Of a stretch of DNA of 64,000 nucleotides, positions 1 through 64,000 are shown one piece after another. Source of the DNA: Candidatus Latescibacterota bacterium (lineage in GTDB: Bacteria > Latescibacterota > UBA2968 > UBA8231); assembly GCA_963422735.1 (NCBI GenBank), contig OY730476.1, positions 3,072,001 through 3,136,000 of the forward strand, given 5' to 3'. A program made the translations under genes and the position numbers. How positions within the stretch are numbered: position 1 is the first letter of the stretch; every line of letters starts with the position of its first letter. The notes below the pieces were generated by a model. It did no database searches. It saw only the letters and a program-made list of their open reading frames with translations, and had not been told where the DNA came from.

Positions 1-9
1 CTTTCTCTC

Positions 10-180
10 ATATACACACCTTTTTGTTTATTTACACACACCTACTCATGTGTTCCCTTGTGTTAAAAAATGAGACACTATATAATATAGAACTTGACAT
101 AGGTAGGTTTAAAAGCTACGTTTATTTTTTAAAGAACAAAGAACGATATTATCAGTATCAGAAGGATAATCTGAGACGCT
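10..180. other. AT-rich intergenic region upstream of dnaN with DnaA-box-like 9-mers; probable part of oriC
   Basis: ATATACACA (10-18), TTACACACA (32-40) and TGTGTTAAA (59-67, reverse) each differ by one base from TTWTNCACA; very AT-rich; lies directly upstream of dnaN. Confidence 0.5.
94..122 (+). promoter_or_regulatory. putative sigma70 promoter for dnaN operon
   Basis: TTGACA (94-99), 17-bp spacer, TACGTT (117-122). Confidence 0.5.
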
Positions 181-182
181 AT

Positions 183-1346
183 ATGAAATTAAGAGTGAAT
201 CGCAATGAGTTATGGCAGGGCATTGATACTGTATTAGAAGCCGTGTCTTCAAAGCCCTCCCTACCGGTGTTGGCTAATATCCTGCTTGAAGCCGATGAGA
301 AAACCCTATCTCTATCCGCGACGGATTTAGATTTATCCATCCGGACTCAAGTTCCCGCTATAGTAAAAAAGAAGGGGAGGACGACTATTGCGGCTCGCAA
401 GCTGGCAGAAATCGCCCGAGAATGGCCTGAGGCGGAACTGAGTATTGAGGTGCAGGACGAGCGACTCAAGCTCTCAGGGCGACTCGGGGACGCCGAAAGC
501 AGCGAGGGAACGTATAGCCTGGCGGGTATAGAGGCTGAAGAGTTTCCCAGTATGCCGACAGTACTTGACGGCGTAAGCCTGAGTCTGGGGGAGGACGAAG
601 CCGAGACCCATGTTCTGGTTGACATGATCAACAAGACGGCCTTTGCCGTCTCCGGGGATGATACTCGCCCAGTGTTTAACGGGGTACTATGGCGCATCGA
701 TGCCCAAGGAATGGAGATGGTGGCTACCGATGGGTCGCGCTTAGCCTGTTACAGAAAAGCCATAGATTTGCAGGATCAGGTACAGGGAGACCAAGAGCCC
801 GCGATCATTGTCCCCCCCCAAGCGTTGATTCAGATCGTCAAATTACTGGGTAGCCATAAAGGCCCAGTCAATGTCACGCTAGGCGAGACGCAGATACTGT
901 TTGATATAGGGCATACGCATTTGCTGTCGCGTCTGATCGAGGGGCCTTATGTCGACTATGCCCAAGTGATTCCGCAAAACAACCAAAAAGAACTAAGAAT
1001 AGCTAGTGAATATCTTCTCCCGGCCGTACGCCGGGTATCCATCCTTTCCAGTTCTTATACGCGTCAAGTGCGTTTTAAGCTAAACACTGGCCAAGTAGAG
1101 CTATCGGCAGCTAGCCCCGAAATCGGTGGCGAAGCGAGGGAGATCGTACCGGCCCAGTACGCCTCTGAAGAGATAGATGTTGGCTACAACGCCCAGTATC
1201 TGATGGAGATCCTGCGAAAAATGGACGCGCCCGAGGTCTGTTTCGAGCTCAATGACCACGTCACAGCAGCCCTATTGAGGCCGATGGAACAAAAAGAAGG
1301 TGAGGACTACTTCTGCTTGCTAATGCCCTTGCGGCCGACAGGATGA
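183..1346 (+). CDS. dnaN: DNA polymerase III beta sliding clamp
   Basis: PVLANILL, ATDLD, MVATDGSRL, SRLIEGPY, LLMPLR motifs; ATG at 183 preferred over the ORF-track TTG at 24. Confidence 0.97.
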   Translation: MKLRVNRNELWQGIDTVLEAVSSKPSLPVLANILLEADEKTLSLSATDLDLSIRTQVPAIVKKKGRTTIAARKLAEIAREWPEAELSIEVQDERLKLSGRLGDAESSEGTYSLAGIEAEEFPSMPTVLDGVSLSLGEDEAETHVLVDMINKTAFAVSGDDTRPVFNGVLWRIDAQGMEMVATDGSRLACYRKAIDLQDQVQGDQEPAIIVPPQALIQIVKLLGSHKGPVNVTLGETQILFDIGHTHLLSRLIEGPYVDYAQVIPQNNQKELRIASEYLLPAVRRVSILSSSYTRQVRFKLNTGQVELSAASPEIGGEAREIVPAQYASEEIDVGYNAQYLMEILRKMDAPEVCFELNDHVTAALLRPMEQKEGEDYFCLLMPLRPTG

Positions 1347-1360
1347 GGTAAGCAGGCCTA

Positions 1361-2426
1361 GTGCGGATCCGTGAATTAACGCTTAGACCCTTCCGCAATT
1401 TTGCCGCGATTCGCTTGAGCTTTGCAGCAGATTACGTGCTGATTTTTGGTCCGAACAGCCGCGGTAAAAGCAATATCCTAGAAGCGATTTCCTACCTATC
1501 TATCGGTAAGTCAGTACGCGGGGCCAAGGATCAACACGTCGTGCCGCACGGCGAGGACTTCTTTGATATCCGAGCTTTGTGCACTGATGGTCGCCACGAC
1601 CAGCAATTACGCGTCTTTTACAGCAAGAAAGAAGGCAAGAAGGCATTTTCTGATGCCAGTCCCTTGCCCCGAGTATCGGAGTTGTTGGGCACCTTCCGCA
1701 CAGTTCACTTCTCTCCTGAAGATGTATCGCTGGTACTGCGCTTCCCGGCCCAGCGAAGGCGGCTCCTCGACATACTTATTGCACAGTCTAGTGCAGTGTA
1801 CTTGCGATATATGCAGCGCTATTACCGTGTGTTAGCCCAGAGAAACCACTTGTTGCGCACCGCAAAAAAGTCGAGACACGGGCTTGTCGACAGTCAGGTA
1901 ATGGAACCATGGAATGCCCAGCTAGTGGATTTGGGGTCCCAACTCCGACTGCATCGCTTGGAGGCGCTGAATAAGTTGAGAGCACCTTTTCTCCGCTATT
2001 ACGGTCGCTTCGCCTTGGCCAGCGAAGAAGAGGCTGCCGTTGTCTATCAAGGTGCCAAGGAGCAAGATCTGGAGGCCCTTAGAGCCGAATTACGCGACGC
2101 GCTTAGTCGCCGCAGGGAACAGGAGGCTCAAATAGGACATACGCTCTGTGGGCCACACCGCGACGATTTGAAATTCACGTTGAACAAAGTACAGGCCGAC
2201 CTCTATGCCTCCGAAGGCCAGCTAAGAACCGTACTCATATCGTGGAAGCTGGCCGAGGCCCGTTACATGGAGGAGCAAACGGGTCGGCAGCCCGTATTGC
2301 TCTTAGATGATTCCTTTTCAGAGTTGGACTCTGGCCGGATAGGAGAGCTATTGGACATAGTTGGTGAATTTGAACAGGTCATAGCGACGACTCCCCAAGA
2401 GCCTAATACAAGACAGGCAGCCCGTT

Positions 2427-2452
<26 letters not shown>
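1361..2452 (+). CDS. recF: DNA replication/repair protein RecF
   Basis: FRNF, Walker A GPNSRGKSN, GPHRDD, SEGQ, LLLDD-FSELD; canonical gene order. Confidence 0.96.
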
Positions 2453-4741
<2,289 letters not shown>

Positions 4742-4778
4742 CATCTTCTATTAGACAGCAAAGCTGAGGATTTAATCA

Positions 4779-7280
4779 ATGCTCGAACAGCAAGAAAGCC
4801 GGGTCATTCGGGTCAAAATTGAGGAGGAGCTCAAAACCTCCTTCCTCGACTATTCAATGAGCTTCATACTGTCGCGTGCCCTACCCGATGTCCGCGATGG
4901 TCTCAAGCCATCCCAGCGCCGCATCTTGGTAGCGATGAACGACTTGAGCCTTTTCCCCAATCGCGGCTACCGCAAATGTGCAAAAATCGCCGGTGATACC
5001 TCTGGCAACTACCACCCACACGGCGAAGGCATTGTCTATCCGACGCTAGTGCATATGGCGCAGAGATTTCGCTTGCGGTATCCGCTGGTCCAAGGCCAAG
5101 GCAACTTCGGTTCAATTGATGGCTACCCTCCGGCGGCCATGCGCTACACGGAGGCGAGACTGAGCTGGCCGGCGATGGATCTTCTAGCGGATCTCGACAA
5201 GAACACCGTCGAATTCGCCAGCAACTACGACGAGACCCAGCAAGAGCCCTTGGTTTTGCCATCTAGGTTTCCCAACCTAATATGTAACGGCTCAATGGGC
5301 ATTGCCGTCGGCATGGCCACTAAGATCCCGCCGCACAACCTGCGGGAGGTCGCCAGTGGCCTCAAGACGCTGATCGATCATCCCGAGATTTCCATTGCCG
5401 AGTTGCTTGAGCATGTCAAAGCTCCAGATTTTCCCACCGGCGGAATCATCTACGGCATGAGCGGGGTACAGCAGGCCTACGCAACTGGGAGGGGTCTGAT
5501 CTATATCAGAGCTCGGGCGGATATTGAAACCCTCAAGAATGGCCGCGAAAACATCGTCGTCACCGAAATCCCCTTCTTAGTAAACAAGGCTAGCCTATTA
5601 GAGAAAATCGCCGATCTGGTGCGAGACAAAGCCATCGACGGACTTGCCAATATCCGCGACGAATCGGGCCGCACGGGGCTGCGCATCGTATTTGAGTGCA
5701 AAAGGGAGACCCAAGCCGAAGTCGTGCTCAACCAGCTCTATAGCCATAGCATGTTGCAGACTACCTATGGGGTAATGATGTTGGCCATTGTCGATGGCCG
5801 TCCTGAGACGCTCAACCTTAAGCAGATGCTGCAGCACTATATTGATCACCGCCATGACGTGATCGTGCGCCGCACCCAATTCGACTTGGAGAAAGCCGAA
5901 GGTCGGGCGCATACCCTAGAAGGCCTGCGCATCGCCTTAGACCACATTGACTTAGTGATCGAAACCATCCGCCGCTCGTCGAGTCCGGCAGATGCCCAAG
6001 AGCGGCTGGCTGTCATCCGCCCTGCGACAGCAGATAGTACTATCGAGTTGAGCGATCGGCAGGTTCAAGCCATCCTAAGCATGCCGTTGCAGCGCCTGAC
6101 GGGCTTGGAGCGCGACAAAATTGAGGCCGAGTACAAGGAACTGGTAACGACGATTGAGGACCAGAGGGGCATCCTCGCCAGCCAAGAGCGGCAGATGCAG
6201 ATCATCAAGGACGAGATTGATGATCTGGCCGATCGCTTCGGCGACGAGCGCCGCACTGAGCTCGTCTATGCAGCCGAGGAATTCGACATTGAGGACTTGA
6301 TTGCCGAAGAGGACATGGTCGTCACCATCTCGCGCAGTGGCTATATCAAGCGCTTACCTCCTAGAGCCTATCGAGTACAGAATCGCGGCGGGCGCGGGGT
6401 GACGGGTATGAAGACCAAGGAAGAGGACTTTGTCGAACATCTCTTCGTGGCTTCGACTCATTCTTATATCATGTTTTTGACTGCCAAGGGCAAATGTTAT
6501 TGGCTCAAGGTCTTTCGCATACCCGAAGGCGACCGCACGGCTCAGGGGCGGTCAATAGTCAACCTGTTGCCACTGGACCGAGACGACCAAATATGCGCCA
6601 TCGTACCCGTCCGAGAGTTCGCCGACGATCAGTATTTGTTCACGGCGACGCGCAACGGCATTGTCAAGAAAACTAGGCTCTCGGCCTATCAGAACATCCG
6701 CCGTGACGGGATCATCGCTCTGAAGATCCAAGACGCCGACGACCTGATTGGGGCGGCCATCACCGACGGACGGCAGGATATTGTCCTATTGACGCGCAAC
6801 GGCCAAGCCATGCGCTTTAGCGAAGGCGAAGTCCGCTCTATGGGCCGGGTTTCTACGGGCGTTAAGGGCATTAGCTTACGCCAAGTGGACGAGGTTGTGG
6901 ACATGGTCGTGGTGCGCGAAAGCAGCACCTTGCTAACCATCTGCGAAAACGGCTATGGCAAGCGCACTAGCCAGACCGAGTACCCCTGCAAGCACCGCAC
7001 CGGCCAAGGCGTCATCGATATCAAGACTACCCCACGCAACGGCCCCGTAGTGGCCTGTAGGGGGATCCGAGACGAAGAGGAGGTCATGGTGGTAACCCAG
7101 AACGGTATTATGATCCGCATCCCTGTACGAGGGCTATCCACCATTGGGCGCAATACCCAAGGAGTCCGGGTAATCAATCTGGACGAGGGCGACCGAGTTA
7201 TCGACATGGCCCCGCTGCCCGGCAGCGAGGAAGAGAGTGGTTGGGAAAACGGCGAGGCGGATGAGAAGGCATCGGGTTGA
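4779..7280 (+). CDS. gyrA: DNA gyrase subunit A
   Basis: [19 protein letters not shown] catalytic Tyr, GyrA-box QNRGGRG, C-terminal beta-pinwheel repeats. Confidence 0.98.
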
Positions 7281-7305
7281 CCTAAGATGGGGCCTCATGT
7301 ATATT
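7277..7305 (+). promoter_or_regulatory. putative sigma70 promoter for tRNA cluster
   Basis: TTGACC, 17 bp, TATATT about 20 bp before the first tRNA. Confidence 0.55.
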
Positions 7306-7324
7306 TTTCTCCTTACCGAGAAGA

Positions 7325-7411
7325 GGAGGGTTAGACCTAATTGGTAAGGCAGCGGTCTTGAAAACCGCCGGGCTCACGCCCTTGAGGGTTCGAGTCCCTC
7401 ACCCTCCGCCA
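7325..7411 (+). tRNA. tRNA-Ser (TGA)
   Basis: acceptor GGAGGGT/ACCCTCC, anticodon arm GCGGT-CTTGAAA-ACCGC, long variable arm, GGTTCGAGTCC, encoded CCA. Confidence 0.95.
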
Positions 7412-7489
7412 GTTTACCATTTGATGCCGCCACAGTCCCATCCTTCTTAGCGTTGGGATTACGTCAAAAGTTTATTTTGCAATGGTCGC

Positions 7490-7583
<94 letters not shown>

Positions 7584-7595
7584 ATTTCCGTTAGT

Positions 7596-7671
7596 TGCCC
7601 TCTAGCACAATTGGAAGTGCGCCTGACTCTGGATCAGGAGGTTCTAGGTTCGAGCCCTAGGAGGGCAGCCA
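7596..7671 (+). tRNA. tRNA-Gln (CTG)
   Basis: acceptor TGCCCTC/GAGGGCA, anticodon arm CCTGA-CTCTGGA-TCAGG, GGTTCGAGCCC, CCA. Confidence 0.93.
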
Positions 7672-7676
7672 ATACC

Positions 7677-7713
7677 GGCTCCTGAAAGAACGCTTCAGGA
7701 GCCTTCTTCTTTT
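7677..7713 (+). terminator. intrinsic terminator after tRNA cluster
   Basis: 10-bp stem GGCTCCTGAA/TTCAGGAGCC followed by TTCTTCTTTT. Confidence 0.85.
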
Positions 7714-7791
7714 GGCCTATCCTGCCGGGAATCGGGACGAGGCCGCATTCTCCCCGCATTTAGCCTCTCGTCTTAGCGTTACCTTACGCCG

Positions 7792-8931
7792 ATGAGTACC
7801 CGCATCAGAGAACAACAGCTTGCTTGGGGCCTCCTTGCGCCAGCACTTATCGTACTGGGCGCGTTTGGACTCTTCCCTATTGGCTATGCCTTGTATGTCA
7901 GCTTGCACAAGTGGCGGATCAAGAAGGAAGCGGTGGTTGGGTTCGACCACTATGTCCGCGCTGTGGGAGAATCGCAGTATCTGCTGCCCTTCGTCGCCGG
8001 GATCGGCCTCGTCTGGGCGGCCTATCGCCTGCGCTCCACGTTATCCGATCTCGGTCTGCGCCCCTTTTATATCTACATCGCTTGGGGCGCAGTCGCACTA
8101 TCGGGGCTTTGGTTGGGGTTGGCTCAGGGGTTGGGTGGCTTAGTCGAGACGGGCGACCCAGCGCTGTACAACGGCTTCAAGGTCACGTTTTTCTACGCGG
8201 TCGGGACAATCCCGTGCCAACTGAGCTTGGCTACCGGACTGGCGTATTTGCTCTTCAAGATCGCACGGGCTAGAGGCGCGTTTCGCACACTATTCTTTTT
8301 GCCGTATGTCACGCCGATCATCGCCTCAGCCGTGGTTTTCCGCACCATCTTTAGCCCCCACCCGTCCTCGCTGGCCAACCGCTTCTGGAGCTTTTGGGGA
8401 CTGGAAAATCAGCGCTGGCTCTATGAGAGCAAGTCCGTCGTAGCTCTGTTACTACAAGGAGCCGGTCTTGCTTCTTACCCCGCGTGGGTGGACAGCTTCT
8501 TCCCGAGCCTAGCTCTGACCTCGATCATCCTCTACAATATCTGGGTCTATGTCGGCTACGACACAGCGATTTTACTGGCTGGCCTCAGTGCTATCCCCAA
8601 GCAATACTACGAGGCCGCTGAGATGGACGGCGCGGGTGAGTGGCAAGTCTTCCGCCACATTACCCTGCCCTTGGTCTCACCGACCCTGTTCTTTTTGTCG
8701 ATGGTGGCTGTCATAGGGACCTTCAAAGCCTTTAACCACGTTTATATCCTGCGGACGCCGGGTGCCCGCGACTCGGTCAATGTGCTCAGTATTGCCATTT
8801 TCGACCAAGTTTTTGAATACCACAACGCCGGCTATGCTTCGGCGATGGCCTTTGTGCTCTTCGTCGCGATTTTGGCACTGACGTTGCTGCAAAACCGGGT
8901 GCTCGGCAGGCGGGTATTTTATGGCGACTAG
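7792..8931 (+). CDS. carbohydrate ABC transporter permease (MalF/UgpA-like)
   Basis: multiple TM segments, EAA loop YEAAEMDGA. Confidence 0.92.
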   Translation: MSTRIREQQLAWGLLAPALIVLGAFGLFPIGYALYVSLHKWRIKKEAVVGFDHYVRAVGESQYLLPFVAGIGLVWAAYRLRSTLSDLGLRPFYIYIAWGAVALSGLWLGLAQGLGGLVETGDPALYNGFKVTFFYAVGTIPCQLSLATGLAYLLFKIARARGAFRTLFFLPYVTPIIASAVVFRTIFSPHPSSLANRFWSFWGLENQRWLYESKSVVALLLQGAGLASYPAWVDSFFPSLALTSIILYNIWVYVGYDTAILLAGLSAIPKQYYEAAEMDGAGEWQVFRHITLPLVSPTLFFLSMVAVIGTFKAFNHVYILRTPGARDSVNVLSIAIFDQVFEYHNAGYASAMAFVLFVAILALTLLQNRVLGRRVFYGD

Positions 8932-9745
8932 GGGCAGCATTTATTGCGGCCTGAGCTTGGGGGGGCTGGCTGCGTGCTTTCCGTTCGCGTGGATGCTTTT
9001 GGTCTCTTTTATGAGCCGCGGCGAATCGCTGCGGCGGGTCTTGCTGCCCGAGCGCGTGCAATGGGACAATTATATCGAAGCGTGGCAAGATGCGGATTTC
9101 GGTCTCTACTTTGAGAATTCGCTGATCATCGCGGGCCTACAGGTCAGCGGGACCCTGCTTTTCTCGCTGATGGCGGCGTATCCGCTGGCGCGCATGCAGT
9201 TCCGCGGACGGGATGTGGTGTTTACTGGCGTCTTGGCTACGCTGATGATCCCCGAGGCCGTGACCATCGTGCCGAATTTTCTCGTCGTGACTTGGCTGCA
9301 CCGCAATGCGCCGTTTGCTTGGCTCAATAGCTGGCCTGCCCTGACCATTCCCTTTATGGCTAGTGCTTTTAGCATTTTTCTCTTGCGTCAGTTTATGCGT
9401 GGTCTGCCCAACGAGCTGTGGGATGCGGCCCGGATTGAGGGAGCCGGCCATGTGCGCTTTCTGTTTCAGATCGTGGTACCCCTGTGCCGGGCACCACTCT
9501 TGACGGTAGGTATGCTTACGTTTATTGGTTCTTGGAACGCCTTGGCGTGGCCCTTACTGGTGACCAATACGCCGGATTGGCGTCCGATAGCAGTGGGTTT
9601 GCAGCAGTTTGCCAGTGAGGCCGGGACCGAGGTCCACCTGCAAATGGCCGGGGCTGTCATTGCGACCGCTCCCGTAATTTTGGCGTATTTTCTTATTCAG
9701 CGAGAATTCACGGAAGGCATCTCCATATCTGGGCTCAAAGGATAA
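8921..9745 (+). CDS. carbohydrate ABC transporter permease (MalG/UgpE-like)
   Basis: IFLLRQF, DAARIEGA, SWN..WPL, C-terminal GLKG. Confidence 0.92.
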   Translation: MATRGSIYCGLSLGGLAACFPFAWMLLVSFMSRGESLRRVLLPERVQWDNYIEAWQDADFGLYFENSLIIAGLQVSGTLLFSLMAAYPLARMQFRGRDVVFTGVLATLMIPEAVTIVPNFLVVTWLHRNAPFAWLNSWPALTIPFMASAFSIFLLRQFMRGLPNELWDAARIEGAGHVRFLFQIVVPLCRAPLLTVGMLTFIGSWNALAWPLLVTNTPDWRPIAVGLQQFASEAGTEVHLQMAGAVIATAPVILAYFLIQREFTEGISISGLKG

Positions 9746-9749
9746 CGCG

Positions 9750-11069
9750 ATGAAACCGAAAAGTGCGATGACGTTGGTTGGGTGCGCCTTTTTATGGGCC
9801 TGTGGCGGCCAACAAGAGGCCGTTTACGAGCAGCAGACCAGTCTCGAATCCCTCGATCCACAAGGACAGAAAATCGTCTTTTGGTACCAACACACCGGCC
9901 AGCGCGAAGATGCCCTGCAAGAGCTGATTGCCGACTTTAACCAGACTAACCGCGATGGGATTGAGGTTCGCGGCGAGTACATGGGTCGCTATGGGGACAT
10001 CTACAACAAGATGAACGTGGGTATCCAGAGCGGTTCGCTCGCCAACCTGGTCGTAGCCTACCAAAACCAAGCCCGAGCCTACTACCAAGCCGACGGCATA
10101 GTGGATATAACACCCTATATGGATTCGCCCAAATGGGGATTGTCGCCAAAAGAGCGCAGCGACTACGTCCAAGCGTTTCTGGAGGAGGACAATCTCGGCG
10201 GAGTGCAGGTTGGCTTCCCGCCGAATCGCTCGATGGAACTGCTCTACTACAATGTTGATTGGTTGCGCGAGCTGGGCTACGACGGGCCACCGGCGACGTG
10301 GGACGATTTTGCCGCGATGTGCCGCCTAGCCAAAGAGCAACCCTTTAGTAAAAACGAAGACCCAGTGCGCAGTTTGGGTTTTTTGCTCGATGTTGACGCC
10401 AGCCGATTCGCCGCGATGGTCTTCAGTCGCGGCGGCGACCTAGTAGATGCGACCGGCACCGCTTATGCCTTGGACTCGCCAGAAGTTAAAGCAGTACTGG
10501 AGCTGATACAGGAGCTGGCACGGGACGGCGCAATAGACATCGCGGGCGAACGGGACGTCGATCTAAACGAGTTCGTCACCGGTCAGATCCTCTTCTCTCA
10601 GGATTCTTCCTCCGGGCTGCCCTTTTACAAGAGTGGCATTGAGGACTCTGGGCTGGCCTTCGAGTGGGGAGTAACCCATCCGCCGCAGACTGGCTCGAGG
10701 CCGGTTGTTGACGTGTACGGGGCCAGCGTGTCGATCTGCGTAGGTACTCCCGAAAAACAGCTAGCGGCGTGGCTTTTCCTCAAATGGTTTACTGCGCCGG
10801 AGCAACAAGCGCGGTGGGTGAGGGCAAGCAATTACTTTCCGGTGCGCAAGAGTACGGCGCGGGAGCTGGAAAGCTACTTCGAGGAAAACCCGCACTATAG
10901 AGTGGCGTTTGGCATGTTGGAATACGGAAAATCAGAGCCGACGATGGCAGGCTATCAACAGGTGCGGCGGTTGATTCAAGAGGCCATGATAGAGGCGATT
11001 GAAGGCGAGGATGTCGAACAGGTGGTAGAAGAATTGCAGCGCACAGCGAATCAGACGCTTGAGCCGTAG
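9750..11069 (+). CDS. ABC transporter sugar-binding lipoprotein (SBP family 1)
   Basis: lipobox LWAC, LYYNVD, AAWLFLKW, YFPVRKS; in operon with permeases. Confidence 0.9.
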   Translation: MKPKSAMTLVGCAFLWACGGQQEAVYEQQTSLESLDPQGQKIVFWYQHTGQREDALQELIADFNQTNRDGIEVRGEYMGRYGDIYNKMNVGIQSGSLANLVVAYQNQARAYYQADGIVDITPYMDSPKWGLSPKERSDYVQAFLEEDNLGGVQVGFPPNRSMELLYYNVDWLRELGYDGPPATWDDFAAMCRLAKEQPFSKNEDPVRSLGFLLDVDASRFAAMVFSRGGDLVDATGTAYALDSPEVKAVLELIQELARDGAIDIAGERDVDLNEFVTGQILFSQDSSSGLPFYKSGIEDSGLAFEWGVTHPPQTGSRPVVDVYGASVSICVGTPEKQLAAWLFLKWFTAPEQQARWVRASNYFPVRKSTARELESYFEENPHYRVAFGMLEYGKSEPTMAGYQQVRRLIQEAMIEAIEGEDVEQVVEELQRTANQTLEP

Positions 11070-11093
11070 GCGAAAAAGGAGCGCACAGGTAAA

Positions 11094-12452
11094 ATGGCTG
11101 GAGAAAATAAAAAACCAAACGTCATAGTATTTTTTACGGATCAACAGCGCTGGGACACAACGGGGCTACACGGCAATCCGATGAGCCTTACACCTCATCT
11201 CGATCGCTTGGCTCGCGAGTACACCCACGCGGCGTATTCCTTTACGTGCCAACCCGTCTGCGGCCCGGCGCGCTCTTGTCTGCAAACGGGTCTTTACGCC
11301 ACGACCACAGGCTGCTACCGCAACAGCGTTCCCTTGCCCGCGGACAGCCAGACCCTCGCCCATTACTTTGCCGCGGCTGGCTACGACACCGGATATATAG
11401 GCAAGTGGCATCTATACGAGCAAGGGACCACCGGTCCAGTGCCAGCCTCGGACCGCTTTGGCTATCAGTACTGGTTGGCGTCGAACGTTCTCGAATTTAC
11501 TTCCGACGCCTATAGTACGGTTCTCTACGACAATGATAATCAACCGGTCCGCCTACCCGGTTATCGAGTGGATGCGGTCACAGATGCCGCAATTCGCTAC
11601 GTAGATGTGCGTCAAGATCGTCCCTTTTTTCTTTTTATCTCCTATATTGAACCCCACCACCAGAACCACTTGGATGACTATCCGCCTCCCGATGGCTACC
11701 GAGAAACCTATACCGGAGGCTGGATCCCGCCCGACCTAGCGGCATTGGCCGGCTCGACTCACCAGCACTTAGGCGGCTATTACGGGATGGTCAGGCGGCT
11801 CGATGAAGCCTATGGCCGCCTACACGACGCGCTCAAAAGTCTGGAGCTAGCCGACGACACCATCGTGCTCTTTACTTCGGATCATGGTTGTCATTTCAAG
11901 ACGCGCAACAACGAGTACAAACGCTCTTGTCACGAAAGCTCAATCCGCGTACCGACTGTTTTGACTGGACCCGGTTTTCGCGGCGGCCAATTGCAAGAGT
12001 TGGTTAGCCTAATTGACCTGCCGCCAACACTTTTGGATGCGGCCGGCTTGAAAATCCCCCATCAGATGCAGGGCCGCTCGCTCATGCCGCTTTTGCGCGG
12101 TGGAGTAGCCGATTGGCCCGCAGAGGTCTTCGTGCAGATTAGCGAAGCCCAAGTGGGGCGAGCCGTTCGCACTCGTCGGTGGAAGTACGGGGTGGACGCT
12201 CTAGGTGGGCAAGGAAGAGATGTGGCAGGAGCCGATCATTACGAGGAGCAGTATCTCTATGATCTACAGGTTGACCCCTACGAACTGAACAACCTAGTCG
12301 GCCTCGAGTCGCATCGAGAAGTGGCTCGAGTAATGAAGGAACGGCTCTTGAGACGTATGGAAGAAGCCGGAGAGGCACGCCCCCACATCAAAGAGGCCCC
12401 GCCGCGCCGCTCCGGCCAGCGGAAAATCCTTCCTGATGAAGCACGCTCCTAG
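11094..12452 (+). CDS. sulfatase (Cys/formylglycine type)
   Basis: PNVI.FFTDQQR, CGPAR (CxPxR), GKWH, FTSDHG. Confidence 0.93.
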   Translation: MAGENKKPNVIVFFTDQQRWDTTGLHGNPMSLTPHLDRLAREYTHAAYSFTCQPVCGPARSCLQTGLYATTTGCYRNSVPLPADSQTLAHYFAAAGYDTGYIGKWHLYEQGTTGPVPASDRFGYQYWLASNVLEFTSDAYSTVLYDNDNQPVRLPGYRVDAVTDAAIRYVDVRQDRPFFLFISYIEPHHQNHLDDYPPPDGYRETYTGGWIPPDLAALAGSTHQHLGGYYGMVRRLDEAYGRLHDALKSLELADDTIVLFTSDHGCHFKTRNNEYKRSCHESSIRVPTVLTGPGFRGGQLQELVSLIDLPPTLLDAAGLKIPHQMQGRSLMPLLRGGVADWPAEVFVQISEAQVGRAVRTRRWKYGVDALGGQGRDVAGADHYEEQYLYDLQVDPYELNNLVGLESHREVARVMKERLLRRMEEAGEARPHIKEAPPRRSGQRKILPDEARS

Positions 12453-12512
12453 CCTTAGAAGCTGTCTGCGAACCCCTAGCCGCCGCGTTTACGCCGCCTA
12501 AAGTAAGTGCTT

Positions 12513-13625
12513 TTAGTTCTGCTGTTGGGACAGTAGCGGCTGATGAGTAGAGTCCAGCTTTTCGCGCAGCGATTGAAGCTCAAACAGCCGCTTGACAACC
12601 AGAGAGATAGAGCGGGCGAACTCGCCCAATATGGTCGCTAGCTGCTCGGTGCGCCTAGGCCCGCCCATGGGCAATCCTAGGCCTAGCATCCCTTGTGCAA
12701 AGGGCATGTCGATCAGCAGTCCGGGGCGATATATCGAGTCCGAGAAAGTTTCTTGGGTCATCTGTATAAAAGCCTCGTCGGCCTCGCGCTCCCATACCTT
12801 GCGGCGGTGCCAGTAGCTGACCAACCTCCGCAGGGAGGCAAAGCGACCGAGCGATTCTTGGAGATTTACCACGTTCTGTGAGGAGCGGTAACCACGCGCC
12901 TCGGAATAAGCGCGATAGCAAGCCAAGAGGTTTCTTTGTTCGTCGATGACCTGTAGGCCAACCGCCTCGAATTGGACTCCCATAGCCTCTAGCTCGTCGC
13001 CGAGAATGCGCACGACCTTGCCTAGATCGCGCACCTTTTCGGTTTCGCAACCAGCCTGCAAGACGTGGAAGGCCCCTTGCCGACAACAGTGAGCGGTAAT
13101 ATCGCGCGCAATGGCCAAGTGCGCTTTTTCGCTTATGTTGACGTTGGTGATCTCGACGGGAAGAAAGCTGCCGTCACTGCGTACCATGAGCACTTCATAG
13201 GCATTGGACGAGCCACTGGCAATCATGTGCCGAGTTGTGGGATGGGACTGGGGAGCGAACATTAGTTCAATGCCGTCTTTGGCTAGCAATTCTTCCCCGC
13301 GATAACCCAATAGGTCGGCCAAGGTTTGGCTGATGAAGAGCAAGTGTCCGTTTTCGTGGATGACAAAGGCGTTGAGGGTCTCGGCGATTTGATGCAAACG
13401 GTCTTTGTGGACTTGAGCTGAGCTCCTATTGTCGTCCATTAGGGAGTCTGTCGAGACGCCGAGGGCGTCAGCTAAATCTTTTAGAGCCGGCGAGCCTAGC
13501 CGGCGCACTCGGCCGGTTTCAATACGGGAGATAGTGGCTTGAGAGACCCCGGAGCGGTCTGAGAGGTCTTTCTGGTTGAGCGATTGTTTCTGTCGCAGCT
13601 CTTTTAGGTTGCGTCCTAAAGACAT
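12513..13625 (-). CDS. XRE-family HTH regulator with PAS domain and C-terminal GAF-like region
   Basis: N-terminal Cro/C1 HTH (SGVSQATISRIETG); PAS motifs LLGY..EELL, RSDGS..PVE, RDIT. Confidence 0.8.
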   Translation of the reverse strand: MSLGRNLKELRQKQSLNQKDLSDRSGVSQATISRIETGRVRRLGSPALKDLADALGVSTDSLMDDNRSSAQVHKDRLHQIAETLNAFVIHENGHLLFISQTLADLLGYRGEELLAKDGIELMFAPQSHPTTRHMIASGSSNAYEVLMVRSDGSFLPVEITNVNISEKAHLAIARDITAHCCRQGAFHVLQAGCETEKVRDLGKVVRILGDELEAMGVQFEAVGLQVIDEQRNLLACYRAYSEARGYRSSQNVVNLQESLGRFASLRRLVSYWHRRKVWEREADEAFIQMTQETFSDSIYRPGLLIDMPFAQGMLGLGLPMGGPRRTEQLATILGEFARSISLVVKRLFELQSLREKLDSTHQPLLSQQQN

Positions 13626-13746
13626 GGGCTGCTCCTATAATGGGGATATAAAATACAGGGTGTTTGATAAATAAATAATATGGCACGAAGCGGCTGATTA
13701 CCAAAATGGAAGGCGATAAAAACAAAATGTACACAAGGGTTTACGC

Positions 13747-14799
13747 ATGAAAATAACCGAAGTGCAGTCGATTTATCCCCGCTATCGCGTCGCGCCTGCT
13801 GCTTGGCGCCGGCACTTCTGGCAGATGGTCGTACGCATAGATACGGACGTCGGCGTCAGCGGCTGGGGAGCAGGTGGTGGCGGGATTGGTGCCGTAGAGG
13901 TGATTAACCGCCACCTGCGCGAGTTGCTGGTGGGGCGCAGCATCAACAGCACTGAAGATGTCGCCCGTCTCTGGGACGACCAATACAAGGCAAGCTTGCC
14001 CTATGGCCGCAGCGGAATCGCCGTCATGGCCATCAGCGGCGTGGACTTGGCGCTGTGGGATGTCTTGGGCCGGGCAGAAGGAAAGTCCGTCTGCGACTTG
14101 CTGGGTGGTCGGCGGCGGGACGCGGTGCGGGCCTATGCCACAGGCCCAGATTGCGCTTGGTATCGCGACTTGGGCTTTAATGCCCACAAGTCTTCGCAGA
14201 CGCTGGGAGGAAACCAAGCCGCAGACGCGGCGCACATACTTGAGTGGGCCCAGCAGGCGCGTCAAACCTTGGGCGAAGATGCGCTCTTGATGATAGATGC
14301 CTATATGTCGTGGTCGCCCGACTTCGCCTTGGCCGTAGCGCAGCAACTCGCGCCATTCAACATATACTGGTTTGAAGACGTGCTGCTGCCCGACGACTTG
14401 GACAGCTTGGCGGCGTTGCGTCCGCAGATTCAACCCATTTTGTTAGCTGGCGGCGAACACGAATTTACCGTGCGGGATTTCGGTCATATCGCCAGTGCGC
14501 GGGCATTGGACTTGTGGCAACCGGACGTCACTTGGTGTGGCGGTTTGACGGCGACGCTTCGCATTGCCAAGCTCGCTCAAACCCACGGCGTCCCCTTGGT
14601 TCCTCATCGCGGCGGCGAGATTTGGGGTTTGCATTTTTTGGCGGCTGGCTATGGCGACAATTTGGCTGAAATGGTAATGGATATGCGCGGTGAGGTGCGC
14701 GACAAGCTATGGCTGGGTGAACCGCAACCGCAGGAAGGGCACTTGGTACTGCCCGAAGGCCCGGGGTTTGGCGTGCAGGTAAACGAGGAGCTACTCTAG
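13747..14799 (+). CDS. mandelate racemase/enolase superfamily protein (L-rhamnonate dehydratase-like)
   Basis: AISGVDLALWD, WFED, AGGEHE, QPDV.WCGG, PGFG. Confidence 0.88.
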   Translation: MKITEVQSIYPRYRVAPAAWRRHFWQMVVRIDTDVGVSGWGAGGGGIGAVEVINRHLRELLVGRSINSTEDVARLWDDQYKASLPYGRSGIAVMAISGVDLALWDVLGRAEGKSVCDLLGGRRRDAVRAYATGPDCAWYRDLGFNAHKSSQTLGGNQAADAAHILEWAQQARQTLGEDALLMIDAYMSWSPDFALAVAQQLAPFNIYWFEDVLLPDDLDSLAALRPQIQPILLAGGEHEFTVRDFGHIASARALDLWQPDVTWCGGLTATLRIAKLAQTHGVPLVPHRGGEIWGLHFLAAGYGDNLAEMVMDMRGEVRDKLWLGEPQPQEGHLVLPEGPGFGVQVNEELL

Positions 14800-14845
14800 T
14801 TTTCTCTAAGCGGCCTATCGTCGGGAGTCCTGCCACAGTGAACCC

Positions 14846-15433
14846 CTACTCTTTAACCGCCAGAGATAATAGGTACGTCCCCCGCTGTTTGATCTTTTTG
14901 TAGTTGCCGAAGACTTCCTTGAAATTGCGCTTGATGTACTCCTTTAGTCCGGCAATGGTGACGACCCACAGGTGCCCGCCCGGTTTGAGGCGGGCGCAGG
15001 CGTCGTGCATGATGAGCGTCAGGAGTTCGTTGCCTATTTTCGCGGGCAAATTGGAGGCGATGGTGTCAAAGCGCATGTGTGCGGGCACGTGGCTGAAGGC
15101 ATTACTCAAGTAGGTGCGACAATTGGTTAGCCCGTTGCGTTCGGCGTTTTGCGCCGCGTAGGCGATGGCGACGAAGTCCTTGTCGATTAGATGGACTTCG
15201 CCCTCGGAGCAGAGGTGGCCCAACATCAAGCCGATTGGACCATATCCGCATCCTAAGTCGAGGCAGCGGTCGGCAGGCCCGGCTTTGATATGATCGATGA
15301 GCAGCCGCGTACCTGGGTCAATGCGTTTGGGGTTGAAAAGGCCCCAAGTGGAGCAAAAGGTAAAAGTGCGCCCCCTGAGGGTCTCTTCAAATACGATGTC
15401 TTCGCACAGGCGGCTTATATCTCTAGCAGGCAT
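14846..15433 (-). CDS. class I SAM-dependent methyltransferase (RsmC/MTS-like)
   Basis: ID.GTRLL, LDLGCGYGPIG, SNLP. Confidence 0.88.
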   Translation of the reverse strand: MPARDISRLCEDIVFEETLRGRTFTFCSTWGLFNPKRIDPGTRLLIDHIKAGPADRCLDLGCGYGPIGLMLGHLCSEGEVHLIDKDFVAIAYAAQNAERNGLTNCRTYLSNAFSHVPAHMRFDTIASNLPAKIGNELLTLIMHDACARLKPGGHLWVVTIAGLKEYIKRNFKEVFGNYKKIKQRGTYLLSLAVKE

Positions 15434-15448
15434 CGAGCGCGGCTAAGC

Positions 15449-17473
15449 TTAGTAGGCCAAGCCCAACGGCTGCTGGTGGCGGAAAGTTTTGAATTCCGAC
15501 TTGATGGCTATTTCCACTAGATACAACCCCGGTTCCAACAGCTCGCCGCCCGGGCCACGGCCGTCCCATTGCACGGTTTGAGGCCCGGCCCCCTGCATTC
15601 CGATTTCGCGACCGCCGACCCGGACACCGCGTAAGTCGTAGATGTTGAAGGCCACGGGCACCGGGGCGGGCAAGCGGAACAAGGTGTAGCTGATGGCTAG
15701 CACATCGTTGGCACCGTCTCCGTTGGGGGTCAATACCTTGCTCGAAAAAGCTAGATTTTCGATGGGTGCCCCGGCCTCTTGTGCGTCACCTAAAACCCGC
15801 AGGCTGTTGGTGTTGACCTCGTCGGTGGCGTTGCCGGCTTCAATCTGCTGCGGAAGGCTCTCTCCGCTCGTGTCAAAAACCTCGCCAGCGAACGTGTTGG
15901 CAAAGATGAAAACCTCTGTGCCGAAGACCAGCCGCACCAGATCGTTGCGGCTATGCGTGACGGCCTGCGGCAGATGCACTACCAGTTCGTTGTTTCCTTC
16001 TATCACCTCGGTCGGTTCTAGTACTTGGAGTGGCTGGCCCATCTCTAGCCGTTTGAACCGGGGGCGGCTGCCCGTGCGGATCCGGATCGTATCGAAGCCC
16101 GGCTGGCTCGCCGCGTCGAACTGGGTACGCACATCGTAGGTAAAGTCCGTCATCTCGCCTAAGTACACCTCGGTTAGGCCGCCGTCGGGCGTTGGCTCGT
16201 CAAAGCGGGCGACCTCGCCTATGACTTGCGAGGCCAACGGAGGTGCAATCTCAACCCACAGCGAGTCGAGCCGCACGAAGTCGAAGAAGGAACTGCTCTC
16301 GAAGGTGAGTCTTACTTGGATATGGTTGCCGCGCTCTAGCGGGGCGGGCTGCCCAGACTTAGCGATGGGAAAAGACCAGAAGGTCCAGCTGTCTTGGTCG
16401 TAAACGATTGAGGCTCTGAGGCCGGGCTTGCCCTCTTGGATCTGGCCGCCGGTAGTCTGGTCTGGTTGCTTGAGTTCTTTCTCGAAACGCTCGCGAGAGA
16501 CCGTCCGCTCGGCACCGGTGTCGGTAAACTCGTGATAGATGTTGGGGTCGTCGTCGCGGCCAGAGCGCACGGAGATCGCAAGTTGGGCTTGGGCGTCGTC
16601 AACGGGAGTAGGGACGCCATCGACCATTCGCATGGGAGTGGCGTCCCAGAATAGACGCCCGAAGTTCACCGTGCGGTCTAGGGAGATGATCTTAGAAAGA
16701 TAAAATACCCGCTTGGGCACCCCTTCGCCCTTGAGTTCGAACTCGCCGATGGTTCCCTGCTGGACATTGGCTTGGCCTGAGGCAAAGGCTTTGTCGTCGA
16801 TGGATGGCTTGCGTTGCAGGCGTATGAAACGCACGTACTGCTTAGGAAAGTCGAGTTGGACATTGGCGTCGAAATTGAGCGGCACATCGGCGACTAGCTT
16901 CTCTAAGCGGTGATAGTCGTTATCGTTGTTCTCTAGGTTGAGGACCGGGTCGAACTCTTCGGTGATCGAGACTTCAAATGCCTTGAAGATATCGTCGCGC
17001 AGCAGCGTTCCGTCGGCGCGGAACCCGTGCGGCGGCGTGTAGAATCCAACCACGTCGGCTGGCACGGGTACCCCCACGTCGAAAGTGTACCACTCCGAGT
17101 TGATGCCGCGTGCCACCGGCGGGCTATAAGAAGAGCTGTCGCCATCGACCCACTCGGTCGTCAGGGTTCCGGCCGTGAACCAATAGAAGCCGTTGGCCGC
17201 ACGCCAGACCCGCGGAATGAGGCCGTCTTCGTAACCCAAATCGGTGGGAAACTTGAAGGGCGACCAAGAAGGGAGTTTGGAAAGGATGTTTTCGTCGCCG
17301 TCGAAATAGGTCGGTGCTATTGAGCCGGGAAAGGTCTCGAAGTCGATAAAGACTTCGCTACTGTCATTCAGGCTCCAAGCTAAGCCTTGGCCGCCTAGTT
17401 TCCACTGCGAAATCTGGGCGGCCGCCGGTGCCGTAGTCAGCGCGAGCGCGATGAGAATGGACCATCTATGCAC
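15449..17473 (-). CDS. secreted protein with C-terminal FlgD-Ig domain
   Basis: GTG at 17473 preceded by GAGGAG; signal peptide ending AAA-Q; TPNGDG.ND, IYDLRG, WDGR, PGLY. Confidence 0.8.
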   Translation of the reverse strand: MHRWSILIALALTTAPAAAQISQWKLGGQGLAWSLNDSSEVFIDFETFPGSIAPTYFDGDENILSKLPSWSPFKFPTDLGYEDGLIPRVWRAANGFYWFTAGTLTTEWVDGDSSSYSPPVARGINSEWYTFDVGVPVPADVVGFYTPPHGFRADGTLLRDDIFKAFEVSITEEFDPVLNLENNDNDYHRLEKLVADVPLNFDANVQLDFPKQYVRFIRLQRKPSIDDKAFASGQANVQQGTIGEFELKGEGVPKRVFYLSKIISLDRTVNFGRLFWDATPMRMVDGVPTPVDDAQAQLAISVRSGRDDDPNIYHEFTDTGAERTVSRERFEKELKQPDQTTGGQIQEGKPGLRASIVYDQDSWTFWSFPIAKSGQPAPLERGNHIQVRLTFESSSFFDFVRLDSLWVEIAPPLASQVIGEVARFDEPTPDGGLTEVYLGEMTDFTYDVRTQFDAASQPGFDTIRIRTGSRPRFKRLEMGQPLQVLEPTEVIEGNNELVVHLPQAVTHSRNDLVRLVFGTEVFIFANTFAGEVFDTSGESLPQQIEAGNATDEVNTNSLRVLGDAQEAGAPIENLAFSSKVLTPNGDGANDVLAISYTLFRLPAPVPVAFNIYDLRGVRVGGREIGMQGAGPQTVQWDGRGPGGELLEPGLYLVEIAIKSEFKTFRHQQPLGLAY

Positions 17474-17615
17474 TGTTTCGCTCCTCGGTCCAGTCGCCGA
17501 GTTTGCCAGCGACTCTTTTACGCAGTCCAAGTTTTCACTTAATCTATACGGCTCGTATCTTAAGCTCAAGCCGGCAGGCGACATAGAAAGTACACGGAAC
17601 CATCCATTTTGCACC

Positions 17616-17840
17616 ATGACCAATGAAACAACATGCGGACCTCTAAGGTGGCTCCGCGGCGATATGCACAACCACTGCGAAGATCACGCCTTGGTCGCCG
17701 AGCGTTTGGAAGGGGTGTACAACACACTCGATTTTATAGCTCTAACCAACCACGCGCAAAAGCCCGTATTCTTTGAGTAACACCGCATGCTCGAGCAAGC
17801 ACGCCGCATTCTGCCGGGGTTTCCCATCCAACCCGCCTAA
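17616..17840 (+). pseudogene. truncated PHP-domain protein
   Basis: WLRGDMHNH and DFIALTNH PHP motifs; in-frame TAA at 17778-17780; similarity lost after about 70 codons. Confidence 0.7.
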
Positions 17841-17843
17841 ACA

Positions 17844-18106
17844 TCATATGACAAGAGATACGCGGCTGGCCGGTAAATCATTATTGTCCGAGGGGTATTT
17901 GAAGTAGAGACCCAAAAAGGTCTCCGGACTTATTCGATCGTCTCTTATGGTGACTATGTTATTATCGTAAGTTATTATCGTAAAGCCGCCGCTCAATGAA
18001 AATCACTTCGGCTAAAGCGGATGAACCCGGAGGCCCTGCGGGCCAGCTAAGCCTTCGCAAGCGAAGGTCCCCGACACCAAAGCCAAGTAAACAAAAACAG
18101 CCGCAT
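17844..18106 (-). pseudogene. degraded lipoprotein with short Gly-X-Y linker
   Basis: AGGAG SD and ATG at 18106; correcting two -1 frameshifts and removing a 13-bp duplication gives MRLFLF.LALVSGTFAC-EGLAGPQGPPGSSALAEVIFIERRLYDNNIVTIRDD... Confidence 0.55.
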
Positions 18107-18205
18107 AACTGCGCTCCTTTTTATGTGATCATTATGAAGAAATCGCCCATTTTTGCAGACAACCTCAAAGACAATTAGGTTGCAATACCTTATAAGGGGA
18201 TTTCC

Positions 18206-20530
18206 ATGCTTGCCTACCTTTTCTGTATGCTTCTCGCGAGTTCCGCGCTCCACGCAGACGGCCATTACCCGCCCGGCCAGATTCACTTAACGCCCAAGAT
18301 CGACCTCCACCTCGAACCAACGCCTATTGAGGGCCTCCCCGACCGCACCCTCAACCTCCCGCCCGGCTTTAAGGTCAAACTCTTCTCCGACCAAGTAGAT
18401 AAAGCCCGCTTTATGACTTGGGACGACCAAGGCGTCCTGCACGTGGCGAACATGAAGACTCGCGGAAGGAATCAATGGAGCCCGGCCTCCGGTCGCCAAA
18501 GCACGGTGTTAGCCTTGCCCGACAAAGATGGAGACGGTCGCGCTGATACCGCGTACAAGGCTGCTGATGACTTTCACTGGCCCCACAGCGTCGCCTTCTA
18601 CGAGGGAGCACTTTTCGTCGCAGACGACGATGCGATTTATCGCCTTGAAGACCGCGATGCGGATGGCTTCTATGAGCAACGCACCGTCTTCGCCGAGGTG
18701 CCTGGCTTTATGGGTCGTGCCTCTGAGCACGTAACCCATACGCTGGTTTTCGACGAGTCCAATGGCAAGCTCTACTTCCACATTGGTTCAAGTTGCGATT
18801 TGTGCCGCGAAGACGATCTGGAACGGTCCACGGTCATACAGATGAACACCGATGGCACAGGTCGGCGGATTTTTGCCTCCGGGCTGCGCAATGCCATCGG
18901 CCTCGACTTGCACCCGGTCACCGGCGAGCTGTGGGGTGCTGGCAACGGGCACGACCGCGAGGGCCGAGACCTGCCGCCGGAGTGGATCACTCCCATCCGC
19001 GATGGCGGCTTCTATGGCTGGCCCTTGGCTTATGCCTATCAGGTCTGGACTGATTTCTCCATTGGAGCGTATCGACGGGCGCTCTTCCCGCTGACCGATG
19101 CTGATTCGCTGTTGGTTGCCAGCATGGAGCGTCCGGCGGCTCTCGTCCCCGCCCATTTGGCACCCATGGCGCTGCATTTTTACGAGCACGACCAGTTCCC
19201 TTCCCAGTACAAACACGCCGCGTTTGTCGCCTTCCGTGCGGGCGTCTTGGGCAACGATCCGGGCTACAAGGTCATGGCACTCTTTGCCGAGCCGGATGGG
19301 TCCAGCGCCCGCATCGCCGACTTTCTCACCGGCTTCCGTCTCAATCCCAACGAAAAGGCCGTGTGGGGTAAGCCTGTCGGGCTGATTACCGACGAGGCCG
19401 GTCGCCTCTACATGACCAGCGATGATCTCACCCAAGCGGTCTTCCGCATTGAAGCTAGCCCCCTCCAAGGCACGTGGGAAAATCCCCCGCCCGATACTTT
19501 GCTCGTCGGTGCTGCGCTGGTGCTGCGTTCGACGATTCGCCTCCGGCGGCAGGTAGCAGACGCGGAGCTAGCCCGACTGACGGCCAATCTGGCTGCGCTG
19601 GGTGGTCTCGAGGCCTTGCCTTTGCAACGAATAGACGACCAGACCTATCGCCTCGAAGCTGACCTCTCAGCCGGCGAGCACAATGGCCACAAAAAACTGG
19701 TGGTGCATCTCGCCCAAGGCGACGAGGAGACCAAACTGGTGCATTCTATCGTCGTGCTGCCCGGAGAGGATCAAATCCTCTTTGCCGACGAGTTCACTTG
19801 GGATCAAGGCGCACTCTACAGCGCACAACTCGACCCGACCCATACCGATACCGTCTTCGCCGGCCAGCAGGCGATGCGAGTAGAAGCCCGGGGTTTTTCC
19901 ATCGAGTTTCTACCCCGCGAGCCGGTCGCCAACGTCGGCTACGTCGCGTTGCGCTTGGCCCTGCATCCCGGCGCAGCCGTTGGCAGCCTCCGGCCCTCCT
20001 TGGCTTGGGTTGTCAACGGCGATACCGATAATCGGCTGGATATGACGGATCAATTGGACTGGGGGCTGGACCAATGGCAGGTGATTGAGATCGGATTGGA
20101 CAAGCTGGCTTTCGATGGCCCCATCGAATCGATGCGCTTCATCGGCTCCCTGCGCGGAACTTTCTATCTCGACGATATTTACTTGGTCGCTGCCCAGTCC
20201 TCTGAAGGTATTACGGCTGTGCGGGAGGAAGGAGACCAACGAGATGCGCCGCGAGAATTTGCCCTAGAGCCGAACTATCCCAATCCGTTCAATAGCTCCA
20301 CAACCATCCGCTATCGCATCGAAGAGCCGGGCCGGGTGCGCTTGGAAATTTTCGACGTACAGGGCCAGAAGGTGAAGGCGATTACCGACGGCCATGCAGG
20401 ACCGGGCGTTTACCAAGTTGAATGGGATGGGACGGACGCCAGCGGAAAACCTGTGGCTACGGGCGTCTATCTAGCGCGCCTACAGAAGGGCAGCGCCTCA
20501 TTAGTCCACAAGATGCTGTTGCTCAAGTAG
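18206..20530 (+). CDS. PQQ-dependent sugar (glucose/sorbosone) dehydrogenase family protein with C-terminal FlgD/T9SS-like domain
   Basis: signal peptide, LPPGF, GSSCDLC.E, ASGLRNAIG, FYGWP, GKPVG; NYPNPFN...WDG.D..G..VATGVY. Confidence 0.85.
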   Translation: MLAYLFCMLLASSALHADGHYPPGQIHLTPKIDLHLEPTPIEGLPDRTLNLPPGFKVKLFSDQVDKARFMTWDDQGVLHVANMKTRGRNQWSPASGRQSTVLALPDKDGDGRADTAYKAADDFHWPHSVAFYEGALFVADDDAIYRLEDRDADGFYEQRTVFAEVPGFMGRASEHVTHTLVFDESNGKLYFHIGSSCDLCREDDLERSTVIQMNTDGTGRRIFASGLRNAIGLDLHPVTGELWGAGNGHDREGRDLPPEWITPIRDGGFYGWPLAYAYQVWTDFSIGAYRRALFPLTDADSLLVASMERPAALVPAHLAPMALHFYEHDQFPSQYKHAAFVAFRAGVLGNDPGYKVMALFAEPDGSSARIADFLTGFRLNPNEKAVWGKPVGLITDEAGRLYMTSDDLTQAVFRIEASPLQGTWENPPPDTLLVGAALVLRSTIRLRRQVADAELARLTANLAALGGLEALPLQRIDDQTYRLEADLSAGEHNGHKKLVVHLAQGDEETKLVHSIVVLPGEDQILFADEFTWDQGALYSAQLDPTHTDTVFAGQQAMRVEARGFSIEFLPREPVANVGYVALRLALHPGAAVGSLRPSLAWVVNGDTDNRLDMTDQLDWGLDQWQVIEIGLDKLAFDGPIESMRFIGSLRGTFYLDDIYLVAAQSSEGITAVREEGDQRDAPREFALEPNYPNPFNSSTTIRYRIEEPGRVRLEIFDVQGQKVKAITDGHAGPGVYQVEWDGTDASGKPVATGVYLARLQKGSASLVHKMLLLK

Positions 20531-20532
20531 TC

Positions 20533-20967
20533 GTGCAGCACCTCAACCTCCCGGCCGCGGCTTTTGACATCCGCCAAATCGAAGGCAAGCGCGAGATACT
20601 CGACCCTTTGCGCCGCAAGTACGTGCGATTGACGCCCGAGGAATGGGTGCGGCAGCACTTGGTGCAATACCTAATATCAGACTTGGGCTACCCGCGTGGG
20701 TTGACGGCCATTGAGAAAAGCATTGACCTCCACGGCAAGCGGTTTCGCGCCGATGTCATCGTCCACGACCGCGCGGGTTGTGCCGTGCTAATGGCCGAGT
20801 GCAAAGAGCCGGACGTTCCTATCAGCCATCAGACCTTCGACCAAGTTGCCGCTTACAATCGCGTGGTTCAGGCCCGCTGTCTTTTGGTCACCAATGGCTT
20901 GGTCCACTATTGCTATGTCGCTGATCGCGGCTTCCTCGACCGGATGCCGCGTTACGACGAGCTGTGA
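20533..20967 (+). CDS. stand-alone type I restriction enzyme HsdR N-terminal domain protein (HSDR_N_2)
   Basis: RRKYV.LTPEEWVRQ, RADV, ECK, Q..AYN, TNG; GTG start at 20533. Confidence 0.85.
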   Translation: MQHLNLPAAAFDIRQIEGKREILDPLRRKYVRLTPEEWVRQHLVQYLISDLGYPRGLTAIEKSIDLHGKRFRADVIVHDRAGCAVLMAECKEPDVPISHQTFDQVAAYNRVVQARCLLVTNGLVHYCYVADRGFLDRMPRYDEL

Positions 20968-20975
20968 ACGCTTCT

Positions 20976-22187
20976 CTAGCCAGCCCCCGCGCTCCAGAAA
21001 TCCGACACCTCCCCATCCCGCGCGATCATCCTCTCCAACGCCGATAAGTTCCGCATCACGCACCGCGGATGGTGATAGTGCTCTTTTCGGGATACGTGGT
21101 CGGTATAATTCACCTTCCGGTCTCCGCCATACAAATACAACGGGTATCCATACTGCTTGAGCGAAAACCGCTCTTCTACACAATCGAAAATTCGTCCAAA
21201 CCACTCCGCTGCCCACTCCAACCCAGCGTGTTCCAACAGAATCAGACAGCCTATCAACGCCTCTTCCTGCAACCAGAGCACCTTGTCGAAGGTATAGGTT
21301 CCGTGTACGTGCATCGCACGGAAAAGCCCGCCATAGACGTCGTCCCAAGCCACTTCGAGATGGCGGCGGAAGCGCGTGGCGGCCAGATCAAAGAGCGCGC
21401 GATCTCTGCGGCGCATTGCTTCGGGCAGCAGCATCCACAGCGTCTCGATTGCGTGGCCTAAGTAGATAAAGTCCTCGTTGGGGTCGTCGGGCCGTCTGTA
21501 ATCATAGTCCAATGCCTCGTTCATCAGGCGGTACTCGGGATGCCAGAAGCGATGGACAATCGCATCGACGACTCGGTCGGAGAGTGCTTCCAACTTGGGG
21601 TCGTCAACCTGTTCAAGTAGTTGTGTCAATACCAAGACTAGCACCATCTGGTTGCCTAGTATCCGCATCCCAGAATAGTTATGTGGGATATACCTTTCCT
21701 CTGCGAAGCGCTCGGGATCGTCAAAAAAAGAAACCGACCGCCAGAGGCTAGCGATGGCGGTTTCGAGGGCCTCTGCGTCGCCGGTTGCCCGGGCGTAGGC
21801 CTGTAGTCCCTCGGCGACGAAAAGGCCCTCGTAGCCTCGCTTCGTAGCCGGCGAGACGACCCGCCCCTTCCGATCCAACGCCGTTACCCAATCGCCTGCT
21901 TGGTCTCGGCCATGAGCGAGGAGAAAGTCGCGTACCTTGCGCGCCACCTGTAAGTGTTCCTCCCCGCCAAAGTGCTGGTACAGATAGGAGTATGTCCACA
22001 GGCCGCGACCCTGATACCAGATGTTTTTGCTGTCTTCTACGCGAGTGCCGTCGTGATCTAGGGCGCAGATAAACCCGCCCAACTCGTGATCTATGCCGTA
22101 CTTGTCCCAAAAGGGCAGATACTCTTCGAAGAGGTAATGCCGATAGTGGTCCCTGAGAGCGATCAGGCTTTTCCCCGCTATATCCAC
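20976..22187 (-). CDS. AGE family epimerase (N-acylglucosamine 2-epimerase-like)
   Basis: PFW...GID.E.GG, WYQGR.LW, GHAIE.LW, WD..YGG, W.QEE, HHPR; GTG start with GGAGGAGG SD. Confidence 0.88.
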   Translation of the reverse strand: MDIAGKSLIALRDHYRHYLFEEYLPFWDKYGIDHELGGFICALDHDGTRVEDSKNIWYQGRGLWTYSYLYQHFGGEEHLQVARKVRDFLLAHGRDQAGDWVTALDRKGRVVSPATKRGYEGLFVAEGLQAYARATGDAEALETAIASLWRSVSFFDDPERFAEERYIPHNYSGMRILGNQMVLVLVLTQLLEQVDDPKLEALSDRVVDAIVHRFWHPEYRLMNEALDYDYRRPDDPNEDFIYLGHAIETLWMLLPEAMRRRDRALFDLAATRFRRHLEVAWDDVYGGLFRAMHVHGTYTFDKVLWLQEEALIGCLILLEHAGLEWAAEWFGRIFDCVEERFSLKQYGYPLYLYGGDRKVNYTDHVSRKEHYHHPRCVMRNLSALERMIARDGEVSDFWSAGAG

Positions 22188-22203
22188 GCTGTCCTCCTCC
22201 AAG

Positions 22204-23100
22204 TTAATCCAAGTCGAGTTTGGGGCGGCCTTGGCCATCGATGTGCAAAGAAGCCCGCGTCTCCCCCTTTTCGTCGTAAAAGTCCAGCCGAGGGTTCCCG
22301 CCGGTCGGTAAGCCTAACCCTGCGCGGAAACGCTGTTCCTCGTCGAGGACCCCAAGCCAAGCGATTCCCTCTTCCAGTACCCCGACGATGGTGCGCGTGT
22401 GGCTGTCTTGATCGTGCATTTCAAGCAAGGTCATGCCATCGGCCCGCACGCTCAGTGTGGCACGCACCTCGCCTTGGGCATCGCAGAGCTTGAGCGAAGG
22501 CACTTCTTCGTCTTCGAGGCCGCTCTGCAGCCGCATCCGTCCTTGGGCATCGAAGAAACTCAGCCGCATTGCGCCGGCGTGGCCGCTGCCCAAGCCAGCG
22601 CGAGGCCGCCCGGTCTCGTCGTAAAAGGCCAAACTGCCGGCCCCGTCCTCGCTCAGCGAAAGGCCCGCCCGCACTTCGCCCCGCTCGTCGTAGAGTTCCA
22701 GCAGCGGAGCCTTATCGCTCCCCAGCCGCAAGTCGGCCCGCACTTGTCCTTCTCGGTCGCGCAACTTAAGCCCATTGCTCATCACGGCGGTAATTCCACC
22801 GTCGGCATCCCTCAGCTCCAGCTCGCCGCCATTGGGGCCTTGCACCAATTGAGCCAGTAGTTGGTGCTCGTCGCCGCGCAATACAAAACGCCGTGCCTGC
22901 ACCGTCCCCCCCCGCCAACGCGCGACGAGCAGCCCCAGCGAGACCAGCAGTGCCGCTCCACTGGCTAAACCCACTAGATAGACGACGCGCTCCAACTCCT
23001 CCAAGTCCTTCCTCAACGCATCCTCTTCTATAGGCTGAGCCCCGCCAAACGAGTTGAGCAGGACCAGCAATTGCACCGCCCTTAGCCAATGGATCGACAT
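22204..23100 (-). CDS. membrane-anchored hypothetical protein with about nine 23-aa tandem repeats
   Basis: N-terminal hydrophobic segments, then repeated L.L.D..G..RA.L....DG units. Confidence 0.7.
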   Translation of the reverse strand: MSIHWLRAVQLLVLLNSFGGAQPIEEDALRKDLEELERVVYLVGLASGAALLVSLGLLVARWRGGTVQARRFVLRGDEHQLLAQLVQGPNGGELELRDADGGITAVMSNGLKLRDREGQVRADLRLGSDKAPLLELYDERGEVRAGLSLSEDGAGSLAFYDETGRPRAGLGSGHAGAMRLSFFDAQGRMRLQSGLEDEEVPSLKLCDAQGEVRATLSVRADGMTLLEMHDQDSHTRTIVGVLEEGIAWLGVLDEEQRFRAGLGLPTGGNPRLDFYDEKGETRASLHIDGQGRPKLDLD

Positions 23101-23123
23101 GCCGCAGTTTTCCGTTTCAGGCC

Positions 23124-24113
23124 CTAGGCAGTTTGCGCTTCTTTGTTCACGGCTTGGATCATGGCGATGATATACCCGAACTGAAAGGCCCAAGCTTGGC
23201 GCACCCGGCCCGAAACGCCTTCGGGTGCCTTGTCGTCGGGGTGGGACGGCGCGTGGTCGGGCATCAGCATGTATTCATAGCCTACGTCTCTCAGGGTGCG
23301 CGCCACTTCGTGCATGTCCACGTCGCCTTCGTCGGGCCAGACCTCTTGGAAATTGTGCAGCCCACCCTTGATGTTGCGGTAGTGGATGTTGAAGAGCTTT
23401 CCCCGCTCGCCGAAGTAGCGCACGATATGGCAGAGTTCTGCGGCCGGATTTTCCAAGCCCTCAGACGCCACGCCGCAGCAAAAATTAAAGCCGTGATACG
23501 GGCTATCGACCAGCTCGGAAAAGCGCTTGAGCCCCTCCATCACCGGCCAGTTCCAGCGCTCGACGCCACGCAGGACGGGAGCTGGTGGGTCGTTGAGATG
23601 GCAGGCCATCTGCACCTTGTTTTCCTCGGCGACCGGAATCACGCGCTCGAGCCAGTAGGCGGCCCGCTCAAACGCCTCTTCGCGGCTGACCACGCCCGCT
23701 TCGCTCAGCGTTTCGTTGTCGAATTTCGAGAGGTCAAATGAGCTGTACATCACGCCCCCGCGCCCAAGCGTAGGCTCGGTGCGCTGATGCGGCAGGATGC
23801 AGAAGTTGTAAAGCAACGCCCGCAGCCCGGCTTTCCCCGCGTTTTCGATCCAGCGGCAGACCTCGTCGAGGTCCCGGTCTCGCTGCGGGTCCTGTGCCAG
23901 CGTGATGCTTGGCGGTACGCCGATGTGGATCGACTCCAAGCTCACTCCATACTCAGCGGCTTCCTCTTTATGCCGCACCAAGGTCTCGACCTCGTTGTTC
24001 TCAACCGAGGCATCCATGTGAGTCACCCCGTGCCGCACCAGAAACTCCAGCTCCACCTTTGAGGTCCCAATCCCCTGCACCCCGACGTGCATTCCGCTTT
24101 GCCCGTCGTTCAT
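23124..24113 (-). CDS. uxuA: mannonate dehydratase family protein
   Basis: RDRDL, LERVIPVAEE, H.NDPP, HYRN, DEGDVDM, PDHAP. Confidence 0.8.
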   Translation of the reverse strand: MNDGQSGMHVGVQGIGTSKVELEFLVRHGVTHMDASVENNEVETLVRHKEEAAEYGVSLESIHIGVPPSITLAQDPQRDRDLDEVCRWIENAGKAGLRALLYNFCILPHQRTEPTLGRGGVMYSSFDLSKFDNETLSEAGVVSREEAFERAAYWLERVIPVAEENKVQMACHLNDPPAPVLRGVERWNWPVMEGLKRFSELVDSPYHGFNFCCGVASEGLENPAAELCHIVRYFGERGKLFNIHYRNIKGGLHNFQEVWPDEGDVDMHEVARTLRDVGYEYMLMPDHAPSHPDDKAPEGVSGRVRQAWAFQFGYIIAMIQAVNKEAQTA

Positions 24114-24155
24114 TTCCGTTGCTCCTTTCTATCAAAATGGCAAAATGGACCACCA

Positions 24156-24941
24156 CTAGGCCGATGCTCCTGAATAGTGCTGCACCCCCCACAACCAAAA
24201 CGCCCGCGCCCCCACCAGCATTCCCCCTGCCATCGCCAACGCTCCCCCCAACACCTCCGGCGACAACCGCCCCACCAGTGCCTCCGACGGCACGGTCACC
24301 GCAAAGGCCACTGGTACCAGAAAGGTCATCGCCATTTTGAGCCAACGCGGGTAGATTGCCACCGGATACTTGCCCGCGCTGTAAACGGCCTGAAAGATGA
24401 CTAGAATATTCTCCGCTTTGATAAACCAGAACGTAGTTGTTGCTAGCACCAGCCAAAAACTGTAGACGATTGCCGCACCAGCCGCAAGCGTCAGGGCAAA
24501 TCCCGCCGCGTGTGCAAGGCTCGTCCGCATCCCGATCTCAACTAGGGCAACGGCAATCAGTGCCACCCCCTGCACTACGTCCAAGAACTTCCAGATCCGC
24601 ACCTCGCCGATACTCACTAGCACTTGTGCATCCTCCGGCTTGGTGAGAGTAAAGTCCAGCGTACCTAGGCGCACATCGTCCATAAAGCGCTGCATCGATG
24701 GCTGGATTAGCGCACCAATCAGGCCGCTCATCAGGAAGAAGACCCCCAAGAGGGCTACCAGTTCGGCTGGCTGCCAGCCGCCCAGTTCCTCGGTGTGCGA
24801 AAAAATCACCGCCAAACCCGCCAGTGCGACCCCCAGATTGAGCAAGCTCTGCACTAGCTGCACCCAGAAATTGGCTTGGTACGCCAGTTCGTTCATCGCG
24901 CCGATGCGCAGGAAGATCCACAGCAGTCGCAAATAGTTCAC
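24156..24941 (-). CDS. ABC-2 type transporter permease (DUF990-like)
   Basis: GTG overlapping upstream TGA; G.LD..L.KP, KYP..IYP.W. Confidence 0.85.
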   Translation of the reverse strand: MNYLRLLWIFLRIGAMNELAYQANFWVQLVQSLLNLGVALAGLAVIFSHTEELGGWQPAELVALLGVFFLMSGLIGALIQPSMQRFMDDVRLGTLDFTLTKPEDAQVLVSIGEVRIWKFLDVVQGVALIAVALVEIGMRTSLAHAAGFALTLAAGAAIVYSFWLVLATTTFWFIKAENILVIFQAVYSAGKYPVAIYPRWLKMAMTFLVPVAFAVTVPSEALVGRLSPEVLGGALAMAGGMLVGARAFWLWGVQHYSGASA

Positions 24942-25741
24942 GAGCCAACCGCCGAGTATCTGCGTACGCCCTGCGACCAAACTGCGGCCAGAATCCTCCA
25001 GCTCAGCCCCAGCCACACCACCTGCGCGGCCACGCCCCAGAGCACCTCGGTGGGTGTGAGTCGGCCGAGCAGAAGTTCGGTAGGAAAAGCTAGCATCCAG
25101 CGGAAGGGCAAAAGCGCGGCCAGCGTCTGGAGCCACTCGGGCAAAAGAGACAGCGGTGCCATCTGGCCGGAAAAGAAAAGCAAGGCCGCGAAGTAGACCT
25201 GGTTGGCCGCGGCCGTGCGCGTGGTCCACAGGGCCACTAAAGCCAGTGCCCACTCGGCGAAAAAGCGCATTATGAACGCCAGCAGGATGACAGGTATCCA
25301 AGCCCAAATTGCCCAAGTCGGCGGGTCGAAGACGGGATCGAAGAGCCAGATCATTAACCCCATCGTCGGCAGCATCACCGTTAGGGTCAGAAACTTGTAG
25401 GAGATATTCGTGGCAATGTCGCGGTGGATCGGGTGCAGCGGCTGGAGCAGGAGCGGCGAGAAGCCCCCCGACCGCACCCGATATTCAAATTCGTACATAA
25501 ACCAAGTAAAGGTCAGGTGGCTCATCAGCATCATGGCGATGTAGTAGGCGGCGAAGTCCCCGCTGGAAAAGCCCCCCACCTGCCCGCCCTGCGAGCGGGC
25601 CACCGCCGTCCACACCGAAAGGAAGACCAGTGCCTCGACGATGCGACCGATCAGCCAGATTGCCATCGCCGCCCGGTACTGGAACTGCACGGCTAGGTCG
25701 GTGCGGAAGAGCGCGGTGTAGATGCCCGCTAGACCCCTCAT
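24938..25741 (-). CDS. ABC-2 type transporter permease
   Basis: QYR, R.G.FS..LL.P, FSG..APL.LLP.W, YSAVG. Confidence 0.85.
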   Translation of the reverse strand: MRGLAGIYTALFRTDLAVQFQYRAAMAIWLIGRIVEALVFLSVWTAVARSQGGQVGGFSSGDFAAYYIAMMLMSHLTFTWFMYEFEYRVRSGGFSPLLLQPLHPIHRDIATNISYKFLTLTVMLPTMGLMIWLFDPVFDPPTWAIWAWIPVILLAFIMRFFAEWALALVALWTTRTAAANQVYFAALLFFSGQMAPLSLLPEWLQTLAALLPFRWMLAFPTELLLGRLTPTEVLWGVAAQVVWLGLSWRILAAVWSQGVRRYSAVGS

Positions 25742-26712
25742 GCCTGCTCAAAGACCTCTTCGATCACGTCCTCAATCGGCGGATCCTCCACCGTCAGATC
25801 GAGAACGGGTTGCTCGCTGAGGAGCCGTCCGGTCGCCTGCGCTGTCTCCGCCTTGGGCACCCGCAGCGATACGCGCCCCTCGCTACTGGCGACGATCTCT
25901 CCATAGTTGCCGAGGTCTCCGTGCCCGTTTTCCAGTTCGACAATGATCGTCTTGTGCGGTGAGAAGCGCTGCACAAGCTCGGTGAGCTGGCCGTCGAAGA
26001 GCAGCAGTCCGCGGTGGATTACCACCACTCGTTTGCACAGCGCCTCGACGTCGGCCATGTAGTGGCTGGTAAGGAGCACGGTGGCACCGTAGCGCTGATT
26101 GTATTCGGTTAAAAAGGCGCGGATCCGACGCTGCATGGTCACGTCGAGGCCGATGGTCGGCTCATCGAGGAAGAGGACTTGTGGCTTGTGCAAAAGTGCG
26201 GCGGCAACTTCGCACTTCATGCGCTCACCCAAAGAGAGGTTGCGCACGGGCTTGTCGAGAAGCGCACCCAAGTCGAGAAGCGCGGTCAATTCGTCGACCG
26301 TTTGCAGGTACGCGCCCCGCTCTAGGCGGTAGATGGCTCGGTTGCGTTCAAAGGAGTCGATTACGGGGATGTCCCAGAGTAGCTGGTTGCGATTGCCCAT
26401 CACCAAAGTGATCTGGCGGAGGAAATCGCGCTGCCGTTTGAACGGCTCAAAACCGAGGACTCGGCCGTGCCCGCCGGAAGGATACAGGAGGCCCGAAAGC
26501 ATCTTGAGGCTGGTGGTCTTGCCCGCGCCATTAGGCCCTAAAAAGCCGACGATTTCACCGGGAGCGACCTCAAAGCTGATCCCTTTGACGGCCTCGACCT
26601 GGCGCGTCTGGCGCTGCACTAGGCTCTTGAATGCCGCGGCCAAGCCGCCTTCGCGCACGGGGACCGCATAGGTTTTGCTCAGTTCGCGGACATCAATGGC
26701 GAGCACTGCCAA
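25738..26712 (-). CDS. ABC transporter ATP-binding protein
   Basis: GPNGAGKTT, LSLGERM, LFLDEPTIGLD. Confidence 0.93.
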   Translation of the reverse strand: MAVLAIDVRELSKTYAVPVREGGLAAAFKSLVQRQTRQVEAVKGISFEVAPGEIVGFLGPNGAGKTTSLKMLSGLLYPSGGHGRVLGFEPFKRQRDFLRQITLVMGNRNQLLWDIPVIDSFERNRAIYRLERGAYLQTVDELTALLDLGALLDKPVRNLSLGERMKCEVAAALLHKPQVLFLDEPTIGLDVTMQRRIRAFLTEYNQRYGATVLLTSHYMADVEALCKRVVVIHRGLLLFDGQLTELVQRFSPHKTIIVELENGHGDLGNYGEIVASSEGRVSLRVPKAETAQATGRLLSEQPVLDLTVEDPPIEDVIEEVFEQA

Positions 26713-26832
26713 GGGTTTCGCTTCTCCGGGTTAGAGGGGGGTGAAGCAGGCGTGCCAAGGGCGAATATAACCGAAAGGATTAACAGGGAAAATCAGCTAC
26801 CGGCGCGCCTCCATTGCCGAAGATGCCCGATT

Positions 26833-27444
26833 CTAGGCGAGGGGGCGGCCGCAGAGCCGGGTGCGCATGGAATCAAGGGGGAAAGCTGGGCCGGGATCGA
26901 CCTTGCGCGAGGGGGCGATTTCCTCGTGGCCGAGAATGTATTGGATGCCGTAGCGTTGGATCAGCGCGGAGCAAATCGCCTCGACGACTGCTAGCTGTTC
27001 GCTTGTGTAGCGGTGCCAGTAGGAGTCCTCTGACTGGTTGCGATGTACGCCGCACACCACTTCCTCGGGCGGGTACATCTGCCCAAACCACGATTCGTAG
27101 CGGCCATTCCGCTCGCAAAGCTGACCGGCGTTATCGATCTCGATGCCGATCGCATACTTGTTGAACCCGGAACGCGTCCCCCACTGGCTCACGCCAGCAT
27201 GCCAGCCGATGATATCGAAGGGCAACAACTGCGTCACCGCGCCGTTGCGGGCAACCACTAGATGGGCCGAAACCTTGTTTTCTCGCTTGTCGTCGCAGAG
27301 GGTGTGGATGGCCGCCTCGGCGCTGGCTGTGGCCGTAAAGTGAATGATGATCGCGTCGGGTGCGCCTGGGGCAAATGGGCCGCCTTGGTTGGGCGATTCG
27401 ATGTAGTTGACGCCTTTGAGTTGGTGATCAAGGTCTATTTCCAT
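26833..27444 (-). CDS. N-acetylmuramoyl-L-alanine amidase (Amidase_2, AmpD-like)
   Basis: IHFTA, SAH, WHAG, GIEIDN, GHEEIAP.RK.DPG. Confidence 0.9.
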   Translation of the reverse strand: MEIDLDHQLKGVNYIESPNQGGPFAPGAPDAIIIHFTATASAEAAIHTLCDDKRENKVSAHLVVARNGAVTQLLPFDIIGWHAGVSQWGTRSGFNKYAIGIEIDNAGQLCERNGRYESWFGQMYPPEEVVCGVHRNQSEDSYWHRYTSEQLAVVEAICSALIQRYGIQYILGHEEIAPSRKVDPGPAFPLDSMRTRLCGRPLA

Positions 27445-27554
27445 AATCACTTCAGTAGAAGATGCGTTCTCTGCAACGGGCGCGGAGGCTGCAATGTAGA
27501 GGGCCGATTTCGTTATAAGTAGCTATCTAGTTTTATTATAATGTATATTTATGT

Positions 27555-27688
27555 TGTCATGCTGACGAAGTATCTTTTAACCTGTACGTTGATGGATGCA
27601 GCAGATTCTTCGCTTCACCGCGCCTTGTCCTTAGGCGTAAACAAGGCCGGGTGAAGCTGGCGCGACCTCCGCTTCGCTCAGAATGACA
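27555..27688. repeat. REP/MITE-like palindromic repeat (TGTCAT...ATGACA ends) containing a nested mini-element
   Basis: left arm TGTCATGCTGACGAAGTATCT is an imperfect inverted repeat of right arm AGATTCTTCG...CTCAGAATGACA. Confidence 0.75.
27612..27665 (+). mobile_element. palindromic mini-element, copy A (54 bp)
   Basis: GCTTCACCGCGCCTTGTCC...GGGTGAAGCTGGCGCGA; both ends shared with copies at 38549-38596 and 39909-39955. Confidence 0.75.
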
Positions 27689-27769
27689 GGGCAATTAGGG
27701 CAATTAAGGTATATTATACAAAATACGAAAATGCTTCGAGCTTCACCGACCCTTTAGGGTTAACTACCC

Positions 27770-28810
27770 ATGACGACTGACAAACATGCCGCTGATCTCG
27801 CATGGCAGCGCACGGTCCTGCAAGATGTCTCGCGCACTTTCGCGCTCACCATTCCGCAGCTTCCGTCGGGCCTGCGCGATGTCGTAGGCAACGCGTACTT
27901 GCTGTGCCGCATCGCAGACACTATCGAGGATGAGCCGACCCTTTCGGCCGACGGGAAACGCGAATTTTCCGAGCGATTTATCCGGGTCGTTGCGGGAGAG
28001 GAGCCGCCCGCCCCTTTCGCCGAGCAGCTCGCACCGCGCCTGTCCGACAGTATGCTGCTCGCCGAACGCCAGCTTGTGGCCAATACCCCGCGGGTGCTCC
28101 GGCTCACCCAAGGGTTTTCCGACCGGCAGCGCGCTGCACTCGTGCGCTGTGTGCGGATTATGTCGCATGGCATGGCCGAGTTTCAGCAAAGCCCGGGCCT
28201 CAAAGGCCTAGACGATCTCCCCCATCTCGACCGTTATTGCTACTATGTCGCCGGCGTCGTTGGCGAGATGCTCACCGAGTTGTTCTGCGACTATTCGGCA
28301 GAAATCGACCGCCATCGCAAGAGGTTGTTGCAGATTTCGGTGTCGTTCGGCCAGGGCTTGCAGATGACCAACATCCTCAAGGACATCTGGGATGACCGGG
28401 CACGCGGCGCGTGTTGGCTGCCGCGAGACGTGTTCCAGCAATCCGGGTTTGATCTGCGCTCCCTTGAGGCCGGCCAGACGAATCCCGCGTTCCGCACGGC
28501 GCTGAATGAACTGATCGGCTTGGCCCGGATGCACCTCGGCAATGCGCTGGCCTTCACGCTGCTCATCCCCGGGCGCGAAGCCGGCATTCGCCGGTTCTGC
28601 CTTTGGGCCTTGAGCATGGCTGTACTGACGTTGCGCCGCATCCACGCCCACGCGGATTTTACCAGTGGGCAGCAGGTCAAAATTTCGCGGCGCAGCGTGT
28701 GGGCAACCGTGATCGTGACCAGTCTGGCGGTGCGCAGCGACGGTGCGCTCAAAGCGCTGTTTGCGCACTTTACGCGCAATCTGCCCTCGCACGTCGAGGC
28801 ACCGGCCTGA
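27770..28810 (+). CDS. squalene/phytoene synthase family protein (single-enzyme squalene synthase-like)
   Basis: VSRTFALTI, YLLCRIADTIED, YCYYVAGVVG, GLQMTNILKD. Confidence 0.88.
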   Translation: MTTDKHAADLAWQRTVLQDVSRTFALTIPQLPSGLRDVVGNAYLLCRIADTIEDEPTLSADGKREFSERFIRVVAGEEPPAPFAEQLAPRLSDSMLLAERQLVANTPRVLRLTQGFSDRQRAALVRCVRIMSHGMAEFQQSPGLKGLDDLPHLDRYCYYVAGVVGEMLTELFCDYSAEIDRHRKRLLQISVSFGQGLQMTNILKDIWDDRARGACWLPRDVFQQSGFDLRSLEAGQTNPAFRTALNELIGLARMHLGNALAFTLLIPGREAGIRRFCLWALSMAVLTLRRIHAHADFTSGQQVKISRRSVWATVIVTSLAVRSDGALKALFAHFTRNLPSHVEAPA

Positions 28811-28886
28811 AGTTTGGGTGCGTAGCAGACGGCGGTGCTGTTCTTTAATTTTTTAGCGTACAGCAAATTCTCGGAGAAGTTTCACC

Positions 28887-30101
28887 ATGCAGTTTGATCT
28901 CGTACTCAAAGGCGGGCACCTGATAGACCCCCAAAATGGCATTGACGCGCCCAAGGACATCGGCATCAAGGGGAAGGCGATCGCGGCCGTAGATGCGGAG
29001 TTGCCGACCGAGGGGCAGGTCATCGACGTGAGCGGACTCTACGTGACGCCGGGGCTAGTGGACATCCACATCCACGCCTATGCCACGGCTGGCCACCGCG
29101 ATACTTGGGCCGGCGACAACAGCATCCTGCCCGACGGCTTTAGTTTCCGCACCGGGGTGACGACGCTGGTGGATACCGGGAGCGCGGGCTGGCGCAACTT
29201 TGCGGACTTTCGCCATCGGGTAATCGACCGCTGCCAAACGCGCCTCTTCGCGCTGGTTAATATCGCCGGGACTGGGATGACCTCTATAGACCACGAGCAG
29301 AATCCGTACGACATGGATCCCGACAAGACGGCGGGCGTGGCGCGGGAAAACGAGGATGTAGTAGTAGGCATAAAAACGGCGCACTACATAGGCCCTGAAT
29401 GGATTTCGGTTGATCGCACGCTCGCGGCAGCCGAGCAGGCCGCGACGCGGGTGATGATCGACTTTGGCTACTTCAGAAAGGAGCGGCCCTACTACCAACT
29501 CTTGGGCGAAAAACTGCGTCCGGGCGACATAAGCACTCACATCTTTCGCGGACCGACGCCGTGGTTTGACGCAGAGGGCAAGGTGCTGTCCTACCTGCAC
29601 GAGGCGCGGGCAAGGGGCGTCGTCTTGGACGTGGGGCACGGTGCCGGCAGTTTCTGTTTTCGCAACGCGGTCCCAGCCATCGTCCAGGGATTCTATCCAG
29701 ACTCAATCTCGACCGACCTGCACGTCCTCTGCATGAATATGGGTATGCTCGACATGGCGACGACCATGTCGAAATTTCTGGTGATGGGCATGCCGCTCGG
29801 CGAGGTCATCCGCGCCTCAACGATCAACCCGGCGCGGGAGATTGGCCACCCCGAGCTGGGGCACCTGTCGGTGGGTGCCGTGGCCGATGTGGCGGCCTTG
29901 AAGCAGATGGAGGGGAATTTTGGGTACGCCGATTCTTTCGGCGGACGGTTGGACGGTCACAAGCGGCTGTTTTGCGAGCTGACGGTCAAGGACGGTGAAG
30001 TGGTCTGGGATTGGAATGGCCGAGCGGGGATCGCGTATCCTGAACTTGGCGATAGTTATGGGATCCGTGAGGGCGAGTATTTGATCCCACCCCCGGCGTG
30101 A
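28887..30101 (+). CDS. amidohydrolase/deacetylase family metallohydrolase (dihydroorotase-like)
   Basis: PGLVDIHIH, GVTT.VD.GSAG, DVGHG.GSF, ISTDLH. Confidence 0.88.
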   Translation: MQFDLVLKGGHLIDPQNGIDAPKDIGIKGKAIAAVDAELPTEGQVIDVSGLYVTPGLVDIHIHAYATAGHRDTWAGDNSILPDGFSFRTGVTTLVDTGSAGWRNFADFRHRVIDRCQTRLFALVNIAGTGMTSIDHEQNPYDMDPDKTAGVARENEDVVVGIKTAHYIGPEWISVDRTLAAAEQAATRVMIDFGYFRKERPYYQLLGEKLRPGDISTHIFRGPTPWFDAEGKVLSYLHEARARGVVLDVGHGAGSFCFRNAVPAIVQGFYPDSISTDLHVLCMNMGMLDMATTMSKFLVMGMPLGEVIRASTINPAREIGHPELGHLSVGAVADVAALKQMEGNFGYADSFGGRLDGHKRLFCELTVKDGEVVWDWNGRAGIAYPELGDSYGIREGEYLIPPPA

Positions 30102-30553
30102 AAAGGGATGCTCTGGTGAAAATCGTCTCTGCGCTGTTGCTCGTCGTCGTCGGATGCGGGCGAGAGCATACCGGCGACCCCATCGTGGTGCGCGACGCTT
30201 GGATCCGGGAACCGCCCCCTCGCAGCCCGGCCGCGGGTTACTTAGTCATTGAAAATCGGGGCGGCGGCCCCGTCGAATTGGTCGCTGTTGCAACCGAGGC
30301 TGCCGAACAAACCGAGATACACATAATGGAATACAAAGACGACCGGATGACGATGCGCCAAGTCGCAAAGCTAGAGGTCCCAGCAGGCGAAGAGGTTGCG
30401 CTGAGGCCGGGCGGTGCCCATCTGATGCTAATGGAACTGCGCCGGCCGCTGCGGGACGGCGGAGAGGTTGCGCTGGTGCTGCGCTTTGGCGATGGAACGG
30501 AAAGGAGAATACAGGTGCCGGTGCGGAAGAAAGGTCTTTATGAAAACGATTGA
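30098..30553 (+). CDS. copper chaperone PCu(A)C
   Basis: lipobox VVGC, H..M...M.M, PGG.HLML. Confidence 0.9.
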   Translation: MKRDALVKIVSALLLVVVGCGREHTGDPIVVRDAWIREPPPRSPAAGYLVIENRGGGPVELVAVATEAAEQTEIHIMEYKDDRMTMRQVAKLEVPAGEEVALRPGGAHLMLMELRRPLRDGGEVALVLRFGDGTERRIQVPVRKKGLYEND

Positions 30554-31166
30554 CGCGCTGGTCTTTTGCGCGGTTTTTGCGCTGCTCGCAGCTTGCGGTG
30601 CTCAGCCAGAGGCCCAAAAGGGCCCGGTCGCCGAACCCCCTGCCCCCGTGGAGGTCCCCCCCTTGCAGGATTTCGGTGGCATTGGCGGCGATTTCGCGCT
30701 TGTGGATCAGCATGGTGTGCGCTTTGAGTTGCAAAATTTGCGCGGCCAGGCCGCCATGCTCTTCTTCGGGTACACCTATTGTCCCGACATCTGCCCGGTG
30801 ACCCTGTCGAAGATGGGCCGCGTCTATCAGCTCTTAGACGAGCGCCAGCAAGAGTTGAAGACCCTCTTCGTCACTGTTGACCCCAAGCGCGATACTCAGG
30901 AGAAGCTGGCAGAATACCTCGATTACTTCGCCATTGATGCCATTGGCCTGCACGGCAACAAGGAGGAGATTGACCAAGTGGTGCGTCAGTATGGTGCTCA
31001 TTATTCCCTCGGAGAGGAGCAGGCCGCCTACTTAGTCGATCACTCAACCTATACCTACCTGATCGATCAGCAGGGCAAGGTGCGGTTCCTATTCCGCCAG
31101 AGCGACGGCCCAGAGCTGATGGCAGCGGTAACCGAACAACTCTTCGCCGAGGCAGGAAAGCCATGA
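30540..31166 (+). CDS. SCO1/SenC family copper chaperone
   Basis: lipobox LAAC, FGYTYCPDICP, VDP.RD, YLVDHS. Confidence 0.92.
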   Translation: MKTIDALVFCAVFALLAACGAQPEAQKGPVAEPPAPVEVPPLQDFGGIGGDFALVDQHGVRFELQNLRGQAAMLFFGYTYCPDICPVTLSKMGRVYQLLDERQQELKTLFVTVDPKRDTQEKLAEYLDYFAIDAIGLHGNKEEIDQVVRQYGAHYSLGEEQAAYLVDHSTYTYLIDQQGKVRFLFRQSDGPELMAAVTEQLFAEAGKP

Positions 31167-31321
31167 AAAATGTCTTATGCAAAATAGTTAAGATCGTCCA
31201 TGCACTGCTTTGGTTTCCGCTGAGTCCGCTCATCGGCCCGGACTTTCCGCAGCGCCTTTTGTCTCGGGGCCGGCGAAAATCTGCTCGTGCCAAGCAGACG
31301 CCGACTCAGACCGAGTCGTAG
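31163..31321 (+). CDS. possible 52-aa small protein
   Basis: ATGA overlap with SCO stop; MKNVLCKIVKIVHALLWFPLSPLIGPDFPQRLLSRGRRK... Confidence 0.35.
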   Translation: MKNVLCKIVKIVHALLWFPLSPLIGPDFPQRLLSRGRRKSARAKQTPTQTES

Positions 31322-31372
31322 CCGGCGGTCTGGTTTCATCCGCACTATATTTTCAAGGATCCCATACCAACC

Positions 31373-32782
31373 ATGCAGCGACCGAATATCCTCGTACTCT
31401 ACACTGACCAGCAGCGATGGGACGCCCTCGGTGCCAACGGTAACTCCGAGATCTGCACGCCGCACTTGGACCGGCTCGCTGCTGCCGGAGTAAATTTCGA
31501 CCACTGCTTTGTGCAGAATCCGGTCTGCATGCCCAGCCGCGTGAGCTTTCTCACCGGGCAGTATCCATCCACGCTAGGGCTTTCGCACATGGGAGTGCCC
31601 GTGCCCGAGGATGTGTTGACCTTGCCGCGCCTGCTGCGCAACTACGGCTATTACAGCGGCCAGATTGGCAAGCTCCACTTTCTGCCGCACGCCAACCGCG
31701 ATCACCGCCAGCCCCATCCCAACTACGGGTTCGACCACTTGGAAATCTCGGACGAGCCGGGTTCCTACCACGACGCCTATCGCGCTTGGGTGGCGGCGCA
31801 GGCGGCTGATCAACTCGACCACGTCAGTCTTGGCGAGGCACCCAGTTCGATCGAATGGAAGCGGATTATGAACGTCCGCGACGGGATCGCGCATCCAGAA
31901 AAGCGCTTTGTCAAGCGCGCCTTGGCCAGCCGCTGTCGCAGCGATCTGACCCATACGGCGTTTGTCGCCGACCAGACCATGGATTTTTTGACGCGCCACA
32001 GGGACGGCCCTTTCCTCTGCATCTCCGGTTTCTATTCGCCGCACGATCCTTGGGTGGCTCCACAGGAGTTCCTCGATCTCTACGATCCAGCTACTCTGAC
32101 GTTGCCGTCCTTCCCGCAGACCCTCGACGCCCGCCGAGGCCCGCAGCACTTTTCCGACGATGAACTGCGCTCCGCGCGCCACGGCTATTACGCCATGGTA
32201 TCCGAGGTCGATCACCACGTCGGCCGCATTCTCGACCGGCTCGACGCCCTCGGCATTGCGGACAATACCATCGTCGTTTTCACGTCCGACCACGGCGAGT
32301 GGCTCGGCGAACATCTGCGCTACGGCAAGGGCTACCCCGGTCACGACGCGGTCACGCGCGTCCCCCTGCTGATGCGCTGGCCCGCCGGAGTAAATGCTGG
32401 TGGGCATTGCTCCCGCATCGTCGAGGCATTAGACGTGGTGCCGACGCTGCTGCAAGCCGCCGCAATTCAGCAGCCGACTGCATTGCAAGGCAGCTCCCTG
32501 CTGGCCGACTTGCGCGGCGAGGAAGGCGACGCCCCCGGCTGCGCCATTGCGGAAATGACCCAGCCCGGGCGACGCTGGAAAACGCTGCGCGTGGAGGGTT
32601 TGCGCTACGTGGTGGATGCAGGAGGAGCGGAGGCACTCTTCGACTTGGAGCGCGACCCGATGGCCTACCGGGACATGGCGGGCGAGAGCGTGTACGCCAC
32701 TCGGTTGCAAGCGGTCCGCAAGCGGTTGCTGGAGCGGCTGCTAGAGCGCGAGCGGCCGCTGCCACGGCAGTGGACGTACTGA
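31373..32782 (+). CDS. sulfatase-like hydrolase
   Basis: PNIL..TDQQR, CMPSR, GKLH, FTSDHG. Confidence 0.92.
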   Translation: MQRPNILVLYTDQQRWDALGANGNSEICTPHLDRLAAAGVNFDHCFVQNPVCMPSRVSFLTGQYPSTLGLSHMGVPVPEDVLTLPRLLRNYGYYSGQIGKLHFLPHANRDHRQPHPNYGFDHLEISDEPGSYHDAYRAWVAAQAADQLDHVSLGEAPSSIEWKRIMNVRDGIAHPEKRFVKRALASRCRSDLTHTAFVADQTMDFLTRHRDGPFLCISGFYSPHDPWVAPQEFLDLYDPATLTLPSFPQTLDARRGPQHFSDDELRSARHGYYAMVSEVDHHVGRILDRLDALGIADNTIVVFTSDHGEWLGEHLRYGKGYPGHDAVTRVPLLMRWPAGVNAGGHCSRIVEALDVVPTLLQAAAIQQPTALQGSSLLADLRGEEGDAPGCAIAEMTQPGRRWKTLRVEGLRYVVDAGGAEALFDLERDPMAYRDMAGESVYATRLQAVRKRLLERLLERERPLPRQWTY

Positions 32783-32863
32783 GCCAACGGAACCAGAAAT
32801 CCTGCGGTAACAGCTCATGCAAGCCGAGCAGATTCGGATAAAAATTTTCGCGTCTTCAAAGAC

Positions 32864-33304
32864 GTGGAGATGTGCAACACACCTCGTCTCGCCATGTGCG
32901 ATCAAGACGCCGCTGACTGTTTGGCCGTCAAGTCGGAGCTTGCAAAAAAATGCCGAGACGCTGACGCTGGGAAACCCGAAACCGTTGCCAGAATAGTGTG
33001 TCGCGAGCTAGAGAGTTGGTATTCTGGGGATCTGGCCGCGTTTGAGAGTGGCCTCGGCACTTAGGGGCTGGTTCGCCGTTACGGGAACGCGAGCAAACAC
33101 AGGGTTCCCGATAGAATCCACTATCCGGCTATCGAATTGAGGAAGATCACCCGTAACGCCTATCAGAAGGTGTCGGGATCAAGGTCTATCGGTTCGATGA
33201 TGTCGCTGGGCTCGAACAAGTCTCATAGCTTCCGGGTGTTTATCGGAGGCGTTCAACAGGCAATTAGGGGTGCGATAGAGCCTAATCCATCTTATCCGGA
33301 ATAG
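32864..33304 (+). pseudogene. DUF4276-family (TOPRIM-like) remnant
   Basis: DQD..DC..K, RI.CRELESW..GD..A, then past an in-frame TAG (33062-33064) YQKVSGSR and N.S.SF..F; N-terminus missing. Confidence 0.7.
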
Positions 33305-33385
33305 CTACTTTTGCCGCATCTTCAGTTTTAATTCTTACTGCGACAAGGCCCATCTGAAGCCAACCAAAACGAGGCCGCTGTCTGC

Positions 33386-34543
33386 CTATTCGCCGAGTTT
33401 AACGATCAGGTCCTTGCCGAACTCAATCCCGGCGACTCGGCAAGCCATCTTAATTTGCTCCCTTTTCTGTGACGTAGAGCTGTTTGTCCCTAGCCACCAC
33501 CCGCCGGATAGGGAAGCGGCCTGTGTCTCGGCTAGCTTGGGAGCGTTGGGGTAGAGCGAATCCCTGTCGCGTGCAAGGTACTGCCTCGAATGCCCCTTCA
33601 AACGTGGTTCCAGCTCCTCGTAGAACCGGGCATCCGTTTGTAAAAGCCGCTCGAAGACGCCCACCAACAATTCCTTGCCATTGCTGAACTGTTCCGTTTG
33701 CCCGCGGAAGATAAACGAATACTCTTTCCCCAGTCGTCCCTTGGGGGGTTCGGAAATTGCTTGGGAACGCTCCAGTGTTGGTTCGGCAGGAACCTCAGAG
33801 GCCGCCCTCATCTTCTGAGAATGCCTTGGCGGGGACGCGGTGGGGGTTTGGATATGGACAGCCTCCGCCTTGAAATCTTGACTCCAAATAAACTCCTCCA
33901 CGCGGCGAAGCTCCGGTCGCACACCGCTGATCCGTTCCACTTCCCTGCAGAACCAGTCCTTGAGGACCTCGGGCGGCTCGCGGAGAAATTCGGCCCACAC
34001 CGCCTCGAAGTTCGCAGCCGCTTCGCTCTGCTGTCGAAAAGCGTAGTAGTCGTCATGGGCGCGTCGGTGCGCCTCCCCGGACCGCACGGCCTCAAAGGCG
34101 AGATAGCGGCTTATTCTCTCGGCACTTTCAGCCGTGTCGCCATCAACCAAGTCCACCGCGGCAAAGCGCCGCTCTTGGTAGCTACCCTGTCCTGCTGGAA
34201 AGAAGAACCCCCAAGAACGCCCATCAGTCAGCACAGCGAGCGGAACTCCCTGCCGAAAGCAGTAATCAAAGAGTTGCTCTTCGCCTTTTGCGTTTGCCTT
34301 GCCGACATCTTTGACCTCAACCAAGACGGACGGCTTGTCGGGCGGATGACAGAGTGCGTAATCGACTTTGCGTCTCTTGATGGGAAACTCGGGAATCACC
34401 ACTTTAGGGTCCCAGACGTTCCAACCCAGTGTATTCAGGAGACGCATTACCACGCTGCGAGAGATTTGAGCTTCGTTGGCAAAGTCTCCCCGCGTCAAAC
34501 TGTCGCGAATTTCCTCGATTTGAAGGGTCAGACTTTCTGCCAT
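33386..34543 (-). CDS. HsdR_N-type PD-(D/E)xK nuclease fused to a C-terminal SeqA-like domain
   Basis: NEA, L..LGW, V.PE, VDYAL, VEVK, QL..Y, LTDG..W; Pro-rich linker; GWWLGTNSST.QK tail. Confidence 0.72.
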   Translation of the reverse strand: MAESLTLQIEEIRDSLTRGDFANEAQISRSVVMRLLNTLGWNVWDPKVVIPEFPIKRRKVDYALCHPPDKPSVLVEVKDVGKANAKGEEQLFDYCFRQGVPLAVLTDGRSWGFFFPAGQGSYQERRFAAVDLVDGDTAESAERISRYLAFEAVRSGEAHRRAHDDYYAFRQQSEAAANFEAVWAEFLREPPEVLKDWFCREVERISGVRPELRRVEEFIWSQDFKAEAVHIQTPTASPPRHSQKMRAASEVPAEPTLERSQAISEPPKGRLGKEYSFIFRGQTEQFSNGKELLVGVFERLLQTDARFYEELEPRLKGHSRQYLARDRDSLYPNAPKLAETQAASLSGGWWLGTNSSTSQKREQIKMACRVAGIEFGKDLIVKLGE

Positions 34544-34744
34544 GGTGTCTCCTCTTCAATCGAAAAACGTTCGGATTGCCCAGCCTTCGGACCGCATGGG
34601 AATAGATTATTGTAAATCTAGTCTCAAAGTCTAGCAATTTCCCCTCCCCTTAGTAGTAGCCGCAAAAGCGCGGGAATAAATCGCGGCGATGGGATGTCTA
34701 ATTTGTCGTAGAGTCCCTTAAAACTTTTACAGGAGAACCGTGAG

Positions 34745-35176
34745 ATGTGCATTCGCAAGGTGGCTTTGTGGATTGTCGCTATTTGTCTATTGAGCACCGC
34801 GGTGCTCGAAGCCCAGCCAGGGGGCAGGCGTGGTGGCATGAGCGGCCCGGAGCAGATTTTTGGCCTATTGGCCTTTGACGAGAAGTTCAAAGTAACCGAC
34901 AAACAGCTACCCGCGCTGCGGGAGGCGCTTAAGCCGCTATACGTTGAGCAACGGCAGATGATGGCGGAAATGTTCAGCGGCGAGGTCGATTTTCGGGCTA
35001 TGCGCCAGAAAATGCGCGAGCAGCAGACCAAGATGCGCGATAAGATTATGGCCGCGCTCGCCACAGCGTTAGACGACGAGCAGATCGAAGCCCTAAAAGC
35101 GCACCTGCAGCAGGAGCAGCGCCAGCGCGGTGGGCCGCGCGGGGGTGGAGACGGTCCGCGTGGTGGCGGGTTTTAG
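34745..35176 (+). CDS. secreted helical hypothetical protein (Spy/CpxP-like)
   Basis: signal peptide, Gly/Arg-rich ends, Met/Gln-rich helices, LDDEQ. Confidence 0.65.
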   Translation: MCIRKVALWIVAICLLSTAVLEAQPGGRRGGMSGPEQIFGLLAFDEKFKVTDKQLPALREALKPLYVEQRQMMAEMFSGEVDFRAMRQKMREQQTKMRDKIMAALATALDDEQIEALKAHLQQEQRQRGGPRGGGDGPRGGGF

Positions 35177-35278
35177 AATAGCGGTGCTGCCCGCGATTAT
35201 TGTTTTGTAAGAGCGAAACGAGGGTCCAACCTCAACCCGCCCCTCCACGTCTGGTTTGTCGCGCTCTTTTATCAACTA

Positions 35279-36033
35279 TCAACGCAACAACAACATTTTT
35301 CGCATTTTCCGCGTCTCCACCGGCGTCCCGATCCGCAGGCGGTACAGATACATGCCGCTGGCTAGTATGCCCCCCGCGTCGTTGCGGCCGTCCCAAGTTA
35401 GCCGATAGCGTCCTGCGGCCCGGATGCCTCGGACTAAGATGGCGACCTGCTGGCCGGCGATAGTGTACACGCTATCGGATCTAAGGGAGAATTGAAGGGC
35501 ATGTAGAAGCGGTTGCCGTAGTTGCCGTAGTAGATACTGCGCTCGTTGGCTCCGGCCTGCATCCCAAAATCTATCAGGCCTTGGGCGATGTAGTTGCCCA
35601 AGGCCGCGCACGGGGTTGCCGTCGGTGTAGTCTGTGGAGTGAAAGGTCGCACTATACCCCAACTCGCTTATGAGCCGGTTGATTTGGGAGAATGACAGTA
35701 TCCAGCCCGGCGAAAGGCGAAAGCGGAATCTCAGGAGGCGAGAGGCCGCATAGCTCATGGCTTCGCGTTGGGCAGCCTCCACGTCGTCGGGGCGGGGTAC
35801 GCCGGAAAAAGAGCAGGTGAAGCTGCCTACTGTTTTGTCCAGCAAGTAAGTCTGCTCGGGTCCGTCGCTGTACACCGCCCAAGCGTCGTATAGGGCTATG
35901 CTGGTGAGGTTGCGGGCGCGAGCGAAGTCGTCGTGGATGGACGCTAAGAGGACCTCGTTCCACTGGCGTGCCACCGAGCCGGAACAGCCGACAGGGCGAA
36001 GAGCACCCAAGCGATCAACTTTGTCCGTAGCAT
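35279..36033 (-). pseudogene. internally deleted DUF6851/vanadium haloperoxidase-like secreted protein with C-terminal FlgD/T9SS-like domain
   Basis: signal peptide from ATG 36033 out of frame with SVARQWNEVLL; second frame ALGNYIA; abrupt jump to WDGRND.G..LASGMYLYRL. Confidence 0.7.
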
Positions 36034-36079
36034 GATCGGGTCCTCTTTTTTAGACCGAGCTACCCTTAGGGATTGACGC

Positions 36080-36637
36080 TCACATCTTTTTCACGGCGTC
36101 TCCAACCCGTATCGTGCCCGGGCGAATCACCTTGGCGTTGACGCCGCGTAGCTGAAGCTGTTTGCCAACCGGAGAATTGATAAATTTCAGGGCGTCTAGC
36201 CCAAAGCGGGCGGCAAATTTTTTGCAACCAGTGTGGGGTGGCTCCGTGATTTGGATCACAGCCGAGCCTAGGGACAGCCGAGTTCCGGGGGGCACGTTGT
36301 CCACGCTTAGGTCGAAGTCGATGTATAGCTGATCCCCTGCTAGGGGCCAATGCTGCTTCTCTTGGGCCACTAGGGCCATCAAACGGGTGTTTGTCACCGT
36401 AAGTTGCATGTCTGGGTGCGCCGACCCATCTGCGGTTCTCGAGCTGCCGCGCCGTTTCCAATTGTCGCCCACCAGCCCCTCCACTAGATCGAGTTCCCCC
36501 ACGTCTAGGACTTCCCGCGTCTCCGTCTGCGGCCGCCGCACGATCAACTCCAATACGCCGATGGCTTTGGGCGACTGGCGAATGTCGTATAGTCCTGCGG
36601 TTAGCACTTCCATGGATAGCTGTTGCATCTCGGACAA
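36080..36637 (-). CDS. MOSC domain protein
   Basis: GLVGD, GDQLYID.DLS, PHTGC.KF, RGVNA; AGGAGG SD before TTG. Confidence 0.85.
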   Translation of the reverse strand: MSEMQQLSMEVLTAGLYDIRQSPKAIGVLELIVRRPQTETREVLDVGELDLVEGLVGDNWKRRGSSRTADGSAHPDMQLTVTNTRLMALVAQEKQHWPLAGDQLYIDFDLSVDNVPPGTRLSLGSAVIQITEPPHTGCKKFAARFGLDALKFINSPVGKQLQLRGVNAKVIRPGTIRVGDAVKKM

Positions 36638-36675
36638 GATCGACCTCCTGAATGTTTTGTCTCTGTAGGCATTTT

Positions 36676-37821
36676 TTATCGCGGCACTTCGTAGGATCCT
36701 TCAATCCCGCTGGACGAGAAGAGCACTTGCCAAAGCTGGTTCGCCCGGGCGCGGAAGGAGCCAGCGGAGGCCAGTAAGTAGAACGTCCACATCCGGTAGA
36801 AGCGCTCGTCGTAATGGGCCTTGAGTTCGCTCCAAGCCGCGTTGAAGTTGGCATACCAAGCCATCAGCGTCCGGTCGTAATGCGGGCCGAAGGTGTGCCA
36901 GTCCTCTAAGACGAAGTGCCCCCCGGCGGCCGTGGTAATCTGCTTGGCTGAAGGCAGCATGGAGTTGGGGAAGATGTAGCGCTCAATCCAAGGATCGCTG
37001 TTAGCCGCCGAGCTGTTGCGACCGATGGTGTGCAATAAAAAACGCCCGTCTGGGGCTAGGCAGCGTTTGACCGTTTGCATGAAGGTTGAGTAGTTCTTGA
37101 CGCCCACGTGCTCGAACATGCCGATCGACAGGACGCGGTCAAAGCGCTCGTCTAAGGATCGGTAGTCCTGCAAGCGAATCTCCACTGGCAGCCCGCGGCA
37201 CATCTCCTCAGCCAGTTTTGCCTGCTCCTTGGAGACGGTCACGCCCACTCCGTTGACTCCGTAGTGCTGGACCGCAAACCGCAGGGTGCCTCCCCAGCCG
37301 CAGCCGATGTCGAGTAGGCTCATCCCCGGCTCCAGCCCCAGCTTGCGGCAGCACAAGTCGAGCTTGGCTTCTTGCGCCTCGTCTAAATTGGCTGCATTCC
37401 GCCAGTATCCGCAGCTATAGATCATGCGCTGGTCGAGCATAGCTCGGTACAGGTCGTTCCCTATATCGTAGTGGCGCTGGCCGACTTGGAAGGAGCGGGC
37501 GGGCGTTTGCAGGTTGAGCAGCCGTGCCCTCAGATAGGGCAGAAGCAGGTGCCGCCCGCGCAACTTCAGACCCAGCCGGGTGCGCAAGATCCGCGCACAA
37601 AGTTCGTCTAGCTGCGGGCAGTCCCACCACCCATCCATGTACGACTCGCCCGCGCCCAGCGATCCGTGGCCCAGCACATGCGCGAAAAAGCGGTCGTCGT
37701 GGACTTCTATATCATAGGGCCGATCTCCGCCGATGCGCACATCGGCCTCCTCCAGCAATGCTTCTATGTGTCGCCAATTCTGGCGACGGACAGCACTGCG
37801 GCGATAGGCATTCTGATTCAT
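36676..37821 (-). CDS. cfa: cyclopropane-fatty-acyl-phospholipid synthase
   Basis: GESYMDGWW, HYDIGND, YSCGYW, LDIGCGWG, GMFEHVG. Confidence 0.95.
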   Translation of the reverse strand: MNQNAYRRSAVRRQNWRHIEALLEEADVRIGGDRPYDIEVHDDRFFAHVLGHGSLGAGESYMDGWWDCPQLDELCARILRTRLGLKLRGRHLLLPYLRARLLNLQTPARSFQVGQRHYDIGNDLYRAMLDQRMIYSCGYWRNAANLDEAQEAKLDLCCRKLGLEPGMSLLDIGCGWGGTLRFAVQHYGVNGVGVTVSKEQAKLAEEMCRGLPVEIRLQDYRSLDERFDRVLSIGMFEHVGVKNYSTFMQTVKRCLAPDGRFLLHTIGRNSSAANSDPWIERYIFPNSMLPSAKQITTAAGGHFVLEDWHTFGPHYDRTLMAWYANFNAAWSELKAHYDERFYRMWTFYLLASAGSFRARANQLWQVLFSSSGIEGSYEVPR

Positions 37822-38034
37822 GGTAGCTTCTTCTCGGCGTTGTCTGTTTTTGAGAATTGGCAGGGCATATTATGCGTAACGAGTATGCCGCAAACAACCC
37901 CGTGCCAACGAGCAAGCGACCGAGATGCTAGTGACCCTCGCGCTTGACAGTTCGCCGCGTCCCGCTGCAATTTTCGGCGCGGTGAGCGTGGGAGGCGCGA
38001 ACCATCACTTTGTTAAAAAATAAAGGCTAGGTCT

Positions 38035-39705
38035 ATGGCTACGGAGCGCTTCACCTCGACGTTAAGTCGAGACAAACCGAATTTTCTGTGGATTTCATTT
38101 GAGGATACCAATCCCCGGTACGGGTGCTACGGCGATTCGGTGGCGCGTACGCCCACGTTGGATCGCCTCGCCGCGCAAGGGTGCCGCTGGACGCGCTGCT
38201 TCTCCACGGCCGGCGTCTGCGCCCCGGCCCGGTCGGCCATCATCACCGGCATGTACTCGATCTCCATCGGCACTCACCATATGCGCACGACTCACGCCAA
38301 CCGTGCCACTCCAGAGATGCCCACGCCGTATTCAGCCGTTGTGCCACACTACGTAAAGTGCTTCACAGAATACCTGCGGGCGGCAGGGTATTACTGCACT
38401 AACAACGCTAAGACCGACTACCAGTTTGAACCCCCTCAGACCGCTTGGGACGCGCTCGGCCCGCACGCCCACTGGCGCGACCGTCCCGACCCGGACCAGC
38501 CGTTTTTCGCAGTCTTCAACCCCACGCGCACCCACGAAAGCGGCATGTTCACGCCAGCTTCACCCTGCCTTCAGGCAGGACAAGGCGCGGTGAAGCGGCC
38601 CGAGAAGTGCCCTGAGCCGGAGTTCGACCCGGATGCCATCCCTCTACCGCCCTATTTCCCCGATACCCCCTTAGTACGCCAAGCCATGGTGCGGATGTAC
38701 ACGCATATTTCGCATAGCGATCAAGAGCTTGCCCAGCTCCTGCAACAACTCGACGAAGACGGTTTGTCCAAGAATACGTACGTCTTTCACTGGAGCGATC
38801 ACGGCCCGCTGCCGCGCGGCAAGCGCTGGCCGTACGACGCGGGCATTCACGTGCCCCTGATCGTCTGCGGCCCAGACGTGGAAGCGGGGCGAGTATGCGA
38901 GGACTTGGTAAGCACCGTCGATCTAGGTCCTACGGTACTCTCGCTCGCGGGGATTGAAGTGCCCGCCCACATGCAAGGCCGTGCGTTTTTGGGCCGCCAA
39001 GCTCAACCGCCGAGGGAGTACATATACGCGAGCCGCGACCGGCATGACGAGGCGTACGACATGGTGCGGGCCGTGCGCGACCGCCGCTTTAAGTACATCC
39101 GCAACTATCGGCCAGATCTTCCCTACTTGGCGTGGATCCCCTATCGCAATCGGCACCCCATTGTGCAGGAAATGTGGCGCTTGCACTTGGCCGACGAACT
39201 GGACGAGACGCAGGCGGTCATGTTCCAGTACCCGAGGCCGGTCGAAGAGCTATACGACACCGAAGCCGATCCGCACGAGATCAACAACTTGGCGGCCAGT
39301 CCCCAGTACCAGCCAGAGCGGGATCGCCTGCGCGGAGCCTTGGACGAATGGCTGCGAGAAGTAGGCGACATGGGCCGAATGGCGGAAAGCGACATGGTGC
39401 GGCAGTGGTATCCCAATGGCCAACAGCCGCAGACCGCCCCGCCGGTGTGTGTGCCCATTTGCGCCGATAGCCTTGGGATTGAGCCAGCGCTGAAAGGCGG
39501 TACATTTCGGGGGCCGCTACTAGTGCAACTCCACTGTGCCACGCAGGGTGCTTCTATGGCGTATGCCATGGACGACCAGCCGCACTGGCACCTCTACACC
39601 GAGCCGTTGCCCATGGAAGTTGGGACGACCTCCTTGCGGGCCAAGGCGATCCGCATTGGATACCGGGAGAGCCAAGAGACCCATGCGACCTTTGTCGTAG
39701 AGTGA
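38035..39705 (+). CDS. sulfatase with C-terminal FN3/chitobiase-like domain and a 16-codon element insertion
   Basis: PNFLWISFED, CAPAR, SDHG, ELYD...DP.E; C-terminal TQGAS.AY...W.LY..P...AKAIRIGY. Confidence 0.92.
   Translation: MATERFTSTLSRDKPNFLWISFEDTNPRYGCYGDSVARTPTLDRLAAQGCRWTRCFSTAGVCAPARSAIITGMYSISIGTHHMRTTHANRATPEMPTPYSAVVPHYVKCFTEYLRAAGYYCTNNAKTDYQFEPPQTAWDALGPHAHWRDRPDPDQPFFAVFNPTRTHESGMFTPASPCLQAGQGAVKRPEKCPEPEFDPDAIPLPPYFPDTPLVRQAMVRMYTHISHSDQELAQLLQQLDEDGLSKNTYVFHWSDHGPLPRGKRWPYDAGIHVPLIVCGPDVEAGRVCEDLVSTVDLGPTVLSLAGIEVPAHMQGRAFLGRQAQPPREYIYASRDRHDEAYDMVRAVRDRRFKYIRNYRPDLPYLAWIPYRNRHPIVQEMWRLHLADELDETQAVMFQYPRPVEELYDTEADPHEINNLAASPQYQPERDRLRGALDEWLREVGDMGRMAESDMVRQWYPNGQQPQTAPPVCVPICADSLGIEPALKGGTFRGPLLVQLHCATQGASMAYAMDDQPHWHLYTEPLPMEVGTTSLRAKAIRIGYRESQETHATFVVE
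38549..38596 (-). mobile_element. palindromic mini-element, copy B (48 bp), inserted in frame in the sulfatase gene
   Basis: reverse complement GCTTCACCGCGCCTTGTCCTGCCTGAAGGCAGGGTGAAGCTGGCGTGA matches the intergenic copies; excision restores ATG TGG CCC GAG AAG. Confidence 0.8.
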
Positions 39706-39720
39706 GATCTGGGCAGACCT

Positions 39721-39900
39721 ATGACGAGACGATTCCAAGCCAACGTGTTGGAGCGGTTAGTCGCCAACATTTTTGAGGCCCACGGCACCCCGTTCCAAGA
39801 AGCGCAGACCGTAGCTCGCCTGTTGGTGCAGGCCGATCTCATGGGCCTACCTTCGCCTGTGTCCGGGGCTGTTGGGTCGCCGCCGAGCCGACCGCTATGA
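39721..39900 (+). pseudogene. N-terminal fragment of Ldh_2 (malate/L-lactate dehydrogenase) family oxidoreductase
   Basis: IFEAHG....A..VA.LLVQADLMGLPS breaks off just before the expected HG. Confidence 0.7.
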
Positions 39901-39908
39901 ACAGCGGT

Positions 39909-39955
39909 GATTCACCGCGCCTTGTCCTGCCTAAAGGCAGGGCGAAGAGGCGCGA
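39909..39955 (+). mobile_element. palindromic mini-element, copy C (47 bp)
   Basis: GATTCACCGCGCCTTGTCCTGCCTAAAGGCAGGGCGAAGAGGCGCGA aligns end to end with copy B. Confidence 0.8.
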
Positions 39956-40023
39956 CATAGTGAGCGACAGGTTTTGCTGTCGCGATGATTTTTAGTACCG
40001 GCAATTTTGAGAAAGGAACCCCC

Positions 40024-40767
40024 ATGAAAACAGTGGTCTTCGGTGCCGCCGGTTGGTTGGGCCGCGCCGTCTTGCAAAACTTGGCTGGCAAACACGACAT
40101 CCGCGCCTTTGACTACGGCTCCCAAGCTTGGGAGGATTTGCGCGACCTAGATGGCGACTGGAACGACGGCGAAGTGATCCACGGTGATATAGTTGATTAC
40201 CACGCGGTGGAGCGAGCCATCAGCGGCGTAGATTGCGTCATTCACACGGCGGTTTACTTCGCCGGCGATCCCAACGACGACAAGCCCTTCCTAATCAACC
40301 TCAAGGGTTTGTGGAACGTCCTGCAAGTGGCCCAAGAGCAGGGCGTCCGCAAGGCAGTACACATCGGCTCGTGCCAGACCGTGCATCCCGAGGGCATTTT
40401 CTTTTCCTCGGAGGTGCGGCGTCCCGATGGCAGCCTATATGCGGTATGTAAGCGGCTACAGGAGGAAATGTGCCGCCAGTTCCACGAAGCCTTTGGGCTG
40501 CCCATCGTGGTCTTGCGGCCCGACTATATCGTGGATTCGCGCTTGGGGATCGGCAAATACCGAGAACCACTGCAGAACATCCGCAACGGCTTGGTCTGCC
40601 GCCACGATTTGGCCGAAGCCTGCCGACTGGCCTTAGAAAGGGACGAAGTGGAGTTTGACGTATTGCACGTGGTCGGTATGCCCGAAGCCGACGCCACCTG
40701 CAATACGGCGCGGGGCCGGGAAGTGCTGGGCTTGGAGTACAAGGGGAATTTGGACCAGTACCGCTAA
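40024..40767 (+). CDS. NAD-dependent epimerase/dehydratase family protein
   Basis: GAAGWLG Rossmann motif, GDI, YAVCK (YxxxK). Confidence 0.88.
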   Translation: MKTVVFGAAGWLGRAVLQNLAGKHDIRAFDYGSQAWEDLRDLDGDWNDGEVIHGDIVDYHAVERAISGVDCVIHTAVYFAGDPNDDKPFLINLKGLWNVLQVAQEQGVRKAVHIGSCQTVHPEGIFFSSEVRRPDGSLYAVCKRLQEEMCRQFHEAFGLPIVVLRPDYIVDSRLGIGKYREPLQNIRNGLVCRHDLAEACRLALERDEVEFDVLHVVGMPEADATCNTARGREVLGLEYKGNLDQYR

Positions 40768-40793
40768 GTTTGCAGAGGTCCCTAACGACCCCG

Positions 40794-40821
40794 TTGACAC
40801 TGTTTAACGCCAATTTAAGAT
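40794..40821 (+). promoter_or_regulatory. putative sigma70 promoter
   Basis: TTGACA, 16 bp, TAAGAT upstream of GAGGAG-GTG at 40845. Confidence 0.4.
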
Positions 40822-40844
40822 CTTGATTATAAAGAGAGGAGCGC

Positions 40845-42472
40845 GTGAGACAGACCAGTTTCGTCGTTAGTTTATTTTGCATTCTGCTGCCCCATCGCAG
40901 CCGACGGGCTGGTGCTATTACGGCGGCAACGCGGGCAGCACCTAGTTCGCGCCGCTCGCTCAGGTCGGCGACAACTTCGCCGACCTGCACATCATCTGGC
41001 GCTGGCGGCCCCCCGAGGCGGAAATTCTCGCACAGCACGATGTCGGTAGAAACTACTATCGCAGTACGCCGGTAGCTATCAATGGCGTACTCTACGTCAG
41101 TTCGCCCTTTGGGATCGTCTCTGCACTCGACGCGGCTACTGGCGAGGAGTTGTGGAAATTCGATCCTGAATCTTGGCACCTCGATAGCTAGTTCTCCAGC
41201 ACCCACTGGGGCGTGGCCTATTGCTATCTCTACTCGCTCGACGCCGAAACCGGCCGGCCCGACCCAACATTCGGCGACAGCGGGCGCGTTGATCTGACCC
41301 AAGGCATGCGCCGGGAGGTGCAACGCGGCGCGTATGCTTCGGTCTCGCCACCGATGATTTATGGCAGCTTGGACGTTCCCGGCATTTGCGGCCGGCCCGT
41401 GCCCCGACCCATGCCGCCGGGCGATGTGCGCCTTTAATGTGCATACTGGCGAGCAAAAGTGGATCTTCGAGACTGTTCATCGAGAGGGCGACTTCGGCAA
41501 TGAGACTTGGGGCGAAGGCTCGTGGAAGGACTTTGGGGCACCAATGTGTGGTCGATTATGAGCCTCGACCCAGCGTTGGGCTATGTCTATCTGCCGGCTA
41601 GCACCCCGAGCAATGACTCTTACGGCGGCGAGTGCCCCGGCGATAACCTCTTCGGCGACAGTGTCGTCTGTCTCGATGCCCGCACCGGTGTTCGGGTCTG
41701 GCACTTCCAGATTGCCTATCGCGGAGTTTGGGACTACGATCCGCCCGCTGCGCCGACTCTCGTCGATATAAAGGTTGACGGCAAGCCGATCAAAGCCGTA
41801 GTCCAACTAACCAAACAGGCCTTCTGCTTTGTCTTCGACCGGGGCACGGCCGCACCTGTGTGGCCGGTCGTCGAGATGCCGGTGCCCGCCTCGGCCATCG
41901 TCGGCGAAGCGGACACCGAGACCCAGCCGATCCCCGTCTGGCCCCGCCCCTATGACCGCCAAGGCTTGAGAGTAGAAGACTTGATCGACTTCACGCCCGA
42001 GCTGCGGCAAATGGCGATGGAGGCGATTGAAGGGCACAGCTACGGTTCCTTGTACGCGCCGCCTGCGGAAAAGAGCGGTTTTCGTACCAGGCCTCTTGGG
42101 TGGCCCGGATTGGTCAGCTACGTGCCGTCCAAGACCATGCCCTAGTAAGGCCAACCACAACTTCACCGCCGCGGATAACCTGCCGCTGCTCAAGCCGCCC
42201 TACGACCATCCCCTGCTGCGCGATCTCGAAATCAAAGAGGAACTGGGCTGGCCCTCTCGCACCTTTCCGCTGCTGACCCGACGCTTCTGCTGACCGATAC
42301 CGAAGACGTCGAATTGACTCGCTATTTGCTAGAAAAGGGCGCAGCCGCGACTATTGGCGACGCCCGCTGGGGCGAGACGCCCTACGACTGGGCGGGCTAC
42401 TACAGCAACGAGGCCATGCGCGAGGTCCTCAAAGCGGTATCAAATAAGGGAAAGGAAAAATCCAATGAATAA
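40845..42472 (+). pseudogene. heavily degraded PQQ dehydrogenase-ankyrin fusion, paralogue of the next gene
   Basis: fragments in several frames (TNVWS.MS.D..LG, GDNLF, WDYD, QLTKQAFCFVFDR, LIDFTPEL) and a terminal ankyrin-like piece VELTRYLLEKGA...GETPYDWA whose stop overlaps the next ATG. Confidence 0.8.
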
Positions 42473-45424
42473 ACGCATCTGTCGGGCCTTGTCGGTCTTG
42501 TCGTCGTTGTCGCTTGCGACGGCAGCGTTTGCCGACGAGGTCAATTGGCCGTACTACGGGGCCGATCAGGGCGGCACCCGCTACACCCCAGCGGACCAGA
42601 TCAATCGCGACAACTTCGATCAATTGCGCGTGATTTGGCGCTACCGGCCCCGCGACCAGCAGATATACGAGACGGCTAGAGCTAGCCGAGGCCGGGATCG
42701 GGGCCAGGGTGGTCGGAGGCGCGGTGGTTCCCGCCTCCGTTTCGACAACAACCGTGGTACGCCGTTGGCCGTCAATGGTGTGCTTTACTATGGCTCGCCA
42801 TACAACGTTCTCTCGGCCATTGACGGCCAAAGCGGCGAGGAGCTGTGGGCGTTCGACCCGGAGTCTTGGCAGGCCGGTTCCTTTTTCTTGGGCAATTCAC
42901 GCGGGGTGAGCTATTGGACCGATGGCGAGGTTGAGCGGGTGTTTTTGGCGACATCGACCTCCTTTTTGTACTCCATAGACGCCAAGACCGGCCTGCCCGA
43001 CCCGAATTTTGGCGAGGGTGGCCGCGTCGATTTGGGAGCCTCGCTGCGCCGGCCGCTGAGCGAAAGGGAGCGCAGGGGCTATGGAATCACGGCTCCGCCC
43101 GTAGTCTGCCGCGACGTGGTCGCCGTCGGCTCGGCGATCGTGGACGTGCGTGGTCGGCCACCAGCCGAGTACATACCCCCGGGCGATGTGCAGGCCTTCG
43201 ACGTGCGCAGCGGCGAGAAGGTGTGGGAATTCCACACGATCCCGCAGGAGGGCGAGTACGGCAACGAGACGTGGGGGTACGCTGCGTGGAAAACCTACGG
43301 CGCGGCCAATGTGTGGGCTACGATGACGGCCGACGAGGAATTGGGCTATCTCTACCTGCCGGTGAGCACGGCCAGCCACGACTACTACGGCGGCGAGCGC
43401 CCCGGCGACAACCTCTTCAGCGAATCGGTCGTCTGTCTAAAGGCCGAGACCGGCGAACGGGTTTGGCACTACCAACTCGTCCATCACGGCCTGTGGGACT
43501 ACGATCCCCCGGCCGTGCCTCTGCTGTTGGATGTGGTCGTCGATGGCCAACAGCGCAAGATCGTCGCTCAGCTAACCAAACAGGCCTTTTGTTTTGTCTT
43601 TGACCGCACAACCGGCGAGCCGATCTGGCCGATTGTCGAAAAGCCAGTTCCGCGATCGCAAGTGCCAGGCGAAAAGACCTCGCCAACCCAGCCGTTCCCG
43701 ACCAAGCCAGCGGCCTTTGAGCGCCAAGGCATCAGCGAGGACGACCTGATTGACTTTACGCCCGAGCTGCACGAGGAAGCCAAGGCCATTCTCGCCGAAT
43801 ACGACTACGGCCCGCTCTACACGCCACCGACTGAGAGAGGCGTTTTGTCGGTTCCCGGCCAATGGGGCGGTGCTGATTGGGCCGGGGGCGCGGCGGATCC
43901 GCGCACGGGCGTACTCTACGTGCCGTCGCACATGGCCATTACCACCGTGGAGCTGCGGCCGGTGCGCGACCCGGAGGCCTACTCGGCGTTTTCGGCTAGC
44001 TACAACCCGCATGTCCTCGGCCCTCGGGGCCTGCCGCTGGTCAAGCCCCCGTACGGCAGTATCACGGCGATTAACCTGAATAGCGGCGAACACCTGTGGC
44101 GGACCGCGGTGGGCAAAGGGCCGGTTGATCACCCGGCGCTCAAGGGCCTTGACCTGTCAGATATGGGCTGGGACAACCGCACCTTCGTCTTGGCCACGCC
44201 GAATCTCCTGTTGGCCACTTCCGAGGACCCGCACGGCCTAGCCGACGCTGGCAGGGATTACTTCGTTGACCGCGATGCGTACCTGCGGGCGTACGATTTG
44301 GCGTCGGGCGAGGAGATCGGCCGCGTCGAATTGCCCAGCAACGCCTATGGCGCGCCGATGAGCTATACGGCCGCCGGCCGCCAGTACGTGGTCGTGCCCC
44401 TGGGCAACTATCAAGGTAGGTCAGGGCGCCCGCCCGAGCTGGTGGCACTGGCCATTCCGCACAAAGGCGAGCAACTGCCGCCCCAAGGTCGAGATCGCGG
44501 CGACGCCGATCACAAAGCCTTTTACGAGGCCGTAAAAGCCATGGACGCTGGCGACAGCGAGACGCTGCAGAATCTGCTCGCTGAGTACCCCGAGCTAGCG
44601 ACCGCGCGCGGCTATTTCGACGAGTACTACGAGTACCCGTACTTTCGCGGGGCCACGCTCTTGCACCACCTAGCCGGCGAGCCACAACGAGCGCCGCTAC
44701 CCGAAACGCGGTCGAACTAGCCACTGCCCTGATCTCAGCAGGTGCCGATCCCAACGCCGCCACGTACGACTCGATTACCGTGCTGGATCTGTTCATAGCA
44801 AGCGATCAGCTCGAATGGGCCGAGAGCAAGCCCGAAATGATCCAACACCTAATGGCCAACGGCGTGGATGTGAATCGCAACCGGGGCCAAATTTTATGGG
44901 ACGCGCTTAGGGAGAGGGACCTAGATCTAGCGCACATGTTGGTCGCCGAGGGGGCGGCCGTGGATTTGCGCTTTGCCGCTGGGATCAATCGCGTCGATCT
45001 GATGGCGGAATACTTCGACTCAGAGGGCAAGCTAAAAGAGGGAACCGGTCATCTGTACCATCCCGACCCAGACACCGTGCTCACCGCCGAGCAGATTGTG
45101 GTGGAGGCGCTCAATCTTGCGGCCTATAACGGCGCGTTGGAAGCGGCGGAGTTTTTGCTAGATCACGGTGCGGATGTCAATGGAATTGCCGGCGGGTTCA
45201 GCCGTTATGACCGCGGCAGTGCTCCCCTGCACAAAACCGTCATGGCCGACCAGCTAGAGATGGCCCGCTTGCTCTTGGTGCGGGGTGCTGACCCACTGGT
45301 GGGAGATCGGCGCTTTGACCTCGCGCCTTATGAGTGGTCCAATTATTTGAATACCTCTAAGGCCCTCGACGAACTGCTCAGAGAGCACCATGAAGCCGCC
45401 GTAGAGCAAGCGGATACAGAATAG
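42465..45424 (+). pseudogene. PQQ-dependent dehydrogenase (glucose/quinate type) fused to ankyrin repeats, split by one -1 frameshift near 44705
   Basis: signal peptide, W.YYG.D.G..RY, HHGLWDYD; adding one A at GAAAC joins ATLLHH..PE to NAVELATALISAGADPN and ORF 44780-45424 (LLDHGADVN, APLH, GADP). Confidence 0.8.
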
Positions 45425-45551
45425 GCACCGCTCCTTTGAGGATTCGCCGGGTGAAGTGTGCTTGACAAGTTCAAGGCGCAAAAATAAAAGTGCATAGACG
45501 AGCCACGCGGATCGCTATGGGCAGTAACCGCTTATCAGAGGATGGAGCATC

Positions 45552-46760
45552 ATGGGCCAAAAGACAAAACCGTTAGATGAAAGGCTACGCGAGTTGTTCG
45601 GCACGGACGCCCGCAGCGAGGGTCCGCTGGCCGCTAGCGGTGCCGGGCGGCGCTTGACCGGTATAGATCTGTGCCGCCCGCTGAATCCCGAGCAGGTTGC
45701 CTTTCTGCTGGACGCCTTGAGCCAGTTTCGCATCGTCAGCATTGCCGGGCAAGACTTGGCAGCCTTTTCTCTAGCCCACTTCGAGCGCTTCGCCAACCAC
45801 TGGGGTGCGCCAGTGCCGCACCCCAACAACTTCATGCGCGGGGGTAAACCAGCCCAGCAAGACGGCGACAGCGACGGCCCCTTTGAGCTAATTCCCTTCG
45901 AGTGCCGCGCGGCCGCCGCGGTCAATGCCGCGTTCCCCGGCCAACTAGAGTGTCTGCCGCACGAGTCGCCTGCGGTGCTGGTAGTGGCCAACTTTCGGGG
46001 GGAACGCAGTGCCGCACCTGTCGAGGTGACGCAGGGCGGCTCGTGGCACACGGACATTGAGTACGAGCCTTTGCCGATCTACGTCTCGATGTTCCTGGTC
46101 CACAAGTCGCCGGAGTCGCGCAATGCCCCGGGCGGGAATTGGGTGCAGGCACCCGATGGCGACAAGGCCCATCCGTACTACGAAGGCTCGGACCGCGAAC
46201 TTATGAGGCTACGCAAGTGTATGCCGTTGAACGGCGAGACGGCCTTTGCCGACACTGCGGCGGCCTTCGCGACACTGCCGCCGGCAGAGCAGACGGCTCT
46301 GGAGCAAATCCAGCTACGGCGGCGGTTGAACGAGGGAGACGAAGGCTGGCTCGCTCCGCTGGTATGCACCAACCCGCGTTCCGGAATTAAGTCGTTGCAC
46401 AGTCCAATCTGGGCGTCGCGGCCACGGGTGCGGCCAGCAGTCGAGGTGGAAGGGATGTCCGCAGAAGCATCGCGTACGTTCCTCGACCGGCTCGAAGCGC
46501 ATGTACTGCAGCCGCAGTTCCGCTACGACCACCCGCATGCACCGGGCGATGTGACGCTGTGGGACAACTACATGACCCTGCACAATTCGCCGCCGATCAA
46601 GTCGAAGATCAACTCGCTCGACGATGCCCGGCTGTTGTACCGCTTGAGTTGCAAGGGCGAGCCGGCCCTGTGGCTACCGCGACGCGATGCGTCGGAGTGG
46701 CGCGCCGCTCACATCCCCGGTGGTTACGCCACACCCTCAGCGATCATCGGCATTGCTTAA
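45552..46760 (+). CDS. TauD/TfdA family Fe(II)/2-oxoglutarate dioxygenase
   Basis: WHTD, GET.FAD, GDV.LWDN..TLH, terminal R. Confidence 0.85.
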   Translation: MGQKTKPLDERLRELFGTDARSEGPLAASGAGRRLTGIDLCRPLNPEQVAFLLDALSQFRIVSIAGQDLAAFSLAHFERFANHWGAPVPHPNNFMRGGKPAQQDGDSDGPFELIPFECRAAAAVNAAFPGQLECLPHESPAVLVVANFRGERSAAPVEVTQGGSWHTDIEYEPLPIYVSMFLVHKSPESRNAPGGNWVQAPDGDKAHPYYEGSDRELMRLRKCMPLNGETAFADTAAAFATLPPAEQTALEQIQLRRRLNEGDEGWLAPLVCTNPRSGIKSLHSPIWASRPRVRPAVEVEGMSAEASRTFLDRLEAHVLQPQFRYDHPHAPGDVTLWDNYMTLHNSPPIKSKINSLDDARLLYRLSCKGEPALWLPRRDASEWRAAHIPGGYATPSAIIGIA

Positions 46761-46973
46761 AAACTGGTAGTGGGTCACTTTGAATTTTTTTGGACGTTTT
46801 GCCTCTTTATCAGGGAGCTGAAATGTTCAAACTGTACCACTACCTAAAAAGTGACAGGGTTCGTGGGGTATTTCAAAATAGAGGGCCTACGTTTGCTTAG
46901 GTTGGCTACTCGGAGGGCACTAGAGATCCCACTCCAGTTGACTGATCACTTCTCGCTCCAGATTGAGGATACT

Positions 46974-47227
46974 ATGGCGAGCATTCTCGAAAAACCTCGT
47001 TCCCCCAGATGGGTATGTGATGACTCGGGCGAGGTCATTGAGGTGATACTTGGATACGACGACTTCAAGACTTTACTGCAAAAGATCGCTCGGGAAACCG
47101 ATTGGGAGACGCTTCCTATTCATCTACAGGATGCTGTTGATGCTCTGTTAATGGAAGAAGCGAATGAGGAAAATGGCGAACGCAGCCTTTGCGAGATGTT
47201 TTTCGTGAGACCGGAGAATCACCTTAG
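46974..47227 (+). pseudogene. type II antitoxin with probable -1 frameshift near 47180
   Basis: acidic, D..G....VI....DF pattern; adding one A gives ...GETQPLRDVFRETGESP-stop ending 2 bp before the toxin GTG. Confidence 0.65.
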
Positions 47228-47229
47228 CA

Positions 47230-47490
47230 GTGGCGCAGGCTGTCTATTTGCGTTCAGCGGCAGAACGAGACCGCCGTCGCCTGCAAGGTCCCATTCGTCG
47301 ACGCATAAACCAGCACCTTCTCCACTTGGAGTCAGAACCGCGTCCTTTGGGAGTAGAGAAGCTAGTTGGCCGCCCAAATTCGTGGCGTATTCGAGTGAGA
47401 GACTGTCGCATTCTTTACGAAACTGACGACGCCAATCAGCGCATTACTGTCTCTCGTCTCGCTCATCGTCGTGACCTATATCGACCTTAG
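47230..47490 (+). CDS. RelE/ParE family toxin
   Basis: PRP.G.EKL.G, WRIRV.D.RILY, HRRDLYR. Confidence 0.85.
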   Translation: MAQAVYLRSAAERDRRRLQGPIRRRINQHLLHLESEPRPLGVEKLVGRPNSWRIRVRDCRILYETDDANQRITVSRLAHRRDLYRP

Positions 47491-47576
47491 CGCAAGGGCT
47501 AGCAGAAAACGCGGCCCCGGTGCTCGTGTACTTAGCCACTTGGGACAGCGACCGCTTTCTTTTTGTTTGGCTTGGT

Positions 47577-48530
47577 TCAGTCGAGATTGGCCGCGACGAT
47601 TTCGGCATGAACTTGGAAGATATGGGCGTCGTCTGGATCGACGATCACCCGCAGATAGTGGATATCGGGTGTGCCGAAGGGTTCGATGCGCGTGAAGCGC
47701 ACCAGACGCCGGCCCGTGGCCGTCCGGCGCAGCGGCTTGTCCACGCGGAAATAGTGGGAGTCACCGTGGGCTAAGGCCACCGGCCGGCCAAAGCGGACGA
47801 CTTCCTGCTCCAGGGCTTGCAAAAAAGCCGCGTACGGCCCGGCCGGCTCGTTTTCCCGTTCCTCAAAGCGCGGATTGGCGTGGATGATGAGGAAAACGGC
47901 GCGATGATCCTGTTCCGCGGCTTGGGCGAATGTTTCGCGCATCCAGGCAATGGCGGCGTTGGTGCGGCTTTTGACTTCCTCGTCGTTGACTTGGGTGCGG
48001 CCTTCAAACGCAGCGGTGGCGTTGCGACTGCCGACGATGTGCAGCACCGCAAAGCTCGTCCGCCTGTGAGTCCAGCGCACGTGCTCGGGGAAGGTTCCTC
48101 CTTGGGTGCCGACGCGCATGGGGTGCTGGCCCAGAGTCCAACCCGGGCGCAAAAAAAAGAGTGCCCGTACGCGCGCCAACCGGTCCAGTGGCTGGTATCC
48201 GCTCCGGTGGCAATCGGTCCAATCGTTGTCGCCTAGGGCCAAAACGAAAGGGCGTTCAAATTGCTGAAACCGCTCGAAACGGCTCTGTAGCAGGCCATCG
48301 CTACAGGGGCTGCTGCCGCCTTTGACATCGCCTACGTGGACGACCCATTCCAAGCCCTCGGCCCGATTAATTTCCTCGACGAGCCGACCAAAGCGGACGC
48401 TGTCGGTCGGAGAGTATGGCATATCCCCGATCAGAGCGAAGGCGAAGGGGCCATCGGCGGGTGGGTTTTGGGGGCTGGCGGCGTCCATCAGCACGACGGT
48501 TAGGGATAGGCTCATAAGATACCGGGTCAT
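47577..48530 (-). CDS. secreted calcineurin-like metallophosphoesterase
   Basis: GDMPY, HVGD, GDNDWTDC, HGDSH; GGAGG SD before ATG 48530. Confidence 0.82.
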   Translation of the reverse strand: MTRYLMSLSLTVVLMDAASPQNPPADGPFAFALIGDMPYSPTDSVRFGRLVEEINRAEGLEWVVHVGDVKGGSSPCSDGLLQSRFERFQQFERPFVLALGDNDWTDCHRSGYQPLDRLARVRALFFLRPGWTLGQHPMRVGTQGGTFPEHVRWTHRRTSFAVLHIVGSRNATAAFEGRTQVNDEEVKSRTNAAIAWMRETFAQAAEQDHRAVFLIIHANPRFEERENEPAGPYAAFLQALEQEVVRFGRPVALAHGDSHYFRVDKPLRRTATGRRLVRFTRIEPFGTPDIHYLRVIVDPDDAHIFQVHAEIVAANLD

Positions 48531-48674
48531 ACGTTTCCTCCAGTTGGCAATGCGCCGCTTGATGTCGGTTTTCTTAAGCGAAGAAAATAAAGATAGTTTT
48601 GGGAACGATGTTAAGGATTGGCTTTTCCGCTTGATTAGCAAAATCTACCATTTTCAAGGAAAGACCGTAAACCT

Positions 48675-49271
48675 ATGAATACACTCGTAGATTCCTCCCT
48701 AGCCAGAGAATTGGCCCAAGGCACGCCGACCCGGAAAGTCGATGCCTTATTCGCGTACATGGAGCGGCGGGGCCAGTCCTTTTACGACGAAGTCGTGACT
48801 CAACTCGAACACGCCCTGCAGTGCGCCTACCAAGCCCAACGGGCCGGGGCAGATTCGGTGCAAGTGGCAGCGGCCCTGCTGCACGATCTGGGTCATTTCC
48901 TAGTCGATGAGCACAACGAAGAGGCCGATTCCCTCACCGAGGACTTACTGCACGAAGAAGTGGGAGCCGAATATCTGGAGCCCTTTTTTATTGACGCAGT
49001 GACCGAGCCGGTCGGGCTGCACGTGCCGGCCAAGCGCTATATCTGCACCGTGGACCGGCCCTATTACCAGACCTTATCTCGGGCGTCCAAGCGGAGTTTT
49101 GAGTTGCAGGGCGGCTTCATGTCGGTCGCAGAAAAGGCGGCCTTTGAACAGAATCCCCATTGGGAAAATGCCGTGCAGTTGCGCAAGTGGGACGACTTGG
49201 CCAAGGTGGAGGGCCTAAAGACGCCGGGCTTAGAAAGCTATCGGGCCGCCGTACAGGGCTGCTTGAAGTAA
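48675..49271 (+). CDS. HD-domain diiron oxygenase, PhnZ/TmpB-like
   Basis: VTQLEHALQ.A, LLHDLGH, HE..GA, LHV.AKRY, LS.AS..S..LQGG, LR.WDD.AK. Confidence 0.85.
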   Translation: MNTLVDSSLARELAQGTPTRKVDALFAYMERRGQSFYDEVVTQLEHALQCAYQAQRAGADSVQVAAALLHDLGHFLVDEHNEEADSLTEDLLHEEVGAEYLEPFFIDAVTEPVGLHVPAKRYICTVDRPYYQTLSRASKRSFELQGGFMSVAEKAAFEQNPHWENAVQLRKWDDLAKVEGLKTPGLESYRAAVQGCLK

Positions 49272-49307
49272 TCGCGGGCCTTCGGTGACTCCGCTTCATA
49301 CTCTGGC

Positions 49308-52300
49308 TCATTTGACCAACGACACCTTGCGTTCCTGCACATCATCGCCCGTTTGCAAGCGCACAACGTACACCCCACTGGCGAGCTCGCCCGCGTCCCA
49401 GTTCACCCGGTAAGTACCAGGTTTCCACCACGCCTCTACCAGCGTTTTTACTCGCTGTCCAGTCGGGCCGAAAACCTCCAGCCGCACCTTTCCGGCCCGT
49501 CCCACGCTGAAATCGATATGCACCTGACTGTTGAATGGGTTGGGATAAGGCGGATGTAGATCCGTTTTTTGCGGCGGGCCCTCCACAGCCTGTACGGCAG
49601 TGGCTGTGCCCTCTCCCATAGTCGCGCCTAAAGTCGCGGTGAAGTATGCCTTTACATAGCCATCCGTGGTCGTCACCACCACATCCAAAAAGCCGTCCCT
49701 ATCCACATCGGCTAAGGCGACATCGCTGCTGCGACCCTCCACTTCTAGGGTCCAGGCCCGGCGCAGGGTGCCTTCCTCCTGTTCCACGCAGATCAACTTG
49801 GTGCCACTGCCAAACAGAAACTCGTCGCGCCCATCGTCGTCCACATCGCCAGAGACCACATCCGTATGAGCCCGAACCCCATCGTCGAACTCCAGCAAAA
49901 CCGCGCCATCCGCCGCTTGGAACAGGCGCACCCCGTCCGCAGTCGAAGCCAGTAATTCTACGGTCCCATCGCCATTGCTGTCGCCCACTCCCATCAGCGA
50001 CTGCACTTCCGTGTTGTTGCGGTACGGGGTCTGCCATATTCGCTGTCCATCGCCGTCCAGAACGGCGTTCAAATAGCTGCAGTGCCCCCAGAGGAGTTCC
50101 GGCCGGCTGTCGCCGAATAAATTGACAACCGCCGGGAATGCATAGCCGACAAAGGAATCGCTCTCAAACAGTGGATTGAGTCCGTTGGTATATCCATAGG
50201 CCTGACGGACCACCTGCGCCGTGCCCGTGACTCCGTCGATAATGTGCAGCCGGTCGGGCCACATCACCACGATCTCCTCCAGGCCGTCGCCGTCTGTATC
50301 CCCCGCAGCGCTGGGATGGCCCCCCAGACTGCGGCCGCTGCCGTCCTCGGGCAGGGTGAAACCATTGGATTTCCAGACGATTTCGCCGCTGCGCCCATCG
50401 AGCAAAAAGCCCACTTCGCTGCCCAACTTGCCGCGCCGCAGACTGGCAAATACATCCATGTACTCGTTGCTGCGGAAATACCCAGCACTCCAGTAGGACA
50501 GGCCGCTGAAGTTCCATATAGGCATACTACCGTCAAAGCCAACGAACTCGGTCTGCCAGCGGATGGACCCATCGGCCGCAAGTGCCACCAAGCTGGCGTT
50601 GCCGCTGGCTGCCTCGCGCGCCGCCAGCACTTCCCGGCGGCCATCGCCGTCCACGTCCGCGGCGATCACTCCCCAGTGGAAGGGCGCGTTATTGGTCTGG
50701 CCGTAGCCGGGCACCTGCCATTGTGGCCGAGGGTCGCCCCCGCCCTCTCCTGGAGCTTGCAGGCACAGCACTTCCCGGGTCGCTGTCTGGACGATCACTT
50801 CCACTCGGCCATCCCCCTCCAAATCGGCTACTACCGGCGTACCGGCCGGGGTAAATGCTTGGCGACTCCACTGGTGCAGCTCCCCCGAGGCCCGCTCCAG
50901 CACCAGCGCCTGACTAGGGAGCCCACTCCCCCTCAGATACAGCAAGGATGCCCCATCGTTCGCCGCCGCGGCCGTCTCTAAGACCATCCCGGCTGGCCCG
51001 CTCACCGACCACCGCGGTCCGATGCGTCCCGCGCTGTCGCTGCCCAAAGCGACCAGCACTTCACCGCCCCTGTCCGGCGCGAGCGCAAAGAAATCGCGTC
51101 GTCCATCTCCATCCACATCGCCGGTTGACACCGTGCGCAAACCATCGGCGGCCCCGGTGCTCACCGTCAAGGGCAACTGATTCAGCAATACCGTACTGAA
51201 GCGCCCCCGCTCGTGGCTCCAGCGTACGCTCGCCGTCCCCGCCTCCAAGGACCAGACCGCTAGCGGCGCATAGGTCGGCAGGGCTTCGCCCGTCGTGGCC
51301 GAGACGAACAACTCCAAGCGTCCGTCGCCGTCCACGTCGGCCATACCGTGCAAATGGTGCTGTGGAAAATCAAAGCTGGTCTCGCCGCTGAGCGCATCGA
51401 CGCCGACTATGTGCCACTGGCCATCGCCTTGGTCGTTGTAAATGCTGTACACCAACTCGAAGCGGCCATCGTCGTCCGCATCGACCAAGGCCTGCGGTTG
51501 GGGCCGCACCACCTTGGTCGATTGCGCTGGATCGGGCTGAATATCGCGCAGCCAGCGCAGCGTCAATTCCGTGCCGTCGTTGTCAATGACCTCGGCGTGC
51601 ATACTGAAATCGGCCATTACGCCGAATTCGGGGTACGGATCGTCGTCGATATTGGCGGCTCCGAACCAGCCGTAGTTGCGATACCCGTGGTACTGCAACT
51701 GCATCTTGGTTTCCCCGGTGGCCCCGTCGAAGACGAGGATGCGGTAGTGGGTGGCCACGACGATATCGGGCTGACCATCTACATCGACGTCAACCACGAG
51801 GACATTGGGATCCCAAGTATTGGTAAAGAACTCGGTCTCCCACACTACCCGAGGTTCGCCGTTGTCGTACGCGAGCAGTTGGCCTTGCTTGGGCTCGGCC
51901 CCGCCGTCGCTGAAAGAATTTCCCATCTCAAAGTGCTGTAAGCCCGCTTCCCCGGGCAGGATCTGGGCCACTTTGAAGACATTGTCTAGCGGCATAGCTA
52001 CCTCGACGCCGCCGAGGTCAAAAATCTGCGGCCCAATCCCCCAATCCCGCCCGTAGGTGCCGATGTACCCAAGATCTACCGGGACGGCAAAGGGTAAGGC
52101 CACCGAGGCGTCACCCGCGTGTTGCTCCACTTCCACATAGCCCTCCCAGGCGGCAATGTCGTAGCGCCAGCGCTCTTGCGGCGGGTCGTGGATTTGGCCG
52201 ACCCCCGAGGCCCGGCCGCTCATCTGGCGGTCGCCGCGCAATTGCAGCCACTCGCCCGTTTGCCCGTGCGCCCCACCCGCCAGCATCAGCAATAGCAAGA

Positions 52301-52352
52301 CCATCGCCGACACATTTGCTCTACTGTCGTTGGAAAGCTGATTATAGGGCAT
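49308..52352 (-). CDS. secreted FG-GAP/VCBS repeat protein with C-terminal T9SS-like domain
   Basis: many D.DGDG..E repeats; PYPNPFN...LASGVY. Confidence 0.85.
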   Translation of the reverse strand: MPYNQLSNDSRANVSAMVLLLLMLAGGAHGQTGEWLQLRGDRQMSGRASGVGQIHDPPQERWRYDIAAWEGYVEVEQHAGDASVALPFAVPVDLGYIGTYGRDWGIGPQIFDLGGVEVAMPLDNVFKVAQILPGEAGLQHFEMGNSFSDGGAEPKQGQLLAYDNGEPRVVWETEFFTNTWDPNVLVVDVDVDGQPDIVVATHYRILVFDGATGETKMQLQYHGYRNYGWFGAANIDDDPYPEFGVMADFSMHAEVIDNDGTELTLRWLRDIQPDPAQSTKVVRPQPQALVDADDDGRFELVYSIYNDQGDGQWHIVGVDALSGETSFDFPQHHLHGMADVDGDGRLELFVSATTGEALPTYAPLAVWSLEAGTASVRWSHERGRFSTVLLNQLPLTVSTGAADGLRTVSTGDVDGDGRRDFFALAPDRGGEVLVALGSDSAGRIGPRWSVSGPAGMVLETAAAANDGASLLYLRGSGLPSQALVLERASGELHQWSRQAFTPAGTPVVADLEGDGRVEVIVQTATREVLCLQAPGEGGGDPRPQWQVPGYGQTNNAPFHWGVIAADVDGDGRREVLAAREAASGNASLVALAADGSIRWQTEFVGFDGSMPIWNFSGLSYWSAGYFRSNEYMDVFASLRRGKLGSEVGFLLDGRSGEIVWKSNGFTLPEDGSGRSLGGHPSAAGDTDGDGLEEIVVMWPDRLHIIDGVTGTAQVVRQAYGYTNGLNPLFESDSFVGYAFPAVVNLFGDSRPELLWGHCSYLNAVLDGDGQRIWQTPYRNNTEVQSLMGVGDSNGDGTVELLASTADGVRLFQAADGAVLLEFDDGVRAHTDVVSGDVDDDGRDEFLFGSGTKLICVEQEEGTLRRAWTLEVEGRSSDVALADVDRDGFLDVVVTTTDGYVKAYFTATLGATMGEGTATAVQAVEGPPQKTDLHPPYPNPFNSQVHIDFSVGRAGKVRLEVFGPTGQRVKTLVEAWWKPGTYRVNWDAGELASGVYVVRLQTGDDVQERKVSLVK

Positions 52353-52539
52353 AGCATTTCTTCCGTATAGTCATGAAGCTGCAATTCCAAGGACCAAAAA
52401 CCATGCAAGTCAATCTGCAACAGCTCCGCCGCGATAGCTGCTTCTTTTTCTGCAGACCGAGTGTGAATCAGATGAAAAAGCCTTGGTTTTTCAATGTCGC
52501 CCGAAAGTGCATCGCTAGCTGAGGAGTCTATAGAAGCAG

Positions 52540-53286
52540 ATGGACCCGCAAATCCTCAAGGGAAAAAACGCCATTGTGACCGGTGCCGCTCGCGGCATAG
52601 GCCGCGCCATTGCCCAGCGCCTCGCCGCCGAGGGTGCCCGGGTGGCCATTCTCGATATCGACGCTGACGGCGCGCAACGGGCTGCTGCTGCAATAGGCAG
52701 TTCGACCATCGGCCTTGCCGTCGATGTGGGCCGGGCCGCTTCCGTTGACCGGGCCTTTGCCCAAGTTGCCGACCAGTTGGGCGCCCTCGACATCTTGGTG
52801 AACAACGCCGGTATTGTCGGCACTGATACGCCGGTCAAAGATCTGGACGAAGACGACTGGGACCGCGTCCTCGACATCAATCTCAAGGGAACCTTTCTGT
52901 GCTCGCGGGCGGCCCTGCGCTACATGCTGCCGCAACAGAGTGGGGTCATCTGCTCGCTGGCCTCTATCTCCGGCAAAGAGGGCAACGCCAATATGGCACC
53001 TTACTCCGTATCCAAGGCTGGCGTCATCTGCTTTACCAAGACTCTGGCCAAAGAAGTTCTGGACTGCGGCATCCGCGTCAATTGCGTGGCTCCGGCCCTG
53101 ATTGACTCGCCGCTGTTGCAGGGCATGGAGCAGGACCGCGTCAATTTTTTGACCGCCAAAATCCCTTTGGGCCGCTTGGGCCGCCCCGAAGAAGTGGCGG
53201 CGACCATTTTATTTTTGGTATCGGACGAGTCAACCTTTACCACGGGCCAGTGCTTTGACGTGAGCGGCGGTCGGGCGACCTATTGA
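52540..53286 (+). CDS. short-chain dehydrogenase/reductase (FabG-like)
   Basis: TGAARGIG, NNAG, YSVSK. Confidence 0.93.
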   Translation: MDPQILKGKNAIVTGAARGIGRAIAQRLAAEGARVAILDIDADGAQRAAAAIGSSTIGLAVDVGRAASVDRAFAQVADQLGALDILVNNAGIVGTDTPVKDLDEDDWDRVLDINLKGTFLCSRAALRYMLPQQSGVICSLASISGKEGNANMAPYSVSKAGVICFTKTLAKEVLDCGIRVNCVAPALIDSPLLQGMEQDRVNFLTAKIPLGRLGRPEEVAATILFLVSDESTFTTGQCFDVSGGRATY

Positions 53287-53331
53287 GCAGAGGAAGGGTT
53301 GCCAACGCCGGCTGACTCGAACGATTCTCCC

Positions 53332-54933
53332 CTAATCGGCCAGATACCGGCGGATGGCATTTGCCGTGATCTTGGACACCGCCTCATCCACCAAAATGGA
53401 AGCCGGCCAGCAGATGGAGCCCACTGAAAAGACGGCACCACCGCTGGCGGTCGTGTGCTCGACGATCTCGGCACCGCCTTCGTCCGGGTTGAGCCCCTTG
53501 GCCAACAGCCGCGTATTGGCCGGCGACTGCGGCGATATTTTGTCGGTTTCGTGGCCCGAGGCCCCGCCTGGCACGCGCTGATGCAGGCTTTTTTCGCCGA
53601 ATACATCGCCATTTTTCAGGCCCGTTCCCGCAAAACACCAGTGGGCATCATCTAACACCCGATAAGGTGCGGCAGTCATTATGCCGCTGAAGGAAAAGAC
53701 CACGCCCAATAAATTGGCCTCTGATTCCACCCGCCGGTCAAAGCGGCTCTCGTACACCCGCTCGTCCGCGGCGATTTGGGGTTCGGAATGGCTCCAGTTG
53801 GTATTGTGGTACACGATGCGGTGGTCGTCGAGGAATTCGACTTCGCAGTTGAGTCCGTTCCCGCCTAAGTACAGCAAGCGCCCGCCACGCTCAAAGACCC
53901 AATGCTTGAGCCGGAAGTACATCTCCTTGGACCAGTACTCGGGGTGGGTGCTAATCACCAGCACTTTGTACTGGTCGAGCGGCACTTGGTCAAAGTGGAA
54001 TTGCGTCTCCCCGTACAAGTCGTAATCAATGCCCTGGTGCTCCATCCAGCCGAACAAACGCCATTCGGCCGCGGCCATGTGGCAGCCCTGGCGGCCGGCA
54101 ATAGGATCGGCCAGACCCTCGTTCTCGTCGATGTGGTTGTACGGATCGGGCCGTTCCAGTGACAGTGGCGCGTACGTCGCCGCATTGTACGTGCGGTGCT
54201 CTTTTTCGGTGTAACGCTTTAGTTCGAGGCGTGCGTTGATTGTCGGCGTTGGAGGAAAGCAATCGGCGTGGATGTAGTTGCTGCGGCCGCCAAAGCTATT
54301 GTACGCGTTCCAGTTGATATCCGCGGCCAGCACCGCCACCGGTGCCGTTGGTTGGGTCGGTGCCACGATCCAGGGAAAGGAAAAGAAGTGCCCTTCCTTG
54401 TCGCGGGCGTGCATGTAGTACAGCCCCGAGCGCTGGGGAGCCTCGACGAATTGGCTCAGCGCGTTGCGGTGGTACCCGTACTTATTCCACTGTACGCCAG
54501 TCTGGGTGTAATCGCCGTCGGGCGTGATCTGCATATTGGCCCGCGGCCCGTGCTCGTCAAAAGTGCCGATGCGGCGGATAAACTCCTTTTCGGTGCCGTA
54601 GCGCCACAGTTCCAGTTCGTACTCGACCACTCCATGCACTCGGAATTCGGCCCGTTCCCCGCCGCGTACGCATTTGGGCCACATATAGCCCAGCAACCCG
54701 TCCGACAATAGGCGAAATTGGTATGGCCGGTCTTGCCGCACCTCCATGCGCACGATCTTTGAACCGTGGCCCGGCCCACCGAGGACGACCTCGTACTCCC
54801 CAGGTTCGATATCCGCGTACACTGCGCCCGAAATGGTTGAGCGCGTCGTTGCAACTTGGCCGGCGCGGCGAAACTCGAACAGCATATCGGCCAAGGCGAC
54901 ATAGCGTTCATTGCTGACATATCCGACGAGCAT
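53332..54933 (-). CDS. N,N-dimethylformamidase beta-subunit family protein
   Basis: SGLY, W.AYN.FGG.S.Y, HPEYWS, YLGGN, GHETD, VFSVGSI.W. Confidence 0.8.
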   Translation of the reverse strand: MLVGYVSNERYVALADMLFEFRRAGQVATTRSTISGAVYADIEPGEYEVVLGGPGHGSKIVRMEVRQDRPYQFRLLSDGLLGYMWPKCVRGGERAEFRVHGVVEYELELWRYGTEKEFIRRIGTFDEHGPRANMQITPDGDYTQTGVQWNKYGYHRNALSQFVEAPQRSGLYYMHARDKEGHFFSFPWIVAPTQPTAPVAVLAADINWNAYNSFGGRSNYIHADCFPPTPTINARLELKRYTEKEHRTYNAATYAPLSLERPDPYNHIDENEGLADPIAGRQGCHMAAAEWRLFGWMEHQGIDYDLYGETQFHFDQVPLDQYKVLVISTHPEYWSKEMYFRLKHWVFERGGRLLYLGGNGLNCEVEFLDDHRIVYHNTNWSHSEPQIAADERVYESRFDRRVESEANLLGVVFSFSGIMTAAPYRVLDDAHWCFAGTGLKNGDVFGEKSLHQRVPGGASGHETDKISPQSPANTRLLAKGLNPDEGGAEIVEHTTASGGAVFSVGSICWPASILVDEAVSKITANAIRRYLAD

Positions 54934-54973
54934 GTCCGTCCTCCCAATTAGGTGTGAAGCGTTGCGTCAGTTC

Positions 54974-55156
54974 TCAACTTGTCCCTTTGTCGTGCCACAA
55001 CATGGGTGCTCCTCTCCTACGCCAAAAAATCGCCGAATTCGACGCGGGCCTCGGGGTTGGTATCGGCCAAAGCGGCGATTTGAGTTGGCTGTTCGGCGAC
55101 GCCGAGCCAGCCGCGGGTATGCACCCGGGCGATGATGGCGGTGCGGTATGGGCCAT
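54974..55156 (-). pseudogene. N-terminal remnant of Gfo/Idh/MocA oxidoreductase
   Basis: SD plus ATG 55156; shifted frame reads YRTAIIA-RVHTRGW...IAALADTNPEAR with the Gly-rich motif missing. Confidence 0.5.
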
Positions 55157-55263
55157 GAAAAACTCCTGTTGGTTTAGACGGATGGTCGCGCTAAGGTGAA
55201 CAATCCCAAGTCTGACGGTATTGGTTGGTGCCTATTTCATTTTTTCACGGCCCACTGTTTGCC

Positions 55264-56028
55264 TCAATCCCAATCGAGTGCCAGACCCGTTGATAGGCGA
55301 AAATCGCTTCCATCCACTCCACTGAGCGGATCGCTATCGCGCCGGAAGATCGCGGACGTAGTCGAGGATAGCGTTTCGGTGATCGACACTTTCAAGACCA
55401 CGTCCCACAAAACGCGATAGTCGTCGAATTGCCGCACCGCGGGCTGCGCGTAGGCCGTTCCCGCTAGCTGGGCTGTTTCACCGAGCTTGATATCCGCCGA
55501 CAAGTAGTTGCTCCAGCGGACGAGAAAGGTCCGAGCCGCGTGGCTGTCTGCCGCTGTGAGCTCATTTTGTTCGTGCTCGAACATCAACGACGAGCCTAGC
55601 CAAAAAGACGACTCGCCAGGGGAGATGAGAGCCCAGCGGATGCCGCCGCCGACAAGGCCGCGAAACTCCAAGCGCCGGGATTGGTCGTAATCAACTTGTC
55701 CGAAGGCTTCTCCATGCAACCGCGAGCCCAAGGCTCGGACATAGCGCAGATGCGCCAGCGCTTCATTGGAAAAGCGCTCCTTGCCCTCCCAGCCGGCATC
55801 GCCTGAGCCGATAAAAATGAACGTGTCCTCGCCGCGGCCGTAATTGAGGGAAAGCTCGGGACCGCATTCGAATAACTCGACATTGCCGGCCCGCAACGTC
55901 AGGTCAATCGCCACGGAACCGAAGAAGCCCGCTTGATCGTCCCGGCGCAGGCTTTCGATATCGACTTGCGCCCACAGGGGATTCGCCAGCCAGACTAGGA
56001 CCGCCAGTAAGAGCCAATAAAGCTTCAT
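55264..56028 (-). CDS. DUF481 outer-membrane beta-barrel protein
   Basis: signal peptide, GN, GGG.R, alternating beta strands, aromatic near C-terminus. Confidence 0.78.
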   Translation of the reverse strand: MKLYWLLLAVLVWLANPLWAQVDIESLRRDDQAGFFGSVAIDLTLRAGNVELFECGPELSLNYGRGEDTFIFIGSGDAGWEGKERFSNEALAHLRYVRALGSRLHGEAFGQVDYDQSRRLEFRGLVGGGIRWALISPGESSFWLGSSLMFEHEQNELTAADSHAARTFLVRWSNYLSADIKLGETAQLAGTAYAQPAVRQFDDYRVLWDVVLKVSITETLSSTTSAIFRRDSDPLSGVDGSDFRLSTGLALDWD

Positions 56029-56148
56029 TGTCTTGGGGTATTAAAGCCCTTGGCGTACGCTAAAAGCGTCAGCTCAATAAGACGCGCTGGGGCGGTTGCG
56101 ACCGGTGTGGCAATTCGATCCCGCGATTGCGTGTCATCCGGCGGATCC

Positions 56149-57324
56149 TCACGACAGCCCCCGCTCGGGATCGACCTCTGCTGTGTAGTCGATGCCCGCA
56201 AAGCCAAAGCCGAAAAGCCCCAGAAATTCCGCGCGATAGCTCTCGATATCGGACAGGGTTTCGAGGTTGTCGGTGTTGACTTGCTCCCACAGCGCAGCGA
56301 CTTCTCGCTGCACATCCGCGCGCATTTCGCGGTCGTCGATGCGGATGCGCCCCTCGGCGTCAGTGGAGACATCTGCATAGAGGCTGTCGGCGAAGAGTCG
56401 GTGCATCTGCTCGATGCAGCTTTCGTGGCAGCCTTTTTCTTTCATTACCTTATATAGCAGCGAGATATAGAGCGGCACGACCGGGATGGCGGCGCTCGAT
56501 TGGGTCACCATGGCCTTGTTAGCGGAGATGTGGGCACTCCCGCTTCTGGCTTGCAGATATTCGTCGAGTGCCTTGGCCGTCCTTTCTAGATGATCCTTCG
56601 CTTGGCCGATGGTCCCATCGCGATAGACTGAGTGGGTAATTTCAGGGCCGATATAGGTATAAGCGACCGTGCGAACGCCGTCGGCGAGCACACCCGCTTC
56701 GTCGAGGGCATTGATCCACATCTGCCAGTCTTCTCCGCCCATGACCGCGATGGTGTGGGCGATTTCTTCCTCGCTCGCCGGGTCGATGGCGATGTCGGAA
56801 ACTTCGCCGGTCTGGATGTGGACGGTCTTGCTGGTATAGGAACCGCCGATGGGTTTGAGGACGGAGCTAAAATTTTCGCCGGTGCGCGGATGAGTCCGCC
56901 GGGGCGAGGCTAAGCTGTAAATGACCAAATCGACTTCTTGCAGATCCTCGCGGATGGCGGCGGTTGTCTCGGCCTTGATCTCGTCGGAGAAGGCATCGCC
57001 GTTGATGCTGCGAGCGTAGTGTCCGGCGTTGTGTGCCGCCTCGTGAAAGGCCATGCTATTATACCACCCGGCCGTTGCCGTGCGACGTGCGGCTGCTGGC
57101 CGCTCGAAGAAGACTCCGAGCGTGGCCGCACCCGAGCCAAAGCAGGTGGCGATGCGCGACGCCAGCCCATAGCCGGTCGAGGCCCCGACGACGAGGACTT
57201 TCTTGGGGCCGTGGAAGGGGGGTTGGCGTTTGACCCAGTCGATCTGGTCTTGGACTGCGCGGGCGCAGCCGTCGGGATGGGCCGTAGTGCATATAAAACC
57301 GCGGATTTTGGGTTGGATGATCAT
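56149..57324 (-). CDS. fabV: enoyl-ACP/trans-2-enoyl-CoA reductase FabV
   Basis: P..RGFIC..AHP.GC, GASTGYGLASRI, TAGWYN, YSLASP, VMGGEDW. Confidence 0.95.
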   Translation of the reverse strand: MIIQPKIRGFICTTAHPDGCARAVQDQIDWVKRQPPFHGPKKVLVVGASTGYGLASRIATCFGSGAATLGVFFERPAAARRTATAGWYNSMAFHEAAHNAGHYARSINGDAFSDEIKAETTAAIREDLQEVDLVIYSLASPRRTHPRTGENFSSVLKPIGGSYTSKTVHIQTGEVSDIAIDPASEEEIAHTIAVMGGEDWQMWINALDEAGVLADGVRTVAYTYIGPEITHSVYRDGTIGQAKDHLERTAKALDEYLQARSGSAHISANKAMVTQSSAAIPVVPLYISLLYKVMKEKGCHESCIEQMHRLFADSLYADVSTDAEGRIRIDDREMRADVQREVAALWEQVNTDNLETLSDIESYRAEFLGLFGFGFAGIDYTAEVDPERGLS

Positions 57325-57478
57325 GGGATTTCCTTGGGTTAAGCAAGTTAATAATGGCTCGCGCTGCGGTCGGGCGCAAATGATCCGCTCGGCGGTCCTG
57401 TTTCGGCGGAATAGTTATATTTGCAGTTTAAGAAGAGCGCATCGCCGCTGCCAAACGCAGGCGTTGGAAGGATAACTA

Positions 57479-58237
57479 ATGAATATAAGTCGGCTCGGTT
57501 TTTTGCTTGCGTTGCAGGTGCTTTGCGCGTCCCTAAGTGCGGCGCAGGACACTGCGCCTGCCGCGCAAGCTCTACTGGAGCGTTTCGATCGGATGTACAA
57601 GTCCACGGGCACGGCGGCGCGAATTGAGGTTGAAATCGTGCGCCCGAACAAGACGCGGAAGATGCAGATGCGCACTTGGAGCCAAGGCGAAGACAAAGCC
57701 CTGATCGTGGTTGACGCGCCCGTCCGCGATGCGGGCACCGCCACACTGCGAATCGGTCGCAATCTCTGGAACTTTCTGCCCAAAATCTCGCGTACGATCC
57801 GCGTATCTCCGGCGCTGATGCTGGGCGCGTGGATGGGCAGCGACCTGACCAACGACGACTTGGTGCGCGATTCGTCTTACGCCCGCGATTACTCAGTGGT
57901 CGGGAGCGGCCCGAGCGAGGAGCCGTTGGGCTGGCAGGTAGATCTACAGGCCAAGCCCGAGGTGCCGGGTTTATGGGAGCGGGTGGAGGTGGTATTTTTG
58001 CGGGAAGAGGAGGTCCCCATACTCGTGCGCTATTTTGACCGCAAGGGGCGGCTCTCGCGCACCATGCGGCTGGAAGAGATCAAAAAGATAGGGAGCCGGC
58101 TGATACCCACCCGCATTGCGGTCTCGCCCGAGCGCGATGCGGGCCGGCGCACCGTGCTGACCTATTTGCACGTAGAGTTCGATATCGAGCTGGACGAGCG
58201 GCTTTTTAGCTTGGCAGCACTGGAACGCAGGCGTTAG
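57479..58237 (+). CDS. LolA-like outer membrane lipoprotein-sorting protein
   Basis: signal peptide, P..D.G..TL, W..LP...R, WMGSD.T.DD. Confidence 0.82.
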   Translation: MNISRLGFLLALQVLCASLSAAQDTAPAAQALLERFDRMYKSTGTAARIEVEIVRPNKTRKMQMRTWSQGEDKALIVVDAPVRDAGTATLRIGRNLWNFLPKISRTIRVSPALMLGAWMGSDLTNDDLVRDSSYARDYSVVGSGPSEEPLGWQVDLQAKPEVPGLWERVEVVFLREEEVPILVRYFDRKGRLSRTMRLEEIKKIGSRLIPTRIAVSPERDAGRRTVLTYLHVEFDIELDERLFSLAALERRR

Positions 58238-59476
58238 ATGGCTGAAAACAGCACACTGCACATGGCTTGGCGCGGCTTGGGCCGCAACCGCAAGCGCTCG
58301 GCCTTGGCCGTTGCGGCGATTGGGCTGGGGCAGTTTGCATTCCTAGCCACGGCCGGGATCATGCGAGGCTATGCCGACCACTATTTTGATTCGGTCACCG
58401 GCCCATTGGTGGGCCATGTGCAGATCATAGCTCCGGGCTGGCGCGAGGATCGGGCTGTAGATCAGACGCTAAAGGATGTGGGGAGTATGCTCGATGCCAT
58501 GGGCGAGATGCCGCAAGTTGCGCGGGCCGTGCCGAGGGTGTACGCGCCCGTGCTGGTTGCGCTGGCAGAGGAAGGCTTTGTGGGCATGATCGTCGGGGTG
58601 GACTCGGTGCTCGATGCCGACGCGCGCGGGCTGTTGGGCAGACCGGATCTCGGCGGCCTATTGGGGAACGGCCGGGTGCTGGTGGGCAAGGGCTTGGCGC
58701 GTCAGCACGGCATTGAGGCCGGCGCAGATCTGGCTGTAGTGGGCCAAGACGTGGATGGCTCTATTGCCAGCGCGTTGTACGAGGTGGCGGCGGTTGTCGA
58801 ATCGCCGGTCGATTTGGTCAACAGCACCGGCATTGTCGCCGGCCTGCAAGACGCCCGTACGCTCTTGCGGCTGGGGGACGAAGCGCACGAGATCGTCGTC
58901 CGCTTGCACGAGGCCGAGCAAGTGGACCAGACCACAGCCGAGATCGGGACACAGCCCGCACTTCAGGGGACGGAGATCAAGCCTTGGCAGGAGGTCGTGC
59001 CACAGCTAGCCGGGATCATCAACATGATGGACATGTACTTGCTAGTGGTTTTGGGGATAGTCTGCTTGGCCTCGATCGCCGGTACTGTCAATACCATGCT
59101 AATGTCCACATTTGAGCGCCGCCGAGAGCTGGGGATGCTGTTGGCGCTGGGCGCGAGCGCGGGCCGACTGGTGAGGATGGTAGCGACCGAGGCCGTGCTT
59201 TTGGGCGTTTTGGGCCTGGCGCTGGGTACGGCACTGGGCGCGGGTTTTGCGGGGTTGACGGCCGAGTCGGGGTTTGACCTTGCCGAGTTGGGCGGCGAGG
59301 AGCCGTTTGAAATGGGGTTCCAAGGTGTGCAGGTGGCCTCGCGGGTCTACCCCCAAGTGCGCGGGCGCGATGTGTTGGCCGGCGTGTCGGCGGTGCTGGT
59401 GACGGCCTTGGCCTCCTGCATCTGGCCGATGATGCACATTGCGCGATTGGAGCCAATGGAGGCTATGCGAGCATGA
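58238..59476 (+). CDS. FtsX/MacB/LolC-type ABC permease
   Basis: AWR.L.RN..RS, ERRRE.G.L.ALG, L.P.EAMR. Confidence 0.88.
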   Translation: MAENSTLHMAWRGLGRNRKRSALAVAAIGLGQFAFLATAGIMRGYADHYFDSVTGPLVGHVQIIAPGWREDRAVDQTLKDVGSMLDAMGEMPQVARAVPRVYAPVLVALAEEGFVGMIVGVDSVLDADARGLLGRPDLGGLLGNGRVLVGKGLARQHGIEAGADLAVVGQDVDGSIASALYEVAAVVESPVDLVNSTGIVAGLQDARTLLRLGDEAHEIVVRLHEAEQVDQTTAEIGTQPALQGTEIKPWQEVVPQLAGIINMMDMYLLVVLGIVCLASIAGTVNTMLMSTFERRRELGMLLALGASAGRLVRMVATEAVLLGVLGLALGTALGAGFAGLTAESGFDLAELGGEEPFEMGFQGVQVASRVYPQVRGRDVLAGVSAVLVTALASCIWPMMHIARLEPMEAMRA

Positions 59477-60711
59477 GCGGGCATATAGCGGCCCAATACG
59501 CCTTGCGCTCGCTGGGACGCAGTCGGCGACGGACCGCCCTGTCCATCATGGGTGTGGGTCTAGGGTGCGCGATTGCGGTCTTTGCCACGGCCTTTATGCG
59601 CGGCGGCCAAACCCTGCGGGAGCGCGCCATTTCCGAAAGCGGATATGGTCACCTGCGGATCGCCCCCGAGGGTTGGGGGCAGAGCCGGCGCGACGAGTTG
59701 CGCCTGCAGGACCCGGAGGCCGCGCTTGCGGCGGCGCGCAGGCTCGAAGGCGTGGCCATAGCCGCCGCGCATGTGCGAGTACAGGGACTGTTGGCCTTTG
59801 GTACGCGCGTGGCCGGGGTCCAAATTCTGGGGGTGGATCCTGTTGCTGAGCCGCAGCTCAACAGGCTGGTACGCACCATGGCCGAGGGCCGTTACTTGCA
59901 ACCGGGCGACGAGGGCGCGGTGGTCTTGGGCCGAGCACTGGTCGAGCAATTGGATGTTGAATTGGGAGATGATTTGTTGTTGACTTTGGCGCGCGCTGAC
60001 GGGGAACTAGAATACGCGATGTTGCGGATCGTCGGGATCGTATCCACGGGCAGCCGGACGATGGACGCGGCCATCTGCCACGCGACCCTTGCCGATGTCG
60101 AGCGGATGACGGGCTTAGAGGGCGCGGCAGAGGTGTCCGTAGCGTTCGCCGACCCGCAACGGATAGCTGCACTGTCGGCCGAGTTGGCGCAACGGGTGCA
60201 GGGCGACGAAGTGCTGAGTTGGCGCGACGTCCTGCCGGCAATGGGCGGCGACGCGGCTGCCGACGCAGCTTTTTCCAATATGCTTATTGCGATCGTGGTC
60301 GCGGTGGTGATCTTGGGAGTGACGAGCGCACAGCTAACGGCCATGTTGGAAAGGAGGCGCGAGTTTGCCGTGCTTATGGCGCTGGGCCTGCCGGGCACCA
60401 AGCTCGTGGGTTTGGTGCTTTTCGAGGCCGTGCTGATGGGGGTGCTCGGGGCATGCTCGGGGCTGTTGCTGGTGTCGCCGCTGGTATGGCACACGGCGAC
60501 GGCTGGGGTCGATTTTTCCGGGATGATGGGCGACAGCATGGCGATTACAGGGGTCTTTTTCGACCCGATAATCTACGCGGATATGGGGCTATGGATGGTG
60601 CCCTACGCCTTGTGCGTGGGGCTTTCGGCAACGCTTTTGGCCGCCCTGTATCCGGCGTGGTCGGCCACGCGCCAGGATCCGGCGGCGACATTAAGCCTGC
60701 GGGGAGGGTGA
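59473..60711 (+). CDS. FtsX/MacB/LolC-type ABC permease
   Basis: R.L.R..RRT, ERRREFA.L.ALG, YPA. Confidence 0.88.
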   Translation: MSGHIAAQYALRSLGRSRRRTALSIMGVGLGCAIAVFATAFMRGGQTLRERAISESGYGHLRIAPEGWGQSRRDELRLQDPEAALAAARRLEGVAIAAAHVRVQGLLAFGTRVAGVQILGVDPVAEPQLNRLVRTMAEGRYLQPGDEGAVVLGRALVEQLDVELGDDLLLTLARADGELEYAMLRIVGIVSTGSRTMDAAICHATLADVERMTGLEGAAEVSVAFADPQRIAALSAELAQRVQGDEVLSWRDVLPAMGGDAAADAAFSNMLIAIVVAVVILGVTSAQLTAMLERRREFAVLMALGLPGTKLVGLVLFEAVLMGVLGACSGLLLVSPLVWHTATAGVDFSGMMGDSMAITGVFFDPIIYADMGLWMVPYALCVGLSATLLAALYPAWSATRQDPAATLSLRGG

Positions 60712-60712
60712 A

Positions 60713-61414
60713 ATGGCCGACGTGCTGGTAGCCGCCCAAGGCGTGAAAAAGGTGTTTCAGGCCGAGGCCATTGCAGTAGAAGCCCTGCGCGGGGTGGATC
60801 TCGAAATAGGTAGCGGGGGGTTCATGGCAATAGTCGGCCCGAGCGGCAGCGGTAAGACGACCCTGCTCAATCTAATTGGCGCACTCGACGTGCCCACTGG
60901 CGGGCGGATCGCGCTCTTTGGCCGCGACTTGGCCACCCTGAGCCGAGGCGAGCGGGCCGCGATCAGGCTCCGGTCTTTGGGGTTTGTGTTCCAAGCCTAC
61001 AACTTGGTGCCCGTGTTGACGGCGCAGGAGAACGTGGAGTTCGTGCTGGAACTACAGGGCATGGAGAAGAAGAAGCGGAGAGCGCTGGCCGAGGCGACCT
61101 TGGCCGAGTTGGGGCTGGCCGCGCTCGCCCACCGGCGGCCCAGCCAGATGTCGGGCGGCCAGCAGCAGAGAGTGGCCGTAGCACGGGCCGTGGCCTCGCG
61201 TCCGGCCTTGGTGCTGGCCGACGAGCCTACGGCCAACCTCGACAGCGACAACGCGCAGGCCCTTTTGCAGATGATGCGACGGCTCAGGGACGAGAGGGGC
61301 ATGGCATTTGTTTTTTCGACGCACGATCCTTTGGTGGTCTCCTATGCCTCGCGGGTGGTGACCTTGCACGACGGCCAGGTCCTGAGCGACGAGCGCAAGG
61401 CAGCAACGCGCTAG
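60713..61414 (+). CDS. LolD-like ABC ATP-binding protein
   Basis: GPSGSGKTT, MSGGQQQRVA, LADEPT. Confidence 0.93.
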   Translation: MADVLVAAQGVKKVFQAEAIAVEALRGVDLEIGSGGFMAIVGPSGSGKTTLLNLIGALDVPTGGRIALFGRDLATLSRGERAAIRLRSLGFVFQAYNLVPVLTAQENVEFVLELQGMEKKKRRALAEATLAELGLAALAHRRPSQMSGGQQQRVAVARAVASRPALVLADEPTANLDSDNAQALLQMMRRLRDERGMAFVFSTHDPLVVSYASRVVTLHDGQVLSDERKAATR

Positions 61415-61420
61415 CGGGCC

Positions 61421-62617
61421 ATGCGGGTGGCCTTGGCGGTCCTCTTGGCGGCGCAACCCGCAGTTGGCGTCAGCTTGTGGTCGAGTGCGGACGGGGATCG
61501 GTACTGGGCACTGGATACCGCGCTGAAGTGGACCTCGCTCTTGTCGCATGCCCCCGGATGGAGCGCGGCTGCGCTGGGCCGGGGGCGGCTGACGCTAAGG
61601 GGCCAAACAGCCGGGGATCTGCACGTGCGCTTGGCGTACGAGCAACGGGCGCGGGTGCGGTCCGCTGGAGACAGCCGGTACGCGGGTATATTGGTGCCGG
61701 AAGGGCACGCGCCGTATCGGATCAAGCAGCTCGACGAGGCGTTGGCGACGAGGGGCGCGACCTTTGCCTATCGGCACGAACTGGACCGTGTGCTCGTTGC
61801 TTGGCACTTGGGGCCGAGCGAGTTGCAGATTGGCCGCCAGGCCATTGGGTGGGGGCGCGGTGTACTCTTTGGCGCAGTGGACATCTTCGCGCCGTTTAAT
61901 CCCTTAGAGAGCGATCGCGAATGGCGGCGCGGCGTTGATGCGCTGCGCCTTTCCACGCCAATTGCGGATTATTTTTCGCTGGACGCGGTGGCTGCCTTTG
62001 GCTCGTCGCTTGACGAATCGGCCTTTGTCGGCCGGCTCTACGGCCACGTTAACGCACTCGACGGAGCGTTGCTGTTCGGCCGCCGCCGCCGCGATCTCTT
62101 TGCTGGGACAGCGGTGTCCACACGGGTTAAAGGTGCTGAAATGCACGGCGAATTGGCGTTGTTCAAGACCCCGGCAGCGGGCGAATTTGCGCTCAAGGCC
62201 CTTTTGGGCGGCTCGTACGCGTGGGATGCCCAGGGCGGCCTGTTGCTCATAGGCGAGTATCACTTCTCGGGCTTTGGGGTCGGGCACATTGCAAACCTGG
62301 GCGTGCGCCTCTTAGACGAGACGTACCGCTCCCGTCTGCTTGGAGGCGACGCTCAGATTTTGGGACGACACGCCGGGGCCTTGCAGCTATCGCAGGGGAT
62401 CACCGGTGCCTTGCCGCTGACGATGGGCTGGCTGTTCTCGCCGGTGGATGGCTCAGGGGTGCTAACAGGGTTGGCGACGTGGGCTTTCTCAGATGCGCTG
62501 ACGTTGGCGGTCAACGCGTACTGGCCTTATGGGAAGGAGCCAAGGGGAAGTGCGTTGCAGAGCGAGTACGGGGGCGCGGCCAAGAGCGGGCTGTTACAGG
62601 TTAGTTTTTATTATTAG
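61421..62617 (+). CDS. probable outer-membrane beta-barrel protein
   Basis: signal peptide, DR, GRQ.I.WG, GVDA.R, C-terminal FYY. Confidence 0.72.
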   Translation: MRVALAVLLAAQPAVGVSLWSSADGDRYWALDTALKWTSLLSHAPGWSAAALGRGRLTLRGQTAGDLHVRLAYEQRARVRSAGDSRYAGILVPEGHAPYRIKQLDEALATRGATFAYRHELDRVLVAWHLGPSELQIGRQAIGWGRGVLFGAVDIFAPFNPLESDREWRRGVDALRLSTPIADYFSLDAVAAFGSSLDESAFVGRLYGHVNALDGALLFGRRRRDLFAGTAVSTRVKGAEMHGELALFKTPAAGEFALKALLGGSYAWDAQGGLLLIGEYHFSGFGVGHIANLGVRLLDETYRSRLLGGDAQILGRHAGALQLSQGITGALPLTMGWLFSPVDGSGVLTGLATWAFSDALTLAVNAYWPYGKEPRGSALQSEYGGAAKSGLLQVSFYY

Positions 62618-62754
62618 CGGAACTAGCGGATGTTGCGCTATTTCGTCCCGCATTCCAACCCTAGGTCCGCGCCCGATCCGGCTCCGAGACCCTAGTGCTG
62701 CGTAACATCAGTTATTAGTCGCGTTGGTGGGTTTCTCTTTGCCAAGGAATATGT

Positions 62755-63480
62755 ATGTCGCTTATCACCGTCATTGGCCGCGGCCACTCGGGCACACGCG
62801 CCATGGCGCACACCCTCTATGCTAGCGGTGTTTTTATGGGCCACACGCTCAACCGCTCGGGCGACAAGGTGCCGCCACACACGCTCTATGCAGCCTGCAA
62901 GGTCATGGCTAAATACGTCAAGTGGAAGGGGGGCTTGGAGTGGGATTTCGATGCCCTGCACAGCGAGAAAATCGACCCGGAATTCGAGGACCTGATTGGC
63001 GAATACCTGCAAGACATTGCGGCCGATCGCTCGGAGCACAAGGGTTGGAAGCTGCCCGAGACGACGTTGATTTACCCGTGGATTGTGCGGATGTTTCCCG
63101 ATATCCATTACGTTCACTGGATCCGCGATCCGCGCGACAGCATCATCGGCTGCCACAAGACCGATGACCTAGCGGACTTCGGCATCGAGTGCGAGCGCAC
63201 AGACGGCATCCGACGGAGGCGGGCCATTTCGTGGAAATACCAATACGAACTGATGAAGGCCACGCCCAAACCAAAGAAATGGATGTTGATGCGGTTCGAG
63301 GATTTTGTACTGAAGCAGGAGGAGGTGTTGCGGGAACTGGAGGTGTTTTTGGGGTTTGAGTTGGGCCGGATCGTGGTGCGGCGGGAGTCGATTGGGCGGT
63401 GGAAAACGGACCGAGAGCAGCACATGTTTGACTTTTTTAGGGATGCTATGAACGAAAACGGATACGAGGAGATGCCATGA
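62755..63480 (+). CDS. sulfotransferase family protein
   Basis: GRGHSGT PAPS-loop-like motif, GWKLP, IRDPRD, RFED, IGRW. Confidence 0.78.
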   Translation: MSLITVIGRGHSGTRAMAHTLYASGVFMGHTLNRSGDKVPPHTLYAACKVMAKYVKWKGGLEWDFDALHSEKIDPEFEDLIGEYLQDIAADRSEHKGWKLPETTLIYPWIVRMFPDIHYVHWIRDPRDSIIGCHKTDDLADFGIECERTDGIRRRRAISWKYQYELMKATPKPKKWMLMRFEDFVLKQEEVLRELEVFLGFELGRIVVRRESIGRWKTDREQHMFDFFRDAMNENGYEEMP

Positions 63481-64000
63481 AAATCAGCTTTACGACGTTG
63501 GGCTGTCCAGATTGGGACTTGAATACCATTTGCCGCCGGGGCAGCGAATACGGCTACGATGGCGTCGATTTTCGCGGTTTGCAGGAGACGATGGACGTTA
63601 CCCAATTGCCCGCCTTCACCAGCGGGGTCGCCCATACCCGACGGCAGCTAGCAGATGCCGGCATGGAGGTGTCGGGGATCAGTTCCAGCATCCGGGTCTG
63701 TGTGCCGGAGAAGCTAAAGGAGAACGTAGAGGAAGCGCGGCGCTCGATCCCGGTGGCCAATGCGTTGGGCTGCGGAGCGATCCGGGTCTTTGGCGGCGGC
63801 GACTCCAAGACCTATTCCAAGGAGGAGCTGGCCGACATCGGGCGGGAGACGATGGAACAGATTCTCGAATTGGATGGAGCCTGCCAACTCAAGTGGCTTT
63901 TTGAGACCCACGATGAGTGGATCAAGGCGGTGGAGTGCAAGCTGCTGCTCGACCGCATTCCGAACGAGGCCTTCGGCGTACTCTGGGATATGGGCCATAC
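63477..64000 (+). CDS. sugar phosphate isomerase/epimerase (TIM barrel), runs off the window end
   Basis: MKISFTTLGCPDW, GYDGV, IRVFGG, ETHD, LWD.GH; ATGA overlap with previous stop. Confidence 0.85.
   Translation, partial: MKISFTTLGCPDWDLNTICRRGSEYGYDGVDFRGLQETMDVTQLPAFTSGVAHTRRQLADAGMEVSGISSSIRVCVPEKLKENVEEARRSIPVANALGCGAIRVFGGGDSKTYSKEELADIGRETMEQILELDGACQLKWLFETHDEWIKAVECKLLLDRIPNEAFGVLWDMGH

Follow-up and report, generated by a model that had tools for sequence, protein, structure and literature searches.

How does a hairpin-rich sequence of 48 bp come to lie exactly in frame inside a sulfatase gene, what kind of element is it, and what put it there? The question is raised by a window of 64,000 nucleotides, the whole stretch of DNA analyzed, from a Candidatus Latescibacterota bacterium. 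Two features frame it, as follows.

38035..39705, plus strand: the host gene, encoding a 556-aa sulfatase with the Pfam domains Sulfatase and SGSH_C.
38549..38596, plus strand: the 48-bp insertion, a composite of two units that adds 16 codons and cuts a Trp codon after its first base.

The closest solved relatives of the encoded protein are S1_8 sulfatases (9bb9). The original prediction was that the 48 bp are an in-frame insert whose removal restores M-W-P-E-K, and this is what we find. Deleting 38549-38596 from ORF 38035-39705 gives THESGMWPEK, and the site is empty in 18 of 18 congeneric orthologues (L002-L019; 89-93% protein identity). That is, none of these congeners has the 16-residue loop; 17 read ATG TGG CCN, and one (G006) reads GCA TGG CCC. 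Comparison of the filled allele with the 18 empty ones reveals no target duplication. Nor is the loop a property of homologues that lack the repeat: the insert peptide occurs in none of the 105 database homologues with a locatable THES motif (105 readable among 120 listed). Among the species compared, the insertion is private to the source species. It is not an assembly error, since contigs of runs X7 and X9 span the site ungapped with the 48 bp included, and a contig of ~90% identity from run X6 omits exactly 38549-38596. Among the listed pieces of run X12, a putative RNA run, none spans the site. The X7 contigs also omit 448, 116, and 72 bases at window positions 33265-33712, 33988-34103, and 35518-35589, respectively, which points to a close strain without these stretches.

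The sulfatase gene remains under purifying selection, with pairwise dN/dS values of 0.09-0.15 against the 18 congeners. Its private changes number 17 non-synonymous to 20 synonymous; for the rest the figures are 112 to 209 (p = 0.21). The catalytic residues Cys62, Arg66, Lys126, His167, Asp255, and His256 are invariant among 53 sulfatase sequences. The insert begins four residues past the conserved His167. In the AlphaFold model, residues 174-188 are a low-confidence coil, in a prediction with a mean pLDDT of 66 and many other stretches also below 50. An unrelated insert of 12-14 residues lies slightly downstream of the site in P0030, P0056-P0062, P0069-P0071, P0078, P0083, and P0088. Thirteen of the homologues were counted with it, which indicates that the loop tolerates length. 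For the enzyme, the 48-bp insert is probably a tolerated passenger.

What is the inserted element? The 48-mer had been taken as the basic element, a reading that does not survive a search of the genome. The basic unit is 23-24 nt long and consists of a 6-bp hairpin with a TTTA or TTCA loop and a tail of 6-7 nt. Its consensus is (G)TC-NN-GCC-TRAA-GGC-NN-G-GTGAAG(C); read on the opposite strand, the order is the CTTCAC tail, the 6-bp stem with its TTTA or TTCA loop, and then AC. The sulfatase 48-mer is an outer unit holding an inverted inner unit within its loop, with the following parts.

38549..38555, plus strand: 5′ arm of the outer unit, a T followed by the stem half CACGCC, as read from the sequence.
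38557..38582, minus strand: the inner unit, inverted in the outer loop (profile match of 40.5 bits).
38564-38579, within the inner unit: the inner stem CCTGCC/GGCAGG; the inner tail is at 38557-38563.
38570..38573, plus strand: the inner loop TTCA, where the usual TTTA would give TAG in the sulfatase frame.
38584..38596, plus strand: 3′ arm of the outer unit, GGCGCG, with the tail GTGAAGC, as read from the sequence.

The inner hairpin, the GCTTCACC/GGTGAAGC inverted repeat, and the crossing pairing described earlier are all present in the sequence. Because an inverted copy sits inside the loop, the inner tail is complementary to the outer tail, and their pairing crosses the outer stem. The pseudoknot-like pairing thus follows from inverted nesting, which lends no support to reading it as a functional feature, and most units are single.

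The two variable stem pairs covary, with 83 Watson-Crick cells versus a shuffle mean of 47 and none of 5000 shuffles reaching 83; the computation covered 64 distinct units, among which related copies inflate the counts. The commonest stem mismatch is a G-T wobble, found on the TTTA strand only (19 units), and this confinement implies that the unit acts in a single-stranded, strand-specific form. Unit loops also host additional units, with G022 reaching a triple nest, as well as a second small module. The latter is a tail-plus-hairpin sequence of 21-22 nt with ~16 copies, which sits in the unit loop and in the same host repeats (G000:C1:2143671, 2250907, 2904918, 3937773, 4771635, 1783550, 375279, and 333797).

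Within the window, three other members of the family were located.

27612..27665, minus strand: a nested member of 54 nt, inside a REP-like palindrome at ~27603-27688.
39909..39955, minus strand: a composite member of 47 nt, intergenic.
49621..49644, plus strand: a single 24-nt unit, in frame and antisense in the gene for an FG-GAP-repeat protein.

The first two had been put forward as further copies of the 48-mer. Related elements do lie at both places, but they are not identical to it: the one at 39909-39955 is a 47-nt variant matching at 94.6% over 37 nt, and the one at 27612-27665 is a 54-nt variant with the ends alone in common. The single unit at 49621-49644, the fourth member in the window, was absent from the earlier list. 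It adds 8 residues to the FG-GAP-repeat gene (ORF 49311-52370, minus strand), and its site is empty in three of the three congeners found. A degenerate unit-like sequence, weak at 18.8 bits, lies on the minus strand at 27740-27765, directly before the start of a squalene/phytoene synthase gene.

Given its pairing, the 48-mer might be a structured RNA element, such as a pseudoknot or ribozyme, that is removed from the sulfatase mRNA or recodes it. Crossing complementarity is present, and folding z-scores of -2.1 to -2.4 lean the same way. We nevertheless find the idea hardly credible: the crossing is a product of the inverted nesting; single units, in either orientation, make up the majority; and open-frame sites retain multiples of three alone and avoid stops. 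Rfam has no match at the insert site; over 27000-50500 it returned one match, unrelated and below the gathering score. An HDV-like ribozyme topology was considered and dropped, as the junction between the last two arms and an Rfam match are both absent.

Rather than being spliced out, the sulfatase insert is probably translated. Among 49 pattern matches, inner-type units have TTCA once, in the sulfatase copy, versus TTTA in 31. In the sulfatase frame a TTTA loop reads TAG, so the loop of this copy avoids a stop, which is why translation is probable. The internal insertions in the TAG-risk frame are two, in the sulfatase and prephenate dehydratase (L134) genes, and both have TTCA. A TTTA copy in that frame at the end of PspA stops PspA. 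TTCA is, however, common among single units, including where no stop is avoided.

How widespread is the unit? A profile search puts the count in the source genome at ~75-81. At 24 bits or more there are 75 matches versus none in the reversed genome, and at 20 bits or more 81 versus one; the former excludes chance as the origin of the family. One pattern search found 18 composites. Allowing one mismatch, 22 of the genus's 31 genomes carry the unit, at 1-65 copies each. Among 137 further genomes of the phylum it appears in 2, at one match each; the control gave one match. The family is thus shown to be genus-restricted and hardly seen elsewhere. An exact scan of a genome collection gave 95 matching stretches, of which 80 were listed; 78 of those 80 are in MAGs labeled Latescibacterota, Latescibacteria, or Gemmatimonadetes/-ota, 2 are chance coding matches, and none is cyanobacterial. 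Metagenomes gave 10 matches, 3 of them real-looking and 7 due to chance. Viral contigs held no exact match; a looser pattern found 2, both apparently chance coding matches. The source genome also carries very abundant heptamer arrays (GGTTAGT type; 14-mer counts above 200) and several further repeat families.

We compared 121 congener copies with the source genome and 11 source-genome sites with congeners. Filled alleles exceed their empty counterparts by 23, 24, 47, or 48 nt, and no site has a duplication; sites 189937 and 2749506 were left out of the count as not clean enough. At the ten coding sites with an empty allele, every gain is 24 or 48 bases. Eight of these insertions keep the frame open. 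Of the other two, one shortens PspA by a few residues, and the second truncates a protein that belongs to a paralogous family. The open-frame hosts, for all of which empty alleles exist, are the sulfatase, a beta-propeller protein, the FG-GAP gene (window 49621), an enolase-family enzyme, homocysteine methyltransferase, aldose epimerase, a 2Fe-2S protein, and prephenate dehydratase. Gains of 23 or 47 nt occur at five intergenic or gene-end sites (4928894, L053, L119, L135/L141, and L136), the first of which additionally has longer alleles, and one gene-start site shows gains of both 23 and 24 nt. Since gains of 23 and 47 nt occur outside reading frames, the "exactly in frame" pattern looks like a survival filter. 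The expectation of a tiny mobile family that enters proteins without target duplication, and that has further copies and empty alleles in relatives, is upheld.

Two sites deserve mention for their junctions. At L135 and L141, the 23-nt gain alters the last codons of a gene, presumably that for GAPDH, from KLGQ* to KLGDSPRLQA*. At a site directly upstream of a ribosome-binding site (L175 in G022, L172, and L178), there are four different left junctions and, in G022, the triple nest; the empty alleles are also hypervariable.

The sites at which the unit lands are weakly defined; they include unique DNA, REP-like repeats, the ends of MITEs, and the unit's own loop. Insertion junctions shift by one base on either side. 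Altogether, 197 sites collapse to 46 contexts, and no fixed target of 4-6 nt was found in them. A weak bias is visible at -3 (T or A in 36), -2 (T in 30), -1 (G in 32), and +1 (C in 39), although the search profile itself accounts in part for positions -2 to +1. Pairing of the tail with downstream target was rejected: GCTT occurs in 6 right and 5 left flanks of the 46, without asymmetry. Replication-strand bias is not seen (41 of 81 and 29 of 58), in an assembly whose GC skew is irregular and marks no clean origin or terminus; the bias sought was one toward the lagging strand, as for IS200/IS605 elements.

Of the 121 congener copies, 85 lie within MITE ends or REP-like repeats, and much of the copy number is therefore passive. 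Could all of it be? The unit may have no dedicated mover and owe its spread solely to carriage within MITEs and REPs, to gene conversion, or to template switching. At L119 and L053 the host repeat is orthologous, and the alleles differ by the unit together with one neighboring base, which is what conversion templated by a filled paralogue predicts. Against this stands the unit's occurrence with sharp ends in 46 contexts, including at least 10 unique coding sites without donor homology, and we consider purely passive spread very unlikely.

What, then, moves the unit? We tentatively propose, at somewhat less than an even chance, that an IS200/IS605-type HUH (Y1) transposase recognizes the unit hairpin and makes the new insertions in trans, with single-stranded DNA as the intermediate. 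The composite in the sulfatase gene very probably arrived as a single piece, since ~18 similar composites exist in the genome. It most likely survived because it is a multiple of three, is stop-free in its frame, and fell in a length-tolerant loop four residues past the conserved His. Afterwards, many copies very probably multiplied as passive inserts of MITEs and REPs. If an HUH transposase is indeed the mover, the unit amounts to a minimal parasite of an IS200/IS605 system, at under half the length of a terminal-only PATE (52 bp).

The argument for such a transposase begins with its ends. IS200/IS605 ends of the genus have TTTA, TTCA, or TTGA loops, and several have the CGCC/GGCG stem top of the unit. 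Hairpins with a TTTA or TTCA loop and a stem of at least 6 occur at 191 per Mb in 85 IS200/IS605 loci versus 19 per Mb genome-wide, a tenfold enrichment. TTTA and TTCA, the two loops of the unit, are each also seen at IS ends, on the strand that accommodates the unit's G-T pair. The unit hairpin resembles the IS605-type subterminal hairpins of the genus, the likeness being short: the best ungapped match to the ends of the 85 loci is 18 of 24, and no end is identical. A TnpB-domain match is found in 22 of 22 unit-positive genomes and is absent in 8 of 9 unit-negative ones (Fisher p ~1e-6, an overstatement because kin are not independent, and two of the negatives hold decayed units at L214 and L245). 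The source genome holds three Y1 fragments, and a broken Y1 gene there is followed by a hairpin and GTGAAG. At L359:1400-1850 (G000:C1 near 3716083), a frameshifted IS200-like Y1 gene with three tandem terminal hairpins adjoins a degenerate MITE end.

Other observations count against the HUH proposal. Full-length Y1 transposases were found in six of the 31 genomes, and the five genomes with the most copies are not among these six. This absence is tempered by PMC3119063, which describes strain-specific insertions of IS605 type in a genome with no TnpA left unbroken. The right ends of the IS elements have a 5′ guide, an 8-bp stem, a 4-5-nt spacer, and a terminal tetranucleotide (36 right-end-like matches), whereas the unit has a 6-bp stem and lacks this geometry. 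The proposal is weakened by the lack of a fixed 4-5-nt target and by the one-base junction shifts, which are unlike IS608-type precision; nor is a strand bias visible, as far as the irregular skew allows.

A mover acting in trans from outside the window had also been predicted, and indeed none lies next to the copies: among neighboring ORFs of the copies, a Pfam scan of 130 of 160 selected (L257-L336) matched no transposase, recombinase, or reverse transcriptase. The associated idea that copies might flank an HUH/RAYT, IS200, or GIY-YIG gene fared worse, as units occur in 0 of 20 Y1 loci and in 0 of 20 GIY-YIG loci. IS110 was rejected as mover, being matched in 10 of 31 genomes and unmatched in the source genome, G006, G018, and G001. 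RRXRR/IscB was matched in 0 of 31 genomes, with a control likewise without matches, which makes the result uninformative.

A different enzyme might do the work. In this account, a small stand-alone GIY-YIG nuclease belonging to the host REP families nicks hairpin DNA, and repair then brings in a copy of the unit from a different locus through microhomology of 1-2 nt. Of the 121 congener copies, 41 lie in CGTC-type and GTCAT(T/G)CTGAGC-type repeats. Of the 20 GIY-YIG loci fetched, 5 have these very repeats on their flanks, and the ORFs of all five are short; one-base variation of junctions is compatible with repair. However, the sole GIY-YIG match of the source genome is UvrC-sized, short ones are mostly in copy-poor genomes, and the fetched loci, as noted, lack the unit. 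Reconstructed targets, moreover, show no overall preference for hairpins, folding no better than random DNA (p = 0.31). We judge this route unlikely. The inverted repeats flanking short GIY-YIG genes are at L373:1179-1452, L376:1364-1453, L377:1753-1842, L378:1417-1749, and L379:1417-1742.

Movement through an RNA intermediate, by reverse splicing or by reverse transcription at a nick, has reportedly been proposed for the SDRs of Nostoc. The strand-specific, G-U-compatible stem of the unit would suit it, and 15 of the 31 genomes have reverse transcriptases, among them four of the five richest in copies. Yet the source genome has no reverse transcriptase match, the unit is in none of 10 fetched reverse transcriptase loci, a G-T wobble is equally permitted in DNA hairpins, and the single Rfam match in 27000-50500 is unrelated and sub-threshold. 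We regard the RNA route as quite unlikely.

Returning to the HUH transposase, a bolder form of the proposal is that a single hairpin of 23-24 nt suffices for an IS200/IS605-type enzyme whose targeting is relaxed, and that the loop of such a hairpin can hold cargo. We hold this to be possible, if on the doubtful side. If true, no smaller cargo of a defined transposase would be known, and the long-missing mover of SDR-like micro-elements would have a name. The known minimum for a transposable unit would be lowered, with a bearing on HUH-based insertion tools, and proteins would have a natural route to loops of 8 or 16 added residues. In any event, the family is a testable case for the movement of 20-30-base elements, as it offers empty/filled pairs, a strand-specific stem, and a concrete candidate enzyme, i.e., intact IS200/IS605 TnpA genes in six congeners, with ends that have the unit's loop.

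How does the unit compare with known systems? A literature search found no paper on this hairpin family within a coverage that omitted most subscription journals. The unit works like the SDR4-6 elements of Nostocaceae described by Elhai in 2008, which are said to measure 21-27 nt, to form a hairpin with compensatory changes, to insert precisely, to nest in themselves and in other repeats, and to be confined to one lineage. The unit shares these features of size, compensated hairpin, precise insertion, nesting, and single-lineage confinement. It differs in coming from a different phylum and in having no HIP1-like fixed target. It also has documented in-frame insertions with empty alleles and a hairpin resembling local IS200/IS605 ends. 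SDR5 inserts precisely into HIP1 (PMC4390886, citing Elhai 2008), and the SDR work is cited as well in PMC3116915.

PATEs and IS200/IS605 ends (PMC3119063, PMC6006769) are likewise non-coding single hairpins without terminal inverted repeats or target duplication, and the unit's loop and stem top are like those of same-genus IS605 ends. The HUH (IS200/IS605) mechanism is described in PMC6006769 and PMC8266576. The unit departs from PATEs in size, 23-24 nt versus the 52 bp given for terminal-only PATEs in PMC3119063, and in that its parent IS was not found. From IS200/IS605 ends it departs in lacking the guide and terminal-tetranucleotide geometry and a fixed target, and in junctions that vary by one base.

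With REPs and TnpA-REP, the unit shares a short unpaired tag plus hairpin and a relaxed target, as described in PMC8266576 and PMC3733652; the former has TnpA-REP cutting at a dinucleotide, and the latter describes REPs in frame within genes. Unlike REPs, the unit has a CTTCAC tail instead of a GTAG or CGTC tag, no REPIN pairing, and no RAYT gene between its copies. CGTC-type REPs are places where it inserts; it is not itself one of them. In-frame insertion into otherwise intact proteins is also a trait of Rickettsia palindromic elements (PMC3184786, PMC3733652). They are ~105-146 bp long according to a table in PMC3184786, unlike a unit of 23-24 nt whose 48-mer is a nested pair. Unlike a MITE, the unit has neither terminal inverted repeats nor target duplication.

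We file the unit as neither a PATE nor a REP, as its ends and targets are not those of PATEs and its tail is not a REP tag. The original prediction saw here a candidate for an undescribed system, which is not supported. In-frame REPs (PMC3733652) and terminal-only PATEs (PMC3119063) are precedents. So too are the Nostoc SDRs, as reportedly described in 2008. The unit family is, in our verdict, a new, genus-restricted form of the known ultra-small mobile hairpins, of SDR-, PATE-, or REP-like kind.
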